DNA from: Candidatus Auribacter fodinae
GTDB lineage: Bacteria > Auribacterota > Auribacteria > Auribacterales > Auribacteraceae
Assembly: GCA_003599815.1 (NCBI GenBank)
Contig: QZJZ01000071.1
Span: forward strand, 1,897-65,896
Length of the DNA: 64,000 nt
Reading direction: 5' to 3'
Shown one piece after another: positions 1-64,000 of this stretch. A program made the translations under genes and the position numbers. The notes under the pieces are model-generated. The model was not told the origin of the DNA. It ran no database searches and worked only from the letters and a program-made list of their open reading frames with translations. The stretch's first letter is position 1; each line of letters starts with the position of its first letter.

Positions 1-118
1 GTGCATGAACCTGCCCAAGTTTGACGGCAAGAAGCCCTAACTTCTGTATATATTCCAGATCAGGCATTCCCTGTCCGTAAATTGAATGTATTAATTTAGT
101 AAAATCAATCCAGTTCAC
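1..118 (-). CDS. 5' end of AarF/UbiB/ABC1 atypical kinase family protein (runs off window)
   Basis: Manual translation from GTG at 118: (M)NWIDFTKLIHSIYGQGMPDLEYIQKLGLLAVKLGQVHA. LGxxxxKLGQ is the ABC1/UbiB N-terminal motif. Not in ORF track. Confidence 0.7.
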   Translation of the reverse strand, partial: MNWIDFTKLIHSIYGQGMPDLEYIQKLGLLAVKLGQVHA

Positions 119-134
119 TGTACTGCACTTTTTA

Positions 135-578
135 TTACTTTGTGAGATATATTATCTCGATTTTAAGTGTCTTATCTTCCGAATCAAGTACAAATACTGA
201 GTCTTTAAATTTCGGTGGCGCAAACCTGTATTTGACATTATTGGAAACAGCTACCCCTTCTTTAGGCATCCCGATAAAGGTTACGTCAACTTTATCATTC
301 ATATTTTCATCGTGAAATACGCTTATAGCGTAACTTCCGTATGGCACTGATTCAAAAACCAGTTTACATGCGTTTTGCTCAATATCAGTGAATAAATATT
401 TATCGGCAAATTCGTGTTTTCCCGGGAACCCTTTATTTTGTGAAAACAGGTTTACCCCAGCTTTTCCAGACGAGTTCCTGAATCCCGTTATTATGACTTC
501 AATATTGCCAGTATTATCTCCTGCATAAAGCGTACATGAACAAAACAAAGATAATAACAGTACTGTTAAAAATTTCAT
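135..578 (-). CDS. DUF2141 family secreted protein
   Basis: Signal peptide; G.YAISVFHDEN.N......G.PKEG...SNN......P.F motif. Confidence 0.85.
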   Translation of the reverse strand: MKFLTVLLLSLFCSCTLYAGDNTGNIEVIITGFRNSSGKAGVNLFSQNKGFPGKHEFADKYLFTDIEQNACKLVFESVPYGSYAISVFHDENMNDKVDVTFIGMPKEGVAVSNNVKYRFAPPKFKDSVFVLDSEDKTLKIEIIYLTK

Positions 579-603
579 TTATCATCCTGATCCACGACAC
601 GTG

Positions 604-2097
604 TCAGCGTTGTTGGGCCACCTTATACTTTTTCATTATCAGTTCGCTCGATATACGGCCTGATTCATAGATAGTGGGTAAGCCGCTTCCCGGATGCGTC
701 CCGCCCCCTACCAAATAACAGTTATCCAATTCCTCGTACTTGTTATGAGGCCTGAAGTAGAGCATTTGCGTCAGGTTATGCGCCAGGTTGAATGTGGCGC
801 CTAAATATACGTTGTAGTTATTCTGCCAATCAGCGGGGGTAATTATTTTTTCAACTTTAATATGCGCTTTAAAATCTTTCATCTCGGTTTTTTGTACTAT
901 GCGTTCCAATACTTTATTTTTAAAAGACTCTTTTTCTTTCTCCCAATCAATACTACTTTTATTGTTGGGTACCGGAACAAGCACATAGATCGTTGAATGC
1001 CCTTCAGGAGCGAGTGTAGGATCTGTAACCGATGCATTTTGAATATAAATAGACATATCATCGGAAAGTTTTGTGCTGTGAAATATGTCTTGAATATTCT
1101 GACGGTAGTCATTCGCAAAGAATATATTATGGTGAGGAATGTCGTACTTTTTATCAAGTCCGAGATACAGCATGAAAGTTGAGCAGGAATACCTTTTATC
1201 TTTCAGTTTCTCTTTTGAGTATTTTTTGAGTATACCTTCTTCAACAAGATTGGACATGGAGTACGCGAAATCAGAATTAACAATTACTTCGTCAGCATAC
1301 ACCTTTGAGCCGTTCTCCAGTACCAAGCCTTTTACGGTTTTCTTTTCCAGGATAAGTTGTTTTACTTTTGTCTTGAGATGTACCTTACCGGACAATTCTT
1401 CAATGACTTTTTTCATTGCCAACGATATTTTATTTAATCCACCTGTGACATGATATATTCCATACCGGTGCTCAACATAGGGTATCATGGTAAAAGCCGC
1501 CGGGCATTCCCATGGCGACATACCTAAGTATTTTGCCTGAAAAGTAAATGATAATTTAAGTTTTTCATCCTTAAAAAAACGCCCTAAATTATTATACAGG
1601 GACTTTCCAAGTTTAAGATAAGGCAACGCCTTCAGCATGTTAGAACAATATAATTTAGAAAAATTCGAATAATCCATTTTCAAGCAATCATACATCTTCT
1701 CGTATTGCAATTGAATCTGTTCAAGGAATTTGTCATAGCCGCTTTCGTTGCCCGGAAAATGATGATCAATTTGCTTTTTCATTTCTTTGGCATTATTGCT
1801 GGGCAGGAATTCCAGATCATTGAATTTAAGTCGATACATGGGATTAAGCTGTTTAATTTCTATATAGTCGCTTAGTTTTCGGCCAGTCATTTTAAAAATT
1901 TCTTCAAGCACAAAATGCATCATCAGAAAAGTAGGGCCTGTATCAAATGTATACCCATCTAAACAAATAGGTGCGTTCCTGCCTCCGACGACGGATTCTT
2001 TTTCAAATATCTCAACGTTGAAGCCGTTTTTAGCAAGGATCATCCCTGCTGTCAACCCCCCTGGGCCAGCGCCTATTATAGCGATTTTCTTTGCCAT
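604..2097 (-). CDS. crtI: Phytoene desaturase family FAD oxidoreductase (CrtI/CrtN-like)
   Basis: GAGPGG FAD motif, FDTGPT, YLGMSP, C-terminal YLVGGGTHPGSGLPTI. Confidence 0.88.
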   Translation of the reverse strand: MAKKIAIIGAGPGGLTAGMILAKNGFNVEIFEKESVVGGRNAPICLDGYTFDTGPTFLMMHFVLEEIFKMTGRKLSDYIEIKQLNPMYRLKFNDLEFLPSNNAKEMKKQIDHHFPGNESGYDKFLEQIQLQYEKMYDCLKMDYSNFSKLYCSNMLKALPYLKLGKSLYNNLGRFFKDEKLKLSFTFQAKYLGMSPWECPAAFTMIPYVEHRYGIYHVTGGLNKISLAMKKVIEELSGKVHLKTKVKQLILEKKTVKGLVLENGSKVYADEVIVNSDFAYSMSNLVEEGILKKYSKEKLKDKRYSCSTFMLYLGLDKKYDIPHHNIFFANDYRQNIQDIFHSTKLSDDMSIYIQNASVTDPTLAPEGHSTIYVLVPVPNNKSSIDWEKEKESFKNKVLERIVQKTEMKDFKAHIKVEKIITPADWQNNYNVYLGATFNLAHNLTQMLYFRPHNKYEELDNCYLVGGGTHPGSGLPTIYESGRISSELIMKKYKVAQQR

Positions 2098-2497
2098 GAA
2101 AGACCTCTTTCCTTTGAATTTATTTCATTTGAACAACGGTTTTCAACAAAGCTTGAAATTAGTTTAACTTATTGCTGAGAAAGTGTCCCTAGTAAAAATT
2201 AAATCGTTGAGCATTTTTTTATATTGGTAGTGTTGTGACGGTTAACAGATCAAATCCGTTCAATCTTTTTTTATCTTCGGTGTTGTTTTGATCCAATTGA
2301 GATTTATGTTGGATAAGGAAAAATGCTGAAAACGTAAAAAAAGTTTTAGTTTTGAAAGTCAGAGCTTCATCTTCTGAAGTTCTGCATTTTTAGTGTCCAA
2401 AGTATTGTGTATTAAAAATTAAAGTGACACATCACGTAATTGATTTTTCGTCATATATTTGTTTTCAACTATACAGGAATAAGAATCTTCGACAAAC

Positions 2498-2531
2498 AAA
2501 AAAAGCTCACTTTGGTAAACAAAGTGAGCTT
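2498..2531 (-). terminator. Intrinsic terminator of tRNA-Gln/Glu operon
   Basis: AAGCTCACTTT-7nt-AAAGTGAGCTT hairpin followed by U-run on minus strand. Confidence 0.8.
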
Positions 2532-2541
2532 AAAATAAGAA

Positions 2542-2614
2542 TAGCCCCTAGGGGAATCGAACCCCTGTTTGATGGCTGAGAACCATCCGTCCTAGGCCAC
2601 TAGACGAAGGGGCC
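2542..2614 (-). tRNA. tRNA-Glu(CTC), CCA not encoded
   Basis: Cloverleaf: GGCCCCT/AGGGGCT acceptor, GATGG-TTCTCAG-CCATC anticodon arm, GTTCGATTC T-loop. Confidence 0.95.
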
Positions 2615-2654
2615 ACCCGATATCTCAGATATGTTGGTCCGGCAAGAAAAAAAA

Positions 2655-2725
2655 CAGCCGAGGAAGGAGTCGAACCCTCACGTATGGAACCAGAATCCAC
2701 TGTCCTACCATTAGACGACTCGGCT
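2655..2725 (-). tRNA. tRNA-Gln(CTG), CCA not encoded
   Basis: AGCCGAG/CTCGGCT acceptor, GTGGA-TTCTGGT-TCCAT anticodon arm, GTTCGACTC T-loop, G73. Confidence 0.95.
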
Positions 2726-2738
2726 GTATTGTTTGTGA

Positions 2739-2766
2739 ATTCTATCATATTATCGTTCATAGTCAA
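2739..2766 (-). promoter_or_regulatory. sigma70-type promoter for tRNA operon
   Basis: TTGACT-16nt-TAGAAT with TGn extended -10, just upstream of tRNA-Gln. Confidence 0.7.
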
Positions 2767-2780
2767 CGAAAAATTAACAT

Positions 2781-2821
2781 AAAAAAACCCTCTTTCACAA
2801 CAAATTGCTGTGAAAGAGGGT
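2781..2821 (-). terminator. Intrinsic terminator
   Basis: ACCCTCTTTCACA-9nt-TGTGAAAGAGGGT perfect 13-bp stem plus U-run on minus strand. Confidence 0.85.
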
Positions 2822-2836
2822 GATGTATGTTTCTAT

Positions 2837-2917
2837 TTAAAAGCTAACGAGAATTTCTCCTCGTATTTCTATCAACTCCTCTTCAAGAAGTAAATTAGAT
2901 AGAAGAATGTTATCCAT
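2837..2917 (-). CDS. Putative 26-aa small protein MDNILLSNLLLEEELIEIRGEILVSF
   Basis: GGAGG RBS 6 nt before ATG; stop lies just before the terminator; not in ORF track. Confidence 0.45.
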   Translation of the reverse strand: MDNILLSNLLLEEELIEIRGEILVSF

Positions 2918-3167
2918 CTAGGACCTCCAATAATCTCAAAGAACATTTATATGAATTTGCGGAGTATTAAGCGTTACCAGCATAACTCTTTAAAAAATGT
3001 GTGAGATATACTCCTGAACACACTCCGTCAATATATTCCAAAATCTCTATCTATATCCTGCATCATCACTTCGGCAATTTTTGGCTCAATTTAACATAAT
3101 GTCAGGCTTAAGCTCCCCCCTTTCCGGCCTCATTAAAATTACCTGTGATGGAAATTTCCTTATTAAA

Positions 3168-3195
3168 ATAATATAGTATCTTAACAGTATGTCAA
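3168..3195 (-). promoter_or_regulatory. sigma70-type promoter of orphan short transcript
   Basis: TTGACA-16nt-TATTAT. Confidence 0.55.
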
Positions 3196-3202
3196 TAAAA
3201 AA

Positions 3203-3844
3203 TTACAAATTTCTTTTTATAACCGGCAATAAACTTTTCGCTGATTCCGCGAATAAACTGTTCGGCTCCGCATCTAAAAGAGCATCAACGACTTTTTTTG
3301 CCTCGGCATAGTTACCGTCACGTATCAGCATTTGAGCCAGATTGACTTGCGCTTCAGCCCTGAAAGCGCTGTTTTTGAAATTATTTACGACTGTTTCAAA
3401 CGCCGCGCGGGCTTTGTCAAATTCCTGCAGTTGCGTGTATGCATATCCCATGCCAAGATATGCTGAATCCACGATCTGGCTGTCTTTGTAGTTGTTTACG
3501 ATTTGTTCGAATGATTCCAGCGCTTGTCGATAATCGTTTTCTTCGTAAAGAAGATTGCCTTTTTTGTACAGGACGATCGGCGTGAACTTATCATTGTCAT
3601 AGTTTTCTATAAACGCGGTCATTTCTTCTTTGGTTACTGCGGTATCAAATGCCTGCTGTGCTTTATGCGCCTTGTACCTGATAAAATGCGCGGAAAAAAT
3701 TACCACGACAACGAGCCCAAGCGCGCCGATAGCGATCCACTGCACGGTTGTTTTATTTTCCTTGTAATAGATCAGGAACTTATCCATAGAAGTGAGAAAC
3801 GCATCAGTTTTCAACTCTTTTTCAGGTATATGGCCTTTTGACAC
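3203..3844 (-). CDS. Membrane-anchored TPR protein (YfgM/CpoB-like)
   Basis: Single N-terminal TM segment then TPR repeats; GGAGG RBS before GTG start. Confidence 0.8.
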   Translation of the reverse strand: MSKGHIPEKELKTDAFLTSMDKFLIYYKENKTTVQWIAIGALGLVVVVIFSAHFIRYKAHKAQQAFDTAVTKEEMTAFIENYDNDKFTPIVLYKKGNLLYEENDYRQALESFEQIVNNYKDSQIVDSAYLGMGYAYTQLQEFDKARAAFETVVNNFKNSAFRAEAQVNLAQMLIRDGNYAEAKKVVDALLDAEPNSLFAESAKSLLPVIKRNL

Positions 3845-3865
3845 TTTTGTATCCTCCTAAATCAC

Positions 3866-4519
3866 TTACCTTTGCGATGCTTTATATACTAATTCTTCAC
3901 TATTTTTAATAATCTTCCGTATATCATTTTCATCCAGCCCGGCTCCGCGAGCGACGGCGTCCCGGAACGACGGAGACAACAGGTCGCCGGGCGCGTGCGA
4001 ATCGGTATTTATAACCAGTTTCGCGCCGTATTTTTTAGCCAGCTTTGCCACATGCCCGTTGGTCAGGGAATGCCCGCGCCGCGTGGTAATCTCAAGACAG
4101 ACACCGTATTTCGCGGCCAGTTTGACATCGTCGTCAGAAATCAGTCCGGGGTGCGCTAAAAAGTCAGGCTTAGCCGAAATCGCCGCTTTATTGGTACCGG
4201 GAATACACGGCTCCACGATGGTTTCGCCATGGACACCAACGATTTTCGCGCCAAGTTTCCTGCTTTTTTCCACTAAAGAGGGTATAAGAGACGGTAACAC
4301 ATGCGTTAATTCTACACCAGGCAATATTGTTATATCGGACTTTCCGCGTATATCTTGAATAAATTGATTTACAGCGTGCAGTAACGTGTCGATATTGGAG
4401 CTGTCAGCGTGGTCTGTGATAGCCAGAGCGGTGTACCCGGCGTGGCGCGCGCGCTGCATCAGCTCGGACGGGATAAGTTCACCGTCGCTGAAAAATGTGT
4501 GCATGTGCAGGTCAATCAT
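3866..4519 (-). CDS. PHP-family hydrolase (histidinol phosphate phosphatase domain)
   Basis: DLHMHTFFSDG, ITDH, GVE, AHPG, NTDSH motifs. Confidence 0.9.
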   Translation of the reverse strand: MIDLHMHTFFSDGELIPSELMQRARHAGYTALAITDHADSSNIDTLLHAVNQFIQDIRGKSDITILPGVELTHVLPSLIPSLVEKSRKLGAKIVGVHGETIVEPCIPGTNKAAISAKPDFLAHPGLISDDDVKLAAKYGVCLEITTRRGHSLTNGHVAKLAKKYGAKLVINTDSHAPGDLLSPSFRDAVARGAGLDENDIRKIIKNSEELVYKASQR

Positions 4520-4567
4520 GTCGACAAATCCGTTATTAATCGTTATTCACGTGAAATTATTGAGTTG

Positions 4568-4595
4568 AGTATACCAGAAAGACACTGGTTGTCAA
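4568..4595 (-). promoter_or_regulatory. sigma70-type promoter of PHP-TPR operon
   Basis: TTGACA-16nt-TATACT with TGn extension. Confidence 0.65.
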
Positions 4596-4671
4596 CAATG
4601 ATATCAGATTCCAATACCGGAAAATAAGTTTATTTTATCGTGTGCAGGGATATAAAGCAGGCTGTGAAAAT

Positions 4672-4701
4672 AAAACAGGGGATACGGTAAGGTATCCCCT
4701 G
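4672..4701 (-). terminator. Terminator after PEP-CTERM gene
   Basis: CAGGGGATAC-6nt-GTATCCCCTG hairpin plus U-rich tail. Confidence 0.8.
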
Positions 4702-4731
4702 CATGTGTGCATTCGTGTATATCTGAAAAAG

Positions 4732-5361
4732 TTATTTTTTCCTCGCGGCAAATCCTGCGATCGCGCTGATTATAAGCAGGATCGTTGCAGGTTCCGGAAC
4801 CGGAGGCGCTTCGGTGTATGTAATGTTTATGACCGGGTTAATCCAGTATGTGTATAACTGTCCGCTGTATTCGGTGGCTACGCGCAAGGAATAACCGGAA
4901 TGTGATTTCATTGCTGTTAAATCGGCTTTCAGGTACGCGGTAACATCCTGAACGCTGGTGCCGTAAGGGTTGTTTTCTGTAATCGAAGACACGGAGGCAT
5001 CGAATTCACCGGAAAGGTACGTGCCGTCTTCGTTATCATTCATGGCGTAAAAGTTGTAACTCGCTGAGCCCTGGTCTCCCATAATGTCGCCGAGAACAAA
5101 AGTGGCGCTCTCAATAGAGTTTGCGGTGATTCCCTGACTATATAGTGACTGCAGGCTGTATTCCGCAAAGGCACGGGTTATGGCTCCAACATAAGAATAG
5201 TAGCTGGATATTTTCAGGCTGGGATAATTTGTTCCATTTTGCTCTATTGAGTGCACATACCTGTCAGCATTGCCCAGTGTGATAGTCGCGGCGTTGAGAG
5301 TTAGCGCTGAAAACATGCATACAGCCATTACCACGGTGATAAAAATCGCCTTGAGTTTCAT
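4732..5361 (-). CDS. PEP-CTERM sorting domain protein
   Basis: Signal peptide; C-terminal VPEP + TM helix + RKK. Confidence 0.9.
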   Translation of the reverse strand: MKLKAIFITVVMAVCMFSALTLNAATITLGNADRYVHSIEQNGTNYPSLKISSYYSYVGAITRAFAEYSLQSLYSQGITANSIESATFVLGDIMGDQGSASYNFYAMNDNEDGTYLSGEFDASVSSITENNPYGTSVQDVTAYLKADLTAMKSHSGYSLRVATEYSGQLYTYWINPVINITYTEAPPVPEPATILLIISAIAGFAARKK

Positions 5362-5551
5362 TGATAGTCCCTTTATAAGTATTTGGTTTGGAAAAATGTT
5401 GGTATATTACATTATCGCATGGTTAAGCGTTCTTTTCAACTGGTCGGTAAAAAAATATGTAAATTATTTTTTTGTAAAAAAGGGATGTACTGAGGTATTT
5501 CCAATAAAAATAATTTTTGAAAGTTGAAATTGAGTGGAACTTAAATAAAAA

Positions 5552-5625
5552 TACGCCCGGCGGGAGTCGAACCCACGACACCCGGATTAGGAATCCGGTG
5601 CTCTATCCTACTGAGCTACGGGCGC
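5552..5625 (-). tRNA. tRNA-Arg(CCT), CCA not encoded
   Basis: GCGCCCG/CGGGCGT acceptor, CCGGA-TTCCTAA-TCCGG anticodon arm, GTTCGACTC. Confidence 0.95.
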
Positions 5626-5702
5626 ATTCAGTTGATAAATATTGCTCTTTTTACCAAAAACGGCACAGTTCCGCAAGATAAATCGGTTCTACGTACGATA
5701 TA

Positions 5703-6713
5703 TCACGTCAGCATGAAGAAATCAACGCTTTCCGTGTACCCCGCCTGAACCAGAAAATCCCGTATTTTCCGGCGCGCCCCATCCGCAGACACATAACATA
5801 TCACCGGATACCCCGAATAATCCCGTAACCCTTCAGGAGCAATCACCGGAATGCCGTCGCGGTGTGTGCCGATGATCTTGCGGTCTACATCAACATACGC
5901 GGCGAACTCAATACCGTACGGTTTAAGTAAAGATGAAAACTGCCTCGATTTCCGTTTTGCGCCCCATATCACAACTTTCCCTGAATTTTTCTTGATAAGC
6001 CCGGCAAGGTAATGCGCTTTGCACCGGTGAAAATTGATCAGCGAGTACCGGTCGTCTACTCTTGATAACCGATCCTGCCTGTCGCGCCAGTAATGGAGCA
6101 CTTTCCGCACTTTGCCGAACCGAACGCCAGACCGCAACAGCCGGAGCCATAGGTCGTAATCCTCAGGCCAACCGTGATCCTGATACCCTCCGGCACAACG
6201 GATTGTATCTGTGCGTGTCATTACAGACGGGTGGGCGATAGGCGACTCTACAAACATCTCGCGCCGCATGTCCTCATGCGTGCACAGGCTGTTCAGCCAC
6301 TGCATGTATGCGGAGTAGCCTTCGCGTATGCCGGTTTCCGAGAATTTTTCTACAAGACAGCTCACCACGTCAATATCCGTATTTTTTTCCAGAAAGGCAA
6401 CTTGTTCAGCGAGCCGCTCAGGGTGCATACGGTCGTCAGCGTCCATCCTGGCGATAAACGGGGCACGGGCGGTTTCAATACCGCTGTTGAGCGACGGTAT
6501 AATGCCTTTATTCGTATCATTGCGGATAACCCGTACTCTGGCATCGGACTGGGCGAACCGGCTGACTATGGCAGGTGTACGGTCGGTCGATCCGTCATCA
6601 ACAATGATCAGTTCGAAATCGGACAAAGATTGAGCGAAAACAGAGGAAACCGCCTCAAAAAGAAAGCGCTCCCCGTTATACACAGGGAGCGCCACGGAAA
6701 CTATGGGGTTCAT
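5703..6713 (-). CDS. Glycosyltransferase family 2 with C-terminal Rossmann-like extension
   Basis: PVYNGE, VDDGSTD, RMDADD, PEDYDLW motifs; C-terminal IWGA...YVDVD. Confidence 0.9.
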   Translation of the reverse strand: MNPIVSVALPVYNGERFLFEAVSSVFAQSLSDFELIIVDDGSTDRTPAIVSRFAQSDARVRVIRNDTNKGIIPSLNSGIETARAPFIARMDADDRMHPERLAEQVAFLEKNTDIDVVSCLVEKFSETGIREGYSAYMQWLNSLCTHEDMRREMFVESPIAHPSVMTRTDTIRCAGGYQDHGWPEDYDLWLRLLRSGVRFGKVRKVLHYWRDRQDRLSRVDDRYSLINFHRCKAHYLAGLIKKNSGKVVIWGAKRKSRQFSSLLKPYGIEFAAYVDVDRKIIGTHRDGIPVIAPEGLRDYSGYPVICYVSADGARRKIRDFLVQAGYTESVDFFMLT

Positions 6714-6719
6714 TTGATT

Positions 6720-6929
6720 TTATCGTCCGTACGGGTTCCGTTCGGGCGTGCCTCCGGCATAGCCTTCAGCGGCTCCTTCCGGCACGGACTGAACCACACC
6801 CAGCGCGCCGCCGATAGGCTGTCCCAAATTGTGTGCGGCCTGATGCGGGTCAGCGGCGCATCCGGCAAGTACTGTTAAGAATCCTGTAAGAACAAGCACT
6901 GCAAGTATGCGAATAACCATGTAAGGCAT
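6720..6929 (-). CDS. Small Gly/Ala-rich lipoprotein
   Basis: AAGGAG RBS, LAGC lipobox, 5-6 nt gaps to both neighbours. Confidence 0.75.
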   Translation of the reverse strand: MPYMVIRILAVLVLTGFLTVLAGCAADPHQAAHNLGQPIGGALGVVQSVPEGAAEGYAGGTPERNPYGR

Positions 6930-6934
6930 CTCCT

Positions 6935-7855
6935 TTATTGTCCCCTTACGATATCTTTAGCCTGAAAACCTGACCCGGACACAGCCACGGCTTTCGAGAA
7001 TTTTTCCTGAACGTTGACTACTTCAATCACACCGATTTGCGATGTGTCTGAACCGAGGAGCATACCTGTATCAGGATCAATGAAATCCTCGCCTTTGTGG
7101 AATACGGTAAACTGGTCGCCGACCTGAATTCCGGTGTTGGTTCCGCTGTTAATGATAATCGTATCACCTTGAACAGTAACGACTTTTCCTTCCCACGGAA
7201 TGGCTCTCATTTTCTGAGTGACATAATCAACAGCGTTATCAATGGCGATTTGTGTCGCTTTGCCGAGCGGAGTTTTGGAGAAACCTTCCTGTCCGAACCC
7301 GAATCCACTGCCGGAAAAATCAAATCCGAGCCCGCCTGCTTCGGCGTTACCTTCAACGCGTTGAGAATCAAGCACTTCTCCGGTTGATGTGTCGATCAGG
7401 CGGATAATAACCGCTACATGGGCGGTTTCGCGGTTCATGTTTACGTTGAATCCTCTGATGTTCATCCCTTGTCCGCCGCCTTTTTTGCTTTCGTCGAATT
7501 CAGTGATTGCTCCGCGGATAAGTATTTGAGCGGGAGGCATTTTTCCGATACTTGCGGTTGCTCCTGCTGTGGTAGTCCTGCCGCTCGCGGCGAAATCCTG
7601 TTCCTGCAGGACGGATTCCAGAGCCTGCCGTTCCAGCACGATAAAGTTGCCGGATTGGATCAGCGCGTCGGTCAGCATATCAGCCATACCGTCACCGATT
7701 TCCCATGAGCTGGCGGCTCCGGCTTTATTTTCAAAACTCTCGACAGCGACTAATTTTTTCAAAGCCGTTGCGGCGTAAGCGGGATGAACTGCGGCAACCA
7801 GAACGGCGCCGAGCGCGAGACACATCAATCGTTTTCCAAACTTCATTTTAAACAT
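6935..7855 (-). CDS. CsgG/HfaB-family protein with FlgT C-terminal-like domain
   Basis: VAV..FEN, G.GMADML..AL..SG.F.VLER..L..VL.EQ, G.ITEF; C-terminal GKVV....IIINSG...GI.VGD.F.V...IDPDTG..LG; SPase I-type signal (AYA). Confidence 0.85.
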   Translation of the reverse strand: MFKMKFGKRLMCLALGAVLVAAVHPAYAATALKKLVAVESFENKAGAASSWEIGDGMADMLTDALIQSGNFIVLERQALESVLQEQDFAASGRTTTAGATASIGKMPPAQILIRGAITEFDESKKGGGQGMNIRGFNVNMNRETAHVAVIIRLIDTSTGEVLDSQRVEGNAEAGGLGFDFSGSGFGFGQEGFSKTPLGKATQIAIDNAVDYVTQKMRAIPWEGKVVTVQGDTIIINSGTNTGIQVGDQFTVFHKGEDFIDPDTGMLLGSDTSQIGVIEVVNVQEKFSKAVAVSGSGFQAKDIVRGQ

Positions 7856-7873
7856 CTCCTTCCGTGTGTATAT

Positions 7874-9082
7874 CTATTCAATATCAAATAACCGTATTTC
7901 AAGACGGTTCGGCGTTTTGGCGGTGAGTTCCACGCCAACAGTAGTGAATTCTTCCAGCCGTTCGTCAAATGTTTTATGTACAGATCCTTCGACGTCAAGG
8001 TCAATCAGCATAATTTCATCCTGAAAACTGCGTTCGTTTATCGACGCGACACCGCGTATCTGTTTCAGCTCGTTTTTAAACAGGCGGCGCCGCGCGCCGT
8101 TTACATTGGATATGACCAGTTGTATGGGAGCTGTATTATAAACGTCACTGCGCCACTGGTCAAGTATGCGGGGCACAAGTGTTTCGGCGAGTTGCACACC
8201 TGCCGCGCCCAGCGCCTGCCGTGCGGCTTCCATTTTGCCTGAACCCTGTCCTTCGCCGGGTTTGCGCCAGTCGCTTTGAGCGTTGGCAGTGGCGATAACC
8301 TGCCCTGTATCAGTATTAACAGCGCGAGCGTTGATCTGAGCCTGATAATAGAAGACCGGCGTGCCGTAGGGCATTGCGGAATCGACAAGGTCTGCGGACG
8401 CCTCGCCGATGATAACCACTTCAGCGCCAAACTGCCTGCCCAGAGCCGCGGCTTTATCGGGATCAGCGTAATTGAGTGCCGCGTCACGTTGTTTTATCAT
8501 TTCGAGCTGTCCTTTGTCGATCATCGGGAAACCTTTGGAGAGCAGTTTCTGTTCCAGCGACGATTGGGCGACACCGCCCTGAACTTGTCCGCCCCAGACC
8601 GGATCGGTCTGGTCGACCATTTCCCTGAAGATGATGATAACGCGGGGATTACCTTTTTCGTTTTTGATGATATTGAGGGCTTTTAAGTCTTTTTCCAGAG
8701 GCGCGAGAGCGACAGCGGCACGCACTCCGATACGATAAATCTGCCCGTCTCCGTTGTTGTCGGAGATAACGGAGTAGTCTGTTACGTATCCTTTTACCTG
8801 AGTATACACTTCGTCGTTGAGGAGCTGAAAGTTTTGTGTCATGGATTCCGAGTCAACGAGGCTCCCCACACCTTGTTCAACAGCCCGCCGCAACGCGCGT
8901 TTTGTCGCTTCGTCGCGGGCACGGAGCAACGCTTCCTGCCCTTCGCCGACAACCGCGGCAATGCCTTCCGCCTCTATCTCTTTCGCGGGTATATCCTGCG
9001 CAAGGAGGGGATTAGGCATGCACAACGGGATGGCAATCAGGCATACGCATGCAAACAGCAATTTCAGTTTATTCAACGACAT
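7874..9082 (-). CDS. Secreted protein with FlgT N-terminal-like domain and CsgG/TolB-N-like middle domain
   Basis: AEG.A...ARDEA...ALRRAVEQGVG..V.S.S...NF.L; AA.LGR..GAEVVI.G; ATG at 9082 overlaps the preceding gene end. Confidence 0.75.
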   Translation of the reverse strand: MSLNKLKLLFACVCLIAIPLCMPNPLLAQDIPAKEIEAEGIAAVVGEGQEALLRARDEATKRALRRAVEQGVGSLVDSESMTQNFQLLNDEVYTQVKGYVTDYSVISDNNGDGQIYRIGVRAAVALAPLEKDLKALNIIKNEKGNPRVIIIFREMVDQTDPVWGGQVQGGVAQSSLEQKLLSKGFPMIDKGQLEMIKQRDAALNYADPDKAAALGRQFGAEVVIIGEASADLVDSAMPYGTPVFYYQAQINARAVNTDTGQVIATANAQSDWRKPGEGQGSGKMEAARQALGAAGVQLAETLVPRILDQWRSDVYNTAPIQLVISNVNGARRRLFKNELKQIRGVASINERSFQDEIMLIDLDVEGSVHKTFDERLEEFTTVGVELTAKTPNRLEIRLFDIE

Positions 9083-9251
9083 AGTTTCTCTCAATTCTTT
9101 GTTCTGTACGTATAGGAACGTTTTTTTCGACTTTGTATGTTCCCGGCGGTAATCCGGTTGATCCGTCTTCGTGATAATAGGTATTGTAGGAGCATCCGGA
9201 AACGAAGGTTCCTAACGCCGCCAGAATTATCAGTACACAGAATGCCCGCAT
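9069..9251 (-). CDS. Micro-lipoprotein 4 (60 aa), VSG|CSYNTYYH...ERNYVVE
   Basis: GGAGG RBS before ATG 9251; lipobox; paralogous motif. Confidence 0.8.
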   Translation of the reverse strand: MRAFCVLIILAALGTFVSGCSYNTYYHEDGSTGLPPGTYKVEKNVPIRTEQRIERNYVVE

Positions 9252-9297
9252 GGTATAATCCTCCAAATATACTATTTAGACCGCGTCTTTCCGGCGG

Positions 9298-9447
9298 TTA
9301 TTCAACAACATAATGTTCGCGGACAACAACGCCTTCGCTCGCCGCTTCTTCTTTTCCGTAATAGTGTTTTTCGTATGTACAACCCATAAGAGCAACGATA
9401 CATACACCCATACAGCATACAACCAGTAACAGACGGTTTGTGTTCAT
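9298..9447 (-). CDS. Micro-lipoprotein 3 (49 aa), LMG|CTYEKHYY...REHYVVE
   Basis: AGAGGGT RBS before ATG 9447; lipobox-like; paralogous motif. Confidence 0.8.
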   Translation of the reverse strand: MNTNRLLLVVCCMGVCIVALMGCTYEKHYYGKEEAASEGVVVREHYVVE

Positions 9448-9490
9448 AATATACCCTCTTTTTTTAAAGACTGGTAAATGTTTCAAAAGT

Positions 9491-9616
9491 TCATTGTCCG
9501 CTTGCGCCGACAGCGGGAGGAGGAACATGATAATATTCGTTATATGTACAGCCGATGATTGTTGTCGCCAGTAACGCGCTGAGCGCGATCACCAACAGCA
9601 GAGTACGCGATGCCAT
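9491..9616 (-). CDS. Micro-lipoprotein 2 (41 aa) MASRTLLLVIALSALLATTIIG|CTYNEYYHVPPPAVGASGQ
   Basis: Manually translated; AAGGAG RBS; missing from ORF track. Confidence 0.8.
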   Translation of the reverse strand: MASRTLLLVIALSALLATTIIGCTYNEYYHVPPPAVGASGQ

Positions 9617-9664
9617 TGTTTTTTCTCCTTGGTAGTTTATTTCGGTACCGCTACATTCAATAGA

Positions 9665-9796
9665 TTAATACCGTTCCTGAGTCCTGAACTCTTCCATACT
9701 GCCGGGGTAATAATGTTCATTGTACGTACAACCGGCAACATACATTACCGCAAGTCCAAGTGCACACAGAAGAATCAGCGTTCGAAACAGTTTCAT
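9665..9796 (-). CDS. Micro-lipoprotein 1 (43 aa) MKLFRTLILLCALGLAVMYVAG|CTYNEHYYPGSMEEFRTQERY
   Basis: Manually translated; AAGGAG RBS; VAGC lipobox; missing from ORF track. Confidence 0.82.
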   Translation of the reverse strand: MKLFRTLILLCALGLAVMYVAGCTYNEHYYPGSMEEFRTQERY

Positions 9797-9903
9797 ACAC
9801 GGCTCCTTGTTTCAGTGAAAAAGTTATATTTGTTACACATCGAACATGATTCATATAATAAAATTATTCGTGCAATAATAAAAGAATAAATTTCATACTT
9901 ATT

Positions 9904-11247
9904 TTATCTGCGTTCCTGCCCGATGAGATACCATAATTCTTCAAGGTCAACCTCAACGGTCACTTCTACACTGCCGTCCTCATTGTAAACCGGCTCGCCG
10001 ATTCTTCGCGCGCCGGAGAGAAATGCGGTTACTTCCGTGCTGACCCGGTCGTCCTGAGTGACATAATCGCGGATAGTTGTTTGTGAATCGATGTTGATTC
10101 CGTATATCTGTTCCACCAGATTCCTGCGCGCGTCGATTTCAGCGGCTCGTTCCGCGTTGACGCGCGCGGCGGGGCCTTGTTCGCCGCGGTACGGCACACC
10201 CACGCCGGTTGCGATGATGGTCTGTCTCGCCCAGTCAGGGACATTGCTCGCCGGAGCCGGGGCAACAGGCTGAGCCTGAACAGGAGGTGTGAAGAAATCG
10301 GATTCGGCTACTGTTCCCGTCCCGGTCGCCTGAATCCGTTTTTTTTCTTTTACATCAATGGTTTTTTCAAAATCCACGGTACGGAAAATGTCACGTTTAA
10401 AGAAATGCTCTTTTTGAACGAGATGCTGCTGCATGGTGGTCAGTTCCTTGACCACATCCTGAATGGTAACCTGCACATCCACTTCAACAATGCCTTCAGG
10501 GTGGTACCTGTACGGGCTGATCTGCTTGATCCCTTTGATAAACGTGTCAAGGTTGGTTCTGACAGTATCGCTTTCAGTGATGAAGTCACGTACATAGGTA
10601 TCGCCGGTGATCTGAAGCCCTTCAACCCGTTCTGCAAGGTTACGCCGCGCGTCGGTCAGGGCGGCGCGTTCCGCTTTGAGCCGCCCTTGTGCGGTAACAT
10701 TATCCCAGCCGGGCATGTTCGCGAAATCTGAATCCTTGTAAGAACCATATGTTCCCGAACCGTTGTCCGAGGATGCCTGAGGCGCGCCGGTGTTAGCAGT
10801 ACCCGTAGCGATAAACTCTTTTTTCACGACATATTCTTTCATTGAGTTTGTTTCAAGCGGCGGCTGGTCGGGCCCGCGGTAATAGCTGATACGTGAAATC
10901 GCTTCCATTACCTGAGCGAGTGTAACCTGCACATCCACTTCAGCGGTGATAGATCCGTCCGTTTCTGTGGTAAACCGTGGTTCGCCGAGCACTTTGGCTC
11001 CCTGAATGAAATCGTCGAAATGCGTGCTGATCTGATCGTTTTCTGACACAAAGTCGCGCACATAGGTGTTGGCGTTGATCTGCAGGCCTTTGATCATCTC
11101 GCTAAGCTGACGGTAGGCGTCCACCTGAGCCGCCCTTTTGACTTTGAGTATCCGCTGAGCGTGTGTTTCCGCTGAGAGCCGGGGCGTCATTGTTCCCGAA
11201 AGTATGCCGATGACGCTGATTACAGTAAGAATTTCAGATATTCTCAT
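9904..11247 (-). CDS. Secreted protein with three tandem LPP20/FlgP-like domains
   Basis: Three copies of RAA..DA.R.L.E...G..I...T.[VI]RD[FY]; signal peptide; AAGGAG RBS. Confidence 0.8.
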   Translation of the reverse strand: MRISEILTVISVIGILSGTMTPRLSAETHAQRILKVKRAAQVDAYRQLSEMIKGLQINANTYVRDFVSENDQISTHFDDFIQGAKVLGEPRFTTETDGSITAEVDVQVTLAQVMEAISRISYYRGPDQPPLETNSMKEYVVKKEFIATGTANTGAPQASSDNGSGTYGSYKDSDFANMPGWDNVTAQGRLKAERAALTDARRNLAERVEGLQITGDTYVRDFITESDTVRTNLDTFIKGIKQISPYRYHPEGIVEVDVQVTIQDVVKELTTMQQHLVQKEHFFKRDIFRTVDFEKTIDVKEKKRIQATGTGTVAESDFFTPPVQAQPVAPAPASNVPDWARQTIIATGVGVPYRGEQGPAARVNAERAAEIDARRNLVEQIYGINIDSQTTIRDYVTQDDRVSTEVTAFLSGARRIGEPVYNEDGSVEVTVEVDLEELWYLIGQERR

Positions 11248-11264
11248 ACATTAATTCTCCTTGC

Positions 11265-11792
11265 TTATTTATTCCATGAGTGCCATTCTTTATAAGAAAC
11301 AAAATCAACATTATTCTGAATCCGTTCGTATTCCTCGGCGGAGATTTCCTGAATCCGTACGCCGTTCTTGATAAAATGGTCGTAAATACGGTCTGTCACA
11401 TTAAAAAAGAGCACCATTTCCACAAATGCTGACTTTTCCGTTTCTGATGTATATTCATCGTACACCGCCGCGCCGCTGAGAAATCCATGTACGGCATATT
11501 CTCCATCCTGTATACTGTTTTGCGATGCGGGCAGTTGCGTTACCAGTTGACGGTAGGCGTCAACCCGCGCCGCCCGTTTTGCCATCAGCCATGCCTGAGA
11601 CCTTGAAAACCGCCTGTTCCCAGTTGCGTTGCCATAACCGGCAACGTGGAGTATCCCGTAGCGGTTGTTCATCAGGTCGGTATATATATTGAGTACCGGA
11701 TCCATGCGGGATGCGGATGATTGCGCGAGGCCGGGCACGGCAAACAGAGAAACTATCACGAATATCAGGCAGGTTCGGTATATAATATTCAT
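11265..11792 (-). CDS. Secreted LPP20/FlgP-like protein (single domain)
   Basis: G.G.......Q..LMAKRAARVDAYRQL; ATG 11792 after AAGGG gives a signal peptide. Confidence 0.7.
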   Translation of the reverse strand: MNIIYRTCLIFVIVSLFAVPGLAQSSASRMDPVLNIYTDLMNNRYGILHVAGYGNATGNRRFSRSQAWLMAKRAARVDAYRQLVTQLPASQNSIQDGEYAVHGFLSGAAVYDEYTSETEKSAFVEMVLFFNVTDRIYDHFIKNGVRIQEISAEEYERIQNNVDFVSYKEWHSWNK

Positions 11793-11928
11793 GAATGTCC
11801 CTTTCTTCAAATTGAACAAAATTGCAATTATGATACCAAATTTATAAAGTACCACTTTTAATTTCTGAAACCAATGCATTTCTTGTTAAGACGTGCGAAA
11901 TAAAAGGTGTATTCGTAAAGATAATGCC

Positions 11929-13299
11929 ATGTCGATGAATGAGAGTAAAAACAGTATCCTGCTGGTGCAGTCGCCGCGTATCTGGCCGAGGCTTCCGCCG
12001 CTTGGGATGGCGGCATTATACGGGTACCTGCGCGCAAACGGGATTGACGTGTCCGTGATGGATGTCAACCAGCGGCTTTATCAGGTTGTTGACGATTCTA
12101 TCAAGCAATTGTGGGAACTGCCTGTCTATCCGGCATTTTCACGGGCGTTATGGGATTTTTTGAATCGTCATCACCCACAGAAAACCGAGTCGCTGATTGA
12201 AGAAATAGCCGGACATCCTGCTCAGGTGATAGGATTTTCTGTCTGGCATAGTTCCCTGCATTTTTCGGTGTCTCTGGCGCAGGCTGTTAAACTTCGTGCA
12301 CCGGAAAAACGGATCGTTGCCGGCGGCCCTGAAGTAACATTGCGGTATCGCGCGAACAAAGATATCACCAATATTTTTTCGTTTGCCGACCTGATTATCG
12401 TTGGCGAAGGCGAAAAAGCATTGTTAAATTATTTAACTAATGGAGCAGATGCGGTAAATAAAATTTGCGTTTCTGATCCGCCTGAAATCCGAACATTGCC
12501 GGCGCCGGATTTTTCAGGATTGAAATCGTATCCTTACCGGTACAGCAGTGCACTGCCGGTGTGGATGTCGAGAGGGTGTATACGAAGGTGCGCGTTTTGC
12601 GCGGAACATACATTGACAGATTCGTTTCGTATGAAGAATCCGCGTACAGTGGTCGATGAACTCCAACACTTTTATTTCCACGACGGCATCTCGCATTTCG
12701 TGTTTTATGATTCGCTGATAAATGGTGACTTACAGATTTTCGAGGAGTTTCTTGACCGGATGGTCCAATCCGCTTTGCCGATCAAGTGGGAAGGACAGGT
12801 GCTGATTCGCCGTGACATGCCTTCCCGTCTTTTTGTAAAAATGAAACAGGCGGGATGTTACAACATGTTTATAGGGCTGGAAAGCGGTTCGAACAGGATA
12901 TTAAAGCTCATGCGCAAAGGGTTTACCACAGAAGACGCAACCCGTTTTTTTCAGTATGCGTATAACGCAGGACTGCATTTTGAAGTGAGCATGATACTCG
13001 GTTTTCCCGGGGAACAGGAAGACGATTTCAGGACAACGATCCGTTTTTTTCAAGATAACGCGTTGATTATTCCCAAACTGGCACAGGCAAACCCGTATAT
13101 TGAGCTCGAGGCATCGCCGATATTCAGGGAAAACGGTATCAGAGGAAGAATTCCGCCTTCTCAGGTTGTACGGCAATGGATAACCGAGCTTGTTGAAACG
13201 TGCAGGCAAAACAATATAGCCGTTACTCCTGCATATATCAATAACCTTACGTTATATGAAGCAGGTTTTGACGCTGTTTCCGGTAAGGTAGTTATGTGA
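11929..13299 (+). CDS. B12-binding domain radical SAM protein
   Basis: PPLG.A.L..YL, GGPE, SRGCIRRCAFC (CxxxCxxC), IGLESGS; start approximate. Confidence 0.9.
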   Translation: MSMNESKNSILLVQSPRIWPRLPPLGMAALYGYLRANGIDVSVMDVNQRLYQVVDDSIKQLWELPVYPAFSRALWDFLNRHHPQKTESLIEEIAGHPAQVIGFSVWHSSLHFSVSLAQAVKLRAPEKRIVAGGPEVTLRYRANKDITNIFSFADLIIVGEGEKALLNYLTNGADAVNKICVSDPPEIRTLPAPDFSGLKSYPYRYSSALPVWMSRGCIRRCAFCAEHTLTDSFRMKNPRTVVDELQHFYFHDGISHFVFYDSLINGDLQIFEEFLDRMVQSALPIKWEGQVLIRRDMPSRLFVKMKQAGCYNMFIGLESGSNRILKLMRKGFTTEDATRFFQYAYNAGLHFEVSMILGFPGEQEDDFRTTIRFFQDNALIIPKLAQANPYIELEASPIFRENGIRGRIPPSQVVRQWITELVETCRQNNIAVTPAYINNLTLYEAGFDAVSGKVVM

Positions 13300-14398
13300 G
13301 GTACGCTTTGAATCGGTCCTTAAAGGCGTGGACGAACTGGGTATTGTCAAACTTAACCGCGTGTTCACGGATTTTGACGTGCGAGAAATCGAGTTTGCGA
13401 GCGTAGAGCACTGCCTGGCATAAGGCGTCTACGGTTTGCTCCTCAAAAAATACGCCTGTAAATTCCTGCGCTCCGGGACGATAGCCGATAACCGTCTCAG
13501 TAGCGCCCCCTTTCTTATAAGCGACAACCGGTTTGCCGCAGCACATCGCTTCAAGCGGAGTGATGCCGAAATCCTCTTCGCCCGGAAAAATAAAAGCCCG
13601 GCACCGCTGGTAATACTGGAGCACCTGCTCATCCGGTAACCAGCCATGGAACACGATTGAATCGCCTGCCATTTTGCGCAGTCGTTTTTCGTCCTGCCCC
13701 GACCCGATGATATGAAGCGGGAACCCGAGCTTGTTGAACGCTTCAATGGCGAGATCAACTTTTTTGTACGGGGCAAGCGCTGATACCATCAGATAAAAAT
13801 CTTCCTGCTGTTCGCTGAGCGTATAGAATGAGCTGTCCACAGGCGGATATATTACAGAAGCGTCCCTGCCGTAATTCCGTTTGATCCGTTTTGCCACATG
13901 CTCGGATATGGCGATAAACTCGTCCACACGGGAATTGGCGGATATGTCCCATGTGCGCAGTTTGCTGAGCATGAGCGGGATAGTGATTTTTTTAAAAAAG
14001 GGCATTGTCTTGAGCGGAAAATACTCGTGGCGCATATCCCATGCATAGCGCATCGGAGTGTAGCAGTAACAGATATGGCGCGCGTGGACTCCGGGCAGTA
14101 CGCCTTTAGCCACGCAATGACTGCTACTGACCACCAAATCAAAATCGCTTAGGTCGAAATTCTCTATCGCCGCTGGAAAAAGCGGCAGGTAGTACCGGTA
14201 CTTGCGCGCAACTCCCGGCAGTTTTTGTATATACGACGTGTGAATCTTATGCGCTTCTATTTCAGGCGACACTTTACCCGGCAGGTGCAGAAGCGTGAAT
14301 ATTTCCGCCTGCGGGAATATCCCGCACAGCAGTTCAAGGCATTTTTCGCCGCCCCGCATACCGGTTAACCAGTCGTGAATCAACGCAACTTTTTTCAT
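13292..14398 (-). CDS. Glycosyltransferase family 4
   Basis: HDWLTGMRGGEK, EEDFGITPLEAM. Confidence 0.92.
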   Translation of the reverse strand: MKKVALIHDWLTGMRGGEKCLELLCGIFPQAEIFTLLHLPGKVSPEIEAHKIHTSYIQKLPGVARKYRYYLPLFPAAIENFDLSDFDLVVSSSHCVAKGVLPGVHARHICYCYTPMRYAWDMRHEYFPLKTMPFFKKITIPLMLSKLRTWDISANSRVDEFIAISEHVAKRIKRNYGRDASVIYPPVDSSFYTLSEQQEDFYLMVSALAPYKKVDLAIEAFNKLGFPLHIIGSGQDEKRLRKMAGDSIVFHGWLPDEQVLQYYQRCRAFIFPGEEDFGITPLEAMCCGKPVVAYKKGGATETVIGYRPGAQEFTGVFFEEQTVDALCQAVLYARKLDFSHVKIREHAVKFDNTQFVHAFKDRFKAYLT

Positions 14399-15480
14399 GA
14401 CAGCATCTCCCTGAATATGGTGAGCAGTTTTTCTGCGGATTTTGGCCACGAATATTTCTTCACCTGTTCAAATCCTTTTTTTTCTAAGCGTTTGCGCAGT
14501 TCGTTGTTTTCAATGGTGTTGTACAGCCCGTCCGCCATGCTGTCAACATCGTTGGGATCAACCGCGGTGTAGGCGTCGCCGAGCACTTCGGGTATGGATG
14601 AACAGTTCGAACTGACTACCGGCACGCCGTGCATCATCGCCTCGACCGGCGGTATGCCGAACCCTTCGTACAGCGATGGAAAGAAGAGCGCCGAGGCGTT
14701 CTCGTACAGCGACAACAGCTCGCCGGGCGGTACGTATTTCATACAGTAGATGTCAGGTATGGACTTCACTTCAGACTGTTTATAAAAGTCTTTGGATATG
14801 CCGACCGCCGCCATCTGGATAAACCTGCCCGTTATGCGGAACCGCGCTTTTGCGTAAGCATGGACTGCATTGATAAAATTTTTGTGCGGCATTTCGTTTC
14901 CCACAAACAGCACATAACCGGGGCGGAGCCCTTCTACGGAACACTGCCTTTTTTGTTCATCAGGAGTGAAACCCGCGTTATACACCACACTGATTTTACC
15001 GGCGTCAACCCGGCATAAACGGGCGATGTCAGCTCGCGAGTTTTCCGAGCAGGTGATTATCCTGTCAGCTTTGCGCGCGAGGGGCTTTACTATAAAACGG
15101 TAATACGGTTTGTATTTGAATGGGAAAAACGCAGGGAATATCATTGGTATAAGATCATGTATATGGACAAGGACAGGGCACGGCGCGAAATACGGCGCGG
15201 TGAATGTCGGGCTGTAAAACAGGTCCGGTTTCAGCGTATTAAGTACACGGGGCAGGTCAATCTGTTCGCGCAGGGAATAGAGTTTCGCGTCTGTCATATA
15301 CAGGGAGACATTGGATTTTACCGGCAGTATGGCATCGCAATAGTCGTTGGCGCACAGGATGGTATAGCGATGATCGTCATCAAGCGCCAGCAGGTGTTTT
15401 AATAGCTGTTCACTGACACGCGAAATACCGTGTACACGTCCGTCGCACACGCGCGCGTCTATTATAATATGTTTGGGCAT
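14395..15480 (-). CDS. Glycosyltransferase family 4 (mannosyltransferase-like)
   Basis: [21 protein letters not shown]. Confidence 0.92.
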
Positions 15481-15481
15481 A

Positions 15482-16663
15482 TCAGGTTCCTGTATTCAAA
15501 GACAGTAACATCTCGTTCAGTTGAGCGACATGGTACTGCCAGCTATAGTTGGACTGTGTGTATGACCGTGCGTCCCGCCCCATTTTTGCGGATGCGGCGC
15601 GGTCATTCAATAATTGTACAATTTTCTGTGAAAAAATCGACCAATTTCCTTCAGGGACGACAAAACCCCGTTCGCCGTCTTTGACCAGCCTGTTGAGCGG
15701 CTCCACATCAATCGTCACCACAGGAAGCCCGCACGCCATGTATTCAAATATTTTCAGCGGCGACCAGTAAAACCCGAATTCGATCAGAGGCGGATATGCG
15801 CTTCGGTCGTACGGGGCTATACCCACATCGCCGATTGAAAGGTAGAGGGGCACAGTAGTATATGGCAATGATCCCGTGAATATGAATGAGCCGGTAAGCC
15901 CGGCGTCTTTTACGGCCAGTTCTACTGCGGCTCGTTCGTTTCCCGCTCCGATGGTCACGAAACAGGCGTCTGGAATTTTCTTCAGCACTTCAGCGGCTAT
16001 GACAGGCAGGTGATGCACACCGTGCCACGCCCTGAACGTACCAAGAAAAATAACGACGGGCTGATCAGGACGAATCCCTAATTTTTTTCGCAACGCTTTT
16101 TTGTCCGTATCAGGAATATTCTCATTATCAAAGAGGTCGCAGTTCGCCGCCCAGTCTACCAGCATGACCCGCTCTTTCACAAAAGGAGGCACGACAGATG
16201 ACAGGGTAGCGATAATTCTCGTTGCGCTTCGCATCTGGAAATCGCGCCATTTCAGGAGAAGCCAGCGTAATATCCTGTTTTTCACCTTGAACCGGTACAG
16301 GAGTTCGTCAGTATGCGGGCTGTTTATTTCCAATACCAGCGGTGTCCTTGTTATACGCGCTATAAGCGCCAGCGTACCACCGAAGGTGACAAACCGTTCC
16401 ATCAGTATATCCGGTTTGAAACGAAGGATGGCAAAAAGTTTCAGTAACGCGGCAAGGGGTATGGTGTATTTCCTCATTTTCATCGGAACACGGATGATGC
16501 GCACTCCGTTGATGACATCGGACGCCTGTTGTCCGTGGTCGCGGGGGCAGACCGCGAGTATCTCGTGCCCCAGTTGAGCAAGCCCTGCCGCTACTTCCAT
16601 AAAGTGAGTTGACCCGCCGGTGTTGCCCGGAACGGGCTCACCGCCGATGTAGACGATTCTCAT
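15482..16663 (-). CDS. Glycosyltransferase family 4
   Basis: GTFRAWHG, SPLKIFEYMACGLPVV. Confidence 0.92.
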   Translation of the reverse strand: MRIVYIGGEPVPGNTGGSTHFMEVAAGLAQLGHEILAVCPRDHGQQASDVINGVRIIRVPMKMRKYTIPLAALLKLFAILRFKPDILMERFVTFGGTLALIARITRTPLVLEINSPHTDELLYRFKVKNRILRWLLLKWRDFQMRSATRIIATLSSVVPPFVKERVMLVDWAANCDLFDNENIPDTDKKALRKKLGIRPDQPVVIFLGTFRAWHGVHHLPVIAAEVLKKIPDACFVTIGAGNERAAVELAVKDAGLTGSFIFTGSLPYTTVPLYLSIGDVGIAPYDRSAYPPLIEFGFYWSPLKIFEYMACGLPVVTIDVEPLNRLVKDGERGFVVPEGNWSIFSQKIVQLLNDRAASAKMGRDARSYTQSNYSWQYHVAQLNEMLLSLNTGT

Positions 16664-17877
16664 GCGTGCCGCCGTTTGCGTTTAATATGTTTCCAGTACA
16701 GTTCGAGTGTTTGTCTGACCATTTCGTCGGACGAAAAAAAAGCGCTCACCCGTTCTCCGCTCTTTTTACTTAAATAATCCAGTGTTTCAGTATCTGACAA
16801 CATATATTCAAGCTGATCTTTCAGGTCGTCGGAATCGCCGGGATTGAAAAGCAAACCTGCGTCGCCTATCACTTCAGGGATTGCCCCGTGCCGCGACCCG
16901 ATCACCGGAGTTCCGTATGACATGGCTTCTGCCGCGACAAGCCCGAACGCCGGATGAGTTAGTTCAGGATAGACAAACAGGTCAGCCGCCGCGAAATACC
17001 TGGTAAACTGATCGTAAGGAAGGCTTCCAAGAAACACTACGTTCCGTATGCCCCGATCTTCCGCCATCTTTTTCAGCACAGGCAGGTATGACCCGTCACC
17101 AGCCACAGCGAGGGTCGCGTTGTCGCAATTCATTTTTGACCATGCCTCGATCAGTATATGCACGCCTTTCTGCACTTCAACTCTGCCTGAAGAGAGAACC
17201 AGCGTATTGTTTATGCCCAGCTTTTTTTTCAGTTTGGACTTGGGTATGTCTGAAGCGGGTGGTATAGTCACCCCGCAGTAAATCCGTGTGACCTGTCCGT
17301 GCGGTAAACCCGGATTAAACCGCTTGAGCTCGTTGGCTGAATAGTCGCTGATAACGATAGTGGCGTCGGACGTTTTTGCCGTGTTATGCATAAATCTCAT
17401 GGAAACGGCTATTTTTGGCAGTTTTGCCAGATGGTACAATTTCTGTGACACCTTCAGTTTCGGGAAAATAAGCCGCTGGTACGGTGTTTCACTGTAACTT
17501 ACACCGAACAGAGTTGTTATAAATGGGATAGATATTTTTCCCCTGAACCCGTATCCTGCCGCGCTCTGGCTATGCACAATATCGAAATTTTTGTTTTGAT
17601 TCACTGCGCAAAACTGATTGTACGCTTTCCTGAAGAATCCGTTGCGGTAACTGCCCGGCCTTGTTCCACCCAGAAAACAGGTGGTGATGTTCCCTCGTTT
17701 TTTATAGGTGGTTGTCTGGCGCGGCTGATTTGGTAGCGCCGTGGTTATGATATACACTTTATTGCCCCTGTCGGACAACCCGCTGGCAAGCCGGTCGATA
17801 TAATACTGCATGCCTCCGAAACTGTGGTCAGAGGTTATCCGTGTCACAATACAAACAGAAAGCGAGCGTGATTTCAT
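16660..17877 (-). CDS. Glycosyltransferase family 4
   Basis: GGMQ, GR...QKG, FGLVAAEAMSYGTPVI. Confidence 0.9.
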   Translation of the reverse strand: MKSRSLSVCIVTRITSDHSFGGMQYYIDRLASGLSDRGNKVYIITTALPNQPRQTTTYKKRGNITTCFLGGTRPGSYRNGFFRKAYNQFCAVNQNKNFDIVHSQSAAGYGFRGKISIPFITTLFGVSYSETPYQRLIFPKLKVSQKLYHLAKLPKIAVSMRFMHNTAKTSDATIVISDYSANELKRFNPGLPHGQVTRIYCGVTIPPASDIPKSKLKKKLGINNTLVLSSGRVEVQKGVHILIEAWSKMNCDNATLAVAGDGSYLPVLKKMAEDRGIRNVVFLGSLPYDQFTRYFAAADLFVYPELTHPAFGLVAAEAMSYGTPVIGSRHGAIPEVIGDAGLLFNPGDSDDLKDQLEYMLSDTETLDYLSKKSGERVSAFFSSDEMVRQTLELYWKHIKRKRRHA

Positions 17878-19016
17878 AAGCTGTTACATATATGTTTATA
17901 AATTTCTGCGGTTTTTTCTGCGGACAATTCAGCCCTGTATACACTGTTGATGGTTTGTTGTGCTTTGCAACCGAATTGTTTACGTTTTGAGTCATCAAGC
18001 AGGAGCTCGCTTATGCGCAACGCGAGTTCCTCGGATGACCTGGGTGTCACCAGATACCCTGACACGCCGTCCTGTATCACTTCAGGGATACCGTCGACAT
18101 TGGAACCGACTACGGGTATGCCCATAGCCATGGTTTCAAGAATAACTCTCGGCAGTCCCTCAAAGAGAGACGGACAAACAAGTATATCAAATATATGCAT
18201 AATGTCGATAATATCTTTGCGGTATCCGGTGAACTTTACATGGTTGAGAATACCTAGCTCAGCACATTTTTTTTTCAGGATTTCCGTCGCTTCGGCATCT
18301 TCTCCGGCTGTAATTAACAGCACGTCTCGTGATTCGATGATGCGGGGCATTGCTTCAAGCAGATGCATGATGCCTTTTTTGCCGAAGGAGCTTCCTCGTA
18401 TTCGCGCGACAAAACCGATGACCGCAGTGGATTTGCCAATGCCCAGCCGTTCTCTGATTTCCTTCGCAGGCGCATTGGATTGTATGCGGTCAAGGTCGAG
18501 CCCGTTAATAATGTGCACGCATTTCTGCGGGTTGACACGGGCGTACTGAATAATATCGTCGTAGGTTGCGTGCGAGACGCATATAAGTTTTTTAAAGAAA
18601 CGGCGAAGTATAAAATGGTAGACTGCAGAACCCAGTGACCTGACTTTCTGTCCGTGCTGGTCCATGTTAATCCTGTCGTGTATTGTAGTGACTGCGGGGG
18701 TGCGCGTTATAACTGACGCCAGAGCACCGATCAGGTCTTCCTGCCGGTTATGGGTGTGAATCAGAGCGATGTTCCGCTCACGGACAATGGCGCACAACCG
18801 TTTCAATGCGGAAAAGTCACGTTTATGCCTGATATGCAGGTGGTGAACAACAATTCCTTCGCGCTCAAGGATATGGAACAACGGTGAATCCTGCGGTACA
18901 GCCGCTTCAACGGGCATATCAATTTTTTTCAGGTATTTCAGGATGGTGCGAACATGTTCTTCGCCACCGCCGAAAACGCGGGAATTGCAAACGTGAAGCA
19001 CAGCAGGTTTTGTCAT
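17874..19016 (-). CDS. Glycosyltransferase family 4
   Basis: GGGE, PSLFEGLPRVILETMAMGIPVV. Confidence 0.92.
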   Translation of the reverse strand: MTKPAVLHVCNSRVFGGGEEHVRTILKYLKKIDMPVEAAVPQDSPLFHILEREGIVVHHLHIRHKRDFSALKRLCAIVRERNIALIHTHNRQEDLIGALASVITRTPAVTTIHDRINMDQHGQKVRSLGSAVYHFILRRFFKKLICVSHATYDDIIQYARVNPQKCVHIINGLDLDRIQSNAPAKEIRERLGIGKSTAVIGFVARIRGSSFGKKGIMHLLEAMPRIIESRDVLLITAGEDAEATEILKKKCAELGILNHVKFTGYRKDIIDIMHIFDILVCPSLFEGLPRVILETMAMGIPVVGSNVDGIPEVIQDGVSGYLVTPRSSEELALRISELLLDDSKRKQFGCKAQQTINSVYRAELSAEKTAEIYKHICNSL

Positions 19017-20518
19017 TATTCGCCCGGAAAAAGTGTTCTGGCGACCCGCCGAGCCCCGTTACCGAGAACATGAAAAACTTCGCCGGGGTTTCTGCACGAT
19101 GAGAAGAGGGGAAAAAACGAAGCGGGTTCGCACACCAGTTTACGTATCATGTAATATTTGTTGATGCCTGACCGTACCCGTTTCCATCCTTCCTCAAGTT
19201 CCTTTGAGCTCAGGTGGCGGGTTCGCACAAACGCTTTCGCTCCTATACGGACTCGCTGTTTGATCATCAGGTCGTAGATATCGTCAATTTCAAGCAGGTT
19301 TTCCTCTTTTACTAGTTCGAAAAATTTTGTCGCAGGGTAGGGGAACGCCATAGTCAGGTGAATATTGTCGGCGTTCAGTTTTTTTGCCAGTTCCAGTGTT
19401 TTACGGAGAGAATGCCTGTTTTCCCACGGCATGCCGATTATCATATCCACGTTGACTTTTATACCGGCTTTGCGAGTCTGACAAACGGCGTCAATAGCCA
19501 CAGAGTCGGGAAAATTTTTATGCAGTTGTTTACGATGTTCAGGGTCGCCGCTTTCCAGTCCGTATTCGATTTGGCGGCATCCTGAACGGGACATGAGTTC
19601 CAGCAGGCTTTTATCGACTTTGTCAAGGCGAGTCAGGCATCGCCATTCAAGGCGGAGGCGGCGTTTAATTATTTCTTCAGATATCGCTCGTGCCCTGTCC
19701 ATATCGTACGTGTATGTTTCGTCCCAGAAGAAGAATCCCCAGATGCCCCATTCCCTGATAGCGAATTCGATTTCGTCCACAACCCGTTTTGGCGACATGG
19801 CTTTCCATTTCCGGTCATACCCGCGGTGCGGGTGAGAGCCGATGATGCAGAACGGACAGCCGTACGGGCAGTCGCGGGTAGTGCGCATCCGTATTCCCGG
19901 TATGATTTTCTCATGCATAGGGGTATCGAGTACTCCGATGGAATACTTTTCCATAGGGAGCATATCGTACGCCATGAAGGGCAAGGCATCCATATCCTGA
20001 ATAAAGGGCGCTGTTCCGGTATGTGCGCATCCTGTTTTTGTGCGGTATGTTATCCCTTTGGCTTTACTCAGGTCTGAGAGGTTTTCAATAATGTTGGGCA
20101 CCACTACTTCAGGCTGTCCCTGAACCACTATGTCCACAGCGGGAAAATCCGCGAGGAACCGTTCGGCGAAAATCGGTGATATTACTGTTTCTATGAGCAC
20201 CGTTTTTGTCGCCGGATTGATCTTTTTCACGATCGACGCCACAGTGCAGTCTTCTTTGATAATACCTGCCGCAGACTGGAAAATAACCACATCCGCTTCA
20301 GGTATTGAATCTTCCAGCATATTATAGTTCAGGTTGAGGGCATTAGCATCAAGCAGAGATATATCCGCGTTCGGAAACCGCTGGCGCAGGACTGCCGCCA
20401 GCTGGGCAATCCGTAGCGGAAACGGGATATACCGAACGTCCTGAAAGCATATTTCATCCCGCAGTACCGCCATGTCCGGACGGATCCGCGGAGGGTTAAT
20501 TAAAAGAATTGTGGTCAT
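19016..20518 (-). CDS. B12-binding domain radical SAM protein
   Basis: LLINPP, TRDCPYGCPFC, GLESG; start reassigned to MTTILL. Confidence 0.9.
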   Translation of the reverse strand: MTTILLINPPRIRPDMAVLRDEICFQDVRYIPFPLRIAQLAAVLRQRFPNADISLLDANALNLNYNMLEDSIPEADVVIFQSAAGIIKEDCTVASIVKKINPATKTVLIETVISPIFAERFLADFPAVDIVVQGQPEVVVPNIIENLSDLSKAKGITYRTKTGCAHTGTAPFIQDMDALPFMAYDMLPMEKYSIGVLDTPMHEKIIPGIRMRTTRDCPYGCPFCIIGSHPHRGYDRKWKAMSPKRVVDEIEFAIREWGIWGFFFWDETYTYDMDRARAISEEIIKRRLRLEWRCLTRLDKVDKSLLELMSRSGCRQIEYGLESGDPEHRKQLHKNFPDSVAIDAVCQTRKAGIKVNVDMIIGMPWENRHSLRKTLELAKKLNADNIHLTMAFPYPATKFFELVKEENLLEIDDIYDLMIKQRVRIGAKAFVRTRHLSSKELEEGWKRVRSGINKYYMIRKLVCEPASFFPLFSSCRNPGEVFHVLGNGARRVARTLFPGE

Positions 20519-20670
20519 CTCATATCCATTCCAGTAAATTGTCGGTGCATTATAGCGTTTCACGGCAACATAAATCAAGAACCAAATATATTCTTTCATA
20601 TGAAGGAGTATTGAAGATACGCTCAACCGTCTGGTTTTCAAGGCTGATGGCGTTGTGAATGATGCGCCTG

Positions 20671-22002
20671 TCAGTCTATTCTGGTAATCAGCGCGGCGTA
20701 TCCGCCGTCGCCGGAAGCCGGGGAGGATGGTACATGAAGATGCTCAACCACAACGCCGTAGTCAGGATGTCCTGCGGTGAATTTTTGTACCAGTTGGTTG
20801 TTTTCCGCCGCGTCAATACTGCAGGTCATATACAGCAGGAGCCCGCCTCTGGTGAGGTAGGGTGACACGGTTTCCAGTATTCGCATCTGAAGTTTGGTCA
20901 GGCGTTTGAAATCGTCCGGTTTCAAGCGCCACCGGGCTTCGGGGCGTTTACGAAGCACACCGGTATTCGAACAGGGCGCGTCAACTATGATCCGGTTAAA
21001 CGTGCTGTTGCCGAGCACGGTGTTCAGCGATTCCGGGCTGGCGGCGTCAGCCGCGAAAGCGGAAATGGTGTCGATGCCTAGCCTGCGTGCTGATGACTGG
21101 ATAAGCGCGATTTTATCGGATGTTTTGTCTATGGCGATAATATTCGTGCCCGGCAGTTTTAAGGCGGTTGCGCAGGTTTTTCCGCCGGGCGCGGCGCACA
21201 TATCCAGTATACGTGAATCCGCGGTTACCGGCATCAGGTCTATTAACGTCGCCGGCGTATCGTCCTGAACAAAAAAGAAGCCTTCGTTGTAGCCGGGCAA
21301 GAGAGTTATGTTCCCTGCATGGTATACCCGCAGGCATTGCGGGTGTATGGGCGACGGCTCGCAGGATATGCCCGCATCAGACAGCAGTGCCTGTTGCTGT
21401 TTCAGGCTGGTTTTGAGCGGGTTGATGCGTATAACCAGCGGCGCCTTTATGTTATTGAAAACACAGATTTTTTTTAGCCGTTCTTTATCGAACTGGTTCA
21501 GCCACCGTTTTATAAGCCATTCGGGATGTGAATGTTTATATGCCATATGCCCGACAACCGACAGTCCTCGTTTGTGCTGGCTTTCTATTTCCGGGCTTCG
21601 TATTATAGAGCGCAGGAGGGCGTTAATGAAGCCTGAGCTTTTCTTTTGCCCGCATTGGTTGGCAAGGTTGACCGTTTCGTTCACGGAAGCGAAATCCGGA
21701 ATCCGGTCGCAGAATTTTATCTGATAAATGCCGATACGGGCTAAGTTTCTGACCTGTTTGGACATTTTGGCTTTGCTGGTGGAATACCATGTAATCAGGG
21801 TATCCAGTGTGTCGCGGTGGCGTATTACCCCGGATACCAGCTCATAGGCGAGGCGTTTATCGTCATCAGAAAGAGCGTATCCTGATAATGTATCGCCCAG
21901 CCCGTCGGTGACAATCGAATCGTCGGCGAATTCGTTCAGGATAGTGTAGGCGCAGAACCGAGGGTTGCTATTCAATGAGTTCAAGGAGCGCTTCCCTGAC
22001 AT
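20671..22002 (-). CDS. rsmB: 16S rRNA m5C967 methyltransferase RsmB/Sun
   Basis: NusB-like N-domain, SHPEW, DMCAAPGGKT, DAPCS, TCS. Confidence 0.9.
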   Translation of the reverse strand: MSGKRSLNSLNSNPRFCAYTILNEFADDSIVTDGLGDTLSGYALSDDDKRLAYELVSGVIRHRDTLDTLITWYSTSKAKMSKQVRNLARIGIYQIKFCDRIPDFASVNETVNLANQCGQKKSSGFINALLRSIIRSPEIESQHKRGLSVVGHMAYKHSHPEWLIKRWLNQFDKERLKKICVFNNIKAPLVIRINPLKTSLKQQQALLSDAGISCEPSPIHPQCLRVYHAGNITLLPGYNEGFFFVQDDTPATLIDLMPVTADSRILDMCAAPGGKTCATALKLPGTNIIAIDKTSDKIALIQSSARRLGIDTISAFAADAASPESLNTVLGNSTFNRIIVDAPCSNTGVLRKRPEARWRLKPDDFKRLTKLQMRILETVSPYLTRGGLLLYMTCSIDAAENNQLVQKFTAGHPDYGVVVEHLHVPSSPASGDGGYAALITRID

Positions 22003-22402
22003 TCTGAATAGATACTCCCGTATTCACGCACGGGCCGTGCGGCAATAAATTTTTTACAGCAAGAACCGGCTTTGGTATAGTTGTCAGCAGGCCCATAAAG
22101 AGTTCTTTTTCGCAGGCGATAGCGACAACCGCTTTTACGCCGGGATCCCTCACCAGTTTCACTGCCATTCCGCCTCCGGTAGCGAATTTGAGGTTCACTC
22201 CGAGCTCGTCACATAGTTTGACCAGTTCGGTTACCTGGCATTTGCCGCAATGTTTGCAGTTATGGACATCGCTTATAAGATCCTGAGCGCACGTATGGTT
22301 TTGCAGGCATCGCGGGCAGAGCACGAGTATCTCGTGCGGCTTGGCTTTTACCTGCCGTTTTTTTACCTGCCAGTTATTCAGTTTGATAAGAGTTGTTTTC
22401 AT
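21968..22402 (-). CDS. DUF116 family Cys-rich protein
   Basis: P.CLQ...C...C..CGKC, ATGG, AIACEKEL..G, GPCVNT. Confidence 0.8.
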   Translation of the reverse strand: MKTTLIKLNNWQVKKRQVKAKPHEILVLCPRCLQNHTCAQDLISDVHNCKHCGKCQVTELVKLCDELGVNLKFATGGGMAVKLVRDPGVKAVVAIACEKELFMGLLTTIPKPVLAVKNLLPHGPCVNTGVSIQNVREALLELIE

Positions 22403-22405
22403 CGG

Positions 22406-22768
22406 TTACCCGTTATTGGCAAATTTTTTTGCGGCGGCATACTGCAGTATCGAGCTGATCAGAAAAATGATTCCCAGCGGAATAATAATGAATATCCCCA
22501 TAATAGACCTGAACGTAAACCCCGCGATAAGCAGTACCATCCCGATCAGAAGATATATCAGCGCGGTTATCCCGTATACGGATGCGAACCTGTTCATGAC
22601 CGTAAGGTTAGACAGGTTTGACCGATCTATCTGAAGTTTGCATTCCTCGCATCGATTCCTGCACACCACCGAGTGGTTTACCTCAGCTACACAGTCGGAA
22701 CACAGACTGCGCCCGCAGATAACACAAATGCCGACAGCGTCATTAGTATGATGATTAAAACATTTCAA
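22406..22768 (-). CDS. B-box zinc finger membrane protein
   Basis: C..H...A...C..C...LC..C plus two TM helices. Confidence 0.75.
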   Translation of the reverse strand: MKCFNHHTNDAVGICVICGRSLCSDCVAEVNHSVVCRNRCEECKLQIDRSNLSNLTVMNRFASVYGITALIYLLIGMVLLIAGFTFRSIMGIFIIIPLGIIFLISSILQYAAAKKFANNG

Positions 22769-22832
22769 CGCGTATCCCTCTTAATTAACGTTGTATGATA
22801 ATACCATACAGCTATTCACGAAACAACCGAAT

Positions 22833-23477
22833 TTATTTTCCCGCATACAGATCCCTGAGCTTGATTAATTCGCTTATCTGTTTTGATGACAATGGTTTGG
22901 CTGATCCAAGCTGTAACGAGTACAGCATGACCTGAGCGGTATGCTCCAGTTTTTCCAGTTTGTTGTACGCCGACTCACAGCATTCGCCGACAGTAACCGT
23001 GCCGTGCCGTTCAAGAAGAATCGCGTCATGGTGCGGTATAAGCTGTTTTATGGAGTCGGGAACCTCTTCCGTGGTCGGCGTAGCGTAGGGCGCTGTCGGT
23101 ATGGATCCGAGCGTCAGCACCACTTCAGGCAGAATCGGCTGATCCAGCGATATGCCCGCTACGGTCAGCGCTGTGCAGAGCGGAGGATGCGCGTGTATCA
23201 CCGCGTTAACGTCAGGACGGGCTTCATATATTGCCGTGTGCAGGCGGTATTCGGACGACGGTTTGCGGTACCCGGATATCACTTTGCCGCTGAAATCCAT
23301 AACGATCAGGTCATCCTCGTGCAATGTCCCTTTTGATATGCCGCTCGGTGTAGTGAGTAAACAGTTCTTATTGAGCCGCACACTGATGTTCCCGTCAGTC
23401 GCCGCGACAAACCCGCGCGTGTACATTCTTAACCCGATATCAATGATGGTTTTTCGTGCCGCTGTATCTTTTATCAT
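22833..23477 (-). CDS. Class II aldolase/adducin family (fuculose-phosphate aldolase-like)
   Basis: DGNISVR, TPSG, PSSE..LH, HAHP, HG. Confidence 0.9.
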   Translation of the reverse strand: MIKDTAARKTIIDIGLRMYTRGFVAATDGNISVRLNKNCLLTTPSGISKGTLHEDDLIVMDFSGKVISGYRKPSSEYRLHTAIYEARPDVNAVIHAHPPLCTALTVAGISLDQPILPEVVLTLGSIPTAPYATPTTEEVPDSIKQLIPHHDAILLERHGTVTVGECCESAYNKLEKLEHTAQVMLYSLQLGSAKPLSSKQISELIKLRDLYAGK

Positions 23478-23660
23478 GACATTCCGCTCCATTTTTTGTG
23501 TCCGATATGCTATATATAATGGATACAATATATGAGCCGGACAGCATTAATCAAACAAAAAAGAGAAAATCTCACAAAAAACTAACAGATTGTAACAGGC
23601 ATTCCGCTTGACAATACGGTTAGCGATTCATTAAACTCCACTGAAAATTGGTAAGATAGA

Positions 23661-23858
23661 ATGAGAATTGTATCAAAATGCCCTGTTTGTTCACGTAAAA
23701 TGCGGTTTCCCATAAACAAAGGAAAACTGCTGATTCGGTGCCCGCATTGCGGGAACCAGTTTGTATTCGACCCGGATATCCGGCGCATGTGGAAACAGCT
23801 TATGTACCGTCTGAAGAATAGTTTCGGCTTAATAAGAAAGCGGTTGTTCAATAAATGA
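23661..23858 (+). CDS. Small zinc-ribbon protein
   Basis: CPVC...CPHC; ATGA overlap with next gene. Confidence 0.65.
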   Translation: MRIVSKCPVCSRKMRFPINKGKLLIRCPHCGNQFVFDPDIRRMWKQLMYRLKNSFGLIRKRLFNK

Positions 23859-24739
23859 AAAAAAGAGCGTACCTGATATACAATCCTCATTCCGGCAGGG
23901 GAAAATATAAATCCACGTTGAGAGCGGTACTTCAACAGCTCAAACCGCATTTTGAAGTTGAACTGATCGTATCGAACAGCCGTGAATTCGCCCGTGACAT
24001 AGCCGCGAAAGTAACTGCGAAAGAAGACAAGCCGCTGGTTGTCGTGGCGGGAGGCGACGGCACCATCAACGACGTGGTCAACGGCGCTGACCTGCGCAAC
24101 ATGGTGCTCGGCATTATCCCTGTCGGGTCGGTAAACGTTATCGCGTATGACCTGAAAATTCCTTCACGAATTGAGCATGCATGCTCAATTCTGGCAAATA
24201 ACTCGTCCGTCCGCACGCTGGATGTCAGTAAAGCGAACAATACCCGGTTTATTTTTGGGGCGGGAGTCGGATTTGATGCCGCTGTGGTGAAAAATGTTGA
24301 GCTGAAACATAAACTCCTGCTCGGCAAAACGGTGTACGCGTGGCAGTCGATGCGGCTGATGAAATCGTTCAAGCCGTTTGAGGCGTCGGTTACTTGTGAC
24401 GGCAATGAAGTGTACTCCGGGCTGGTATTCGATCTTATAATTGGTAAAAGCAATTATTACGCAGGGCGTTTCAAATTGTTTGACGACGCCTCGTATACCA
24501 ATGGGCGGTTGAACGGAGCGATTTTTACGCATAGTACTATTCCGCAGTATATCAAAGGGTGCGCGGCGTTTTTCATGCAGATGAAGGACAGGCGGCGCAT
24601 TTATTTCAGCGGATCGAATATCGAGGTCAAAACGGACTCTGCCGTCCCGTATCATGTTGACGGCGATGCTGGATCAGCCAGCCCTGTATCGTTCCATATC
24701 AATTCACAAAAGCTGTATGTTGTTGCCCCGCAGTATTAA
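23855..24739 (+). CDS. Diacylglycerol kinase family lipid kinase (YegS/DagK-like)
   Basis: NPHSG, GGDGT, P.GS.N, G.GFDA, HVDGD. Confidence 0.9.
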   Translation: MKKRAYLIYNPHSGRGKYKSTLRAVLQQLKPHFEVELIVSNSREFARDIAAKVTAKEDKPLVVVAGGDGTINDVVNGADLRNMVLGIIPVGSVNVIAYDLKIPSRIEHACSILANNSSVRTLDVSKANNTRFIFGAGVGFDAAVVKNVELKHKLLLGKTVYAWQSMRLMKSFKPFEASVTCDGNEVYSGLVFDLIIGKSNYYAGRFKLFDDASYTNGRLNGAIFTHSTIPQYIKGCAAFFMQMKDRRRIYFSGSNIEVKTDSAVPYHVDGDAGSASPVSFHINSQKLYVVAPQY

Positions 24740-24749
24740 TGATTTAATT

Positions 24750-24774
24750 GTACGGACATGGCACCCGTCTGTCC
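24750..24774 (+). repeat. Degenerate REP-like hairpin
   Basis: GTAC-GGACA...TGTCC, resembles GTAG-type REP; abuts RAYT remnant. Confidence 0.45.
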
Positions 24775-24784
24775 AGTGTGTCAA

Positions 24785-25020
24785 TCACGGTCGAGCAGAT
24801 ACCGCCGGGTTATGCTCGTCCAGATCCCATTTCAGGGGATTTAACCTGATGTATTCGCGTATTTCGTGTAATGATTCGTCGTTGCGAACTCATGATCGTA
24901 AAACGATCGGAGCCAGATGGAATCCGCATCAGCGTCGAATTGACGGAATTTTTTGGTACATACGCTTTTGTATGCCCCTATTATGTTGGATAACAAGCCG
25001 TAATGGGCTGTCCGAACATA
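24785..25020 (-). pseudogene. Frameshifted C-terminal remnant of REP-associated tyrosine transposase (RAYT, Y1)
   Basis: LSNIIGAYKSVCTKKF..IWLRSFYDH / frameshift / VRNDESLHEIREYIRLNPLKW. Confidence 0.8.
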
Positions 25021-25051
25021 CTGTGACTATCCCATTCGATAAAAAAATGTA

Positions 25052-25148
25052 TGTCATTGCGAAGCCCCGCAGGGGCTGTGGCAATCTCCTCCGCCGGATG
25101 GCGTTACACGATGAGATCACCACGTCGCTAACGCTCCTCGTGATGACA
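25052..25148. repeat. About 97-bp GTCATTGCGA-type palindromic element
   Basis: TGTCATTGCGA...GCAATCTC...GAGATCAC...TCGTGATGACA imperfect terminal inverted repeats with internal hairpin. Confidence 0.75.
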
Positions 25149-25333
25149 GCTTGAAAGAGAAGTTTATAGACTTTCCATCTCTCCCAATTTGTGTTGTTTG
25201 GGTGATTGAGAAATAGCCATGGATACCCGTGTTTTCTGATCGAATTAGTTTGAGCAGGCATGCCTTGTCCGTGGGATATAAAAGGTACTATCCTCTAGGC
25301 GAGAAAAAAACGCCGGTTCCTTAACTTTTTTCT

Positions 25334-26164
25334 CTATTTTTCAAAAATATTTTTCATGGAATTTATACTAGTTCTATTTGTTATTGTAAATCCGATTATT
25401 TTTTCTACATCCTTTCGTGATCGACAAGCGTTCCAGAGAAATAGCGTAGCAAGTACAATATTAGTTATGCAATACCAACGCAAATACACAATACTTATCG
25501 CTACATTTGGAATACAATATTTTTCAAAAATGAATGGAATCCACTTTAACCAAGTGGAAGAAGAAACAGCCGCTAAAACAAATAATATAATGGATGTGAC
25601 ACAATTTAAGGAAATAACAAATGCGTGCCATCTTCGGATTATATAATCATAAAGTTCTTTTGAAAAATTTGGCAATGTTACATGGATGAATATTTCAGTA
25701 CCAACAAACTCTTTTTCTCGAGGAGGAGTATCTGGTTTTATTATTTCTTTCTCAAGAATATCAAAATCGTTGCGTGTAATTGGTGTCTCAAACCACCAAG
25801 ACGGAATGGTCTTATTAAACACAAGAAGAAGTATAATATATCCAAAAAAAATAAGGAGACAATCAATATAGAAAGGAATGCGAGGTACAACCCAATACAG
25901 AATAGGACATCCAACCCAACACAGAATAAGACCCCCAACATAAGGAAACATGATACGTCCTAAAAAAATAGTCATTCCACCGATAATATAACCCAATGAA
26001 ATTATAAATATAATCGAGCCAAGAATAGCAGTGATTTCGTTTCCGAGATCATTGAAAAATTTAAAAAAATCAAATCGTGGATCTAAAATTAAATAGATTA
26101 TAAAGGAACTCAGTCCGACAAGGGGAGGAACAAAAAATCTGAAATTTTTGAAATTTGTATCCAT
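25334..26164 (-). CDS. AT-rich hypothetical multi-pass membrane protein
   Basis: 276-aa ORF with AGGAG RBS, several hydrophobic segments, markedly lower GC than neighbours. Confidence 0.7.
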   Translation of the reverse strand: MDTNFKNFRFFVPPLVGLSSFIIYLILDPRFDFFKFFNDLGNEITAILGSIIFIISLGYIIGGMTIFLGRIMFPYVGGLILCWVGCPILYWVVPRIPFYIDCLLIFFGYIILLLVFNKTIPSWWFETPITRNDFDILEKEIIKPDTPPREKEFVGTEIFIHVTLPNFSKELYDYIIRRWHAFVISLNCVTSIILFVLAAVSSSTWLKWIPFIFEKYCIPNVAISIVYLRWYCITNIVLATLFLWNACRSRKDVEKIIGFTITNRTSINSMKNIFEK

Positions 26165-26238
26165 ATGTTCTCCTTTCAGGAACTAAAAAGTATCACTAAA
26201 AAGGTAAAACGGAACAATTCCTTAACGAATATTCCCCT

Positions 26239-27219
26239 TTAAACCTGAGGGTAGTAGAGGTAACCGGGAGAGAGGTATTCCCGCACATACTTCTGCACAT
26301 ACTCACTGAACTTATCTGAAAACCCGGCGAAGCCGAACGACTCAAGCTTACTCATATCCGCCTGCGTATGATACTGATACCGCCCGCGCAGATCTTCAGG
26401 CATCGGGAAATACTGGATGTTCCGCTTCTTGCCGAGCCCGTCAAACACCCCTTCCGCAAGCTGGTTAAACGTATGCGCCCTGCCTGTGCCGATGTTGAAT
26501 ATCCCGTTCGCTTTCTTTTTTTTCAGCAGAAACAGTACCGCCTCGATCACTTCGTCAATATAGATGAAATCCCGTTCCTGCCCGCCGTGCCCGTACCCGT
26601 CTTTGTGCGACTCGAACAGCATAATTTTGCCTTCATCACGAGCCTGCGGGAACGACCTGAAAATGACGCTCGCCATCCGGTCTTTGTGGTACTCGTTGGG
26701 CCCGAACACATTGAAAAACCGCATCCCCGCAACTTTATCTGCCAGCCCGTGTTCCAGCACCCACATATCGAACATCCATTTCGAGAACCCGTAGGCATTG
26801 AGCGGGCGGAGTTGCGGAGTCAGCTCGTCGTCATCGGAGAACCCGAGGCTCCCGTCCCCGTACACCGCCGCTGATGACGCGTACAGGAACCGCACCCCTT
26901 CAGACACAGCCCATTTGCAGAGTTTTACGGAAAAATTTATGTTGTTCTGGTACAGGAAATCAACGTTGTGTTCAGTGGTGTCAGCGCACGCGCCAAGATG
27001 TATAACTGTCTCGATATCGCTCGCAAGGGGATTGTCTTCCAGAAAACTGAACAGTTCCGATCGGTCGACGAACTGGTCGAACCGCAGTCCGAGCAGGTTT
27101 TTCCATTTTTCTTTGTTGCCGAACGCGTCGCACAGAATAAGGTTTGTGTTGTCGATGCGGTTCAGAGCGCACGCCAGCGCGCTCCCGATAAAACCTGCGG
27201 CTCCGGTAATAAGTATCAT
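26239..27219 (-). CDS. hldD: ADP-L-glycero-D-manno-heptose 6-epimerase
   Basis: ITGAAGFIGS, YASSAAVYG, PLNAYGFSK, RFFNVFGPNE.HK..MAS, YQ..TQAD. Confidence 0.93.
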   Translation of the reverse strand: MILITGAAGFIGSALACALNRIDNTNLILCDAFGNKEKWKNLLGLRFDQFVDRSELFSFLEDNPLASDIETVIHLGACADTTEHNVDFLYQNNINFSVKLCKWAVSEGVRFLYASSAAVYGDGSLGFSDDDELTPQLRPLNAYGFSKWMFDMWVLEHGLADKVAGMRFFNVFGPNEYHKDRMASVIFRSFPQARDEGKIMLFESHKDGYGHGGQERDFIYIDEVIEAVLFLLKKKKANGIFNIGTGRAHTFNQLAEGVFDGLGKKRNIQYFPMPEDLRGRYQYHTQADMSKLESFGFAGFSDKFSEYVQKYVREYLSPGYLYYPQV

Positions 27220-27235
27220 GATGGCAATCCTGTGG

Positions 27236-28315
27236 TTATAACCATTTTTTGAACACTTTTAATATACCCTGATCCCAGCCGACCCGGTGCGTAACGCCCG
27301 TGCCTTTTTTGATAAGTTCTTCTTTATGTGAAAGATACCATTTATGCGATGTGATAAGCGCGTCTTCGTTGGAAAACTGGGGTTTCCAGCCGAGCCGTTC
27401 CTCGATTTTGGATGTGCTGACGAACGAGTCTTTGTCCGCTGTGCCGTATACCCATTTATACAAAGGAGATACGCCGATCAGTTCAAAGAAGGCAAGCGCC
27501 GGTTTCACCAGTTTTGCCGGGGTCGGCATCGGGCGGGCTCCGGTTCCAGCAAAATCGCACAGCGCGCCGACATCTTTTCTGACCTGATCAAACCGTTTCG
27601 CGCCGACGTTGAATACATCGGTGCTCAGTTTGGGTTCCGCGATGATCGACAGGGTTATAGCGTCAACCAGATCGCATACTTCCAATAGCTGGTACTTGTT
27701 TAACCCTTTGCCGATAATAGGGATGCGTTTTCCACAGTCTACCCAGTCATATAATATCTGAAACACGCCCAGCCGAGCGGTTCCGATAAATGTTTTCGGC
27801 CTGATGATGGTGACGTTCAATCCTTTTGCGACAAACTCCTTGCAGACGTCTTCGCCCATAATTTTAGATATGCCGTAGTTGCCCACGCCGATACGGTCAT
27901 CGGTTTCCTCGATCGGGTGTTTTTCCGGTACGCCGTACACGGCAGTCGAGCTGATAAACACGAATTTTTCCACGTTATTTTTCAATGCGATGGACAGCGT
28001 ATTGCGCAGTCCGTCGACGTTGGTGGAAAAAATCTCTTCTTTTTTCCATAACGGCAATGCCGCGGCAGTATGTACAATGGTGTTGATCTTGTTGTCCTTG
28101 ATGAGTTTCTGCATGGCGGACTCGTCACGGACATCGGTCAGGACAGTCAGCGAACCGTCTGGATACTCGCTGTTTGGGAATTCGTCAATATCGTTAAACG
28201 CCAGAAACGACGGTCCGTATTGCGGAAGCCGTTGCGCAAGATGGTATCCGAGGAACCCAGCCCCGCCTGTTATAAGTATTCTCCTGCCTGATAAACAAGA
28301 TCGTGTCAACTGCAT
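27236..28315 (-). CDS. NAD-dependent epimerase/dehydratase (extended SDR)
   Basis: TGGAGFLG, SSTAVYG, YGISK. Confidence 0.88.
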   Translation of the reverse strand: MQLTRSCLSGRRILITGGAGFLGYHLAQRLPQYGPSFLAFNDIDEFPNSEYPDGSLTVLTDVRDESAMQKLIKDNKINTIVHTAAALPLWKKEEIFSTNVDGLRNTLSIALKNNVEKFVFISSTAVYGVPEKHPIEETDDRIGVGNYGISKIMGEDVCKEFVAKGLNVTIIRPKTFIGTARLGVFQILYDWVDCGKRIPIIGKGLNKYQLLEVCDLVDAITLSIIAEPKLSTDVFNVGAKRFDQVRKDVGALCDFAGTGARPMPTPAKLVKPALAFFELIGVSPLYKWVYGTADKDSFVSTSKIEERLGWKPQFSNEDALITSHKWYLSHKEELIKKGTGVTHRVGWDQGILKVFKKWL

Positions 28316-28327
28316 TGCCTGTGCTCC

Positions 28328-29398
28328 TTATTGAATGATTCCCGCTTTGTTTTTTTCTTCGGCTGTGATCGGCTGAAGCAGAAAATCAGCGAACCGGTTT
28401 TCCTTACGCTGGGCGTACGCTTTTTTGTGGTATGCATAACCCGCCAGCAGTGGGAACATAACGGTCGCTTCGCCGTACACCATCTGTTCAAGGGCGGAAT
28501 CGACTTTGCCCCATGAGTTCGCTTCTTTCAGGGTTGATCCTGAGAGCGCGCCGTCGCGTTCGTCCGCTACGGTGATCTGAATGGCGTATTTATGCATGCT
28601 GACATCGTATCCGAGCACTTCAGCGGATACCACGATATCCTGCGCGAAATTTTTCGGTACGCCGCCGCCGATCATGAGAAGCCCTGTATCGCCGGCTTTC
28701 AGCTTGATGCGGGTCAGGTCAAGGAAATCCTTGGCGCTGTCTAGGCTTAACGCCTTACGGTTTTCAAGCGCCGCGTGCCACTGGTGATGAACCAGCCCGA
28801 ATCCCGCGCTTGAGTCGCTGAACGCCGGGCAGAAAATCGGTACGCCTTTGCGGTAGCATGACAGCACGATGGAATCGTTATCACTATGATTTTTATTAAG
28901 ATACGCGCCCATCTCATGGATAAATTCCCATGACGCGTAGGGGCGTGTTTCCAGCGAGTTGGCTATTTGTCCGACAGTATCGTCGCAAACCCGAAGGTCG
29001 TCCTCGTCGATATAGGTGTCGTAAATACGGTCGATATGGAGTTCGCGCAGTTCGTTGTCATCAACGAACTGTGATCCGATATAATGGCGGAACCCAAGCC
29101 CTTCAAAGAAATCCTGATCAACGATATTCGCGCCGGTAGACACGATCGCGTCAACCATGTTTTTTTCAACTAGTTCAATGATAACCTGTTTCAAGCCCGC
29201 GCTGATCAGCGACCCGGCAAGGCAGAGAATAACGGAACATCCATTGTCGCGTAACATCTGTTCGTAGATGCCTGCCGCTCTGCTGAGGTTACGTGCCTGA
29301 AACGCCATTTTGCTCATCCCGTCAATCATCGCCACCGGATTAAACTTTTCCAGCGAGAGATGTTCTATAGTTCGGGCGAGATACTGTTCTTTTTTCAT
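28328..29398 (-). CDS. Deoxyhypusine synthase-like protein (probable polyamine/homospermidine-type synthase)
   Basis: STGAN, IDRIYDT, PAFSDS, GGGVPKNF, DGALSG, EA.SWGK active-site Lys. Confidence 0.88.
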   Translation of the reverse strand: MKKEQYLARTIEHLSLEKFNPVAMIDGMSKMAFQARNLSRAAGIYEQMLRDNGCSVILCLAGSLISAGLKQVIIELVEKNMVDAIVSTGANIVDQDFFEGLGFRHYIGSQFVDDNELRELHIDRIYDTYIDEDDLRVCDDTVGQIANSLETRPYASWEFIHEMGAYLNKNHSDNDSIVLSCYRKGVPIFCPAFSDSSAGFGLVHHQWHAALENRKALSLDSAKDFLDLTRIKLKAGDTGLLMIGGGVPKNFAQDIVVSAEVLGYDVSMHKYAIQITVADERDGALSGSTLKEANSWGKVDSALEQMVYGEATVMFPLLAGYAYHKKAYAQRKENRFADFLLQPITAEEKNKAGIIQ

Positions 29399-29591
29399 GG
29401 TATAAAGCTCCTTAATGCATGTTTACGTTTTTTTTAACAGTTTTTTATACGATATTATCGCGATTTTATCAATCCTTTCTTGACTATTGGCGCATAATAG
29501 TCGTTATCCGGAGGTAAAAAATCGTAACCTTATTACCTTAAAATATGATACATTCAGGCATCACTGCGTTTAATAGCGCCGGAAGGGATCA

Positions 29592-30518
29592 ATGAAAAGT
29601 TTAATTGTGGACAAGAAAACCGGTGCGGGCGTGTTCAGCGCTCCGTATGCTGACGACCTGTCGGAACAGTTGCGTTATCCCGAACATGTCGCGTGGATCG
29701 ACTTTTTCCGCCCTGATTACGGCTGGCTGAAAAAAGAGTTCGGCGTACCCTCCTGCCTGCTGGATCTGTGTAAGCTCAGGACAGGCGTGCCCTGCATAGT
29801 TGCTGACGGGAAGTATACATTGTTTAAGACAATGGTAATCAATTCGTTAGAAGAGACATCCTGCCGATCTGAAATAACGTTTATTTTTTCGCGCAAGGTG
29901 CTGTTGACCCTGCATGAAGCGCCGGTCAAGGCGTTCAGCGGGCTTGAAGCCGAGTCTGACAAAGTGTCATCCATCCTGCGTGAAAGCCCAGCCAGCCTGT
30001 TTTTCTATTTGTTATCGTTAATTATGGAAGACTATCTCCGTTGCGCAGAACGCTGGAGAGCTCTGCTTGATGTGTCTGACGCTGAGGAAAGAACCACTGT
30101 ATCGTGGTCATCGGCGCATCGGTCTGTATCCGAGTTATACGCTTCAGGCTCTGAATTAAAACGGATACTGAAGCGGATGGGCAGTGATTCATCGCTGATG
30201 AAACGCAGTCGTTCCAGATCGGCGTATGAGCGGTGCGTGTATATGGCGTCCTCACTGCTTGTTGTTCTGTACGGAGTCCGCCAGTCGCTGGCATACGAAA
30301 CCGCTGTGGCGCGGGATACAAATATCAGGCGGGTTATGGGCGAGGTATTGCGTATGCGAGTGGCGCTCTGCGTGACAGCTGTTTTTCTGTGTGCCGGAGT
30401 GTCGATAGCGGCATTCAGCTGGTTTCCAATCTTACCCGCAGTGATGTTTACGTCAGGCAGTGCGGCGGCGTTAATAATTTCCGTGTATTTCCTGCATAAA
30501 AAAAGGGGCACACCCTGA
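29592..30518 (+). CDS. Divergent CorA-like protein
   Basis: WID motif, CorA-like funnel domain and two C-terminal TMs; GMN signature absent. Confidence 0.55.
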   Translation: MKSLIVDKKTGAGVFSAPYADDLSEQLRYPEHVAWIDFFRPDYGWLKKEFGVPSCLLDLCKLRTGVPCIVADGKYTLFKTMVINSLEETSCRSEITFIFSRKVLLTLHEAPVKAFSGLEAESDKVSSILRESPASLFFYLLSLIMEDYLRCAERWRALLDVSDAEERTTVSWSSAHRSVSELYASGSELKRILKRMGSDSSLMKRSRSRSAYERCVYMASSLLVVLYGVRQSLAYETAVARDTNIRRVMGEVLRMRVALCVTAVFLCAGVSIAAFSWFPILPAVMFTSGSAAALIISVYFLHKKRGTP

Positions 30519-30532
30519 ACGGGTGTACCCCT
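30498..30532 (-). terminator. Hairpin terminator between convergent genes
   Basis: AGGGGCACACCC-TGAAC-GGGTGTACCCCT with U-run on minus strand. Confidence 0.7.
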
Positions 30533-30555
30533 GTACTGTAATTTACCGCACTATC

Positions 30556-32199
30556 TTAATATCGTTTAGGAACAGAAACGCCTCCTGAGGGCGGCGTAGC
30601 CGGCTTGGCTGGCGCCGACACGCCTGCCGGGCTTGTTCCCGCTGTCGGAGTATTGACTGTATCCACGCCGGGCACTGTTACCGGTACGGCCGGAGCAGTA
30701 ACGGGCTGCTGCAGATCCTGTGCGGAAGGCATTGCTTTATACTGAAGCGTTTTCTGCAGTTCCTGATTGAGCAGGTTCTGATCCCTGTACTGTTTCAGGT
30801 TTTGCTGTTCGCGCATCATATCGGAAAACTTGATTGGGTCAAACACTTCGGTTTCGCTCTTCATCATGTCGAAATCAGGATCGGTTTTGTCTATGACGCG
30901 GACAGTTCCGTCAGCTTCATGAATAGTGATTTTGACCAGCTCGTTCTGCGCGTCGTATTCGTAATCGTACGATAATTTCTGTCCGGTCTTTTTCAGGGAG
31001 ATAAGATTTTTGTTTTCGTCGAGATCCCTGATGACTTCCGATTCAGTATCCTTATTTTCAATAATGCGCGTAAGCGTGCCGTTTTCGTCGTACTCGTAAT
31101 TAAATGTTTTTGCTGTGGCTTTGCCGCTTACGACGAGGTTGCTCAACTGCACATTATTGAGCGAATTGTAGTCACCGGAATCAACAACCTGCTCCTGCGC
31201 GTCTATTACAGAGTAGGCGACCGGGGTTTCGCCTTCAAAGGTATACTTGTACATCAGCGATTCGCCGGCATCGTCCGTGATACTTACCAGCAGGTTGCGG
31301 TCATTATATTCCCGCGTTTCGATAAGAATTCCTGCTTCATCGGTGACGGTGACCAGTGTTGAACCGTCGGGCAAAGTTTCATAGGAATAATTTTCTACGG
31401 TTTCGTTGACGGTCATGGATGTAACTTTTCCGTCCTGCCCTACGATACTGGTAGATTTTTCACCGTCTTTCGAGATAGTTACCACTTTTGTGGTGTTGCC
31501 CTCTTCATCAAAAACCATGAATTTTCTGCTTCCATCAGGGAGAAAAGCCTGTCCGATTGCTTCGGGACGTTCGGATATGAGTTCTTCGGGCATTTCACTG
31601 ATCTGCTGTTCGGTCATTAAACGTTCCCGTTTCGCTTTCATGGCGGCGCGGGTCGCCTCCGGCAATACGTCAGGCCGTTGAGCTCCAGTCAGCTCGCGGG
31701 CTGATAACGGTTTTATGGTTTTCGGTATGGACGCGCCAACCTGCCCCGCCAGTTGATTCGCGCTGGGAATATTTACGGGAACAGCAGGTTGTGACGGAAT
31801 AGACTGCGCGAGAGTCGTTGTTCCCATCCCTGAGGGTTCCGTGCCCTCTCCGGCTGTTGCCGGAGCCGGAGATAATTGAGCGGGTTCTTCCGGCATTTTC
31901 GCCGGAGGCAGTTCCGGTTCCTTGCGTTCTACCGGTTTTTTTTCAGTGAGAGTTGTTTTTATCGCCTCTTCCGTCGATTCGGCAACAGGCTTTTTCGTAA
32001 CGGATTCCTCTACCACGGATGATACAGGCGCTGTTATGGATTCGGTTTCTTCCTGCCCGTCTTTATCTTTGGATTTAAGAAACATAATCCCTCCCGCCGC
32101 CAGCGCGACAAGCACAACGGCAATGGTGATTGACGGAAACGCTGACTTCTTTGCTTCAGGAGCAGGTTTCGCTGAAGTGTTCTTTTTTTCGGCCGACAT
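30556..32199 (-). CDS. Membrane-anchored protein with Pro-rich linkers and YD/RHS-like repeats
   Basis: N-terminal TM; YSYE, EYNDRNLLVSITD, YEYDENGTLT, YEYDAQNELV; GGAGG RBS. Confidence 0.65.
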   Translation of the reverse strand: MSAEKKNTSAKPAPEAKKSAFPSITIAVVLVALAAGGIMFLKSKDKDGQEETESITAPVSSVVEESVTKKPVAESTEEAIKTTLTEKKPVERKEPELPPAKMPEEPAQLSPAPATAGEGTEPSGMGTTTLAQSIPSQPAVPVNIPSANQLAGQVGASIPKTIKPLSARELTGAQRPDVLPEATRAAMKAKRERLMTEQQISEMPEELISERPEAIGQAFLPDGSRKFMVFDEEGNTTKVVTISKDGEKSTSIVGQDGKVTSMTVNETVENYSYETLPDGSTLVTVTDEAGILIETREYNDRNLLVSITDDAGESLMYKYTFEGETPVAYSVIDAQEQVVDSGDYNSLNNVQLSNLVVSGKATAKTFNYEYDENGTLTRIIENKDTESEVIRDLDENKNLISLKKTGQKLSYDYEYDAQNELVKITIHEADGTVRVIDKTDPDFDMMKSETEVFDPIKFSDMMREQQNLKQYRDQNLLNQELQKTLQYKAMPSAQDLQQPVTAPAVPVTVPGVDTVNTPTAGTSPAGVSAPAKPATPPSGGVSVPKRY

Positions 32200-32272
32200 A
32201 CAACAACCTCCTTATACTGCTGTTTCCACTATATTGTGATTGAATTTCAGGTGTTTTCAGGGTGACAGGTTA

Positions 32273-32737
32273 TCAAGAAAGAGAATAACCATTATCGTAA
32301 TGGCGCATCATTGATTTAATAGTAAGATCATCCGACTCAGGTAAAGGATAATATTTTCCGACACTTTTAGCCAGTACTTTATTATTGCTGTCACGGATTT
32401 CGCCGTCAACAACGATAATTTTTTTAATTGTTTCAACAATAGTAGCGGTTACTGTAATTTCCTCGCCGTGCGGAACAGGGGCTTTATACCGCACGTTGAT
32501 GTCCGCGGCGTAATGAAACCGTCCCGTGCCGATGGTTGCGGCCCATGTCATCGCTTCGTCAAGGACAGTGGCGGTCAGCCCGCCGTGCATGATACCGGGG
32601 TAGCCCGCATGCCTTCCTGCCGGTGTGAACACGGCTTGCACTCCGTTTTCAACGGCGAAAAAAGGTATGTTCAGCCCGAACGAATTCTTTTCGCCACAGC
32701 AGAAACAGAAATCAAAAGACGGCAACCGTTGCTTCAT
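32273..32737 (-). CDS. PaaI family thioesterase
   Basis: CFCCG..N..GL, GYPGIMHGG...TVLDE. Confidence 0.9.
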   Translation of the reverse strand: MKQRLPSFDFCFCCGEKNSFGLNIPFFAVENGVQAVFTPAGRHAGYPGIMHGGLTATVLDEAMTWAATIGTGRFHYAADINVRYKAPVPHGEEITVTATIVETIKKIIVVDGEIRDSNNKVLAKSVGKYYPLPESDDLTIKSMMRHYDNGYSLS

Positions 32738-32764
32738 ACAAATTCCTTTCGGTACGGTGATTTT

Positions 32765-33337
32765 TTACTGTTTTCGAGAACGAATATGGTCTATTAATGA
32801 GATGAATTCCAGCACGGCTTGATGGTGTTCCAATGAGCCGCTTTTTAAAAGGGAACGCCGTGCTTTACGGTAACAGCCTCTAATGTAGTGTATGACGCCC
32901 TGCAGGACAAGGCAATAAAAATATGTGCGTACCGATCTGTGAGCGGCATCCTGAGTCTGTTTGGTAAAGCGCGATACCCGGTAGTACATCATAGACCGTT
33001 TAAGTGCTTTCACGGAAATATCATAATCGCGGTTGATGAAATAATACAGCGATTTGGAGAGGTAACATTCCTGATACTTTACGCTATGTTTTTTCAGGCG
33101 GTCGAGCAGGGTATTGCCTTCTTTGAGGTTATGAATAGTGATCTTGAAATTGTCTTCATAGGGGAATGAATCAAGCAATTCTATTATGCCGGCAGGCACA
33201 TCACGCCAGCTTAAATGTATCTCTTGCGAGGAGGAGAGTTCCTGATCCTGCCTTTGATTGAGCGGCGTTTTGACTGTATTCATCGGAGGAGCCTGTCCGT
33301 TGTTGCGGTTTGTACTGCGTTCATTTTTCTCAATCAT
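32765..33337 (-). CDS. Hypothetical protein (possible TPR-like helices)
   Basis: 190-aa ORF co-oriented with neighbours; no family recognised. Confidence 0.5.
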   Translation of the reverse strand: MIEKNERSTNRNNGQAPPMNTVKTPLNQRQDQELSSSQEIHLSWRDVPAGIIELLDSFPYEDNFKITIHNLKEGNTLLDRLKKHSVKYQECYLSKSLYYFINRDYDISVKALKRSMMYYRVSRFTKQTQDAAHRSVRTYFYCLVLQGVIHYIRGCYRKARRSLLKSGSLEHHQAVLEFISLIDHIRSRKQ

Positions 33338-33464
33338 AGGAAGTATGCCTGTTTCCTGTTCTTTTAACGTTATTTATAGCAATTTATAACATCTTTTTTC
33401 AATGAAAATGCAATTATGATAGAAAAATCAAAATTTTCCAAGCAAAAACAAATTGAGCCTGCGA

Positions 33465-35882
33465 TTAGCGATTTTGCTGTAAAAATCCGTACGCTTTTTT
33501 ACAGCTTGATTGAAGTTCTTCATCATCAGGGCTATACGCTAACGCTCTCCGAAAATGTTCGTACGCCGCCGGGTAGAGCTTCATTTGCATATAGAGCGCG
33601 GCGAGGTTATGGTGCGCTTTTGCTGAATCCGGGCTCATACCTGTAATGGTATAGGCGTAGAACACAGCCTCATGTATTTTCCCTTCGTTTAATTTTTTTG
33701 CCAGCCTGCGGTTCAGTTCATCAACCAGCTCATCACTTTGTTCCTGAGAAAGGGAATTTTTGTTTTCGGGTATTTTCAGGCTGTTCAGCTCGGTTATAAA
33801 TGCGGTGATGTTTTCAATATTTGTTTGTGCCGCTTTGTTGTTCGGGTGGCTATCCAGAGTTTTTTTGTACGCATCCAGTGCGCCGAGGTAATCTCCTTCA
33901 AGAAGGCAAAGAGTAGCGAGATTACTGTAGGTTTCGCCTGAATCAGGGGTAAGGTTTATTATTTTGTGCGCATATTCTTTTGCTTTAAGGATATCACCCG
34001 TTTTAAACAGGCGGTCCATGTTGTTTTTATATATTACCAGCATGTATTCGCTGTCGGTATAACTGCCTTTTTTAAGATGGTACCTGACAAGCTGATCCAG
34101 TTGCTGAGACAACATGGAAATATACTGGCGTGCTTTGTCGTTTTTTTTATCTATGGCAACCACTTTCCGGAATTCCGCAATGGCTTCACGCAGGTATCCT
34201 TCACGCTGGTAGACGAGCCCGAGGTTATAATGAGTGACATCATTGTCGTACGCGATTTCGCCTGCTTTGCGGTAAAAGGGGAGCGCATTGTCAAATGACT
34301 GCCTGTGGCGGGTAGCGGCTATCATGAAATAATAGTCGGCGGCGAGGCATCGGCACAGGTAATCAAAATAGACCGGTTCGGTCTCAAGGTTTGATAACGA
34401 CAGCGCATCCCAGTCTGTGTATTCAGGGATAATCATATCCGGTGTGGCGATCTGATACACCAGTCCGTGCGGCACGAACATAAGTTCTTTCAAACCGAAC
34501 TCCTGATAATGGGTGAAAAATGTCAGGTTCTTTTTAGGGTGAAATTCCAGCGGCAGAAGTTCGTTCATGCCCAGTTCAAAGAGCGACAGGTCTCTGCGCA
34601 TTTTCTTAACATGGTAAAAGTACGATATCGGAAACAGTATGTTATCGCCCTGAGCGACCAGCGTGGCGTTCTGGGGCAATGAGTTGAGTATTTTCGTATT
34701 GATCTCATGCGCTATGACCGTGCGGGAACGGTCGTTCTGATGGAAATTGACAATTACCAGCGCAAGAGGAAACAGTATCCCCGCATATCTGATAAAAGAG
34801 GCTTTTCTCAACCACCCTGCCATGCATTCCAACCCGAACGCAAGCAGGACAGTGACGCTTATGAACGCGGGTATTATGTAACGCGGCCAATAGTATATGT
34901 CAGGACGGCTGGCGTGCAGTATCATAAAATAAATATTCAGCGCATAGAGCAGGACAACAGCCAACCCGATACGTTTCGATTGTCTGAATACTGCGTACAC
35001 GCCGATCACAATGAACAGTGTCCCTATATACAAAAATTCTTTCGGGATGAGGCTCAGGTAATGGACAGCCACATCAACGGTATCTTCGATATTATGCACA
35101 TATTTTCTGTCCCAGTACTCGGAACGCAGGATGAACGACATGAGGTTCATATGTTTACCGGGGTTGCCCCAGTTTATAGCCGGGCTGGTCAATGCCCTGA
35201 GCGGGAGGAACAGATATAACGATAAGCCGGGCAGGGCGGCTAGAGCGTACCGCATAATTTTCTTCGGCTGGTAAATTGTTTTGAACGCACTGAACGAAAA
35301 GGTCAGAACCAGAAACAAGGGCAGAGTGATAATCGCTATGGTATGGTTCGCGAGCCCGAATCCGAGGAACACAAAATAGCGGGCGAGTGATTTTTCTTTA
35401 CCGGCGGTATACCAGTGAATCAGACATGCCAGAGTGCAGAGCATAAGGAATGAGTTGAGCGTATATACCCTCGCGACAACAGCCTGCGACCAGAACGGGT
35501 TGATGAACGCAAGCGTCAGCGCCATGCATGCACAGGTCAGGCGATGCAGGCGGAGGAGCTTCAGCACACTGTACAGAGCTACGGCGGAACATGATCCCCA
35601 CCATGCGGAAAAAAGGTTCATTTCAAAGGCTGAAGGGCCGCCGGGTATGATAATGGAAAACAGTTTACCGAGAATAACATACAGCGGGTACCCGGGTGGA
35701 TGCGCTATACCCAGAGACAATGCCGCGGCAGTCAGTTCACCGCTGTCGCCTACATAAATAACCGGGCAGAGTGTTTTGAGATAAACCGCGAAAGTAATCG
35801 TGAAAACGAAGAGTTCCGCACCAAATCTGCTGAAAAAAGCAGGTATTTTTCTGAACAATCCGGAAACCCGATGCCTGTCCAT
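33465..35882 (-). CDS. DUF2723 / TMEM260-like GT-C protein O-glycosyltransferase with C-terminal TPRs
   Basis: GDSGEL.......GIAHPPGYPLY, WSQA....VY, GDN..FP, TPRs. Confidence 0.88.
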   Translation of the reverse strand: MDRHRVSGLFRKIPAFFSRFGAELFVFTITFAVYLKTLCPVIYVGDSGELTAAALSLGIAHPPGYPLYVILGKLFSIIIPGGPSAFEMNLFSAWWGSCSAVALYSVLKLLRLHRLTCACMALTLAFINPFWSQAVVARVYTLNSFLMLCTLACLIHWYTAGKEKSLARYFVFLGFGLANHTIAIITLPLFLVLTFSFSAFKTIYQPKKIMRYALAALPGLSLYLFLPLRALTSPAINWGNPGKHMNLMSFILRSEYWDRKYVHNIEDTVDVAVHYLSLIPKEFLYIGTLFIVIGVYAVFRQSKRIGLAVVLLYALNIYFMILHASRPDIYYWPRYIIPAFISVTVLLAFGLECMAGWLRKASFIRYAGILFPLALVIVNFHQNDRSRTVIAHEINTKILNSLPQNATLVAQGDNILFPISYFYHVKKMRRDLSLFELGMNELLPLEFHPKKNLTFFTHYQEFGLKELMFVPHGLVYQIATPDMIIPEYTDWDALSLSNLETEPVYFDYLCRCLAADYYFMIAATRHRQSFDNALPFYRKAGEIAYDNDVTHYNLGLVYQREGYLREAIAEFRKVVAIDKKNDKARQYISMLSQQLDQLVRYHLKKGSYTDSEYMLVIYKNNMDRLFKTGDILKAKEYAHKIINLTPDSGETYSNLATLCLLEGDYLGALDAYKKTLDSHPNNKAAQTNIENITAFITELNSLKIPENKNSLSQEQSDELVDELNRRLAKKLNEGKIHEAVFYAYTITGMSPDSAKAHHNLAALYMQMKLYPAAYEHFRRALAYSPDDEELQSSCKKAYGFLQQNR

Positions 35883-35889
35883 AATCGCG

Positions 35890-36417
35890 TTATTGCAGAA
35901 TCACTTTGGTTATTATCATCTCAGTTTTAAGTACATCCGGCTGGCTGGTGCTGGCGGAAATCTGAAGGCGGGTAATTTTAAGTGCTGTCTCAGAGTTCTG
36001 CATATCGTAAATAAATTTTATCAGCGCCATGATATCCGCTTCAGCTTCCAGTTCTATTACATAATATTTATAGAATTCCTCATCCTTGATTTGTTGTGGT
36101 TTCATATCATTGATATGAAGTCGGTTGCTTCGTGCGGTGTTTTCGATATTCTTCAGGATCTGTGCGGTTTTTTCCTGATCGGACCCTTCGATTTTAAGGC
36201 GTCCTTCGTAGGCTTTATACTCCACCTCAATGCTTTTTGCCCTGCTCAGGATAAGTTCACTGCGCTGTAACTGTTTAGTTAGGTTGCTGATACGGTTGTC
36301 AAGCCCTGTCCAGTAATTCCACATCGGCTCAAGCGCATAAAAGTAAAGGCCGATGGCGGCAAGAAAAGAGATGGTTAGCGTAAGAAGTGTTTTTTCACGT
36401 TTGTTAAGCTGGCGCAT
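35890..36417 (-). CDS. T2SS GspM / PilO family protein
   Basis: LNKREK + TM + coiled coil + ferredoxin-like domain; operon position. Confidence 0.8.
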   Translation of the reverse strand: MRQLNKREKTLLTLTISFLAAIGLYFYALEPMWNYWTGLDNRISNLTKQLQRSELILSRAKSIEVEYKAYEGRLKIEGSDQEKTAQILKNIENTARSNRLHINDMKPQQIKDEEFYKYYVIELEAEADIMALIKFIYDMQNSETALKITRLQISASTSQPDVLKTEMIITKVILQ

Positions 36418-36426
36418 AATACTCCG

Positions 36427-37995
36427 TTATAACGAGTCTTCGGTTTTGATTAGTGAACATTGAATCTCAAAATCAACGATTTCTTTCGATCCGAGCTGTC
36501 GCCGTTTCACTCCGCGCGACGAGACTTTCTCAAAGTACGGTGAATTTTCCAGTTCCGGTATAAGTTCAAAAACGTCCGACATGGTGTGCGCGGTTCCTTT
36601 CAGCACAATATATTTTGATTCGTCATACAAAAAGGCGGTCAGGTATATTTTTTCCGGCACGACGCGGAACAATTCCCGTAAAAAGTCAAGACTGCTTCTG
36701 TCGCCGCCGACTTGTTCGTCGATCACATTTACTTTACTGCGTTTTAGTTCCAGATCTTTTACTTTCGGGGCGATCTGATTGATTTGTGTTTCCAGATACC
36801 CGATCATTTTGGTTTTACGCGCCATTTCAGCGTAAAAAGCGTATGTTCCGCTGAGCAGAAGTGCGGCAAGCAGTACGCCCGCAACCGCGAATTGAGCAGA
36901 CCGGAGCCGCTGTTTTCGTTTGTCTTTGATATCCTGCGGAATCATATCGATTTGTTTTTCACGTGCAGGAATAATCAGCCCGATAGGAGCCATAAGCGAT
37001 ATTTCTTTACCGTTTATGGTAAGTTTTTCTTTCAGGTTCGCCAAAGCCGGTATTTTGGTGATGATATTGAAAGTCTCCACAGGAACCTGAAACCTGCTTC
37101 GCACGTTGCGGTCTATGTTGTGGAAATTGCTGACGCCGCCGCTGAGCACGATTTTCTCGATATAATAATTTTCGTGTTCCCGTGAAAACACGGCGAATGA
37201 TCTGCGCAGTTCTTCTATCAGTTCAGACTGCCAGTTGATGTTTGCTGATTCCGCCTGAAATTTTTTCTCTTTCAGGACAAGATGGAGAATCCCCAGCGTG
37301 ATGCCCCTGCTGAATACAAGCTGTTTGCCGCAGATTATCTGAATGGTCGTGTTGGTGTAGTCAATATCGACCAGCGCCACAGCACTCTTTTTTCCGGTTG
37401 CTGTCTGAGGTTCGGATGCGGGAGCCTGTTCTTCCTCTTTTTTACTATCAAGATGAAAATACGCGCGTAATATTGCCTGGGAATTGACATCAACCCGTTC
37501 CGGGTAAACGCCCGCGTCTTCCAGTGTATCGATAGTCTGATAAATGACATTTTTATGGGCGATTACCATCATGGCGGTGGAGTAGCCTGCTTCATTCAGG
37601 TCTACGATCTCAAAGTCGACAGCCATATCCTCAGGGCTGTACGGTATTTGTTTAATCGCCTGAAAAGAAACCATTTCGCTCAATTCTGCCGGGTCGGTGG
37701 AAGGGAGTTCCATGAACCGGATGGTGCTCAAGCTTCTGGGAAAGCAGGTGGTGACGGTTTTCGCTTTAAATTTGTTGTTATGTAAAAATGCACGGAGAAT
37801 ACCGGGTATTTCCGCGTTGGAAAAGTAGTCCAACGCGGCTACTGCTATATTGCTGATAACGACAGCCCCGTCTTTCTTAAGGCACATTTCAACGGCTTTG
37901 GCACAGCCGGAATCGACCTCTATACTTGTCCGTGGTTTTAACGCGTACGAGGGATACCGTTTTTTCTTGTCTTTCTTGTTTTTTTTGTCTGCCAT
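36427..37995 (-). CDS. GspL-like PilM-PilN fusion
   Basis: Actin-like PilM domain (QIPY, LVDID, IVLSGG), TM, PilN-like C-terminus (LKGTA, LENSPYF). Confidence 0.82.
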   Translation of the reverse strand: MADKKNKKDKKKRYPSYALKPRTSIEVDSGCAKAVEMCLKKDGAVVISNIAVAALDYFSNAEIPGILRAFLHNNKFKAKTVTTCFPRSLSTIRFMELPSTDPAELSEMVSFQAIKQIPYSPEDMAVDFEIVDLNEAGYSTAMMVIAHKNVIYQTIDTLEDAGVYPERVDVNSQAILRAYFHLDSKKEEEQAPASEPQTATGKKSAVALVDIDYTNTTIQIICGKQLVFSRGITLGILHLVLKEKKFQAESANINWQSELIEELRRSFAVFSREHENYYIEKIVLSGGVSNFHNIDRNVRSRFQVPVETFNIITKIPALANLKEKLTINGKEISLMAPIGLIIPAREKQIDMIPQDIKDKRKQRLRSAQFAVAGVLLAALLLSGTYAFYAEMARKTKMIGYLETQINQIAPKVKDLELKRSKVNVIDEQVGGDRSSLDFLRELFRVVPEKIYLTAFLYDESKYIVLKGTAHTMSDVFELIPELENSPYFEKVSSRGVKRRQLGSKEIVDFEIQCSLIKTEDSL

Positions 37996-38074
37996 ATTTC
38001 GTCTCATCAACCACATGCGGTTGTTTTAAATAGTCTGTGTGCAGGAAGCGTAAGCAGTCTATCACACAACAGTA

Positions 38075-39202
38075 TCATTCTTCAAAGTATTTTATAATCC
38101 TCATGGGATCATATTCTTCATCTTTTTTTTCATCGATCACGCTGAGCGTTTTGTTGCGTTCAGTCGTTGTTTTGTTTTCACGAGCGTAATCCTTTGATCT
38201 GGAAACAATAGCGGTTACTTTTCGCTGAAGTTTCTTATCGTCAAAAGTGACTTCAGCCTCTATGCGAAAAAAATCGCTGGTAACGCCAACCAGTTTTTTT
38301 GTCCTCAGCCAGTTGAGCATGGTCATTTTGCTTGCTTCGTGTGTGCCGATGGCTGTTTCGATGTTCTGGTCTTTAAAAATCTGGTCATCTTCCGTGCCGG
38401 GCAAGCCGTCGTCGCCGTTACGGTACTCGATGATGAGCCGTATCAGGTCGTCGCGCTCGGATTTGCTCATCTCTTTCTGGTCGCTTTGCATGGCGAAGAG
38501 CGCTGACAGCACTTCACGTGAAGCGGTATTAAAATTAACGGCTCCTTTGCCCCAGAACGTGATTATATTTTTAAGCCGTGCCCTGCTTTTATTTTTGTCT
38601 GAGCTGTTGGAGAAAAAGTTTTTCAGGAAATGCAGTTCCTCCAGCAACTGGATGTTACCGTGGCGAGCTTCATACCCGTAGGTTGATTCATACCATGCGT
38701 CAAGTTCCTTGTTGCCGGAATTTTTCTGCCGCCAGTGGTCAATGACTTCGATCAGGTCGTCATCTATGCCGAATTCCTCTTCCCAGTATTCCGAGCTGAG
38801 AATTGAGGTCGGCAATACATTGATATTAATTCTCGACTCTTCATCTTCCGCGCCGTACAGGGTAATCAGCTCGTTATCGTTGGATTCCGCGGTATGGGCT
38901 ACGGTCAGTTTTACCCCTTCGTCGATTTCCGATTCAAAGAAAGCGTCTGTATTGTTGCCCCATGATTCATTGTACGCGTCGACTTTGCGGTCGGAATCGT
39001 TGGCTATATGAAAAAAGACGGTATAAAGGCCCTGCTGTAACGCGTAACTCGCTTTCATTTTGTTGATATACAGGCCTGTCAGGCGCAGTTCAATAGTGCC
39101 TCTGTATCCGAGCCCAACGGCAAAAAGAGATAACAGCGCCAGCACCCATAGTGCGAGTATAATTATGGAGCCGCTGTTGATTTCTTTGGAACACAATTTC
39201 AT
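38075..39202 (-). CDS. gspK: T2SS minor pseudopilin GspK
   Basis: G|SIIILALW, DEESRININ, VNFNTAS.EVL. Confidence 0.85.
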   Translation of the reverse strand: MKLCSKEINSGSIIILALWVLALLSLFAVGLGYRGTIELRLTGLYINKMKASYALQQGLYTVFFHIANDSDRKVDAYNESWGNNTDAFFESEIDEGVKLTVAHTAESNDNELITLYGAEDEESRININVLPTSILSSEYWEEEFGIDDDLIEVIDHWRQKNSGNKELDAWYESTYGYEARHGNIQLLEELHFLKNFFSNSSDKNKSRARLKNIITFWGKGAVNFNTASREVLSALFAMQSDQKEMSKSERDDLIRLIIEYRNGDDGLPGTEDDQIFKDQNIETAIGTHEASKMTMLNWLRTKKLVGVTSDFFRIEAEVTFDDKKLQRKVTAIVSRSKDYARENKTTTERNKTLSVIDEKKDEEYDPMRIIKYFEE

Positions 39203-39900
39203 CAGAACAGCCCTTCTTCCTCTTCAGGCAATGGTTCCAGTGTGCCGTGGGGGATGAAAACAGTGCGCTTGTACGTGATGGTTTTCTTGCCCTCAGGATC
39301 TGTTTCGTCAATCATTTCTATTGAAATTTTAAGGAACTGCGGGATACGGTCTTTTACTTTCCACTCGTCTTCCCAGATAAGTACCTGTTCTTCCGTTTCG
39401 TCCTGTTCTTCGTCAGTTTCGATGTAGGCGTATTCGAAATCGAGCGATACAATACCCGGCGAGAATTCACGGGGTTTGACTTTATCGCCCTCACTGCTTT
39501 GAAGGAAGGTTTCCTGTTTGCGCGTCAGGGTTTTATGTTTATCGCGATACGATTGCCGGTCAAGTTTGTATTCGATTTTAAACAGGTTAGTGTCAAAAGT
39601 GGCTTTCGCTTCTTTCGACGCGTTGGTGACGATCATTGCCACGGGAAAATAAATCTCGTTCGCCTGCCCGACGAACTGGATATACGAAAAATACACGCAG
39701 TTTCGTATTTCGGATATCATCGTATCAAGAATTATCCGTGCTTTCTGGTGCATGTTGGAACCCTGATCCGTACGTTTCCATGACTGCACCCCGACGGATA
39801 AGGCGGCATGGATGGCGACCGAGATGGTAGCGAACAGGGAAATGGCTATCAGGAGTTCAAGCAAAGTGAAATGCGATTTTTTCAGGCGGTCAGAACTCAC
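39202..39900 (-). CDS. gspJ: T2SS minor pseudopilin GspJ-like
   Basis: H|FTLLELLIA prepilin motif; C-terminal W..EW....IP..LKI. Confidence 0.8.
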   Translation of the reverse strand: MSSDRLKKSHFTLLELLIAISLFATISVAIHAALSVGVQSWKRTDQGSNMHQKARIILDTMISEIRNCVYFSYIQFVGQANEIYFPVAMIVTNASKEAKATFDTNLFKIEYKLDRQSYRDKHKTLTRKQETFLQSSEGDKVKPREFSPGIVSLDFEYAYIETDEEQDETEEQVLIWEDEWKVKDRIPQFLKISIEMIDETDPEGKKTITYKRTVFIPHGTLEPLPEEEEGLF

Positions 39901-40396
39901 TCTTGAGATCCTCCGTTTCTTCCTGAGGCAGTTCCCTGATGGTTGCTGTTGAATAGAGGAGTTCCTTGTCAGTGGACCGGTATTGCCACATGACTTTTAC
40001 TGAAATTTTTTTCAGCAGGTAAACAGCTTGCTGTGCAGTGTCTTCCGTCTCGGTTCCGGGAGGAACAGGTTCTTCAGCCATTTCTTCTTCCGTCATTTCG
40101 AATTCAGGATACACTTCCTCAACTGTCTGTTCCCACGAGTATGCTTCATAGGGATACTCAAAGGAGCCGTTGGTCAGCCCTGCGGTGATTTCCTGCTGAG
40201 AGAGTGTCTGAGCGATAATCTGTTCAATAAGCATTGACGCTTCAAGGTACTGCTGTGATATAGTTCCTGCCGCAAGGCTGGTGGCGTAAGTGCGCATTAT
40301 GGCAACGGTTCCTGCGGAAACAATCATGATTGCCAGTACCGCTTCCATGAGAAGAAATCCGTATTGGGACACGAGTTTTTTAGGGGATGCCGCCAT
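39890..40396 (-). CDS. gspI: T2SS minor pseudopilin GspI-like
   Basis: G|FLLMEAVLA; position between H and J. Confidence 0.75.
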   Translation of the reverse strand: MAASPKKLVSQYGFLLMEAVLAIMIVSAGTVAIMRTYATSLAAGTISQQYLEASMLIEQIIAQTLSQQEITAGLTNGSFEYPYEAYSWEQTVEEVYPEFEMTEEEMAEEPVPPGTETEDTAQQAVYLLKKISVKVMWQYRSTDKELLYSTATIRELPQEETEDLKSEF

Positions 40397-40398
40397 TG

Positions 40399-40968
40399 TC
40401 ACATCCTCTTTTTCTCTTTATAGAGTTTGACCAGCCCGACCGATTGTTTGGTGGTGATGGTGTACGTCTCATCGTTGGCGCCGGTAATATATATCACGCA
40501 TTCGTCCGACTGCCCGTCAGGGTAGAAGGTGACATAATCTTCTTTGTCCGGTTCGTCTATGTCGAGTTCTATGTCCTGAGGAAAAAACATTTTTCTTCCG
40601 ATAGAGCCTTGCAGTTCCTCGAATTCAGGTTCCTTGTCCCTGTTTCGTGAAGAGCGCCGTGACGATTTGGTTTCCTCTTCTTTTTCCGGTTCCTTAAGAG
40701 TCTCAAGGCAGTAAGCGGCGGGATCGTCTTTAAAGAAACGGACACGGTACGGCTTGCGTTCGATGATGGCCCTGTCGCGAGCGTAGTACATCAATTTCAC
40801 GATGTTATAAACCGTGTTGCGGAATTTTATAGTTTCATAGGTAGAACGAAACCGGGGTACTGCGGCAACCACAATAATGCTCAGAATCAGAACGACAACA
40901 GACAGTTCTATCAGGGTAAAGCCGGCAGTGGAGCGATTAGTTTTCTTCACTCCAGTTGGTAATATCAT
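40399..40968 (-). CDS. gspH: T2SS minor pseudopilin GspH-like
   Basis: AGGAGG RBS; G|FTLIEL, ARDRAI, FYPDG. Confidence 0.8.
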   Translation of the reverse strand: MILPTGVKKTNRSTAGFTLIELSVVVLILSIIVVAAVPRFRSTYETIKFRNTVYNIVKLMYYARDRAIIERKPYRVRFFKDDPAAYCLETLKEPEKEEETKSSRRSSRNRDKEPEFEELQGSIGRKMFFPQDIELDIDEPDKEDYVTFYPDGQSDECVIYITGANDETYTITTKQSVGLVKLYKEKKRM

Positions 40969-41353
40969 CGCCTCCTCCTTCCTGCCCGTCCGGACCGAAG
41001 GAATACAGGTCGTAATCGTCCTGATTGTGTGTGCCGGGGCATTTGTACTGGTACGGGTTACCCCATGGGTCATTAAAACTTTTGGTTTTTATATAAGGGC
41101 CTTTCCATCCTTTTGCTGAACTGCTTTTCAAGGCGGTGAGCCCTTCTTCGCCGGGATATTTTCCCGTGTCGATTTCATAAAGCTGAAGTGCGGTGGCATA
41201 TGCGCCGGCTATTTCGCCTTTAGCGGTCTGGACTTTGGCTTCCTGAGCACGTCCCGTGAACTTGACAACAGCCATGGTCGCCAGTACGCCAAGGATGATG
41301 ACCACCAGCATAAGTTCAACCAGTGTAAAACCTCGTTGTGACATTTTCTTCAT
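40937..41353 (-). CDS. gspG: T2SS major pseudopilin GspG
   Basis: G|FTLVELM, WKGPY, DPWGNPY.Y, YDLYSFGPDG....DDI.NW. Confidence 0.93.
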   Translation of the reverse strand: MKKMSQRGFTLVELMLVVIILGVLATMAVVKFTGRAQEAKVQTAKGEIAGAYATALQLYEIDTGKYPGEEGLTALKSSSAKGWKGPYIKTKSFNDPWGNPYQYKCPGTHNQDDYDLYSFGPDGQEGGGDDITNWSEEN

Positions 41354-41442
41354 TCTCACAATCTCCCTTTTTGTGATATGTGTATGAGAAACAAACCGCA
41401 GTAGATTCTTATAGTATAGCAATACATATTCTTAGACAACAG

Positions 41443-42228
41443 TTATTCTCCTGAGTTACACCATTTTTGCTCCAGCAAGGCAATGGTGCGTATTGAGGAC
41501 GGATACGCGAAGCGCAGGGCTTCCTCGACAGTTTTTCCTGCCCGGAGCTGGCGTATGAATTCGGCGAACTGCTGTTTGCCGTACGAGTCAACCATGAACC
41601 GGATAAGATAATATGACTGAAGGTAAAACAGGGATATTTTCCGGTCATCCTCAACCTGTATAAGCGATTTGATCCGCTGGATTTCTGCGAGCGGGATATA
41701 TGCCCCGTCTTTCAGTATGCCGCGCATGGCGTTGTCCTGTTCCGTCCTGTCGATATTTTCCTGAAACTGGGCGAGCCCTTCATCGATCCAGAGCGGCACA
41801 TTAGGGTTGTCTTTAATGTATTCCCGCAGGATAATGTGCGTGAGCTCATGAGGCAGAAGCGAGTTTAGAAAATTTTCAGCCCACGGGAACGCGTACAGGC
41901 GTTTACTGCGGTAATCAACGTGGCCTCCCGACCAGTCCGGCTGGCGGGTAACGGCGCAGTATTCGTCATGAGACTCGAACAGTATTATGGTGCATCGGTT
42001 GTCCCATGTCCAGAAACCGGAGAACCTGTCCAGTTCCAGATCCGTTGTGATTGAGTCGTAGTATTTCTCCGCCGCTGTTTCCACTTCTTTTGCGAACGAT
42101 GTGCCGCACCGGTACTGTATAATAAAATGGTCGCTTTTAATTTCTTCAAAAGAAAGCTCTTGCGGAAAACAGGATGTCTGTGCGGCGAAGCAAAAGAATG
42201 TGAGTATATACAAGAAAGAACGTCTCAT
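41443..42228 (-). CDS. Secreted gluzincin metallopeptidase (peptidase MA-like)
   Basis: Signal peptide, HELTH, P.WIDEGLA, FY.QS. Confidence 0.82.
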   Translation of the reverse strand: MRRSFLYILTFFCFAAQTSCFPQELSFEEIKSDHFIIQYRCGTSFAKEVETAAEKYYDSITTDLELDRFSGFWTWDNRCTIILFESHDEYCAVTRQPDWSGGHVDYRSKRLYAFPWAENFLNSLLPHELTHIILREYIKDNPNVPLWIDEGLAQFQENIDRTEQDNAMRGILKDGAYIPLAEIQRIKSLIQVEDDRKISLFYLQSYYLIRFMVDSYGKQQFAEFIRQLRAGKTVEEALRFAYPSSIRTIALLEQKWCNSGE

Positions 42229-42229
42229 A

Positions 42230-43492
42230 TTATTGCGCGATGTTACTGATTTCAAATATAGGCAGAACGATACTGATAACAATGATACCGAGAATCAGCC
42301 CGAGCACCGCGATCATGAGCGGTTCGAGCATGGATGTAAAGGTTTTTATTGTCCTGTCCACCTGTTTGTCATAGGTTTCAGCCACTTTGTTTAGAGATTT
42401 TTCCACATGCCCGCTCTCTTCGCCTACTGCAACCATGTTGATAAAAAGGGCAGGGAAGTACGGTATGCGCTTAAGGCATTCGCCGAGTTTGCTTCCTTTT
42501 GAAATATCGTCTATCATGGCGGCAATGTCACGTTGAATAACTTTATTTTTAATAGTATCCACAATGATTGACAGCGATTGAATAATCGGCACGCCGTTGT
42601 TCAGCAGAGTGCTCAGCGTCCGGCCGAACCGGGCGATTTCGTCTTTAAGCACGAGATCTTTGATAAGAGGTATCCGTAACTTGAATTTATCAAGAAGGTA
42701 TCCGCCGTCCTCTGTTTTTTTCCATTTGCTAAAAGCGTAGATGATAACGGTTACCACTATGATTATAGCCCACCAGTACTGAGATATTGCTGTGCTCGCG
42801 GCGAGGACTATCTGCGTGGGAATGGGCAGTGTCTGCCCCATATCCTTAAACATACTGGCTATACGCGGTATAACGAAAGTAAGGAGAAAAATAATCATCA
42901 GCGTACCGACCAGTACCATGAAAATGGGGTATGCCATTGCCGATTTGATTTTCGACCTGGTTTCGTCTTCCTTTTCGGTAAAATCACCGAGCCGTTCGAG
43001 TACTTCTTCCAGCATGCCGCCGATTTCGCCGGACTTGATCATATTGACAAAGAGCGGAGAAAATACCCTCGGGTGGCGGCTGAGCGATTCATGAAGCGTT
43101 TTTCCGTCTTTGATAGAATTTTTTACGTCTTCCAGCACTTTTTTGAATACCTGTGTAGTTTCCTGTTCGTAGAGGATTTCCACCGCGCGGTATAACGGCA
43201 CGCCGGAATCAACCAGATCGCCGAGCTGGCGTGTGAATGAACTTAAGTTCCTGATAGACACCCGTTGGAACAGGGAAAACCCGCCTGCGGGTTTCGGCGC
43301 CGGTGTGCGCGTTGTTTTTTTTGTCGAGCTGACGGATGGAGCCGAACGTGATCCGTCTGACAATTTTACTGTTATGGGAAAATAGCCCATGGACGACAAC
43401 TTGTTCAGGGCCGCGGACTGGTTTTCCGCTTCCAGTGTGCCTTCTACGATTTCCCGTGGGCCTTTTTTTGCTTTATAGGCGAACTGCGGCAT
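42230..43492 (-). CDS. gspF: T2SS inner-membrane platform GspF/PilC
   Basis: FTRQL, GE.GG.L, AM.YP, GEESG, LEP. Confidence 0.93.
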   Translation of the reverse strand: MPQFAYKAKKGPREIVEGTLEAENQSAALNKLSSMGYFPITVKLSDGSRSAPSVSSTKKTTRTPAPKPAGGFSLFQRVSIRNLSSFTRQLGDLVDSGVPLYRAVEILYEQETTQVFKKVLEDVKNSIKDGKTLHESLSRHPRVFSPLFVNMIKSGEIGGMLEEVLERLGDFTEKEDETRSKIKSAMAYPIFMVLVGTLMIIFLLTFVIPRIASMFKDMGQTLPIPTQIVLAASTAISQYWWAIIIVVTVIIYAFSKWKKTEDGGYLLDKFKLRIPLIKDLVLKDEIARFGRTLSTLLNNGVPIIQSLSIIVDTIKNKVIQRDIAAMIDDISKGSKLGECLKRIPYFPALFINMVAVGEESGHVEKSLNKVAETYDKQVDRTIKTFTSMLEPLMIAVLGLILGIIVISIVLPIFEISNIAQ

Positions 43493-43493
43493 A

Positions 43494-45626
43494 TTAGTCT
43501 AACACTTCCTCCTGCGCGACACGAAATACTTCGGTGACGGTGGTTTTTCCTTCCATCGCCTTGAGTAACCCGGTCTGTTTGAGGGTCATCATCCCCTGAG
43601 ACCTGACAACTTCATCCTTTATAACATTAGCCGGTACCCGTTGTACAACCATTTCCCTCACTTTGTCTGACATAACCATGATTTCATAAATTACTGTCCT
43701 GCCTCTGTAACCTGTTCCTTTGCAGTCATCGCACCCTTTGCCTTCATACAGGGTGACTGTGGATATATCAAATCCCGGCAATCCTTGAAATTCGCGCAGG
43801 TATGCGTCGTCAAAAGGAACCTGTGTTTTGCAGGATGAACAGACGGTTCGCACAAGTCTCTGCGCTATAATACATTCTACGGAAGAGGAAACAAGGTATG
43901 GCTCTATGCCCATGTCTATAAGACGGGTAATGGAACTTGCCGCGTCGTTGGTATGCAGTGTACTGAATACCACGTGTCCGGTGAGCGCGGCTCTAATGGC
44001 GGCTTCAGCGGTTTCGTAGTCACGGATTTCTCCGATCATCATAACGTCAGGGTCATGGCGGAGCATTGAACGGAGCGCGCGGGCAAACGTCAGGTCAATT
44101 TTAGGGAGTACCTGAATCTGCGATACTCCAGACATCCGGTATTCGATCGGGTCTTCAATGGTAATAATTTTCAAATGTGATTTGTTTAGCTTTTTCAAGC
44201 TGGCGTATAGGGTGGTTGATTTACCGCTTCCTGTCGGGCCGGTAACAAGGATAATGCCGTGCGGTTTGGTTATGATTTTGTTCAGCACGGTCAGGTCTTT
44301 TTCCACATAGCCGAGCTGGTTCAGGCTGAGCAGTTCGTTGTTCGCCGTAAGCAAACGGATATTGACCGTTTCGCCGTACGGTGTAGGCAGGGTAGATACA
44401 CGGAGGTCGAGATCCGCTTCTTTCATCCGCATTTTGATCCTGCCGTCCTGCGGCAACCGCCGTTCCGCGATGTTCAGGCTCGCCATAATTTTTATACGGG
44501 ATACTATAGCCGACTGCAGTCTGTGCAGGTTGGGCGGCACATTGGTCTCGTACAGCAGTCCGTCTATACGGTACCTGATACGGAGCTGACCTTCAAACGG
44601 TTCTATATGAATATCCGTAGCGCGGTCTTTGTATGCTTCTATAAAAATCTGATTCACGAATTTAATAATCGAGGCGTCAGCCGCCAGTTCGTCGACGCTG
44701 TCAATAGCGGCGTCCTCAACTTCCGGCATTTCCAGCGTATCGACATTTTCGTCCATCATCTGTTCTACCGTATCGGCGCCGATACCGTAATACCGTTTGA
44801 GCGAGTCCATGATCTGTTCCTCGCTGGCGAGGTAGGCGACAATCTGGTAGCCGAGAAGGAGTTTCATATCGTCGATTATGTGTATGTCGAGCGGGTCAAC
44901 GGTGGCTATTCGCAGTGTGGCGCCGTCGAACTTTATCGGCATTATTTTGTAGTGATGCGCGAATTTAGCCGGTACTTTTTCGATCGCTTCCGGCTGAATT
45001 GTGGCGTCTTTCAATGATATATACTCCACCCCGAGATTTTCCGCCAGCATGGGGAGCACTTCATTCTCTTTGCAGATGCCCATGCGTATCAGTGTGTGAG
45101 CGAGGTATTTTTCTGTGTCGCGGCGTTGCGAGCGGGCACGTTCGAGCTGTGCTTCCTCAACGACACCCATGCTGAGGAGTATCTGCTCAAACGAACGGTC
45201 GCTGATGGTGTCGGAGATATGGATGTTTTCCGAGGTTTTGATGCCGTCAGCTCTTGAGCGCCAGTAGGTTTTTTCCACGGAATGATACAGTTCGTCGAGG
45301 TCAAACGGCTTTTTCAGCAGTTCTTCTGCGCCGACCAGCAAAGCCTCTTTTACATTATATGACTCATCGTAGCCGGTCATCATAATGACGCCGATATGCG
45401 GCTGGCGTTTTTTGATCAGGTCGAGCAGTTCGAATCCGTCCATGCCGGGCAGGCATATATCGGTGAGAAGGATATCGCAGTGATATTTCGACAGGAGTTT
45501 CAGCGCGGTTTCCGCGTTGTTCGCCTGATAGACGGTATACCCTTTTTCGCCCAGGGCCGTATTGACCATGGATCGGATATCGTCGTCATCGTCAACCAGC
45601 AGTATGTTAATGTTCTCATTGCTCAT
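43494..45626 (-). CDS. gspE: T2SS ATPase GspE with N-terminal fused receiver domain
   Basis: REC (LVDDD, TDICLPGMDG, MTG, KKPF); GPTGSGKSTT, EDPIEY, GEIRD, CxxC pairs. Confidence 0.92.
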   Translation of the reverse strand: MSNENINILLVDDDDDIRSMVNTALGEKGYTVYQANNAETALKLLSKYHCDILLTDICLPGMDGFELLDLIKKRQPHIGVIMMTGYDESYNVKEALLVGAEELLKKPFDLDELYHSVEKTYWRSRADGIKTSENIHISDTISDRSFEQILLSMGVVEEAQLERARSQRRDTEKYLAHTLIRMGICKENEVLPMLAENLGVEYISLKDATIQPEAIEKVPAKFAHHYKIMPIKFDGATLRIATVDPLDIHIIDDMKLLLGYQIVAYLASEEQIMDSLKRYYGIGADTVEQMMDENVDTLEMPEVEDAAIDSVDELAADASIIKFVNQIFIEAYKDRATDIHIEPFEGQLRIRYRIDGLLYETNVPPNLHRLQSAIVSRIKIMASLNIAERRLPQDGRIKMRMKEADLDLRVSTLPTPYGETVNIRLLTANNELLSLNQLGYVEKDLTVLNKIITKPHGIILVTGPTGSGKSTTLYASLKKLNKSHLKIITIEDPIEYRMSGVSQIQVLPKIDLTFARALRSMLRHDPDVMMIGEIRDYETAEAAIRAALTGHVVFSTLHTNDAASSITRLIDMGIEPYLVSSSVECIIAQRLVRTVCSSCKTQVPFDDAYLREFQGLPGFDISTVTLYEGKGCDDCKGTGYRGRTVIYEIMVMSDKVREMVVQRVPANVIKDEVVRSQGMMTLKQTGLLKAMEGKTTVTEVFRVAQEEVLD

Positions 45627-45846
45627 AAAGCTGAATCCTCTCTTATTGTGTACTGTATCATGAAATATAAAAAAATAGCAATATTAACGAGCGGCCATGT
45701 ATTTTCTTTTCTCCCGCTTACAGTTACTACATCGGATAACCTGACGTACCTGTTTACTAAAAGCGGAAAATCTTTTTTTGGTAACGAAAATAAACGGTTT
45801 GTGTTATCATAAAAAGAGGGTAATTTCAGGGTTTGAGAGGGGATTT

Positions 45847-45914
45847 TTTATTCAGAAAAAAAGATTGTTTTTCTGAATAAATTTATTGACCGGAATGTGT
45901 CCGGCTGTTATCAT
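45847..45914 (+). promoter_or_regulatory. 14-bp perfect inverted repeat plus sigma70-type promoter
   Basis: TTTATTCAGAAAAA-7nt-TTTTTCTGAATAAA, then TTGACC-17nt-TATCAT with TGn. Confidence 0.6.
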
Positions 45915-46061
45915 GAGACACATAGTGCGGTATGCATTATAGTTGTATGTTATTCTGTCCCCTAAAACAAAAAATCATCAATTTTTTTTCATCAAAAACA
46001 AAAACTATGCCACTGTCATGGGTACAAAAGAACGCGGCTTATAAGGCAAGAATGTACTTGT

Positions 46062-47411
46062 ATGAATTATGACTCGTTAGCAGTAAAGCAATCGGATTCA
46101 TTAAGCTCCCGGTTAAGCCCTGAGAGTATATTGTCGCTTGATCATAGCATTCCCGCGGAATTGACCGATGCACGAATATTGATTATTGATTCTATAGAAC
46201 AGACCAGAACGCTCCTGCATTCCTTTTTTGTGAACAGCGATTACAAAAACTGTTTTACCACTAATTGGGACAACCCCTACGAAGCCTTTTTGAAAGAAAA
46301 CCCTGACATAATCATTCCCTGTATTTATGCTGATTGCGGGCTGAACACTGATTTTTTTGAGATGCTGGTGCATAAACGGTCAATGGTTGAATCAATCCTC
46401 ATAACTGACAGCAGGGAAATAAAGGCGTCATTCAACGCTTTACCGCTTGGCGTGTGCGAGATAATATTAATGCCGATTTGCATTGATGAGCTGGAAAGCG
46501 CCCTGTCACGAGCCTACAAACGGCTGAAAGAAAACCTGAACCGCCGTTTCATTGTGAGCCAGTTCGATGCGACTATTCCGCCAAGGACGCCGAGGACGGA
46601 ACCCACAGAAACCATTGACAAGCGGATTATTCAGGGTATTATTCATAACCTGAACAGCCCTCTCAGTGTAATGTCCGGCAACGCCCAGCTTCTGGAAGCG
46701 GGCATGGCGGAACTGGAGAATCTTGTTCATTCCAGAAAAATCTACATGGAAGATTCCTTATACTGCGACGTGGTCAGAAAGATTCAGACGTTCAGGCACT
46801 ATGTGGGCAACCTTATGGAATCCGATGACAAAATGAAAGATATCCTGACCTCGTTCCTGTCCAAGTGGAGAAAGGATCATTCCGATAAAATAGAGTATGT
46901 GGACTTAAACGAGTTTTTACGGCTGGAAATGAAGTACCTTGACGCGAACCTTGATTTCAAAAATCAGGTCACCAAGATAGTTGAGTGCCAGGAAAACCTG
47001 CCGAAAATCAAAGGGCGGTATTCCGATTTTTCGCAGGTGTTCCATAATCTTATCAGCAACGCGCTTGACGCGATGGAAACATCAGATTATAAAGAGCTTG
47101 CTCTCCGGTGTCACCAGCAGGGCGAGGAAATACGGTTTGAGATTGAGGACAACGGATGCGGCATATCTGAAGACAACATTCAGAACATTTTCAAACCGTT
47201 TTTTACCACAAAATCCGCCGATGACGAAACACAGCGCGGCGGTACAGGGTTCGGATTGTATAATTGCGTGCACCTGATGGATCCGTATGGAGGCCGGTTC
47301 GAGGTTTCAAGTGAACTCGGTTTCGGAACAAAAATAACATGGATAATACCGCTTACGGGATTGAAAGAGGTGGACGTGGAGGCTCAATCCGGTGAAAGAT
47401 CACGATTTTAG
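46062..47411 (+). CDS. Cytoplasmic histidine kinase with degenerate N-terminal receiver-like domain
   Basis: HNLNSPL H-box, NLISNALDA, DNGCG, FKPFFTTK, GTGFGL. Confidence 0.88.
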   Translation: MNYDSLAVKQSDSLSSRLSPESILSLDHSIPAELTDARILIIDSIEQTRTLLHSFFVNSDYKNCFTTNWDNPYEAFLKENPDIIIPCIYADCGLNTDFFEMLVHKRSMVESILITDSREIKASFNALPLGVCEIILMPICIDELESALSRAYKRLKENLNRRFIVSQFDATIPPRTPRTEPTETIDKRIIQGIIHNLNSPLSVMSGNAQLLEAGMAELENLVHSRKIYMEDSLYCDVVRKIQTFRHYVGNLMESDDKMKDILTSFLSKWRKDHSDKIEYVDLNEFLRLEMKYLDANLDFKNQVTKIVECQENLPKIKGRYSDFSQVFHNLISNALDAMETSDYKELALRCHQQGEEIRFEIEDNGCGISEDNIQNIFKPFFTTKSADDETQRGGTGFGLYNCVHLMDPYGGRFEVSSELGFGTKITWIIPLTGLKEVDVEAQSGERSRF

Positions 47412-47790
47412 CAAACTGGTACACAGCGCTGGCAACCCGCTTGAATTCGAGATGCTGTTTTACGAACAGCTTCTTGTCCGGCACGATGACTATTATGAAG
47501 CGTATTTTCCGCTTGCGGAAATATATACGCAACTGGGGATGTATGAGAAAGGACTTGCTATTGACCGCCGCCTTTCTGAACTGTATCCTGATGATCCCTC
47601 TGTCTGGTATAACCTTGCGTGCAGTTTGAGTCTCTGCATGAAACTTGTCGATTCTCTGGACGCGTTGGAGACAAGCGTCAAACTGGGATTTGACGACCCG
47701 GAACTGCTGAGAACAGACCCTGACCTTGCCAATATACGCTCAACATCGCGGTACCGCCGGATAATGTACTCGTTCTATGTTCATGAATGA
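47392..47790 (+). CDS. Small TPR protein
   Basis: LAEIYT..G, WYNLAC..S, A...GF.D...L..DPDL. Confidence 0.8.
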   Translation: MKDHDFSKLVHSAGNPLEFEMLFYEQLLVRHDDYYEAYFPLAEIYTQLGMYEKGLAIDRRLSELYPDDPSVWYNLACSLSLCMKLVDSLDALETSVKLGFDDPELLRTDPDLANIRSTSRYRRIMYSFYVHE

Positions 47791-48494
47791 GGTATAAGGC
47801 GTACTTCGCGGTATTCCCTGATAGTTTCGTTTTTGAATCGCAGGTAATCCGGGTAGTCCCTGTACTCATCCCATCCGAGGTGGGTGCATATGATATCCTG
47901 ATGAACGCCGCACCAGCCGATAGCATTGAGTTGTTTCAGGAATTCGAAATCCACTGTTTCCGCTGAAAACCCGTTCAGGTGAGCGAATGCGGATGAGCGT
48001 ATCATCTGCAGTGTGGTGTCAGGGACGCATTGGCGTATGGACTTGTTCGGAGGTAATGGTTTTCCTGTTTTCAGGGCAAGAAAACGCCCTTCATACCGGT
48101 TCCAGCATGGGGGTATGTTATCCATGCTCAAAGCGGCGCCGAGCCGTACCAGTTCAGGGATATCCTCAAAACAGGAGTACATTCTGCTCAGCCAGCACGG
48201 GTGCAGGTCAGGTACAACAATGTCGGGGTCGCTGAGAACAAAGACGTCAGAGATAACATGACGCAATCCGGCGTGCCATCCGTTCATAAACAGGTTTGTT
48301 TCGTTTAATTCCAAGATATCGATACTGTTTTCCGCTTTGAGTGAAGCGAGGTACTCGCGGGTATCCGCATCGGAGTTGTTGTCCGCCACGATCAGGCGGA
48401 AAGGGTAATGTGTACGCCCGGTGATGGCGGTTACCATGCGTTGAAGGTATCCTTTTCGGTTATGTGAAAGGATAACAATATCAATCGGTTTCAT
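47781..48494 (-). CDS. Glycosyltransferase family 2
   Basis: ILSHNR, ADNNS, SDPD. Confidence 0.8.
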   Translation of the reverse strand: MKPIDIVILSHNRKGYLQRMVTAITGRTHYPFRLIVADNNSDADTREYLASLKAENSIDILELNETNLFMNGWHAGLRHVISDVFVLSDPDIVVPDLHPCWLSRMYSCFEDIPELVRLGAALSMDNIPPCWNRYEGRFLALKTGKPLPPNKSIRQCVPDTTLQMIRSSAFAHLNGFSAETVDFEFLKQLNAIGWCGVHQDIICTHLGWDEYRDYPDYLRFKNETIREYREVRLIPHS

Positions 48495-48503
48495 GCAGGC
48501 TCT

Positions 48504-50021
48504 TCAGCGTGGATAGAGTATGGTTTTCTGTTTAACGTATCTGCCGGGTGTTGCCGGAACATACGATTCGCCGGCACGCATATAATAATTCTGCAGTGTA
48601 TCCTGCATAATGCCCGGTGTCAACTGTGATAGTTGCGCCGCGGAAACGATGACTCTGTTGTTTTCTACTCTGAGAGCGGATTCCAGTACTATGAGCGCGA
48701 ATTCCTTTGACCGGATCAGAGAGCGTATTGCGTCGTCGCTGTTTATGCCTCGGTTGTGCAGTTGTTTTGTCATAAACGCTACCCATTCAGGATCTTTTCC
48801 GCATAAGGCGGGGTAACTGATATTTTCGCATAACACTCTGCCCTGAGCTGACTTTACTTTCAGGTAAATTTCTTTCTCGCGTGAGTAGAGTTCCGAGAGA
48901 AACGTGCCGTAACCCATAGCTATACGGTAGTATGGAGCCGATCCGATAAACCACGGCATCATGGCTGAAAGAAGCACCGTTGCGAATACGGCGCAGGCGG
49001 CGGTATTTTTCCACCGGGTATCCTGTATCAATGAGCGCCATGCGTACCCGCCCATAACAATCGTTGCCGCGACTGCTTCGATCAGGTACATGTTGGACGC
49101 GCCTTCTTTAAAAATAAGCAAAACTCCATTGAGCGACAGCAGTCCGTATATAAAAATGAGAGCAGTATTCATTGGCCATGCGCTTTTATTCCTGCGGGTG
49201 AGGCAGAAAACCATAGCGCCGGCATACCATATGATGAGTGAAATAAGGGGCATGACATGGCGTTTTATATCAGGTGTACAAAGCCCGGTAACCGTATATA
49301 AAAACAGGTGCCGGAGAAATTCGCCGTGTGATACGATTTGCAGTATTACTGCAGGAACCGTAACCGAGGCAAGAAATGTGCAGGTGAAGAGCCATTTGTA
49401 TTGGTGGCGGTAGAGGAACAGAACCGTACCGATTGCCAGAGGGGCGGCCAGCATACTGTGTTTTGTGAATACCCCGAGCGCGCATAATAACGCGGAAACA
49501 ACAACCGGTACACGTTTTTTATCAATGAGCAGTATTGCGAAAACAGCGCTTATGCTGAAAAATACGCCCAGTGCGTCGACTCTGTAATACCGGCACTGCC
49601 AGAGTATCATCGGCAGGGTCAGGAAAAAACCGCCGCATATGATGCCCCACATATAAGACCGCGCAAGGCGGTATGTCATCAGCCCGCATATAATAGCTGT
49701 TCCCAGCAGTGACAACGTTGAAATAAGCCGTCCTGAAGCGAGAGGATATGAAAACAGGTATCCTGTGACGGCGCACAATACGTTGTAAACAGGAGGATAA
49801 TTGTTGATAAAGTACGGCGGATGCGTCAGGTGCATGTACGGCAGTGTACCTTCTTGTATGAGGCGGGTGACATACAGCACAACACCTTCATTCTGCTCAA
49901 GAGCGAATGGAAAGAAAATGGTCTTTACGCTGGTCAGAATAAATACAACACCTGCCAGCGCGAACCAGACATAGAGAGCGCCTGGAAGCACGCGCGATAA
50001 AATTGTAAAAGCGGATTTCAT
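48504..50021 (-). CDS. GT-C fold membrane glycosyltransferase (ArnT/PMT-like)
   Basis: NEG, YPP.Y, GR.IS, RVD, FTKH; many TMs. Confidence 0.75.
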   Translation of the reverse strand: MKSAFTILSRVLPGALYVWFALAGVVFILTSVKTIFFPFALEQNEGVVLYVTRLIQEGTLPYMHLTHPPYFINNYPPVYNVLCAVTGYLFSYPLASGRLISTLSLLGTAIICGLMTYRLARSYMWGIICGGFFLTLPMILWQCRYYRVDALGVFFSISAVFAILLIDKKRVPVVVSALLCALGVFTKHSMLAAPLAIGTVLFLYRHQYKWLFTCTFLASVTVPAVILQIVSHGEFLRHLFLYTVTGLCTPDIKRHVMPLISLIIWYAGAMVFCLTRRNKSAWPMNTALIFIYGLLSLNGVLLIFKEGASNMYLIEAVAATIVMGGYAWRSLIQDTRWKNTAACAVFATVLLSAMMPWFIGSAPYYRIAMGYGTFLSELYSREKEIYLKVKSAQGRVLCENISYPALCGKDPEWVAFMTKQLHNRGINSDDAIRSLIRSKEFALIVLESALRVENNRVIVSAAQLSQLTPGIMQDTLQNYYMRAGESYVPATPGRYVKQKTILYPR

Positions 50022-50096
50022 AGTTATAACTATAACCCGGTATATAAGTATTTGTCATGTATATTATTGGTAAAAATCAAAAAATCTTTAGCAAAG

Positions 50097-50134
50097 AAAG
50101 CCCCGCGACAGGGGGGGATTGTCGTGGGGCTTTT
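50097..50134. terminator. Terminator after PEP-CTERM pair
   Basis: AAAGCCCCGCGACA...TGTCGTGGGGCTTT hairpin. Confidence 0.75.
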
Positions 50135-50160
50135 GTGAAGAAAGTTCTGACCATTGCCGG

Positions 50161-50865
50161 TTAAGCACGTCTGATTTTTCTTCGAATAACAAAAAATCCA
50201 AGCCCAAAAAGCGCGATCGCCGCCGGTTCGGGGACACTGCTCGGTTCGGTAGTCATTGTTCCGACGATTTCTATATTGTTAAGATCCGTACCGTTGTCTA
50301 TATACGTTGAGAATATGTGCGGTATTGCGGATAAGTCGATAGTAAGGTCGGCGAACCCGACATATTCAAATGTTATCAGTTCGTATGGTATGCTGAACCA
50401 GTGTACCAGCATAAGCTGTGTGTTGTGCAAAGCGATATTGGTGACATCTAGGCTCTCACTTGGAGAAACATGCGCGCCGGAACCGAGAGTGATCATATCC
50501 ACGATATGCAGGTCGCCGCTCATAATCAGGTCTTCCGTTCCGTTAGAGTCAACATCAGCGTATAATTTCAGCCCGGCAGTACTGGTAACTGGAGAAATAG
50601 CATACATGGATGCGCCGGGTAAAGTGCCTGTTTTGGAAACAATAGCCGCCGGCTCTACAACAATCCTGGCGTTCTGCAGTTCGCTTGACGGGCTGTTGGT
50701 AACGGTTAACTCACCGAAATCGAGAGTCATGTTGTTCACTGATCCGGTAATTGAACCGCCGTTCTCATTAGGCGTTGATCCGAACTCAACTGTAACAGCG
50801 CTGAAAGCGGTGGTGCTTGCAATTGTCAGTAAAGCGGTCATAATCGATACAGCAGATATTTTCAT
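50161..50865 (-). CDS. PEP-CTERM protein
   Basis: GGAGG RBS, signal peptide, VPEPAAIALFGLG..RRK. Confidence 0.9.
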   Translation of the reverse strand: MKISAVSIMTALLTIASTTAFSAVTVEFGSTPNENGGSITGSVNNMTLDFGELTVTNSPSSELQNARIVVEPAAIVSKTGTLPGASMYAISPVTSTAGLKLYADVDSNGTEDLIMSGDLHIVDMITLGSGAHVSPSESLDVTNIALHNTQLMLVHWFSIPYELITFEYVGFADLTIDLSAIPHIFSTYIDNGTDLNNIEIVGTMTTEPSSVPEPAAIALFGLGFFVIRRKIRRA

Positions 50866-50896
50866 AGTAAGACCTCCTCTCACCTATAATTCGACA

Positions 50897-51604
50897 TTAT
50901 GAACCAATCGTATGAGAAATTCTTTTTTTCAGGACAGAAAGTAACGCAATGCTGAACAATGTAATTGATAATGGCTCAGGAATAGCTATGCCGAACCCGG
51001 AAAACGTACCGCCGACAATCCCCTGAATATCGTTCATTTCAAGAAGCTGTTCCGCAGGGTCGTCATTCGCTACATCCTGCATGGTGATGTTCAGGTCGCC
51101 GCCCGCGCCGAAATCGGTGAAGAAAGCAAGAAGTACAGGATCAACGGTATGTATAACCGGCGACAGTACATTGAGCTGTACCGTATCGTCGAGCGTACCG
51201 GTTTTTCCGAAAAAGTATAAATCGTTCAAAAGCAGGTCGCCGCTGAGTACCAGTTCCTGATTGAGGATAATTCTAAATCCGCCCATTATGGGGAATTCCG
51301 GAACGAGGGCGTAATGTATAAGGTCTTTCCCTGCTAAAGAACCGACAGTATTGCGGCTGTCAAGGTCAAGGTGCACATCGGAAATAATAACCTCAGCGCC
51401 GACTATGGGGCTGAATGAGCTTCCGTTATGCTCCGCGTTTGTAACGGCAAGTTTCCCGAACGAGAGGGTCGCTGTCTGTCCGCTCGGGCTGATGGAGTAA
51501 TACTGCGCATTGGATGTCTGGAACCCCAATGACGTCGCAAATGATGCCGTGGTGCCGAATATGCAGGTTAAACTGAATAATAAGACCGCCAATACAATCT
51601 TCAT
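50897..51604 (-). CDS. PEP-CTERM protein
   Basis: AGGAG RBS, signal peptide, IPEP-TM-KKR. Confidence 0.88.
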   Translation of the reverse strand: MKIVLAVLLFSLTCIFGTTASFATSLGFQTSNAQYYSISPSGQTATLSFGKLAVTNAEHNGSSFSPIVGAEVIISDVHLDLDSRNTVGSLAGKDLIHYALVPEFPIMGGFRIILNQELVLSGDLLLNDLYFFGKTGTLDDTVQLNVLSPVIHTVDPVLLAFFTDFGAGGDLNITMQDVANDDPAEQLLEMNDIQGIVGGTFSGFGIAIPEPLSITLFSIALLSVLKKRISHTIGS

Positions 51605-51677
51605 CGCCAAAATCTCCTTTGTAGCAAACCGCAGAAGTAAAACACTTAAGCCGAATAATGTATAAAGTTCTATACAT

Positions 51678-51706
51678 ATTATACATGGAATATCTCAGCT
51701 TGTCAA
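51678..51706 (-). promoter_or_regulatory. Perfect consensus sigma70 promoter for PEP-CTERM pair
   Basis: TTGACA-17nt-TATAAT. Confidence 0.8.
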
Positions 51707-51827
51707 ATCGCGACTGTAATTTTTCTAAAATTGTATTCAAAATCAGTCGTTATATTGTATAGTGTAATCAGCTATGAGGTCGGCGGGTCAGGTTTTCACG
51801 ATACTTTAACGGCGTATCCATTCGGGT

Positions 51828-52652
51828 ATGAATACTATGAATAATAAAAACGTATGTACCATGTTGTTTGTTTGCCTCCTTTGCTGTGCATTCATTGCTC
51901 GGGCCGATGAGATTATCCTGAAGAACGGAGTCCGCCTGCAGGGATTGCTGGTCGGAGAGCGTGATTCAAATCTGGAATTTGATATCCTGTATGATACGAT
52001 TCGCATTCCTGCCCGGATAAGCAAAAGCGACGTGCTGTCAGTGGAAATGGACAATACCGGCAGTGAGCAGACTGTTGATTTGTTTTCCATCAGCCAGCAG
52101 GCAAAAGGGCTGGTGCTGTATGAAGGGCGGTGGCTGCCGAAAGAACATGTTGATATGGTGCGCAGTAAACAGTCAAAGATCGCTCAGGCAAAAAAGATTA
52201 CATTATTTTCACTCCAGTTTTTTTTCTTTTTGATGGCATGCCTTGCTCTGGTTATTGTATTTGATTTTCTGCACTATGAATGGAAACGCCTGCGTGTGCG
52301 CCGTGTTGAAAAAGGGCAAAGCGGGGCTGATTACCGGTTGCACCGCCGTATTTCAGCGGCGATCCCCTTTGAATTTGAAATGGAAAACGGAACTAAGCAT
52401 TCTGCGGTCACCACGAATATCAGCCTTGGCGGCATGCTGTTTACCACTCCTGTAGCTCTGGAATTGACTACACAGATAAATGTCAGCCTGACCGCTGATG
52501 ATATTCATATTGACTGCCAGGGAATGGTGGTCAGGTCGGATAAGGAGCCGAACGAGAATATATATAACATCGGGTTGAGTTTTATCGGGCTCAATGCTGA
52601 TATGCGCCAGAAAATCGCCCGTTTTATCGCTCACGCGCAGATTCAATTATAA
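51828..52652 (+). CDS. Bitopic membrane protein with cytoplasmic PilZ domain
   Basis: Signal peptide, periplasmic D.I.LKNG..L.G domain, TM, RLHRR and NISLGG. Confidence 0.85.
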   Translation: MNTMNNKNVCTMLFVCLLCCAFIARADEIILKNGVRLQGLLVGERDSNLEFDILYDTIRIPARISKSDVLSVEMDNTGSEQTVDLFSISQQAKGLVLYEGRWLPKEHVDMVRSKQSKIAQAKKITLFSLQFFFFLMACLALVIVFDFLHYEWKRLRVRRVEKGQSGADYRLHRRISAAIPFEFEMENGTKHSAVTTNISLGGMLFTTPVALELTTQINVSLTADDIHIDCQGMVVRSDKEPNENIYNIGLSFIGLNADMRQKIARFIAHAQIQL

Positions 52653-52675
52653 TATATATAGTATACACGCAAAAT

Positions 52676-52713
52676 AAAAGCCCGCTTATACTCTGAGATA
52701 AGCGGGCTTTTTT
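52676..52713. terminator. Bidirectional terminator
   Basis: AAAAGCCCGCTTAT...ATAAGCGGGCTTTT between convergent genes. Confidence 0.85.
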
Positions 52714-52749
52714 ATCCAAAACGAATTGATGTTTTGACCGGATAAAGAA

Positions 52750-53034
52750 TTACAGTTCCGTTTCTACCAGTTCACGCATTCTTTTGCCGGATTTAAAAAC
52801 TACTACGTTGCGCGCAGGAATCTGAACTTCATGTTCAGGCCTGTTCGGGTTTCTGCCTTTACGTGCTTCACGATGTTTTACTTTGAAAACACCGAAATCC
52901 CTCAGTTCGACATTTTCCCGGCGTTCGAGACTTTCAGTAATGTAATCGAGCGTTTTTTGAATCACTTTGCTTACATCGAGCTGAGTCAGTCCTGTTTCAC
53001 GTGCGATTCTTACTACGAGATCTCGTTTTGTCAT
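52750..53034 (-). CDS. HU/IHF family DNA-binding protein
   Basis: MTKRDL, VELRDFGVF, R.GRNP, FKSGK; GGAGG RBS. Confidence 0.93.
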   Translation of the reverse strand: MTKRDLVVRIARETGLTQLDVSKVIQKTLDYITESLERRENVELRDFGVFKVKHREARKGRNPNRPEHEVQIPARNVVVFKSGKRMRELVETEL

Positions 53035-53102
53035 TGCTACCTCCACATTTTAGCATTTGACTGAAAACATGGAATTAAATTAATAACCCCCACCTTAAAT
53101 AC

Positions 53103-53131
53103 ATGCTAAATGAAACAAAAATAAAAGTCAA
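53103..53131 (-). promoter_or_regulatory. sigma70-type promoter of HU/IHF gene
   Basis: TTGACT-17nt-TAGCAT. Confidence 0.55.
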
Positions 53132-53719
53132 AGGTATTTTTTTATATCTTTAAATAATCAGGTTCAAATATCTCATTTTTCCTGATCTGAGAAAGCATCT
53201 GCAATTAATACTAATGTCCGGTAATGTAAAAAAACTTCCTTTTTTGTATCTGCATGGAATGCAGTTTCTTAATTTCTTTTAAAAAGAAATATAATGAACA
53301 CTAACACATATAAAACATAATGTAAAGAAAAAATAAGTGTAAATTATCAAAAAAAAATGGATAAATAATTTTTTAAAATCTACAACTAATTGGTTCAAAA
53401 GAAAATAAAAAAAGTTTAAAAAAATATAAAAAAATATGTTTCATCAGATTAAGCTTAATCCCTTTTCCGCCATGAAGAAAGTATAATGGCTAAAGTTGTA
53501 ATTATATTACATTACAAATGACAAGAAAAAACGATGAAGTCTTCTCTTGTGAGCTTCAGATAGTCGGGGAAGAAGCAGAATGAGAAACGGCGCTAAAATA
53601 AAGTCAATCATGCGAATGACGATTATAATGAGAGCTCTGTATTTATCTTAACGCAGGAACGTACTGTTGGTTGATTACTTTAATTCGGGACGAAAAGTCC
53701 GATAGAACCCGGGTAAAAA

Positions 53720-55126
53720 ATGCACAAAATACTCCTGATTTGCGATACTACTGCCTGCTCCGCCGCCAATGTTGAGCTTGGAGATATCCATGATGAGGCT
53801 TCCGTTACGGTAATTGCTCCTGATGAAGCCGCTGTACAGCCTGCCCACAGTTCCTATGATCAGATTATTATTGATATGAATTTGTCCGATGCGCAGATTC
53901 AGTCTGTTATTTCCGCTATGCGCAGTGCCGGCGTGTCCATCCCCATCATTATTTATCCGACGGGGAAGAAGTGTTGGACTGCAGTACCTTCCACGCAGGG
54001 TAGGCCTGAGAACGCGGCGGGAGACTGTTCTCGGCATAAAAGAGAGCACAGCGGATGCGGGGCAATGGTTATCAGCGGCGAAGCGTCAATTGCCGGGGCG
54101 GCGTGTATATATCCCCATTTTTTTGACGACATTGATTCCGGTATCATCATCAGTACACGGGAAGGCGTTTGTGTTTACTCTAACAATACGATACAAATGC
54201 TTATAGGCGGCAGTATCGTACAGCGTCATATAAAAGAGCTCTTTGGCGACTATTTCCCGGAAGAGTACAAGTCCGGCGATGGCATTCAATTCGATACCGT
54301 ATTGAGGCATGCGGGGATAGGCAGAGACATTCCTGTGCATGTCGAGGCTGTGCCGATTGCCGAAAAGTGCCCGCTTGGATGGTATATTCTTGTAACCGGG
54401 CTTGAGAACTTTTCTGAATTCTTTGAAACGGTGGAAGAGTCTGCACACCAGCTTATGCCTCCTGAATTTCCTGAAACGCTCATGGACAGGCTGGCACATG
54501 AGGTACGCACCCCTGCCGCATTGATAAAGGAATCCATAGAGCTCATCGCTGAACAGTACCTTGGCGATATCAATGCGATGCAGAAACAGTACCTTGATGT
54601 GGCACAGAAAAATATCGGGCGGCTGGTGACGGCTGTCAACCTGATGCTGGAGCATACGTCTGCCAACTCGGTGATAGCCAAGCTGGATGTACAGGATTGC
54701 AACATTCATGACATTCTGCACAGTATTGTTGTTACGCTGAACCAACTGTATCCATATTTAGCCGGCTCCATACACCTGCATCATTCCGCGGAAGTAGTGG
54801 TAAAAACCGATCAGGCAAAACTGGCATATATTTTGTATACACTCATGGATATGCTTGTGTCCGGGCAGGCGGGCGCTGAATCCGTCGACGTATCTGTCCG
54901 GAGTTTGGATGCGCATGCACTTATTATTATACATACACGGTATTGCGGCGGTGACGTGCTTCATGCAGACAGCAACTATCCTGACGCGCTGGAAATATGC
55001 AAGGTACTGCTATGGCTTTTAAAAGGCTCACTGACAGTAGACAGCGAGCCCAACCGTCCGGACGGCTGTTTAAAAATTATTCTGCCGCTGGAATACGAAA
55101 CACAGATCTGGAGGAACGAAACATGA
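53720..55126 (+). CDS. Degenerate sensor kinase (pseudo-REC, PAS-like, HisKA, decayed HATPase)
   Basis: LAHEVRTP H-box; N, G1 and G2 boxes not recognisable. Confidence 0.7.
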   Translation: MHKILLICDTTACSAANVELGDIHDEASVTVIAPDEAAVQPAHSSYDQIIIDMNLSDAQIQSVISAMRSAGVSIPIIIYPTGKKCWTAVPSTQGRPENAAGDCSRHKREHSGCGAMVISGEASIAGAACIYPHFFDDIDSGIIISTREGVCVYSNNTIQMLIGGSIVQRHIKELFGDYFPEEYKSGDGIQFDTVLRHAGIGRDIPVHVEAVPIAEKCPLGWYILVTGLENFSEFFETVEESAHQLMPPEFPETLMDRLAHEVRTPAALIKESIELIAEQYLGDINAMQKQYLDVAQKNIGRLVTAVNLMLEHTSANSVIAKLDVQDCNIHDILHSIVVTLNQLYPYLAGSIHLHHSAEVVVKTDQAKLAYILYTLMDMLVSGQAGAESVDVSVRSLDAHALIIIHTRYCGGDVLHADSNYPDALEICKVLLWLLKGSLTVDSEPNRPDGCLKIILPLEYETQIWRNET

Positions 55127-55500
55127 GTTCTACCCAAAAAAAACAGGTGCTGATTGTTGAAGATGAACAGGATTTGTTGACCATTCTGCAGATCAGGCTC
55201 TCACGCGACAATTATGAAGTGTTCACCGCTCCTGACGGACAGGCAGGGCTGGAACTCGCCCAGACCATTAAGCCGGATGTGGTGGTGCTGGACATCATGA
55301 TGCCCGGAAAAGACGGATTTTCCCTGTTGCGCGACTTGAAAGGAAATGAGGAAACCTGTCATATCCCGGTTATTGTAGTGACTGCCCGTGACCGTATAGA
55401 AGAGCCGTGCGCGCTTGAAGGGGCAGAACGGTTTCTGGTGAAACCATACGAGTATTCGGTGCTTCAGGAATCCATTCGCGAGTTGACTGCCGGCGTGTAA
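55123..55500 (+). CDS. Single-domain response regulator
   Basis: VEDE, LDIMMP, VTA, KPY; GGAGG RBS, ATGA overlap. Confidence 0.92.
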   Translation: MSSTQKKQVLIVEDEQDLLTILQIRLSRDNYEVFTAPDGQAGLELAQTIKPDVVVLDIMMPGKDGFSLLRDLKGNEETCHIPVIVVTARDRIEEPCALEGAERFLVKPYEYSVLQESIRELTAGV

Positions 55501-55504
55501 GCGG

Positions 55505-56422
55505 TTAAAGAGTATAAACGGTTCCTTCCCGAGCGCATTCCACCGCACTGAACAGTTTTTGCGCGTCCGTTTGCTTTGAGCGGACGATCTCGTCTGTATC
55601 GTTCGGGTCGTGATGTGTGAGTATAAGTTTCTTCACGCCAGCTTTCTGAGCTACTTCAACAGCCATATTGACTGTGCTGTGCCCCCATCCCTGTTTCGGC
55701 AGTTTCGGATCTGCGTATGTGGCGCAAGTAAATTGCGCGTCGTGCACCAATAGGTCGGCTCCCTGGCAGAACTGGACAAGCCGCTGGTCACTGCCTATAT
55801 ATCCTTCGGTATCCGTGGCAAATACGAATTTTTTACCGCGCCATATGACCGCATAAATATAGATGCCTCCTTTCGGGTGCGCGTACCCGCGCAGGACTTT
55901 GACCTGAATATCGTCAGGGTCACAGCTCAGGTGCTGAGAGCCGTGATACAGTCCTTTGGGCGTTCCGGTTGCCGCATCCAGCAGGACGGTATCCGAGTCG
56001 GATAGTTCCTGCACGTTTTTTATGGCGTGCGTTTCAACGAATTCCACAGGGAAATAGGGCGGAAGCATAGACCGCGAGAGCATTTCCACCAGCGAACAGG
56101 TCGATGTGCAGGCGCCGTATATATTTATGGTAGTGGAATACAGGTATGCCGGCGCGAAAAACGGAAATCCCTCAATATGGTCATGATGAATGTGCGTTAA
56201 AAAGAGGTTGGCTATAATGGTTTTTTTATCAGTCTGATGTTCTTTCAGCAATTCCTGCCCGTAATCAATAATACCCGTACCTGCGTCAAAAATGATGATG
56301 CAGTTGCGTATTTTGACCGCGTAACAGGTCGTGTTGCCGCCAAAATAAACCGTATCCTGTCCCGGTTTAGGGTAGCTTCCGCGGCATCCGAAGACTTTAA
56401 CATTGAAAGCATCAGTACTCAT
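55505..56422 (-). CDS. MBL-fold metallohydrolase (RNase Z / phosphodiesterase-like)
   Basis: G.RGS, GGNT.C, DAGTG, THIHHDH, TDTE, GWGHS, HHDP. Confidence 0.88.
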   Translation of the reverse strand: MSTDAFNVKVFGCRGSYPKPGQDTVYFGGNTTCYAVKIRNCIIIFDAGTGIIDYGQELLKEHQTDKKTIIANLFLTHIHHDHIEGFPFFAPAYLYSTTINIYGACTSTCSLVEMLSRSMLPPYFPVEFVETHAIKNVQELSDSDTVLLDAATGTPKGLYHGSQHLSCDPDDIQVKVLRGYAHPKGGIYIYAVIWRGKKFVFATDTEGYIGSDQRLVQFCQGADLLVHDAQFTCATYADPKLPKQGWGHSTVNMAVEVAQKAGVKKLILTHHDPNDTDEIVRSKQTDAQKLFSAVECAREGTVYTL

Positions 56423-56520
56423 CAGGCAAATCCTTTCGGAAAAAATTCACATTACAACGCACTTCCGCATAAACATACTGGCGATTATACCACGAGGGCA
56501 TACGCCCTGCAAACCAATAA

Positions 56521-57027
56521 TTAGCTGAGCGCTTTCAGTATCGCCTTACAGAAAGCCGGGAGGTCATCCGGTTTTCGTGAGGTGATAAGTTTTCCGTCCA
56601 CAACGACTTCTTCATCCTCAAACAAACCGCCTGCATGAATAAGGTCGTCCCGAATAGCTCTGTATCCTGTAACCCGTTTGCCGTTAATGATATCCGCTGA
56701 CGCAATCACCCATCCGCCGTGGCAGATTGCCGCAACCATTTTATTCTGATCAGACAGTTTTCTCACAAAGTCCACTACGCTGTCGTGTATGCGCAGGTGG
56801 TCGGGCGCCCATCCGCCGGGTATGATGACTCCGTCATAGTCTTTGGGCTGTAAGTCTTCAGCGTCAACGTCAACACGTATGGCAATGCCGTATTTCCCGA
56901 AATACGTCTGTGCAGTGCCCGTTCCGACCACGATGACCTCGTACCCTTCTTCTTTAAGGCGGTAATACGGGTAAAAAACCTCAAGGTCCTGAAAATCTTT
57001 TTCCACGAGAATGGCTACTTTTTTCAT
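56521..57027 (-). CDS. PfpI/DJ-1 family protein
   Basis: F.DLE, PGG, AICHG, TSR.PDDL. Confidence 0.92.
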   Translation of the reverse strand: MKKVAILVEKDFQDLEVFYPYYRLKEEGYEVIVVGTGTAQTYFGKYGIAIRVDVDAEDLQPKDYDGVIIPGGWAPDHLRIHDSVVDFVRKLSDQNKMVAAICHGGWVIASADIINGKRVTGYRAIRDDLIHAGGLFEDEEVVVDGKLITSRKPDDLPAFCKAILKALS

Positions 57028-57053
57028 ACTGGCATTTCCTTTTTCTGTATTTT

Positions 57054-57713
57054 TTATGATGAATGGTTCGATAAAATTTTTATCAGTTCACCCGGTGACG
57101 ATATAACGTAATCGGGTTTAAGTGTGCGCAGTTCTTGTTCCGACCCATATCCCCACAGCACCGCACAGCTTGCTGTGCCCGAAGACTGGGCGGTCAGCAC
57201 ATCGACCTGCATATCGCCGACCAGAATAGTTTTTTCCGGGCGGCTGTTGTGGTACTCTATTATTTTATATATGCCTTCAGGCTCAGGTTTTCGCCCATAC
57301 GGATTGTCTCCGCCAAGAAAAATGGGAAAATAGTCTTTTATCTGAAAATAGTCAAGAACCGGAGCGATAAACTGTGTATGTTTGTTGGAACAAACCGCCA
57401 TTTTGTACGAGCTGTCAAGCGTTGCCAGCAGTTGCTGTATCCCGTCATACAAATGTGTGTGATGAAAATAGTTTTTCGCGTAGTGTTCTAGGAACTTATT
57501 CTTGATTTCCTCGAACAGCGCGTCGCTGTAACGGTCGCCGAGCGCTTTTTCCAGAAACAGCGCCAGCCCTTTTCCGACCCAGATTTTGGTTTGTTCGTAA
57601 CTTACCGGATGTAATCCGCACTGGCCAAGCGCGTGGTTCAATGATTCTGTCAGGTCGCGCAGAGAGTCGAGCAGTGTGCCGTCCAGATCGAAAATAACAA
57701 GGTCATAACTCAT
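57054..57713 (-). CDS. HAD hydrolase, phosphoglycolate phosphatase-like
   Basis: FDLDGTL.DS, SNK, KP.P, VGD...D. Confidence 0.88.
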   Translation of the reverse strand: MSYDLVIFDLDGTLLDSLRDLTESLNHALGQCGLHPVSYEQTKIWVGKGLALFLEKALGDRYSDALFEEIKNKFLEHYAKNYFHHTHLYDGIQQLLATLDSSYKMAVCSNKHTQFIAPVLDYFQIKDYFPIFLGGDNPYGRKPEPEGIYKIIEYHNSRPEKTILVGDMQVDVLTAQSSGTASCAVLWGYGSEQELRTLKPDYVISSPGELIKILSNHSS

Positions 57714-57912
57714 ACAATACAGTTCCTTTATCGTAATCATAATTTAATATACAATACTACTTTGACACTATGAGGAAGCAGTGGTTTTAAATTAAATTCG
57801 AGTTAGGCTGTCCTCAAATATACATTGCAATCTACTTGTTTGAATGATATAACGACGAGCATGCCATTATAATGAAAGTTCAGCGGATGAGCAATAAAAT
57901 GAGTGGAAATCT

Positions 57913-59043
57913 ATGAAAATTGTCCTGTTACCGTCTAACTTCTCTCCGGATATGACCGGTATAGCCAATACAGCATCCCGGCTGTATAGATGGCTCAAGG
58001 AAAAAGGGCATAATGTTTCCGTAGTAACATTTACCGCTCGTTACTACAAAGACGCCGATATACCTGAGTGGGCTCGCGGCAACGATATTTACCGGTATTG
58101 CCCATCCCTCCGGCGCGGGAAAATAGCTTCTCTTCTGGATAGTATAAAACTTGCCGTTATTATCTGGCGTACCTGCCGGAATGCTGATATTATTATGACC
58201 ATGGGCTGGAGTCTGCTGAATATCGGGCTCCGGATTTCTCTTGTGTGTATGGGCAGGAAAAAGATTGTTATGGCGTTTCGCGGCAACGACGGTTGGAAGT
58301 ACGATTCGTCAGCGCGCATCAACCTGCGCAAATGGTTTGCCATGAGGTCTCATGTAATTACCAATTCATCTGCTCTGAAATATCATCTTGAAAAAAAATC
58401 CATTCCTGTGCAGGATGTCATATGGAGCGAAGCGGATTTCGAGCTGTTTGACAGATCGCTTAATAAGCCTGAACCCAATCATGTGGTGATGGTTAAAGGC
58501 CTCTATCCTGTCGGCGGGGCTGACGTGGCGCTTGAGGCTGTACACGAACTGTGCAAACGCGGCGTGAAAGTACGCATGACGTTTGCCGGGGACGGGCCGC
58601 TTCGTGAAGAGTTGACGGAACGAGCGCGCAAATACGGTATTTCAGATTGTGTCCGGTTTAAAGGGAGCGTCGCGCACCACCGCGTGCCGGATTTGCTGGC
58701 TCGCGCTGAGGTATTTGTGCTGTCCAGTAATTTGGAATCGTCACCGCATGTGGTAGCTGAGGCAATGGCAATGGCAAAACCGGTAGCGGCAACAGCGACT
58801 GACGGCACTGCTGAATTCATAAAACACGGTTTAACCGGCATGCTCAGCCCGGTTGGCGACCATAAGGCTTTGGCGGATAATATAGAGTACCTGCTTCGCA
58901 ACAAAAAGGAAGCGAGCGCTATGGCGGAGAACGCGTGGCAGTTCGCGAAAAATAAGTTGTCTCTGGATTGTTGTTTCAACCAGTATCAGGAAATTTTCGA
59001 CAGATTGCATGAAAAGAACGAGCGCGATAATTTATCCCATTAA
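57913..59043 (+). CDS. Glycosyltransferase family 4
   Basis: GDGP, SS..E......EAMA. Confidence 0.88.
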   Translation: MKIVLLPSNFSPDMTGIANTASRLYRWLKEKGHNVSVVTFTARYYKDADIPEWARGNDIYRYCPSLRRGKIASLLDSIKLAVIIWRTCRNADIIMTMGWSLLNIGLRISLVCMGRKKIVMAFRGNDGWKYDSSARINLRKWFAMRSHVITNSSALKYHLEKKSIPVQDVIWSEADFELFDRSLNKPEPNHVVMVKGLYPVGGADVALEAVHELCKRGVKVRMTFAGDGPLREELTERARKYGISDCVRFKGSVAHHRVPDLLARAEVFVLSSNLESSPHVVAEAMAMAKPVAATATDGTAEFIKHGLTGMLSPVGDHKALADNIEYLLRNKKEASAMAENAWQFAKNKLSLDCCFNQYQEIFDRLHEKNERDNLSH

Positions 59044-60199
59044 TATACGTTTTCCTATGGAACGGGCAAATTCAATACAGGTTGTCAATACCTGTCGTGC
59101 GCTCGCTGAAGCGGGTGTACTGGTATACTTGCTTGTACGTCATACCAGCGAACTCACAGAGCAGGATATGCTGGCGTTTTACGGGTTGAAACCGCATCCG
59201 AACCTGATGATAAAAAAGATTCCTGTCATCAAATCGGAAAACGCCTTTATTGCGAATAAATCGTATTACCTGTCAGTACTGAAATATATCTTTTATCTTC
59301 GGATGGCTAAGAGGATACGCGTGCTGTTCCTGCGTGACCTTGGGCTTGCGCATTATCTGAGCAAGGTTAAATGGCTGTTCGGATTCAGGTTTATATATGA
59401 GGCGCACCTGATCAGTTACCTTTTTGCCGAGCACCAGCACGAGCTTCTGCCCGACAGCAAGCCGGCCACGGACAAATATAAACGGAGTTTGTATAAAAAA
59501 GAGAAATGCGTCTTCAGGACAAGTGATTCGCTGATCGCTATTACGCATCATCTCAAGGATAACCTTGTTCAGCAGTTTAAAGTTAATCCCGAACGGGTAT
59601 CGGTTATACCGGACGCCGCTGATATTTCCCTGTATAAAGGTGTGCGGGAGAAGCGGAACGAGATCATTTACATTGGGCAGTTGTACCCATGGAAAGGCGT
59701 GGCTACACTCGTTCGCGCGATGAAATATATCACATGGCCGCTCAAGGTTATCGGCGGGCTTCCGTGGGAAAGCGACCTTCAGTCATTGAAAGAGCTTGCT
59801 CAAGAACTTGGCGTTGCCGACAAAATTGAGTTTACCGGTTTTTTGCGGTACAGGGATACAGCCCGCCATCTGGCAAAAGCCCGGATCTCAGTCATTCCGT
59901 TATCCGACAACATCATTGCCCGTGAATACACATCTCCTTTAAAACTGTTTGAGTCCATGGCGGCGCGTACCGCGGTGGTTGCGTCCGATCTTCCGTCCAT
60001 CAGGGAAATTATCCAGCCGGAATTTAACGGCATGCTGTTTGAAGCCGGAAATCCGAGGGCGTTAGCCCAGGCTGTGAACACTTTGATTGATCGTCATGAT
60101 CTGATGGTTAAAATTGTAGAAAATTCCTTTAATACCGTGCAGGCATATAGTTGGGAAAAACGTGCATCCCACATTAAGGAAATCATAGACGCCTTATGA
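59009..60199 (+). CDS. Glycosyltransferase family 4
   Basis: ANSIQ, GQLYPWKG, SPLKLFE.MA. Confidence 0.9.
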   Translation: MKRTSAIIYPINIRFPMERANSIQVVNTCRALAEAGVLVYLLVRHTSELTEQDMLAFYGLKPHPNLMIKKIPVIKSENAFIANKSYYLSVLKYIFYLRMAKRIRVLFLRDLGLAHYLSKVKWLFGFRFIYEAHLISYLFAEHQHELLPDSKPATDKYKRSLYKKEKCVFRTSDSLIAITHHLKDNLVQQFKVNPERVSVIPDAADISLYKGVREKRNEIIYIGQLYPWKGVATLVRAMKYITWPLKVIGGLPWESDLQSLKELAQELGVADKIEFTGFLRYRDTARHLAKARISVIPLSDNIIAREYTSPLKLFESMAARTAVVASDLPSIREIIQPEFNGMLFEAGNPRALAQAVNTLIDRHDLMVKIVENSFNTVQAYSWEKRASHIKEIIDAL

Positions 60200-61515
60200 G
60201 CGATATGTCCGCATCGGATAAGCGAAGCCTGAAGCGAATGCTGATTAAAGATTCGGCATTCATGTACCTGAGCAATATGTCGGTCACAGCTTCACGGTTT
60301 CTGCTGGTAATCATACTTGCCCGGATGACTGGCCCTGAGCAGTTTGGGCTTTTACAACTGGCGATTACCGCAGTATCATTTGTGGCGTTGTTTCTTGACT
60401 GTAAAGCAGACGATGCCCTAATCCGTTTTTTATCTGAATACTATACTACTGGAAACATTGCCGGGGCCCGAACGCTGGTGAGGCTGGGCTACTGCATGAA
60501 CGTGGTGCTTGGCGTGCTCTGTTTTTCCGTTGTGTTTATCGGGGCGGCGTTGCTGGCTCAGCATGTGTTTCATGATGCACAGGGGATTGTGCTTGTCCGC
60601 CTGTACGCCGCCGGGTTCGCGGCTACATTTTTTGACAGGACTGCATTGGCGGCGCTTCAATCGATGAAATGCTTCAAGCTGATAAGCCTCCTTACTCTTG
60701 CTTCGGCGTTCATCAAACTGGTCTTGCCTGTGGTATGTATACCATACGGGCTGATCGGAATAACCATCGGTTATTCTGCCGCGCATGTGCTTTCGGCGCT
60801 GGTAACCATTGCCGGAGCGTCGGTTGTTGCGCGCCGGCAGTACCCTCATTCCGGGAAGGGAACCCCTGTGATGGACGAGTTGAGGAAAATATACCGGTTT
60901 GTCATTCACAGTACGATTTCTTCTACGTTTAAATCGGTAATGTCGTATGTGGATGTGCTTATACTCGGTTTTTTCGGCTCAGCGACAGACGTCGGGTATT
61001 ACAAATTCGCGCTGGCGTTTACATCAATCTTCGGGCTGATCAGCAGTCCTGTGAACAATGTCATTTATCCGACCCTGACCCGCCTGTGGGTGCAAAAGGA
61101 TTTTGTGATGTACAAAAAAATTCTAGTCAAACTGACCAAATACAAAGCCCTCTTCCTTATTCCCTCTGCCGCCGCGACTGTTATTTTGACTCCTTTTATA
61201 ATCAGGCTGACCGTTGGGCAGGAATTCATGCCGGCGAAATACGCGATTTACATCATCATATGGGCGGTTATACTCGTAAACATTTTTTCATGGGTTAAAT
61301 CGGTGTTATTATCATGGGAAAAGCCTCAGGTATCCGCGATCGGAAACTTCGGCATCGTCTGCCTGATGACGGCATTATCATATTTTTTTGTTCCACGATG
61401 GGGTTATATTGGTTCATCCGTAACGTACGCTATATCCTATGGAGCAGGAATTATCTTCTATCTCATCGTAGTGATACGATTATCCCGGTCGGCGCTTTCT
61501 CCTCCAACTCAATAA
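60196..61515 (+). CDS. Polysaccharide flippase (Wzx/MATE-like)
   Basis: LAR..G...FG, many TMs, D..ILG....VGYY. Confidence 0.85.
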   Translation: MSDMSASDKRSLKRMLIKDSAFMYLSNMSVTASRFLLVIILARMTGPEQFGLLQLAITAVSFVALFLDCKADDALIRFLSEYYTTGNIAGARTLVRLGYCMNVVLGVLCFSVVFIGAALLAQHVFHDAQGIVLVRLYAAGFAATFFDRTALAALQSMKCFKLISLLTLASAFIKLVLPVVCIPYGLIGITIGYSAAHVLSALVTIAGASVVARRQYPHSGKGTPVMDELRKIYRFVIHSTISSTFKSVMSYVDVLILGFFGSATDVGYYKFALAFTSIFGLISSPVNNVIYPTLTRLWVQKDFVMYKKILVKLTKYKALFLIPSAAATVILTPFIIRLTVGQEFMPAKYAIYIIIWAVILVNIFSWVKSVLLSWEKPQVSAIGNFGIVCLMTALSYFFVPRWGYIGSSVTYAISYGAGIIFYLIVVIRLSRSALSPPTQ

Positions 61516-61536
61516 TCCCCATGGAGATATATTTTA

Positions 61537-61576
61537 ACAAATTTGTAGAAAGCACTATGATGCTCTACAAATTTGT
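61537..61576. promoter_or_regulatory. Paired ACAAATTTGT palindromes (putative enhancer-binding-protein sites)
   Basis: Two 10-bp palindromes starting 30 bp apart within a larger inverted repeat. Confidence 0.5.
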
Positions 61577-61710
61577 GTGGTTTCAGCCCTGTTTATAGGG
61601 TTGGCTGAATATATTGTGCTATCAAAAAATATAATTATTGCCTGTTTTAATGTGTTTTTTTGAATATGAATTAAGGTTGTTTGATAAATATGTGTAATTA
61701 TTATTATGAG

Positions 61711-61726
61711 CGGCACTATTGTTGCT
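61711..61726 (+). promoter_or_regulatory. sigma54 (-24/-12) promoter
   Basis: CGGCAC-TATTG-TTGCT (GG-N10-GC) upstream of porin-amtB. Confidence 0.7.
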
Positions 61727-61838
61727 TTGTTTTTGCTCAACTTAATGCGATCGGTATAGCGGAATTCGTCTCACTACAAAAACTGCATAAAAAATTGGGT
61801 GCCGTTGTAAAAGAAAAACCGCCAAAAGAGGAGGATTT

Positions 61839-62687
61839 ATGGGAAGCGGTACAAAAAAAACGGCTGTAATAGCAATGTTGGGTATTATGATGTGCAGTGT
61901 GTCCGTGAAAGCGGAAGAATCGGAAAACTGGATACCGGTGTTTGACGACGCGTTGTCGCAGGCAACGGAAATATCCCCAGTGGAAGTTGAACTCGGATTT
62001 ACGCTGGCAAACATGTATTTATGGCGCGGGCAAAAACTGGGCAGTGATACGTCATGGATGCCTTACGTGACTGTCAGTCCTGATTTTGAGCCTCTGGGTA
62101 ATGCCAGTTTCACGTACTGGGCTGACATGACCCAGCATGTGGAAGGCGATGACAACCTTGAAATGGATTTCGTGTTTGACTATACGGTGGAAATGATGGA
62201 TCTGCTGGCGCTCTGTTGCTATGACCAGAATGCCGCGCCTGAATGGGCGAATCTGTTGCTGGATCTATCGTTGAGCGCGGGTTACATAAATTATTATTTT
62301 CCCCCGACACAGGATGATTCGCATGAGGTGTACGGGAGCATAACGTTTAATAAAATTCCATTGAATCCGTCTATGGCAATATATAACGATTTTGGACAGG
62401 GAAGCGGTGTCTGGCTTGAATGGGGTGTATCACATGCGTTCGATCTCAAGTATTTCATGTTAAATGTGTATTCTATTCTCGGCTACAATCACCGCCAGTG
62501 GGGTAAGACATCGGCCTTGTCCACCATCGTGTACGGCGCGTCGATACCTGTACCGCTGGGCGCGCATATGAAAATAGAGCCGTTCCTGTCATATTCGCAG
62601 CGCCTGGAACGGACATTCACGGATGATGATACTGATCTGGTTCATGATGAATGGTACGGTGGTTTCAACTATTCAATCAGCTTCTGA
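61839..62687 (+). CDS. Outer-membrane beta-barrel (TorF-like putative porin)
   Basis: Signal peptide, YLWRG, E.D, alternating aromatic strands, terminal Phe; upstream of amtB. Confidence 0.7.
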   Translation: MGSGTKKTAVIAMLGIMMCSVSVKAEESENWIPVFDDALSQATEISPVEVELGFTLANMYLWRGQKLGSDTSWMPYVTVSPDFEPLGNASFTYWADMTQHVEGDDNLEMDFVFDYTVEMMDLLALCCYDQNAAPEWANLLLDLSLSAGYINYYFPPTQDDSHEVYGSITFNKIPLNPSMAIYNDFGQGSGVWLEWGVSHAFDLKYFMLNVYSILGYNHRQWGKTSALSTIVYGASIPVPLGAHMKIEPFLSYSQRLERTFTDDDTDLVHDEWYGGFNYSISF

Positions 62688-62719
62688 GAAAGTGATTGCA
62701 AAGAGAAGGAAGAGAGCCG

Positions 62720-64000
62720 ATGAAAAAAAAGCGTTTTTCTCTGGGATTATTAATGTGCCTCCTGCTGGGAGCCGGCTGTGCATACGCGGAAAATACTGCT
62801 GACTCCAACGCGGTTGCGCTGAATACGGTATGGACATTGCTCGCCGCGTTTCTGGTCTTTTTTATGCAGGCGGGGTTCGCGCTGGTGGAGACCGGGTTCA
62901 CGCGGGCGAAAAATGCCGGTAATATTATCATGAAAAACCTTATGGATTTTGCAATGGGGTCTATCGCCTACGCGGCTGTTGGGTATGGATTGATGTTCGG
63001 CGCGAGTAAATTGGGTTTGTTTGGCACGGACGGTTTTTTTCTGTCAAAGCTTGACCCATCTACCGGTGACGGGCTGTGGCAGTTTGCGTTCTGGCTGTTT
63101 CAGGTGGTGTTTGCCGCTACTGCGGCGACGATCGTATCGGGAGCGATGGCTGAACGCACAAAATTTACCAGTTATTTATTGTATAGCGTTGTTATATCCG
63201 CATTTATTTATCCGGTTGTCGGGCACTGGATATGGGGCGGAGGATGGCTTAGTTCCAAAGGGTTTATAGATTTCGCGGGGTCCACAGTAGTACATTCCGT
63301 CGGTGGATGGGCCGCACTGGCGGGCGCAATTGTACTGGGACCCCGTACAGGTAAGTATACACCAGACGGCAAGGTTCGCGCAATACCCGGACACAATATT
63401 CCTCTTGCCGCGCTTGGTGTGTTTATACTCTGGTTCGGATGGTTCGGTTTTAATCCGGGCAGTACGACTGCCGCGACGAACTTAAGTATCGCGGTGATAG
63501 CTGTAACCACGAACCTCGCCGCCGCCGCGGGAGCGATCGGCGCGATGATTACCGTATGGATTCAGTTCGGTAAACCGGATACCTCAATGACCCTGAACGG
63601 TGTGTTGGCTGGGCTGGTCGCTATCACAGCGGGGTGCGCGTCGGTATCGCCGATGTCAGCTGTACTGATCGGTTTTCTGGCAGGCGTACTGGTGGTATTT
63701 TCCATTGAGTTTCTGGATAAAGTGCTGAAAATTGACGATCCAGTCGGCGCTGTTTCCGTGCACGGCGTGTGCGGCGCTTTTGGCACGTTGGCAGTCGGGT
63801 TGTTCGCTCAGCCTGCGTATGAGAGCGCCAGCGGCGCGGGATCAATGGCCGGCTTGTTTTATGGCGGCGGTTTTTCGCTCCTGTTGGTTCAGCTGACCGC
63901 TGTTCTGAGTGTGTTTGCCTGGGTCTTTGTTTCAGCTATTATTCTGTTTATTGTGCTTAAGGCAGTGGTTGGGCTTCGGGTTGCGCCGATAGAGGAACTC
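62720..64000 (+). CDS. amtB: Ammonium transporter (runs off window)
   Basis: FMQAGFA.VE.G, SGAMAER, DFAGSTVVH.VGG, WFGWFGFN, DDPVGAVSVHG. Confidence 0.95.
   Translation, partial: MKKKRFSLGLLMCLLLGAGCAYAENTADSNAVALNTVWTLLAAFLVFFMQAGFALVETGFTRAKNAGNIIMKNLMDFAMGSIAYAAVGYGLMFGASKLGLFGTDGFFLSKLDPSTGDGLWQFAFWLFQVVFAATAATIVSGAMAERTKFTSYLLYSVVISAFIYPVVGHWIWGGGWLSSKGFIDFAGSTVVHSVGGWAALAGAIVLGPRTGKYTPDGKVRAIPGHNIPLAALGVFILWFGWFGFNPGSTTAATNLSIAVIAVTTNLAAAAGAIGAMITVWIQFGKPDTSMTLNGVLAGLVAITAGCASVSPMSAVLIGFLAGVLVVFSIEFLDKVLKIDDPVGAVSVHGVCGAFGTLAVGLFAQPAYESASGAGSMAGLFYGGGFSLLLVQLTAVLSVFAWVFVSAIILFIVLKAVVGLRVAPIEEL

What the first reader, a model, noticed from the sequence alone, without database searches (positions are those of the whole stretch)
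9069..9796. Tandem array of four paralogous Tyr/His-rich micro-lipoproteins
Seen: four consecutive minus-strand ORFs of 43, 41, 49 and 60 aa, each with its own RBS, a hydrophobic signal ending in xGC and a conserved start of the mature peptide: CTYNEHYY, CTYNEYYH, CTYEKHYY, CSYNTYYH. Tails diverge, but two end in YVVE and a third in ERY. Predicted mature lipopeptides are only 21, 19, 27 and 41 aa. Two ORFs are absent from the ORF track and the other two have mis-set starts. The last overlaps the start of the FlgT-N-like gene. Established: the lipobox Cys is lipidated by Lgt/LspA; in curli systems the short CsgF N-terminal peptide binds inside the CsgG barrel. Inference: a diversified family of lipid-anchored peptides acting as subunits, plugs, adaptors or polymerising cargo of the adjacent CsgG-type channel. 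I know of no described family with this motif.
Basis: partly seen in the sequence, partly recalled or inferred. Interest (0 to 1): 0.88.

Follow-up and report, generated by a model that had tools for sequence, protein, structure and literature searches.

The report
Tiny lipoproteins beside a FlgT-like gene
Four real, conserved genes for very small lipid-anchored peptides sit in an operon of ring-forming envelope proteins that lack lipid anchors of their own, so the peptides probably tether that assembly to the outer membrane.

Summary
Four minus-strand ORFs (43, 41, 49 and 60 aa) each have a Shine-Dalgarno site, a signal peptide ending in G-C, and a Tyr/His-rich start to the mature peptide. 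They are real genes. Three orthologous types (A, B, C; A is duplicated here) recur in the same order in 4 other genera of the same Candidatus Auribacterota family, and A and B recur in a fifth. dN/dS is 0.14-0.35. Only 19 matches exist among 1.84 billion protein representatives, none in a described family.

The neighbouring "FlgT-N-like" gene encodes a full FlgT-like protein. B-like peptides ending in VV[EQKR] lie directly upstream of FlgT-like genes in 26 of 30 Auribacterota loci. They also do so in Verrucomicrobiota, where CsgG and LPP20 genes are not in the 3-kb flanks. Two relatives without a FlgT-like gene carry peptides that lack the tail.

In this operon the LPP20x3, FlgT-like and CsgG-like proteins have no lipobox. 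My best reading (about 0.5) is that the peptides are trans-acting lipid anchors or adaptors, like Campylobacter PflE or the Vibrio FlgP tail on the FlgT ring. The module is not tied to flagella. Binding is untested.

The parts
9665..9796 (-). Micro-lipoprotein type A, copy 1. The precursor is 43 aa and the mature peptide 21 aa: CTYNEHYY head and a variable tail ending ERY.
   Evidence: AGGAG lies upstream. Orthologues occur in 5 other f1 genomes. One library representative differs from it at a single residue (P0009).
9491..9616 (-). Micro-lipoprotein type A, copy 2. The precursor is 41 aa and the mature peptide 19 aa. This is a duplicate that relatives do not have; they carry one A each.
   Evidence: An identical sequence is in the protein library (P0015).
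9298..9447 (-). Micro-lipoprotein type B. The precursor is 49 aa and the mature peptide 27 aa, with a Tyr/His head and an ...EGVVVREHYVVE tail. It belongs to the wider VV[EQKR]-tail family.
   Evidence: B-like genes lie upstream of FlgT-like genes across Auribacterota and Verrucomicrobiota.
9069..9251 (-). Micro-lipoprotein type C. The precursor is 60 aa and the mature peptide 41 aa, with a head, a PPGxY.x.K...P middle motif and an ERNYVVE tail. Its stop overlaps the FlgT-like start by 14 nt.
   Evidence: The same overlap is seen in G001, G003 and G006. dN/dS is 0.14 for G006 vs G003.
7874..9082 (-). FlgT-like periplasmic protein, 402 aa, three domains. It has an SPI-type signal and no lipobox. 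It is the proposed docking partner of the VV[EQKR] tails.
   Evidence: Pfam FlgT_N is weak. The AF2 model has pLDDT 73.7. Foldseek gives 8z5n_0 at E 7.5e-12 and 3w1e at E 2.1e-10. The N-terminus was read.
6935..7855 (-). CsgG-family protein with a FlgT_C domain, 306 aa. It has an SPI-type signal and no lipobox. It is the only CsgG-family gene found in this genome.
   Evidence: It aligns to E. coli CsgG residues 60-176.
6720..6920 (-). Fifth small lipoprotein, which I call type D. The precursor is 66 aa with an LAGC lipobox, and the mature peptide of 46 aa ends in NPYGR. It is not paralogous to A-C.
   Evidence: It is conserved at 44-52% identity, right after the last CsgG-like gene, in G001, G003, G006 and G008. 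It has no family.
9904..11247 (-). LPP20 (FlgP-family) protein, read as three repeats, 447 aa. It has an SPI-type signal and no lipobox.
   Evidence: Pfam LPP20, E 1.4e-16, with 2 stretches passing. 'x3' is my reading of the sequence and. The N-terminus was read. Homologues occur in 7 of 7 f1 genomes.
11265..11879 (-). Single LPP20-like protein, 204 aa. It has an SPI-type signal and no lipobox. It is the first gene of the apparent operon.
   Evidence: No Pfam hit. BLASTP against the 447-aa LPP20 protein gives E 4e-06. Sequence.

Best explanation
The four ORFs encode genuine Sec/SPII-type micro-lipoproteins of three orthologous types, A (duplicated here), B and C. [quoted passage not shown]

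They belong to a conserved operon: LPP20-like, LPP20x3 (FlgP family), A, A, B, C, FlgT-like, CsgG/FlgT_C-like, and a fifth small lipoprotein D. The large proteins of this operon are homologues of ring-forming, outer-membrane-associated proteins, but here they carry ordinary signal peptides and no lipobox.

Proposed mechanism (inferred): the peptides supply the lipid anchors in trans. The C-terminal beta-prone tail of B and C, ...E-x-x-V-V-E-COOH, docks on the FlgT-like protein, possibly in clefts between subunits of a ring. The Tyr/His-rich head next to the lipid, and the middle motif of C, contact the membrane surface or the other components (LPP20x3, CsgG-like).

The module is not a flagellar part in most genomes that carry it.

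Shown: the genes are real, conserved, under purifying selection and syntenic; the tail co-occurs with the FlgT-like gene; the large proteins have no lipobox. Inferred: lipidation, localisation, binding and the anchoring role.
For: Real genes.
- Types A, B and C occur in the same order and context in G001, G003, G005 and G006. G002 has A and B only.
- Third-codon-position differences equal or exceed first- and second-position differences in all 46 orthologue pairs compared. dN/dS for the closest pair is 0.35, 0.27 and 0.14 for A, B and C.
- The paralogues' shared head is encoded by different synonymous codons, so it is kept by selection, not by gene conversion.
- Lgt and LspA are present in the genome.

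Link to the FlgT-like gene.
- 26 of 30 Auribacterota FlgT-like loci have at least one small lipoprotein just upstream: 22 by the first scan and 4 more by a relaxed scan. One of the remaining loci has only 75 nt of upstream sequence.
- 7 of 8 Verrucomicrobiota loci examined have a 44-45 aa B-like lipoprotein upstream. The eighth has only 77 nt of upstream sequence. There the flanking ORFs are unrelated by reading, and CsgG and LPP20 matches lie elsewhere in the genomes.
- Tail-inclusive matches to profile A5 occur in 27 of 79 phylum genomes. All 27 are among the 37 with a FlgT-like gene, and none is among the 42 without one.
- Natural losses: G002 has no FlgT-like or CsgG gene found, and its B has a degenerate tail. 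G004 is 99% complete and has no FlgT-like gene. It keeps a C-like 71-aa lipoprotein between its LPP20 and CsgG genes, without head or VVE tail.

No lipobox on the large proteins: window N-termini were read, and 39 loci were surveyed.

Precedents.
- PflE is a 57-aa lipoprotein whose lipobox is needed for outer-membrane localisation of FlgP. FlgP lipoboxes were predicted only in Helicobacter species lacking PflE. A PflE-FlgP fusion restores motility (bioRxiv 10.1101/2025.04.02.646747, abstract and sections 8-11).
- In V. cholerae the non-lipidated FlgT ring is tethered by the lipoproteins FlgP and FlgO, and the FlgP C-terminal loop inserts into clefts between FlgT subunits (bioRxiv 10.64898/2025.12.02.691832, passages).
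Against: - There is no direct evidence of lipidation, expression, localisation or binding.
- Type A has no VVE tail, so the tail model does not explain it.
- Ten FlgT-like-positive genomes (families f12, f6, f14, f13, f9) gave no tail-inclusive peptide match. Three loci examined (L068, L070, L071) showed no small lipoprotein in either scan.
- Omnitrophota loci lack the peptides, and only some of them have a lipobox on a large protein. The complementarity is therefore a trend, not a rule.
- Peptide and FlgT-like genes are physically linked and the genomes are related. The 27/0 co-occurrence overstates independent support.
- In type C the YVVE codons overlap the FlgT-like start codon, which could add constraint on that tail.
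- The PflE authors could not show a PflE-FlgP interaction, and they found PflE mostly in the inner membrane. Even the precedent's mechanism is therefore open.
- Lipobox calls here are regex-based, not SignalP.
Confidence: 0.5

Rival explanations
1. First reader's main reading. The peptides are substrates, plugs or subunits of the CsgG-type channel: they either polymerise after export or sit inside the barrel, as the CsgF N-terminus does.
For: A CsgG-family gene is in the operon (E 1.9e-42). It aligns with E. coli CsgG across residues 60-176. In G004 a C-like small lipoprotein sits directly before the CsgG-like gene with no FlgT-like gene present. Type D always follows the last CsgG-like gene. 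The B and C tails are rich in beta-branched residues (sequence).
Against: In Verrucomicrobiota the B-like peptide is paired with the FlgT-like gene, and no CsgG gene lies in the 3-kb flanks. The tail tracks the FlgT-like gene, not CsgG. There is no CsgF or curlin-repeat similarity. A lipid anchor is not expected on a secreted polymerising cargo (my knowledge of curli). The CsgG-like protein lacks the lipid anchor that canonical CsgG carries.
Confidence: 0.15
2. Pilotin-like or chaperone role. The peptides bind the non-lipidated ring proteins only transiently, stabilise them, and deliver them to the outer membrane. They are not permanent anchors.
For: Small lipoprotein pilotins assist secretin rings (abstracts listed). 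The PflE authors consider shuttling or stabilisation because PflE is mostly in the inner membrane and no density could be assigned to it. All evidence for linkage to the FlgT-like gene fits this reading equally well.
Against: Sequence data cannot separate this from permanent anchoring. Three to five different peptides per operon seems many for a transient pilot. The overlap with the FlgT-like start suggests coupled, near-stoichiometric synthesis (inference).
Confidence: 0.15
3. Independent small envelope lipoproteins that are merely co-located with the operon, for example membrane-active or stress peptides like the tandem entericidin A/B lipoproteins (recalled, not tested), or metal- or pH-responsive His/Tyr peptides.
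For: Type A consists only of a lipid, the Tyr/His head and a variable tail. His-rich heads recur independently in family f10 peptides. G002 keeps A and B without FlgT-like or CsgG genes.
Against: Position inside the operon is strictly conserved over two phyla. Type C overlaps the FlgT-like start. The tail is lost where the FlgT-like gene is lost. In G002 the peptides are still next to a divergent homologue of the LPP20 protein.
Confidence: 0.1
4. RiPP precursors. The hydrophobic N-terminus is a leader or signal, and the Tyr/His core is modified by the divergently transcribed B12-binding radical SAM enzyme (11893-13299, + strand) before export.
For: The radical SAM gene's best NCBIfam match is 'RiPP maturation radical SAM C-methyltransferase' (TIGR03975). 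A similar gene sits next to the operon in G003 and G006 (read by size and position only).
Against: That match scores 110 bits against a cut-off of 282, so it is a generic B12-rSAM. The peptides have canonical lipoboxes with an invariant G-C. The wider peptide family occurs in Verrucomicrobiota and other Auribacterota loci where no such neighbour was seen. The rSAM gene is on the opposite strand.
Confidence: 0.03
5. The ORFs are not translated genes, that is, they are chance ORFs in intergenic DNA.
For: No RNA or protein evidence exists. The ORFs are very short.
Against: Conservation at protein level over 6 genera, with saturated synonymous sites and dN/dS below 1. Shine-Dalgarno sites are present. 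The shuffle control gave 0 motif-bearing ORFs. There are 19 full-length library matches.
Confidence: 0.02

Closest known systems
PflE (Cj0978c) of Campylobacter jejuni (bioRxiv 10.1101/2025.04.02.646747; abstract and sections 8-11 read)
   Same: It is a very small lipoprotein: 57-aa precursor and 41-aa mature peptide. It acts on an LPP20/FlgP-family ring protein that has lost a functional lipobox. A lipobox on the large protein and the presence of the small protein are complementary across species.
   Different: PflE is a single gene with a flagellar role. Here there are 4-5 peptides of several types in a module that is mostly non-flagellar. The strongest link here is to a FlgT-like gene rather than to the LPP20 protein. 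I could not test sequence relatedness to PflE because no PflE sequence was available to me.
Vibrio H-ring: FlgT ring tethered by the lipoproteins FlgP and FlgO (bioRxiv 10.64898/2025.12.02.691832, passages; PDB 8z5n and 3w1e)
   Same: A non-lipidated FlgT-fold protein, an LPP20/FlgP-family protein, and lipid anchors supplied by partner lipoproteins. A C-terminal tail of the lipoprotein inserts into FlgT inter-subunit clefts.
   Different: In Vibrio the lipid anchor and the tail belong to folded domains (FlgP, FlgO). Here the LPP20 proteins have no lipobox, and the anchor plus tail would be a free peptide of 19-41 residues. There is no flagellar dependence: 24 of 37 FlgT-like-positive genomes lack FlgI.
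Curli CsgG-CsgF
   Same: A CsgG-family protein and short accessory polypeptides are encoded together.
   Different: CsgF is not a lipoprotein (my knowledge). No CsgF or curlin similarity was found. The CsgG-like protein here lacks the lipobox. The peptides track the FlgT-like gene instead.
Secretin pilotins (abstracts listed) and tandem small lipoproteins such as entericidin A/B (recalled, no call)
   Same: Small outer-membrane lipoproteins that serve a larger oligomer (pilotins). Tandem paralogous lipoprotein precursors of 40-50 aa (entericidins).
   Different: Pilotins are folded proteins of about 100 aa or more. Entericidins are amphipathic helices with a toxin/antidote role. Neither has the Tyr/His head or the VVE tail.

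Membership tests
Bacterial lipoproteins (Sec/SPII, Lgt-LspA pathway) | Positively charged n-region, hydrophobic h-region, and lipobox [LVI][ASTVI][GAS]C (consensus as quoted) | tested here: met
   K or R within the first 5 residues and a run of 13-17 uncharged, mostly hydrophobic residues before the lipobox in all four. VAGC, IIGC and VSGC fit. LMGC deviates at -2. G-C is invariant in 18 of 18 aligned family members. This is rule-based; SignalP was not run.
Bacterial lipoproteins (Sec/SPII, Lgt-LspA pathway) | The host encodes Lgt and signal peptidase II | tested here: met
   PF01790 at E 7.8e-60 and PF01252 at E 2.5e-41, adjacent on contig C7.
Bacterial lipoproteins (Sec/SPII, Lgt-LspA pathway) | Actual acylation and cleavage at the Cys | not testable with these tools
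   This needs labelling, globomycin treatment or mass spectrometry.
PflE-type trans-acting small lipoprotein | Small lipoprotein encoded in genomes where the cognate ring protein lacks a functional lipobox | tested here: met
   The window's LPP20x3, LPP20-like, FlgT-like and CsgG-like proteins have no lipobox. Across loci this is a trend only.
PflE-type trans-acting small lipoprotein | Sequence homology to PflE | not tested
   No PflE sequence was available through the tools. No Pfam or NCBIfam family matched the peptides.
PflE-type trans-acting small lipoprotein | Required for outer-membrane localisation or stability of the partner | not testable with these tools
   This needs genetics and fractionation.
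FlgT (for the neighbouring 402-aa protein) | Three-domain FlgT fold | tested here: met
   Foldseek 8z5n_0 at E 7.5e-12 over 394 columns and 3w1e at E 2.1e-10. TM scores are only 0.30-0.38 for the whole chain (domain orientation differs), and the model pLDDT is 73.7.
FlgT (for the neighbouring 402-aa protein) | Part of a flagellar motor, that is, co-occurrence with flagellar genes | tested here: not met
   24 of 37 FlgT-like-positive genomes in the phylum have no FlgI match. 4 of 5 Verrucomicrobiota genomes have none. I therefore call it 'FlgT-like', not FlgT.
Curli accessory or subunit (CsgF, CsgA/B) | Sequence match to CsgF or curlin repeats | tested here: not met
   No such Pfam hit even at E up to 10.
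RiPP precursor | Consistent co-occurrence with a dedicated maturase | tested here: not met
   The rSAM neighbour scores below every NCBIfam cut-off. It was not seen at the Verrucomicrobiota or other Auribacterota loci inspected.

The most novel reading that the evidence does not exclude
Auribacterota and Verrucomicrobiota build a non-flagellar periplasmic ring machine under the outer membrane from FlgT-like, FlgP-like and CsgG-like proteins. Its entire membrane attachment is outsourced to a modular kit of free lipopeptides (A, B, C, D). Each lipopeptide is little more than a lipid, an interfacial Tyr/His cluster (possibly metal- or pH-responsive) and a docking tail. This would be a free-standing relative, perhaps a forerunner, of the flagellar H-ring or basal disk and of PflE-type anchoring.
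Probability: 0.15. Interest if true: 0.8.

Novelty: new variant of a known kind. Interest (0 to 1): 0.6.

Why it matters
Proteins below 50 aa are routinely missed in annotation. Here a whole set of them is conserved inside an envelope operon found in at least two phyla. If they act as trans lipid anchors, PflE would cease to be the only known case of this kind. Separating the lipid anchor from the ring protein would then be a general design, used outside flagella.

The finding also marks a widespread, uncharacterised FlgT-like/FlgP-like/CsgG-like module in non-flagellated bacteria. That bears on where the accessory rings of flagellar motors came from.

Practically, it gives short, testable peptides with a defined tail motif and a defined candidate partner.

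Tried and rejected
Complex prediction (collected). I submitted the FlgT-like protein (residues 29-402, alignment A3) with type C (residues 20-60, alignment A4). The answer was 'no answer', score 0.00 against a mark of 0.32, and controls were not run. I count this neither for nor against binding. If the tail binds between subunits of a ring, a 1:1 job could not show it.

The look-up of sequencing runs. No RNA holder was listed. Six rows hold part of the stretch, all DNA from sludge or groundwater metagenomes. I did not use read laying because contigs of DNA runs cannot show expression.

The search of earlier findings.

One peptide per LPP20 repeat. Rejected: family f5 loci have a homologue of the LPP20x3 protein of about the same length (415-428 aa; repeats not counted) but a single peptide.

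Flagellar accessory. I considered this because the fold hits are FlgT and the LPHT ring, and because the window's genome has FlgI, FliF and 17 flagellin matches. I rejected it as the general role because most carriers of the module lack FlgI.

Gene conversion as the cause of the shared head. Rejected from differing synonymous codons.

LipL46. The NCBIfam match of the FlgT-like protein is 34 bits against a cut-off of 400, so it is not a member.

The weak NCBIfam hit of type C to 'invert_tail' (18.1 bits, cut-off 37) and the other hits cover the signal peptide and are below cut-off. I treat them as noise.

Literature. Searches listed no paper describing these peptides or this module in Auribacterota or Verrucomicrobiota. 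In one search the 12 papers listed, of 6,890 matching, had no occurrence of FlgT or LPP20. PMC9324843 has no occurrence of CsgG, curli, LPP20, lipoprotein or FlgT.
Full report
OBSERVATION

There are four consecutive minus-strand ORFs:
- 9665-9796, 43 aa
- 9491-9616, 41 aa
- 9298-9447, 49 aa from the ATG that has a Shine-Dalgarno site
- 9069-9251, 60 aa

Each ATG is preceded at 6-8 nt by AGGAG, AGGAG, GAGGG or GGAGG. Each protein starts with a K/R-containing n-region and then a run of 13-17 uncharged, mostly hydrophobic residues before the lipobox. The lipoboxes are VAGC, IIGC, LMGC and VSGC. Three fit the lipobox consensus [LVI][ASTVI][GAS]C as quoted in the paper read. LMGC deviates at -2, but its orthologues have canonical boxes.

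The mature peptides would be 21, 19, 27 and 41 residues. They start CTYNEHYY, CTYNEYYH, CTYEKHYY and CSYNTYYH. Two end in YVVE. The last ORF overlaps the next gene's ATG (9082) by 14 nt.

A regex scan of the whole 64-kb window finds five small lipobox ORFs, against a mean of 2.36 (sd 1.52) in 100 shuffles. Four carry C[TS]Yxx[HY]Y, against none in any shuffle.

ARE THEY GENES?

An HMM of the four peptides finds only these four in the window's own genome. It finds 2-3 tandem copies in 5 of 6 other genomes of the same family, which represent five other genera.

Reading those loci shows three orthologous types in a fixed order:
- Type A: about 41 aa, the head plus a short variable tail.
- Type B: about 49 aa, ending ...DEGVVVxExYVVE.
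- Type C: about 60 aa, with a PPGDYELK...P.SKEKVVERHYVVE-type body. Its end overlaps the next gene's start in G001, G003, G006 and the window.

The window carries two copies of A. In the 18-sequence alignment, M1, G22, C23, Y25 and Y29 are invariant, while the signal peptides differ freely but stay hydrophobic.

Across all 46 orthologue pairs, third-position differences equal or exceed first- and second-position differences, and synonymous sites are mostly saturated. For the closest pair (G006 vs G003), dN/dS is 0.35 (A), 0.27 (B) and 0.14 (C). The four paralogues in the window encode the shared head with different synonymous codons, so the motif is kept by selection on the protein.

A profile search of 1.84 billion representative proteins gives 19 matches at E up to 0.001. 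All are 39-61 aa, match from their first residue (two from residue 2 or 4), and are of type A, B or C. Pfam and NCBIfam give nothing above cut-off. Lgt and signal peptidase II are encoded in the genome. No RNA data set holds the locus (see Tried and rejected).

CONTEXT

On the minus strand the apparent operon reads:
- 11265-11879: 204-aa single LPP20-like protein (BLASTP to the next protein, E 4e-06)
- 9904-11247: 447-aa LPP20 protein, read as three repeats (Pfam E 1.4e-16, 2 stretches)
- A, A, B, C
- 7874-9082: the 402-aa 'FlgT_N-like' protein
- 6935-7855: 306-aa CsgG plus FlgT_C protein (E 1.9e-42)
- 6720-6920: a further 66-aa lipoprotein
- 5703-6713: a GT2 glycosyltransferase

No minus-strand terminator-like site lies between 7910 and 11900.

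The 402-aa protein is more than an N-domain match. Its AlphaFold2 model has pLDDT 73.7. Its best PDB matches are the FlgT chain of the Vibrio LPHT ring (8z5n_0, E 7.5e-12, 394 columns) and the FlgT crystal structure (3w1e, E 2.1e-10), followed by GNA1162, CsgG, PelC and HpaA for its middle domain.

None of the four large proteins has a lipobox; all have ordinary signal peptides. By contrast, the papers I read describe V. cholerae FlgP and FlgO as lipidated, CsgG as a lipoprotein (PDB titles) and GNA1162 as a lipoprotein (PDB title). The CsgG-like gene is the only CsgG-family gene found in this genome, which is 91.6% complete. Relatives G001, G003 and G006 have a second, lipidated CsgG paralogue.

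WIDER FAMILY AND THE LINK TO THE FlgT-LIKE GENE

Record titles returned place the relatives in Candidatus Auribacterota. They show FlgT-like homologues also in Verrucomicrobiota, Omnitrophota, a Planctomycetia MAG and Thermodesulfobacteriota/'Deltaproteobacteria'.

In the phylum, 37 of 79 genomes have the FlgT-like gene. Of the 30 loci returned:
- 22 show one to four small lipoproteins just upstream by my first scan.
- 4 more show them by a relaxed scan.
- L068, L070 and L071 show none.
- L069 has only 75 nt of upstream sequence.

These peptides differ in their heads, but nearly all end in E-x-x-V-V-[EQKR] at the very C-terminus (alignment A5). Family f10 heads are again His-rich.

In Verrucomicrobiota, 7 of 8 loci examined have a 44-45 aa B-like lipoprotein immediately upstream of the FlgT-like gene; the eighth has only 77 nt of upstream sequence, and locus L112 (1083 nt) was left out. 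There the flanking ORFs are unrelated to the Auribacterota operon, by reading only, without a Pfam scan. CsgG and LPP20x3 matches lie elsewhere in those five genomes. The conserved core is therefore the pair 'micro-lipoprotein plus FlgT-like gene'.

With profile A5, matches that include the tail (to profile position 48 or beyond) occur in 27 of 79 genomes. All 27 are among the 37 FlgT-like-positive genomes, and none is among the 42 negative ones. The genes are neighbours and the genomes are related, so this count overstates independent support.

Two natural losses within the window's own family point the same way:
- G002 (78% complete) keeps a divergent homologue of the LPP20x3 protein (33% identity) followed by A and B. 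It has no C, FlgT-like or CsgG gene, and its B has lost the YVVE end.
- G004 (99% complete) has no FlgT-like gene. It keeps LPP20-like, LPP20x2, a 71-aa lipoprotein, CsgG/FlgT_C and GT2. That lipoprotein retains the C-type middle motif but has neither the Tyr/His head nor the VVE tail.

A profile search of 5.8 billion proteins with A5 finds 56 small proteins (41-80 aa). They have no Pfam domains. Where a source gives a name it is 'hypothetical protein', once 'flagellin-like protein'.

NOT A FLAGELLAR PART

The window's genome is flagellated: it has FlgI, FliF and 17 flagellin matches. Across the phylum, however, only 15 of 79 genomes have FlgI, and 24 of the 37 FlgT-like-positive genomes lack it. 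This includes all of families f11 (8), f5 (6) and f10 (4). FlgI was found in 1 of the 5 Verrucomicrobiota genomes. PMC9324843 likewise reports flagella in only one Auribacterota MAG (passage).

MECHANISM

Two recent studies give the closest working models.

In C. jejuni the 57-aa lipoprotein PflE is required, through its lipobox Cys, for stability and outer-membrane localisation of the LPP20-family disk protein FlgP. FlgP's own Cys is dispensable there. FlgP lipoboxes are predicted only in Helicobacter species without PflE. A PflE-FlgP fusion restores motility. The authors could not show a direct interaction, and they found PflE mainly in the inner membrane (bioRxiv 10.1101/2025.04.02.646747; abstract and sections 8-11).

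In V. cholerae the non-lipidated FlgT ring is held under the outer membrane by the lipoproteins FlgP and FlgO. [quoted passage not shown]

The present operon has the same protein folds without lipoboxes, plus free peptides that consist of a lipid attachment site and a conserved C-terminal tail. I therefore propose that the peptides are trans-acting lipid anchors or adaptors. The tail of B and C would dock on the FlgT-like protein. The head (common to A, B and C in this family) and the middle motif of C would serve membrane-surface or other protein contacts.

A survey of 39 loci is consistent with this as a trend. No FlgT-like or first CsgG-like protein carries a lipobox where peptides are present. 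The three FlgT-like proteins flagged with a lipobox (L101, L102, L115) have no upstream peptide. The deltaproteobacterial loci have lipoboxes on GNA1162-like (Pfam-confirmed for L107 only), TPR or CsgG-like neighbours. Omnitrophota loci fit only partly.

What is shown is gene reality, synteny, tail/FlgT-like co-occurrence and the absence of lipoboxes. Lipidation, location and binding are inferred. Type A, which has no tail, remains unexplained by the docking model.

RIVALS

- CsgG cargo, plug or subunit (0.15). The peptides follow the FlgT-like gene rather than CsgG, and there is no CsgF or curlin similarity. G004 and type D do keep a small lipoprotein next to CsgG.
- Transient pilotin-like role (0.15). 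It cannot be separated from anchoring by sequence.
- Independent small envelope peptides (0.1).
- RiPP precursors of the divergent B12-radical-SAM gene (0.03). Its best NCBIfam score is 110 bits against a cut-off of 282, and it is not a consistent neighbour.
- Spurious ORFs (0.02).

VERDICT

The family is undescribed as far as Pfam, NCBIfam, source annotations and my literature searches show. I class the finding as a new variant of a known kind, small trans-acting lipoproteins of the PflE or pilotin type, in a new, largely non-flagellar context. Interest is 0.6.

Noticed in passing
window 6720-6920 (-): A fifth small lipoprotein gene, which I call type D. It is 66 aa with an LAGC lipobox, and the 46-aa mature peptide ends in NPYGR. 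It lies between the CsgG-like gene and the GT2 gene. It is conserved at 44-52% identity right after the last CsgG-like gene in G001, G003, G006 and G008.
   Followed up: partly
L120:1377-1931 (-) (G051, family f2): The only strong A5 match in a genome without a FlgT-like gene is the N-terminal linker of a 184-aa lipoprotein. From its sequence and the large neighbouring ORF I read it as Pal next to TolB (reading from memory, no Pfam scan). Its post-Cys stretch resembles the family f11 B-type peptides. This could be chance or a hint at the peptides' origin.
   Followed up: partly
L061, L063, L066, L082, L085 (family f10 loci): Micro-lipoproteins of another Auribacterota family also have His-rich heads directly after the lipid Cys (HEHH, HHH and EEHH types). 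A His- or Tyr-rich interfacial segment therefore recurs in otherwise dissimilar heads. A metal- or pH-related role is conceivable and untested.
   Followed up: no
L050-L053, L056, L057, L059, L106 (family f11 loci); L049 (G058): These operons carry three different small lipoproteins of 46-49, 55-62 and 79-122 aa between the LPP20x3-like gene and the FlgT-like gene. Only the first and third end in VV[EQHR]. The second type, with a GW-containing core and a C-terminus ending in K, E, R or DD, is another unannotated family.
   Followed up: no
window 11893-13299 (+): A B12-binding radical SAM gene is transcribed divergently from the operon. It scores below every NCBIfam cut-off (best is the RiPP C-methyltransferase subfamily, 110 bits against 282). 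An ORF of similar size sits in the same place in G003 and G006.
   Followed up: partly
window 4732-5361 (-), 5703-6713 (-), 13292-14449 (-): A PEP-CTERM protein and GT2 and GT4 glycosyltransferases flank the operon. This suggests an exopolysaccharide or cell-surface neighbourhood.
   Followed up: no
window 2541-2615, 2654-2726, 5551-5626 (-): tRNA-Glu(CTC), tRNA-Gln(CTG) and tRNA-Arg(CCT). The last lies just downstream of the GT2 gene that ends the operon.
   Followed up: no
G000 contigs C51, C16, C2: There are 17 Flagellin_N matches in the window's genome, including a run of 10 on contig C51. That is an unusually large flagellin gene array.
   Followed up: no
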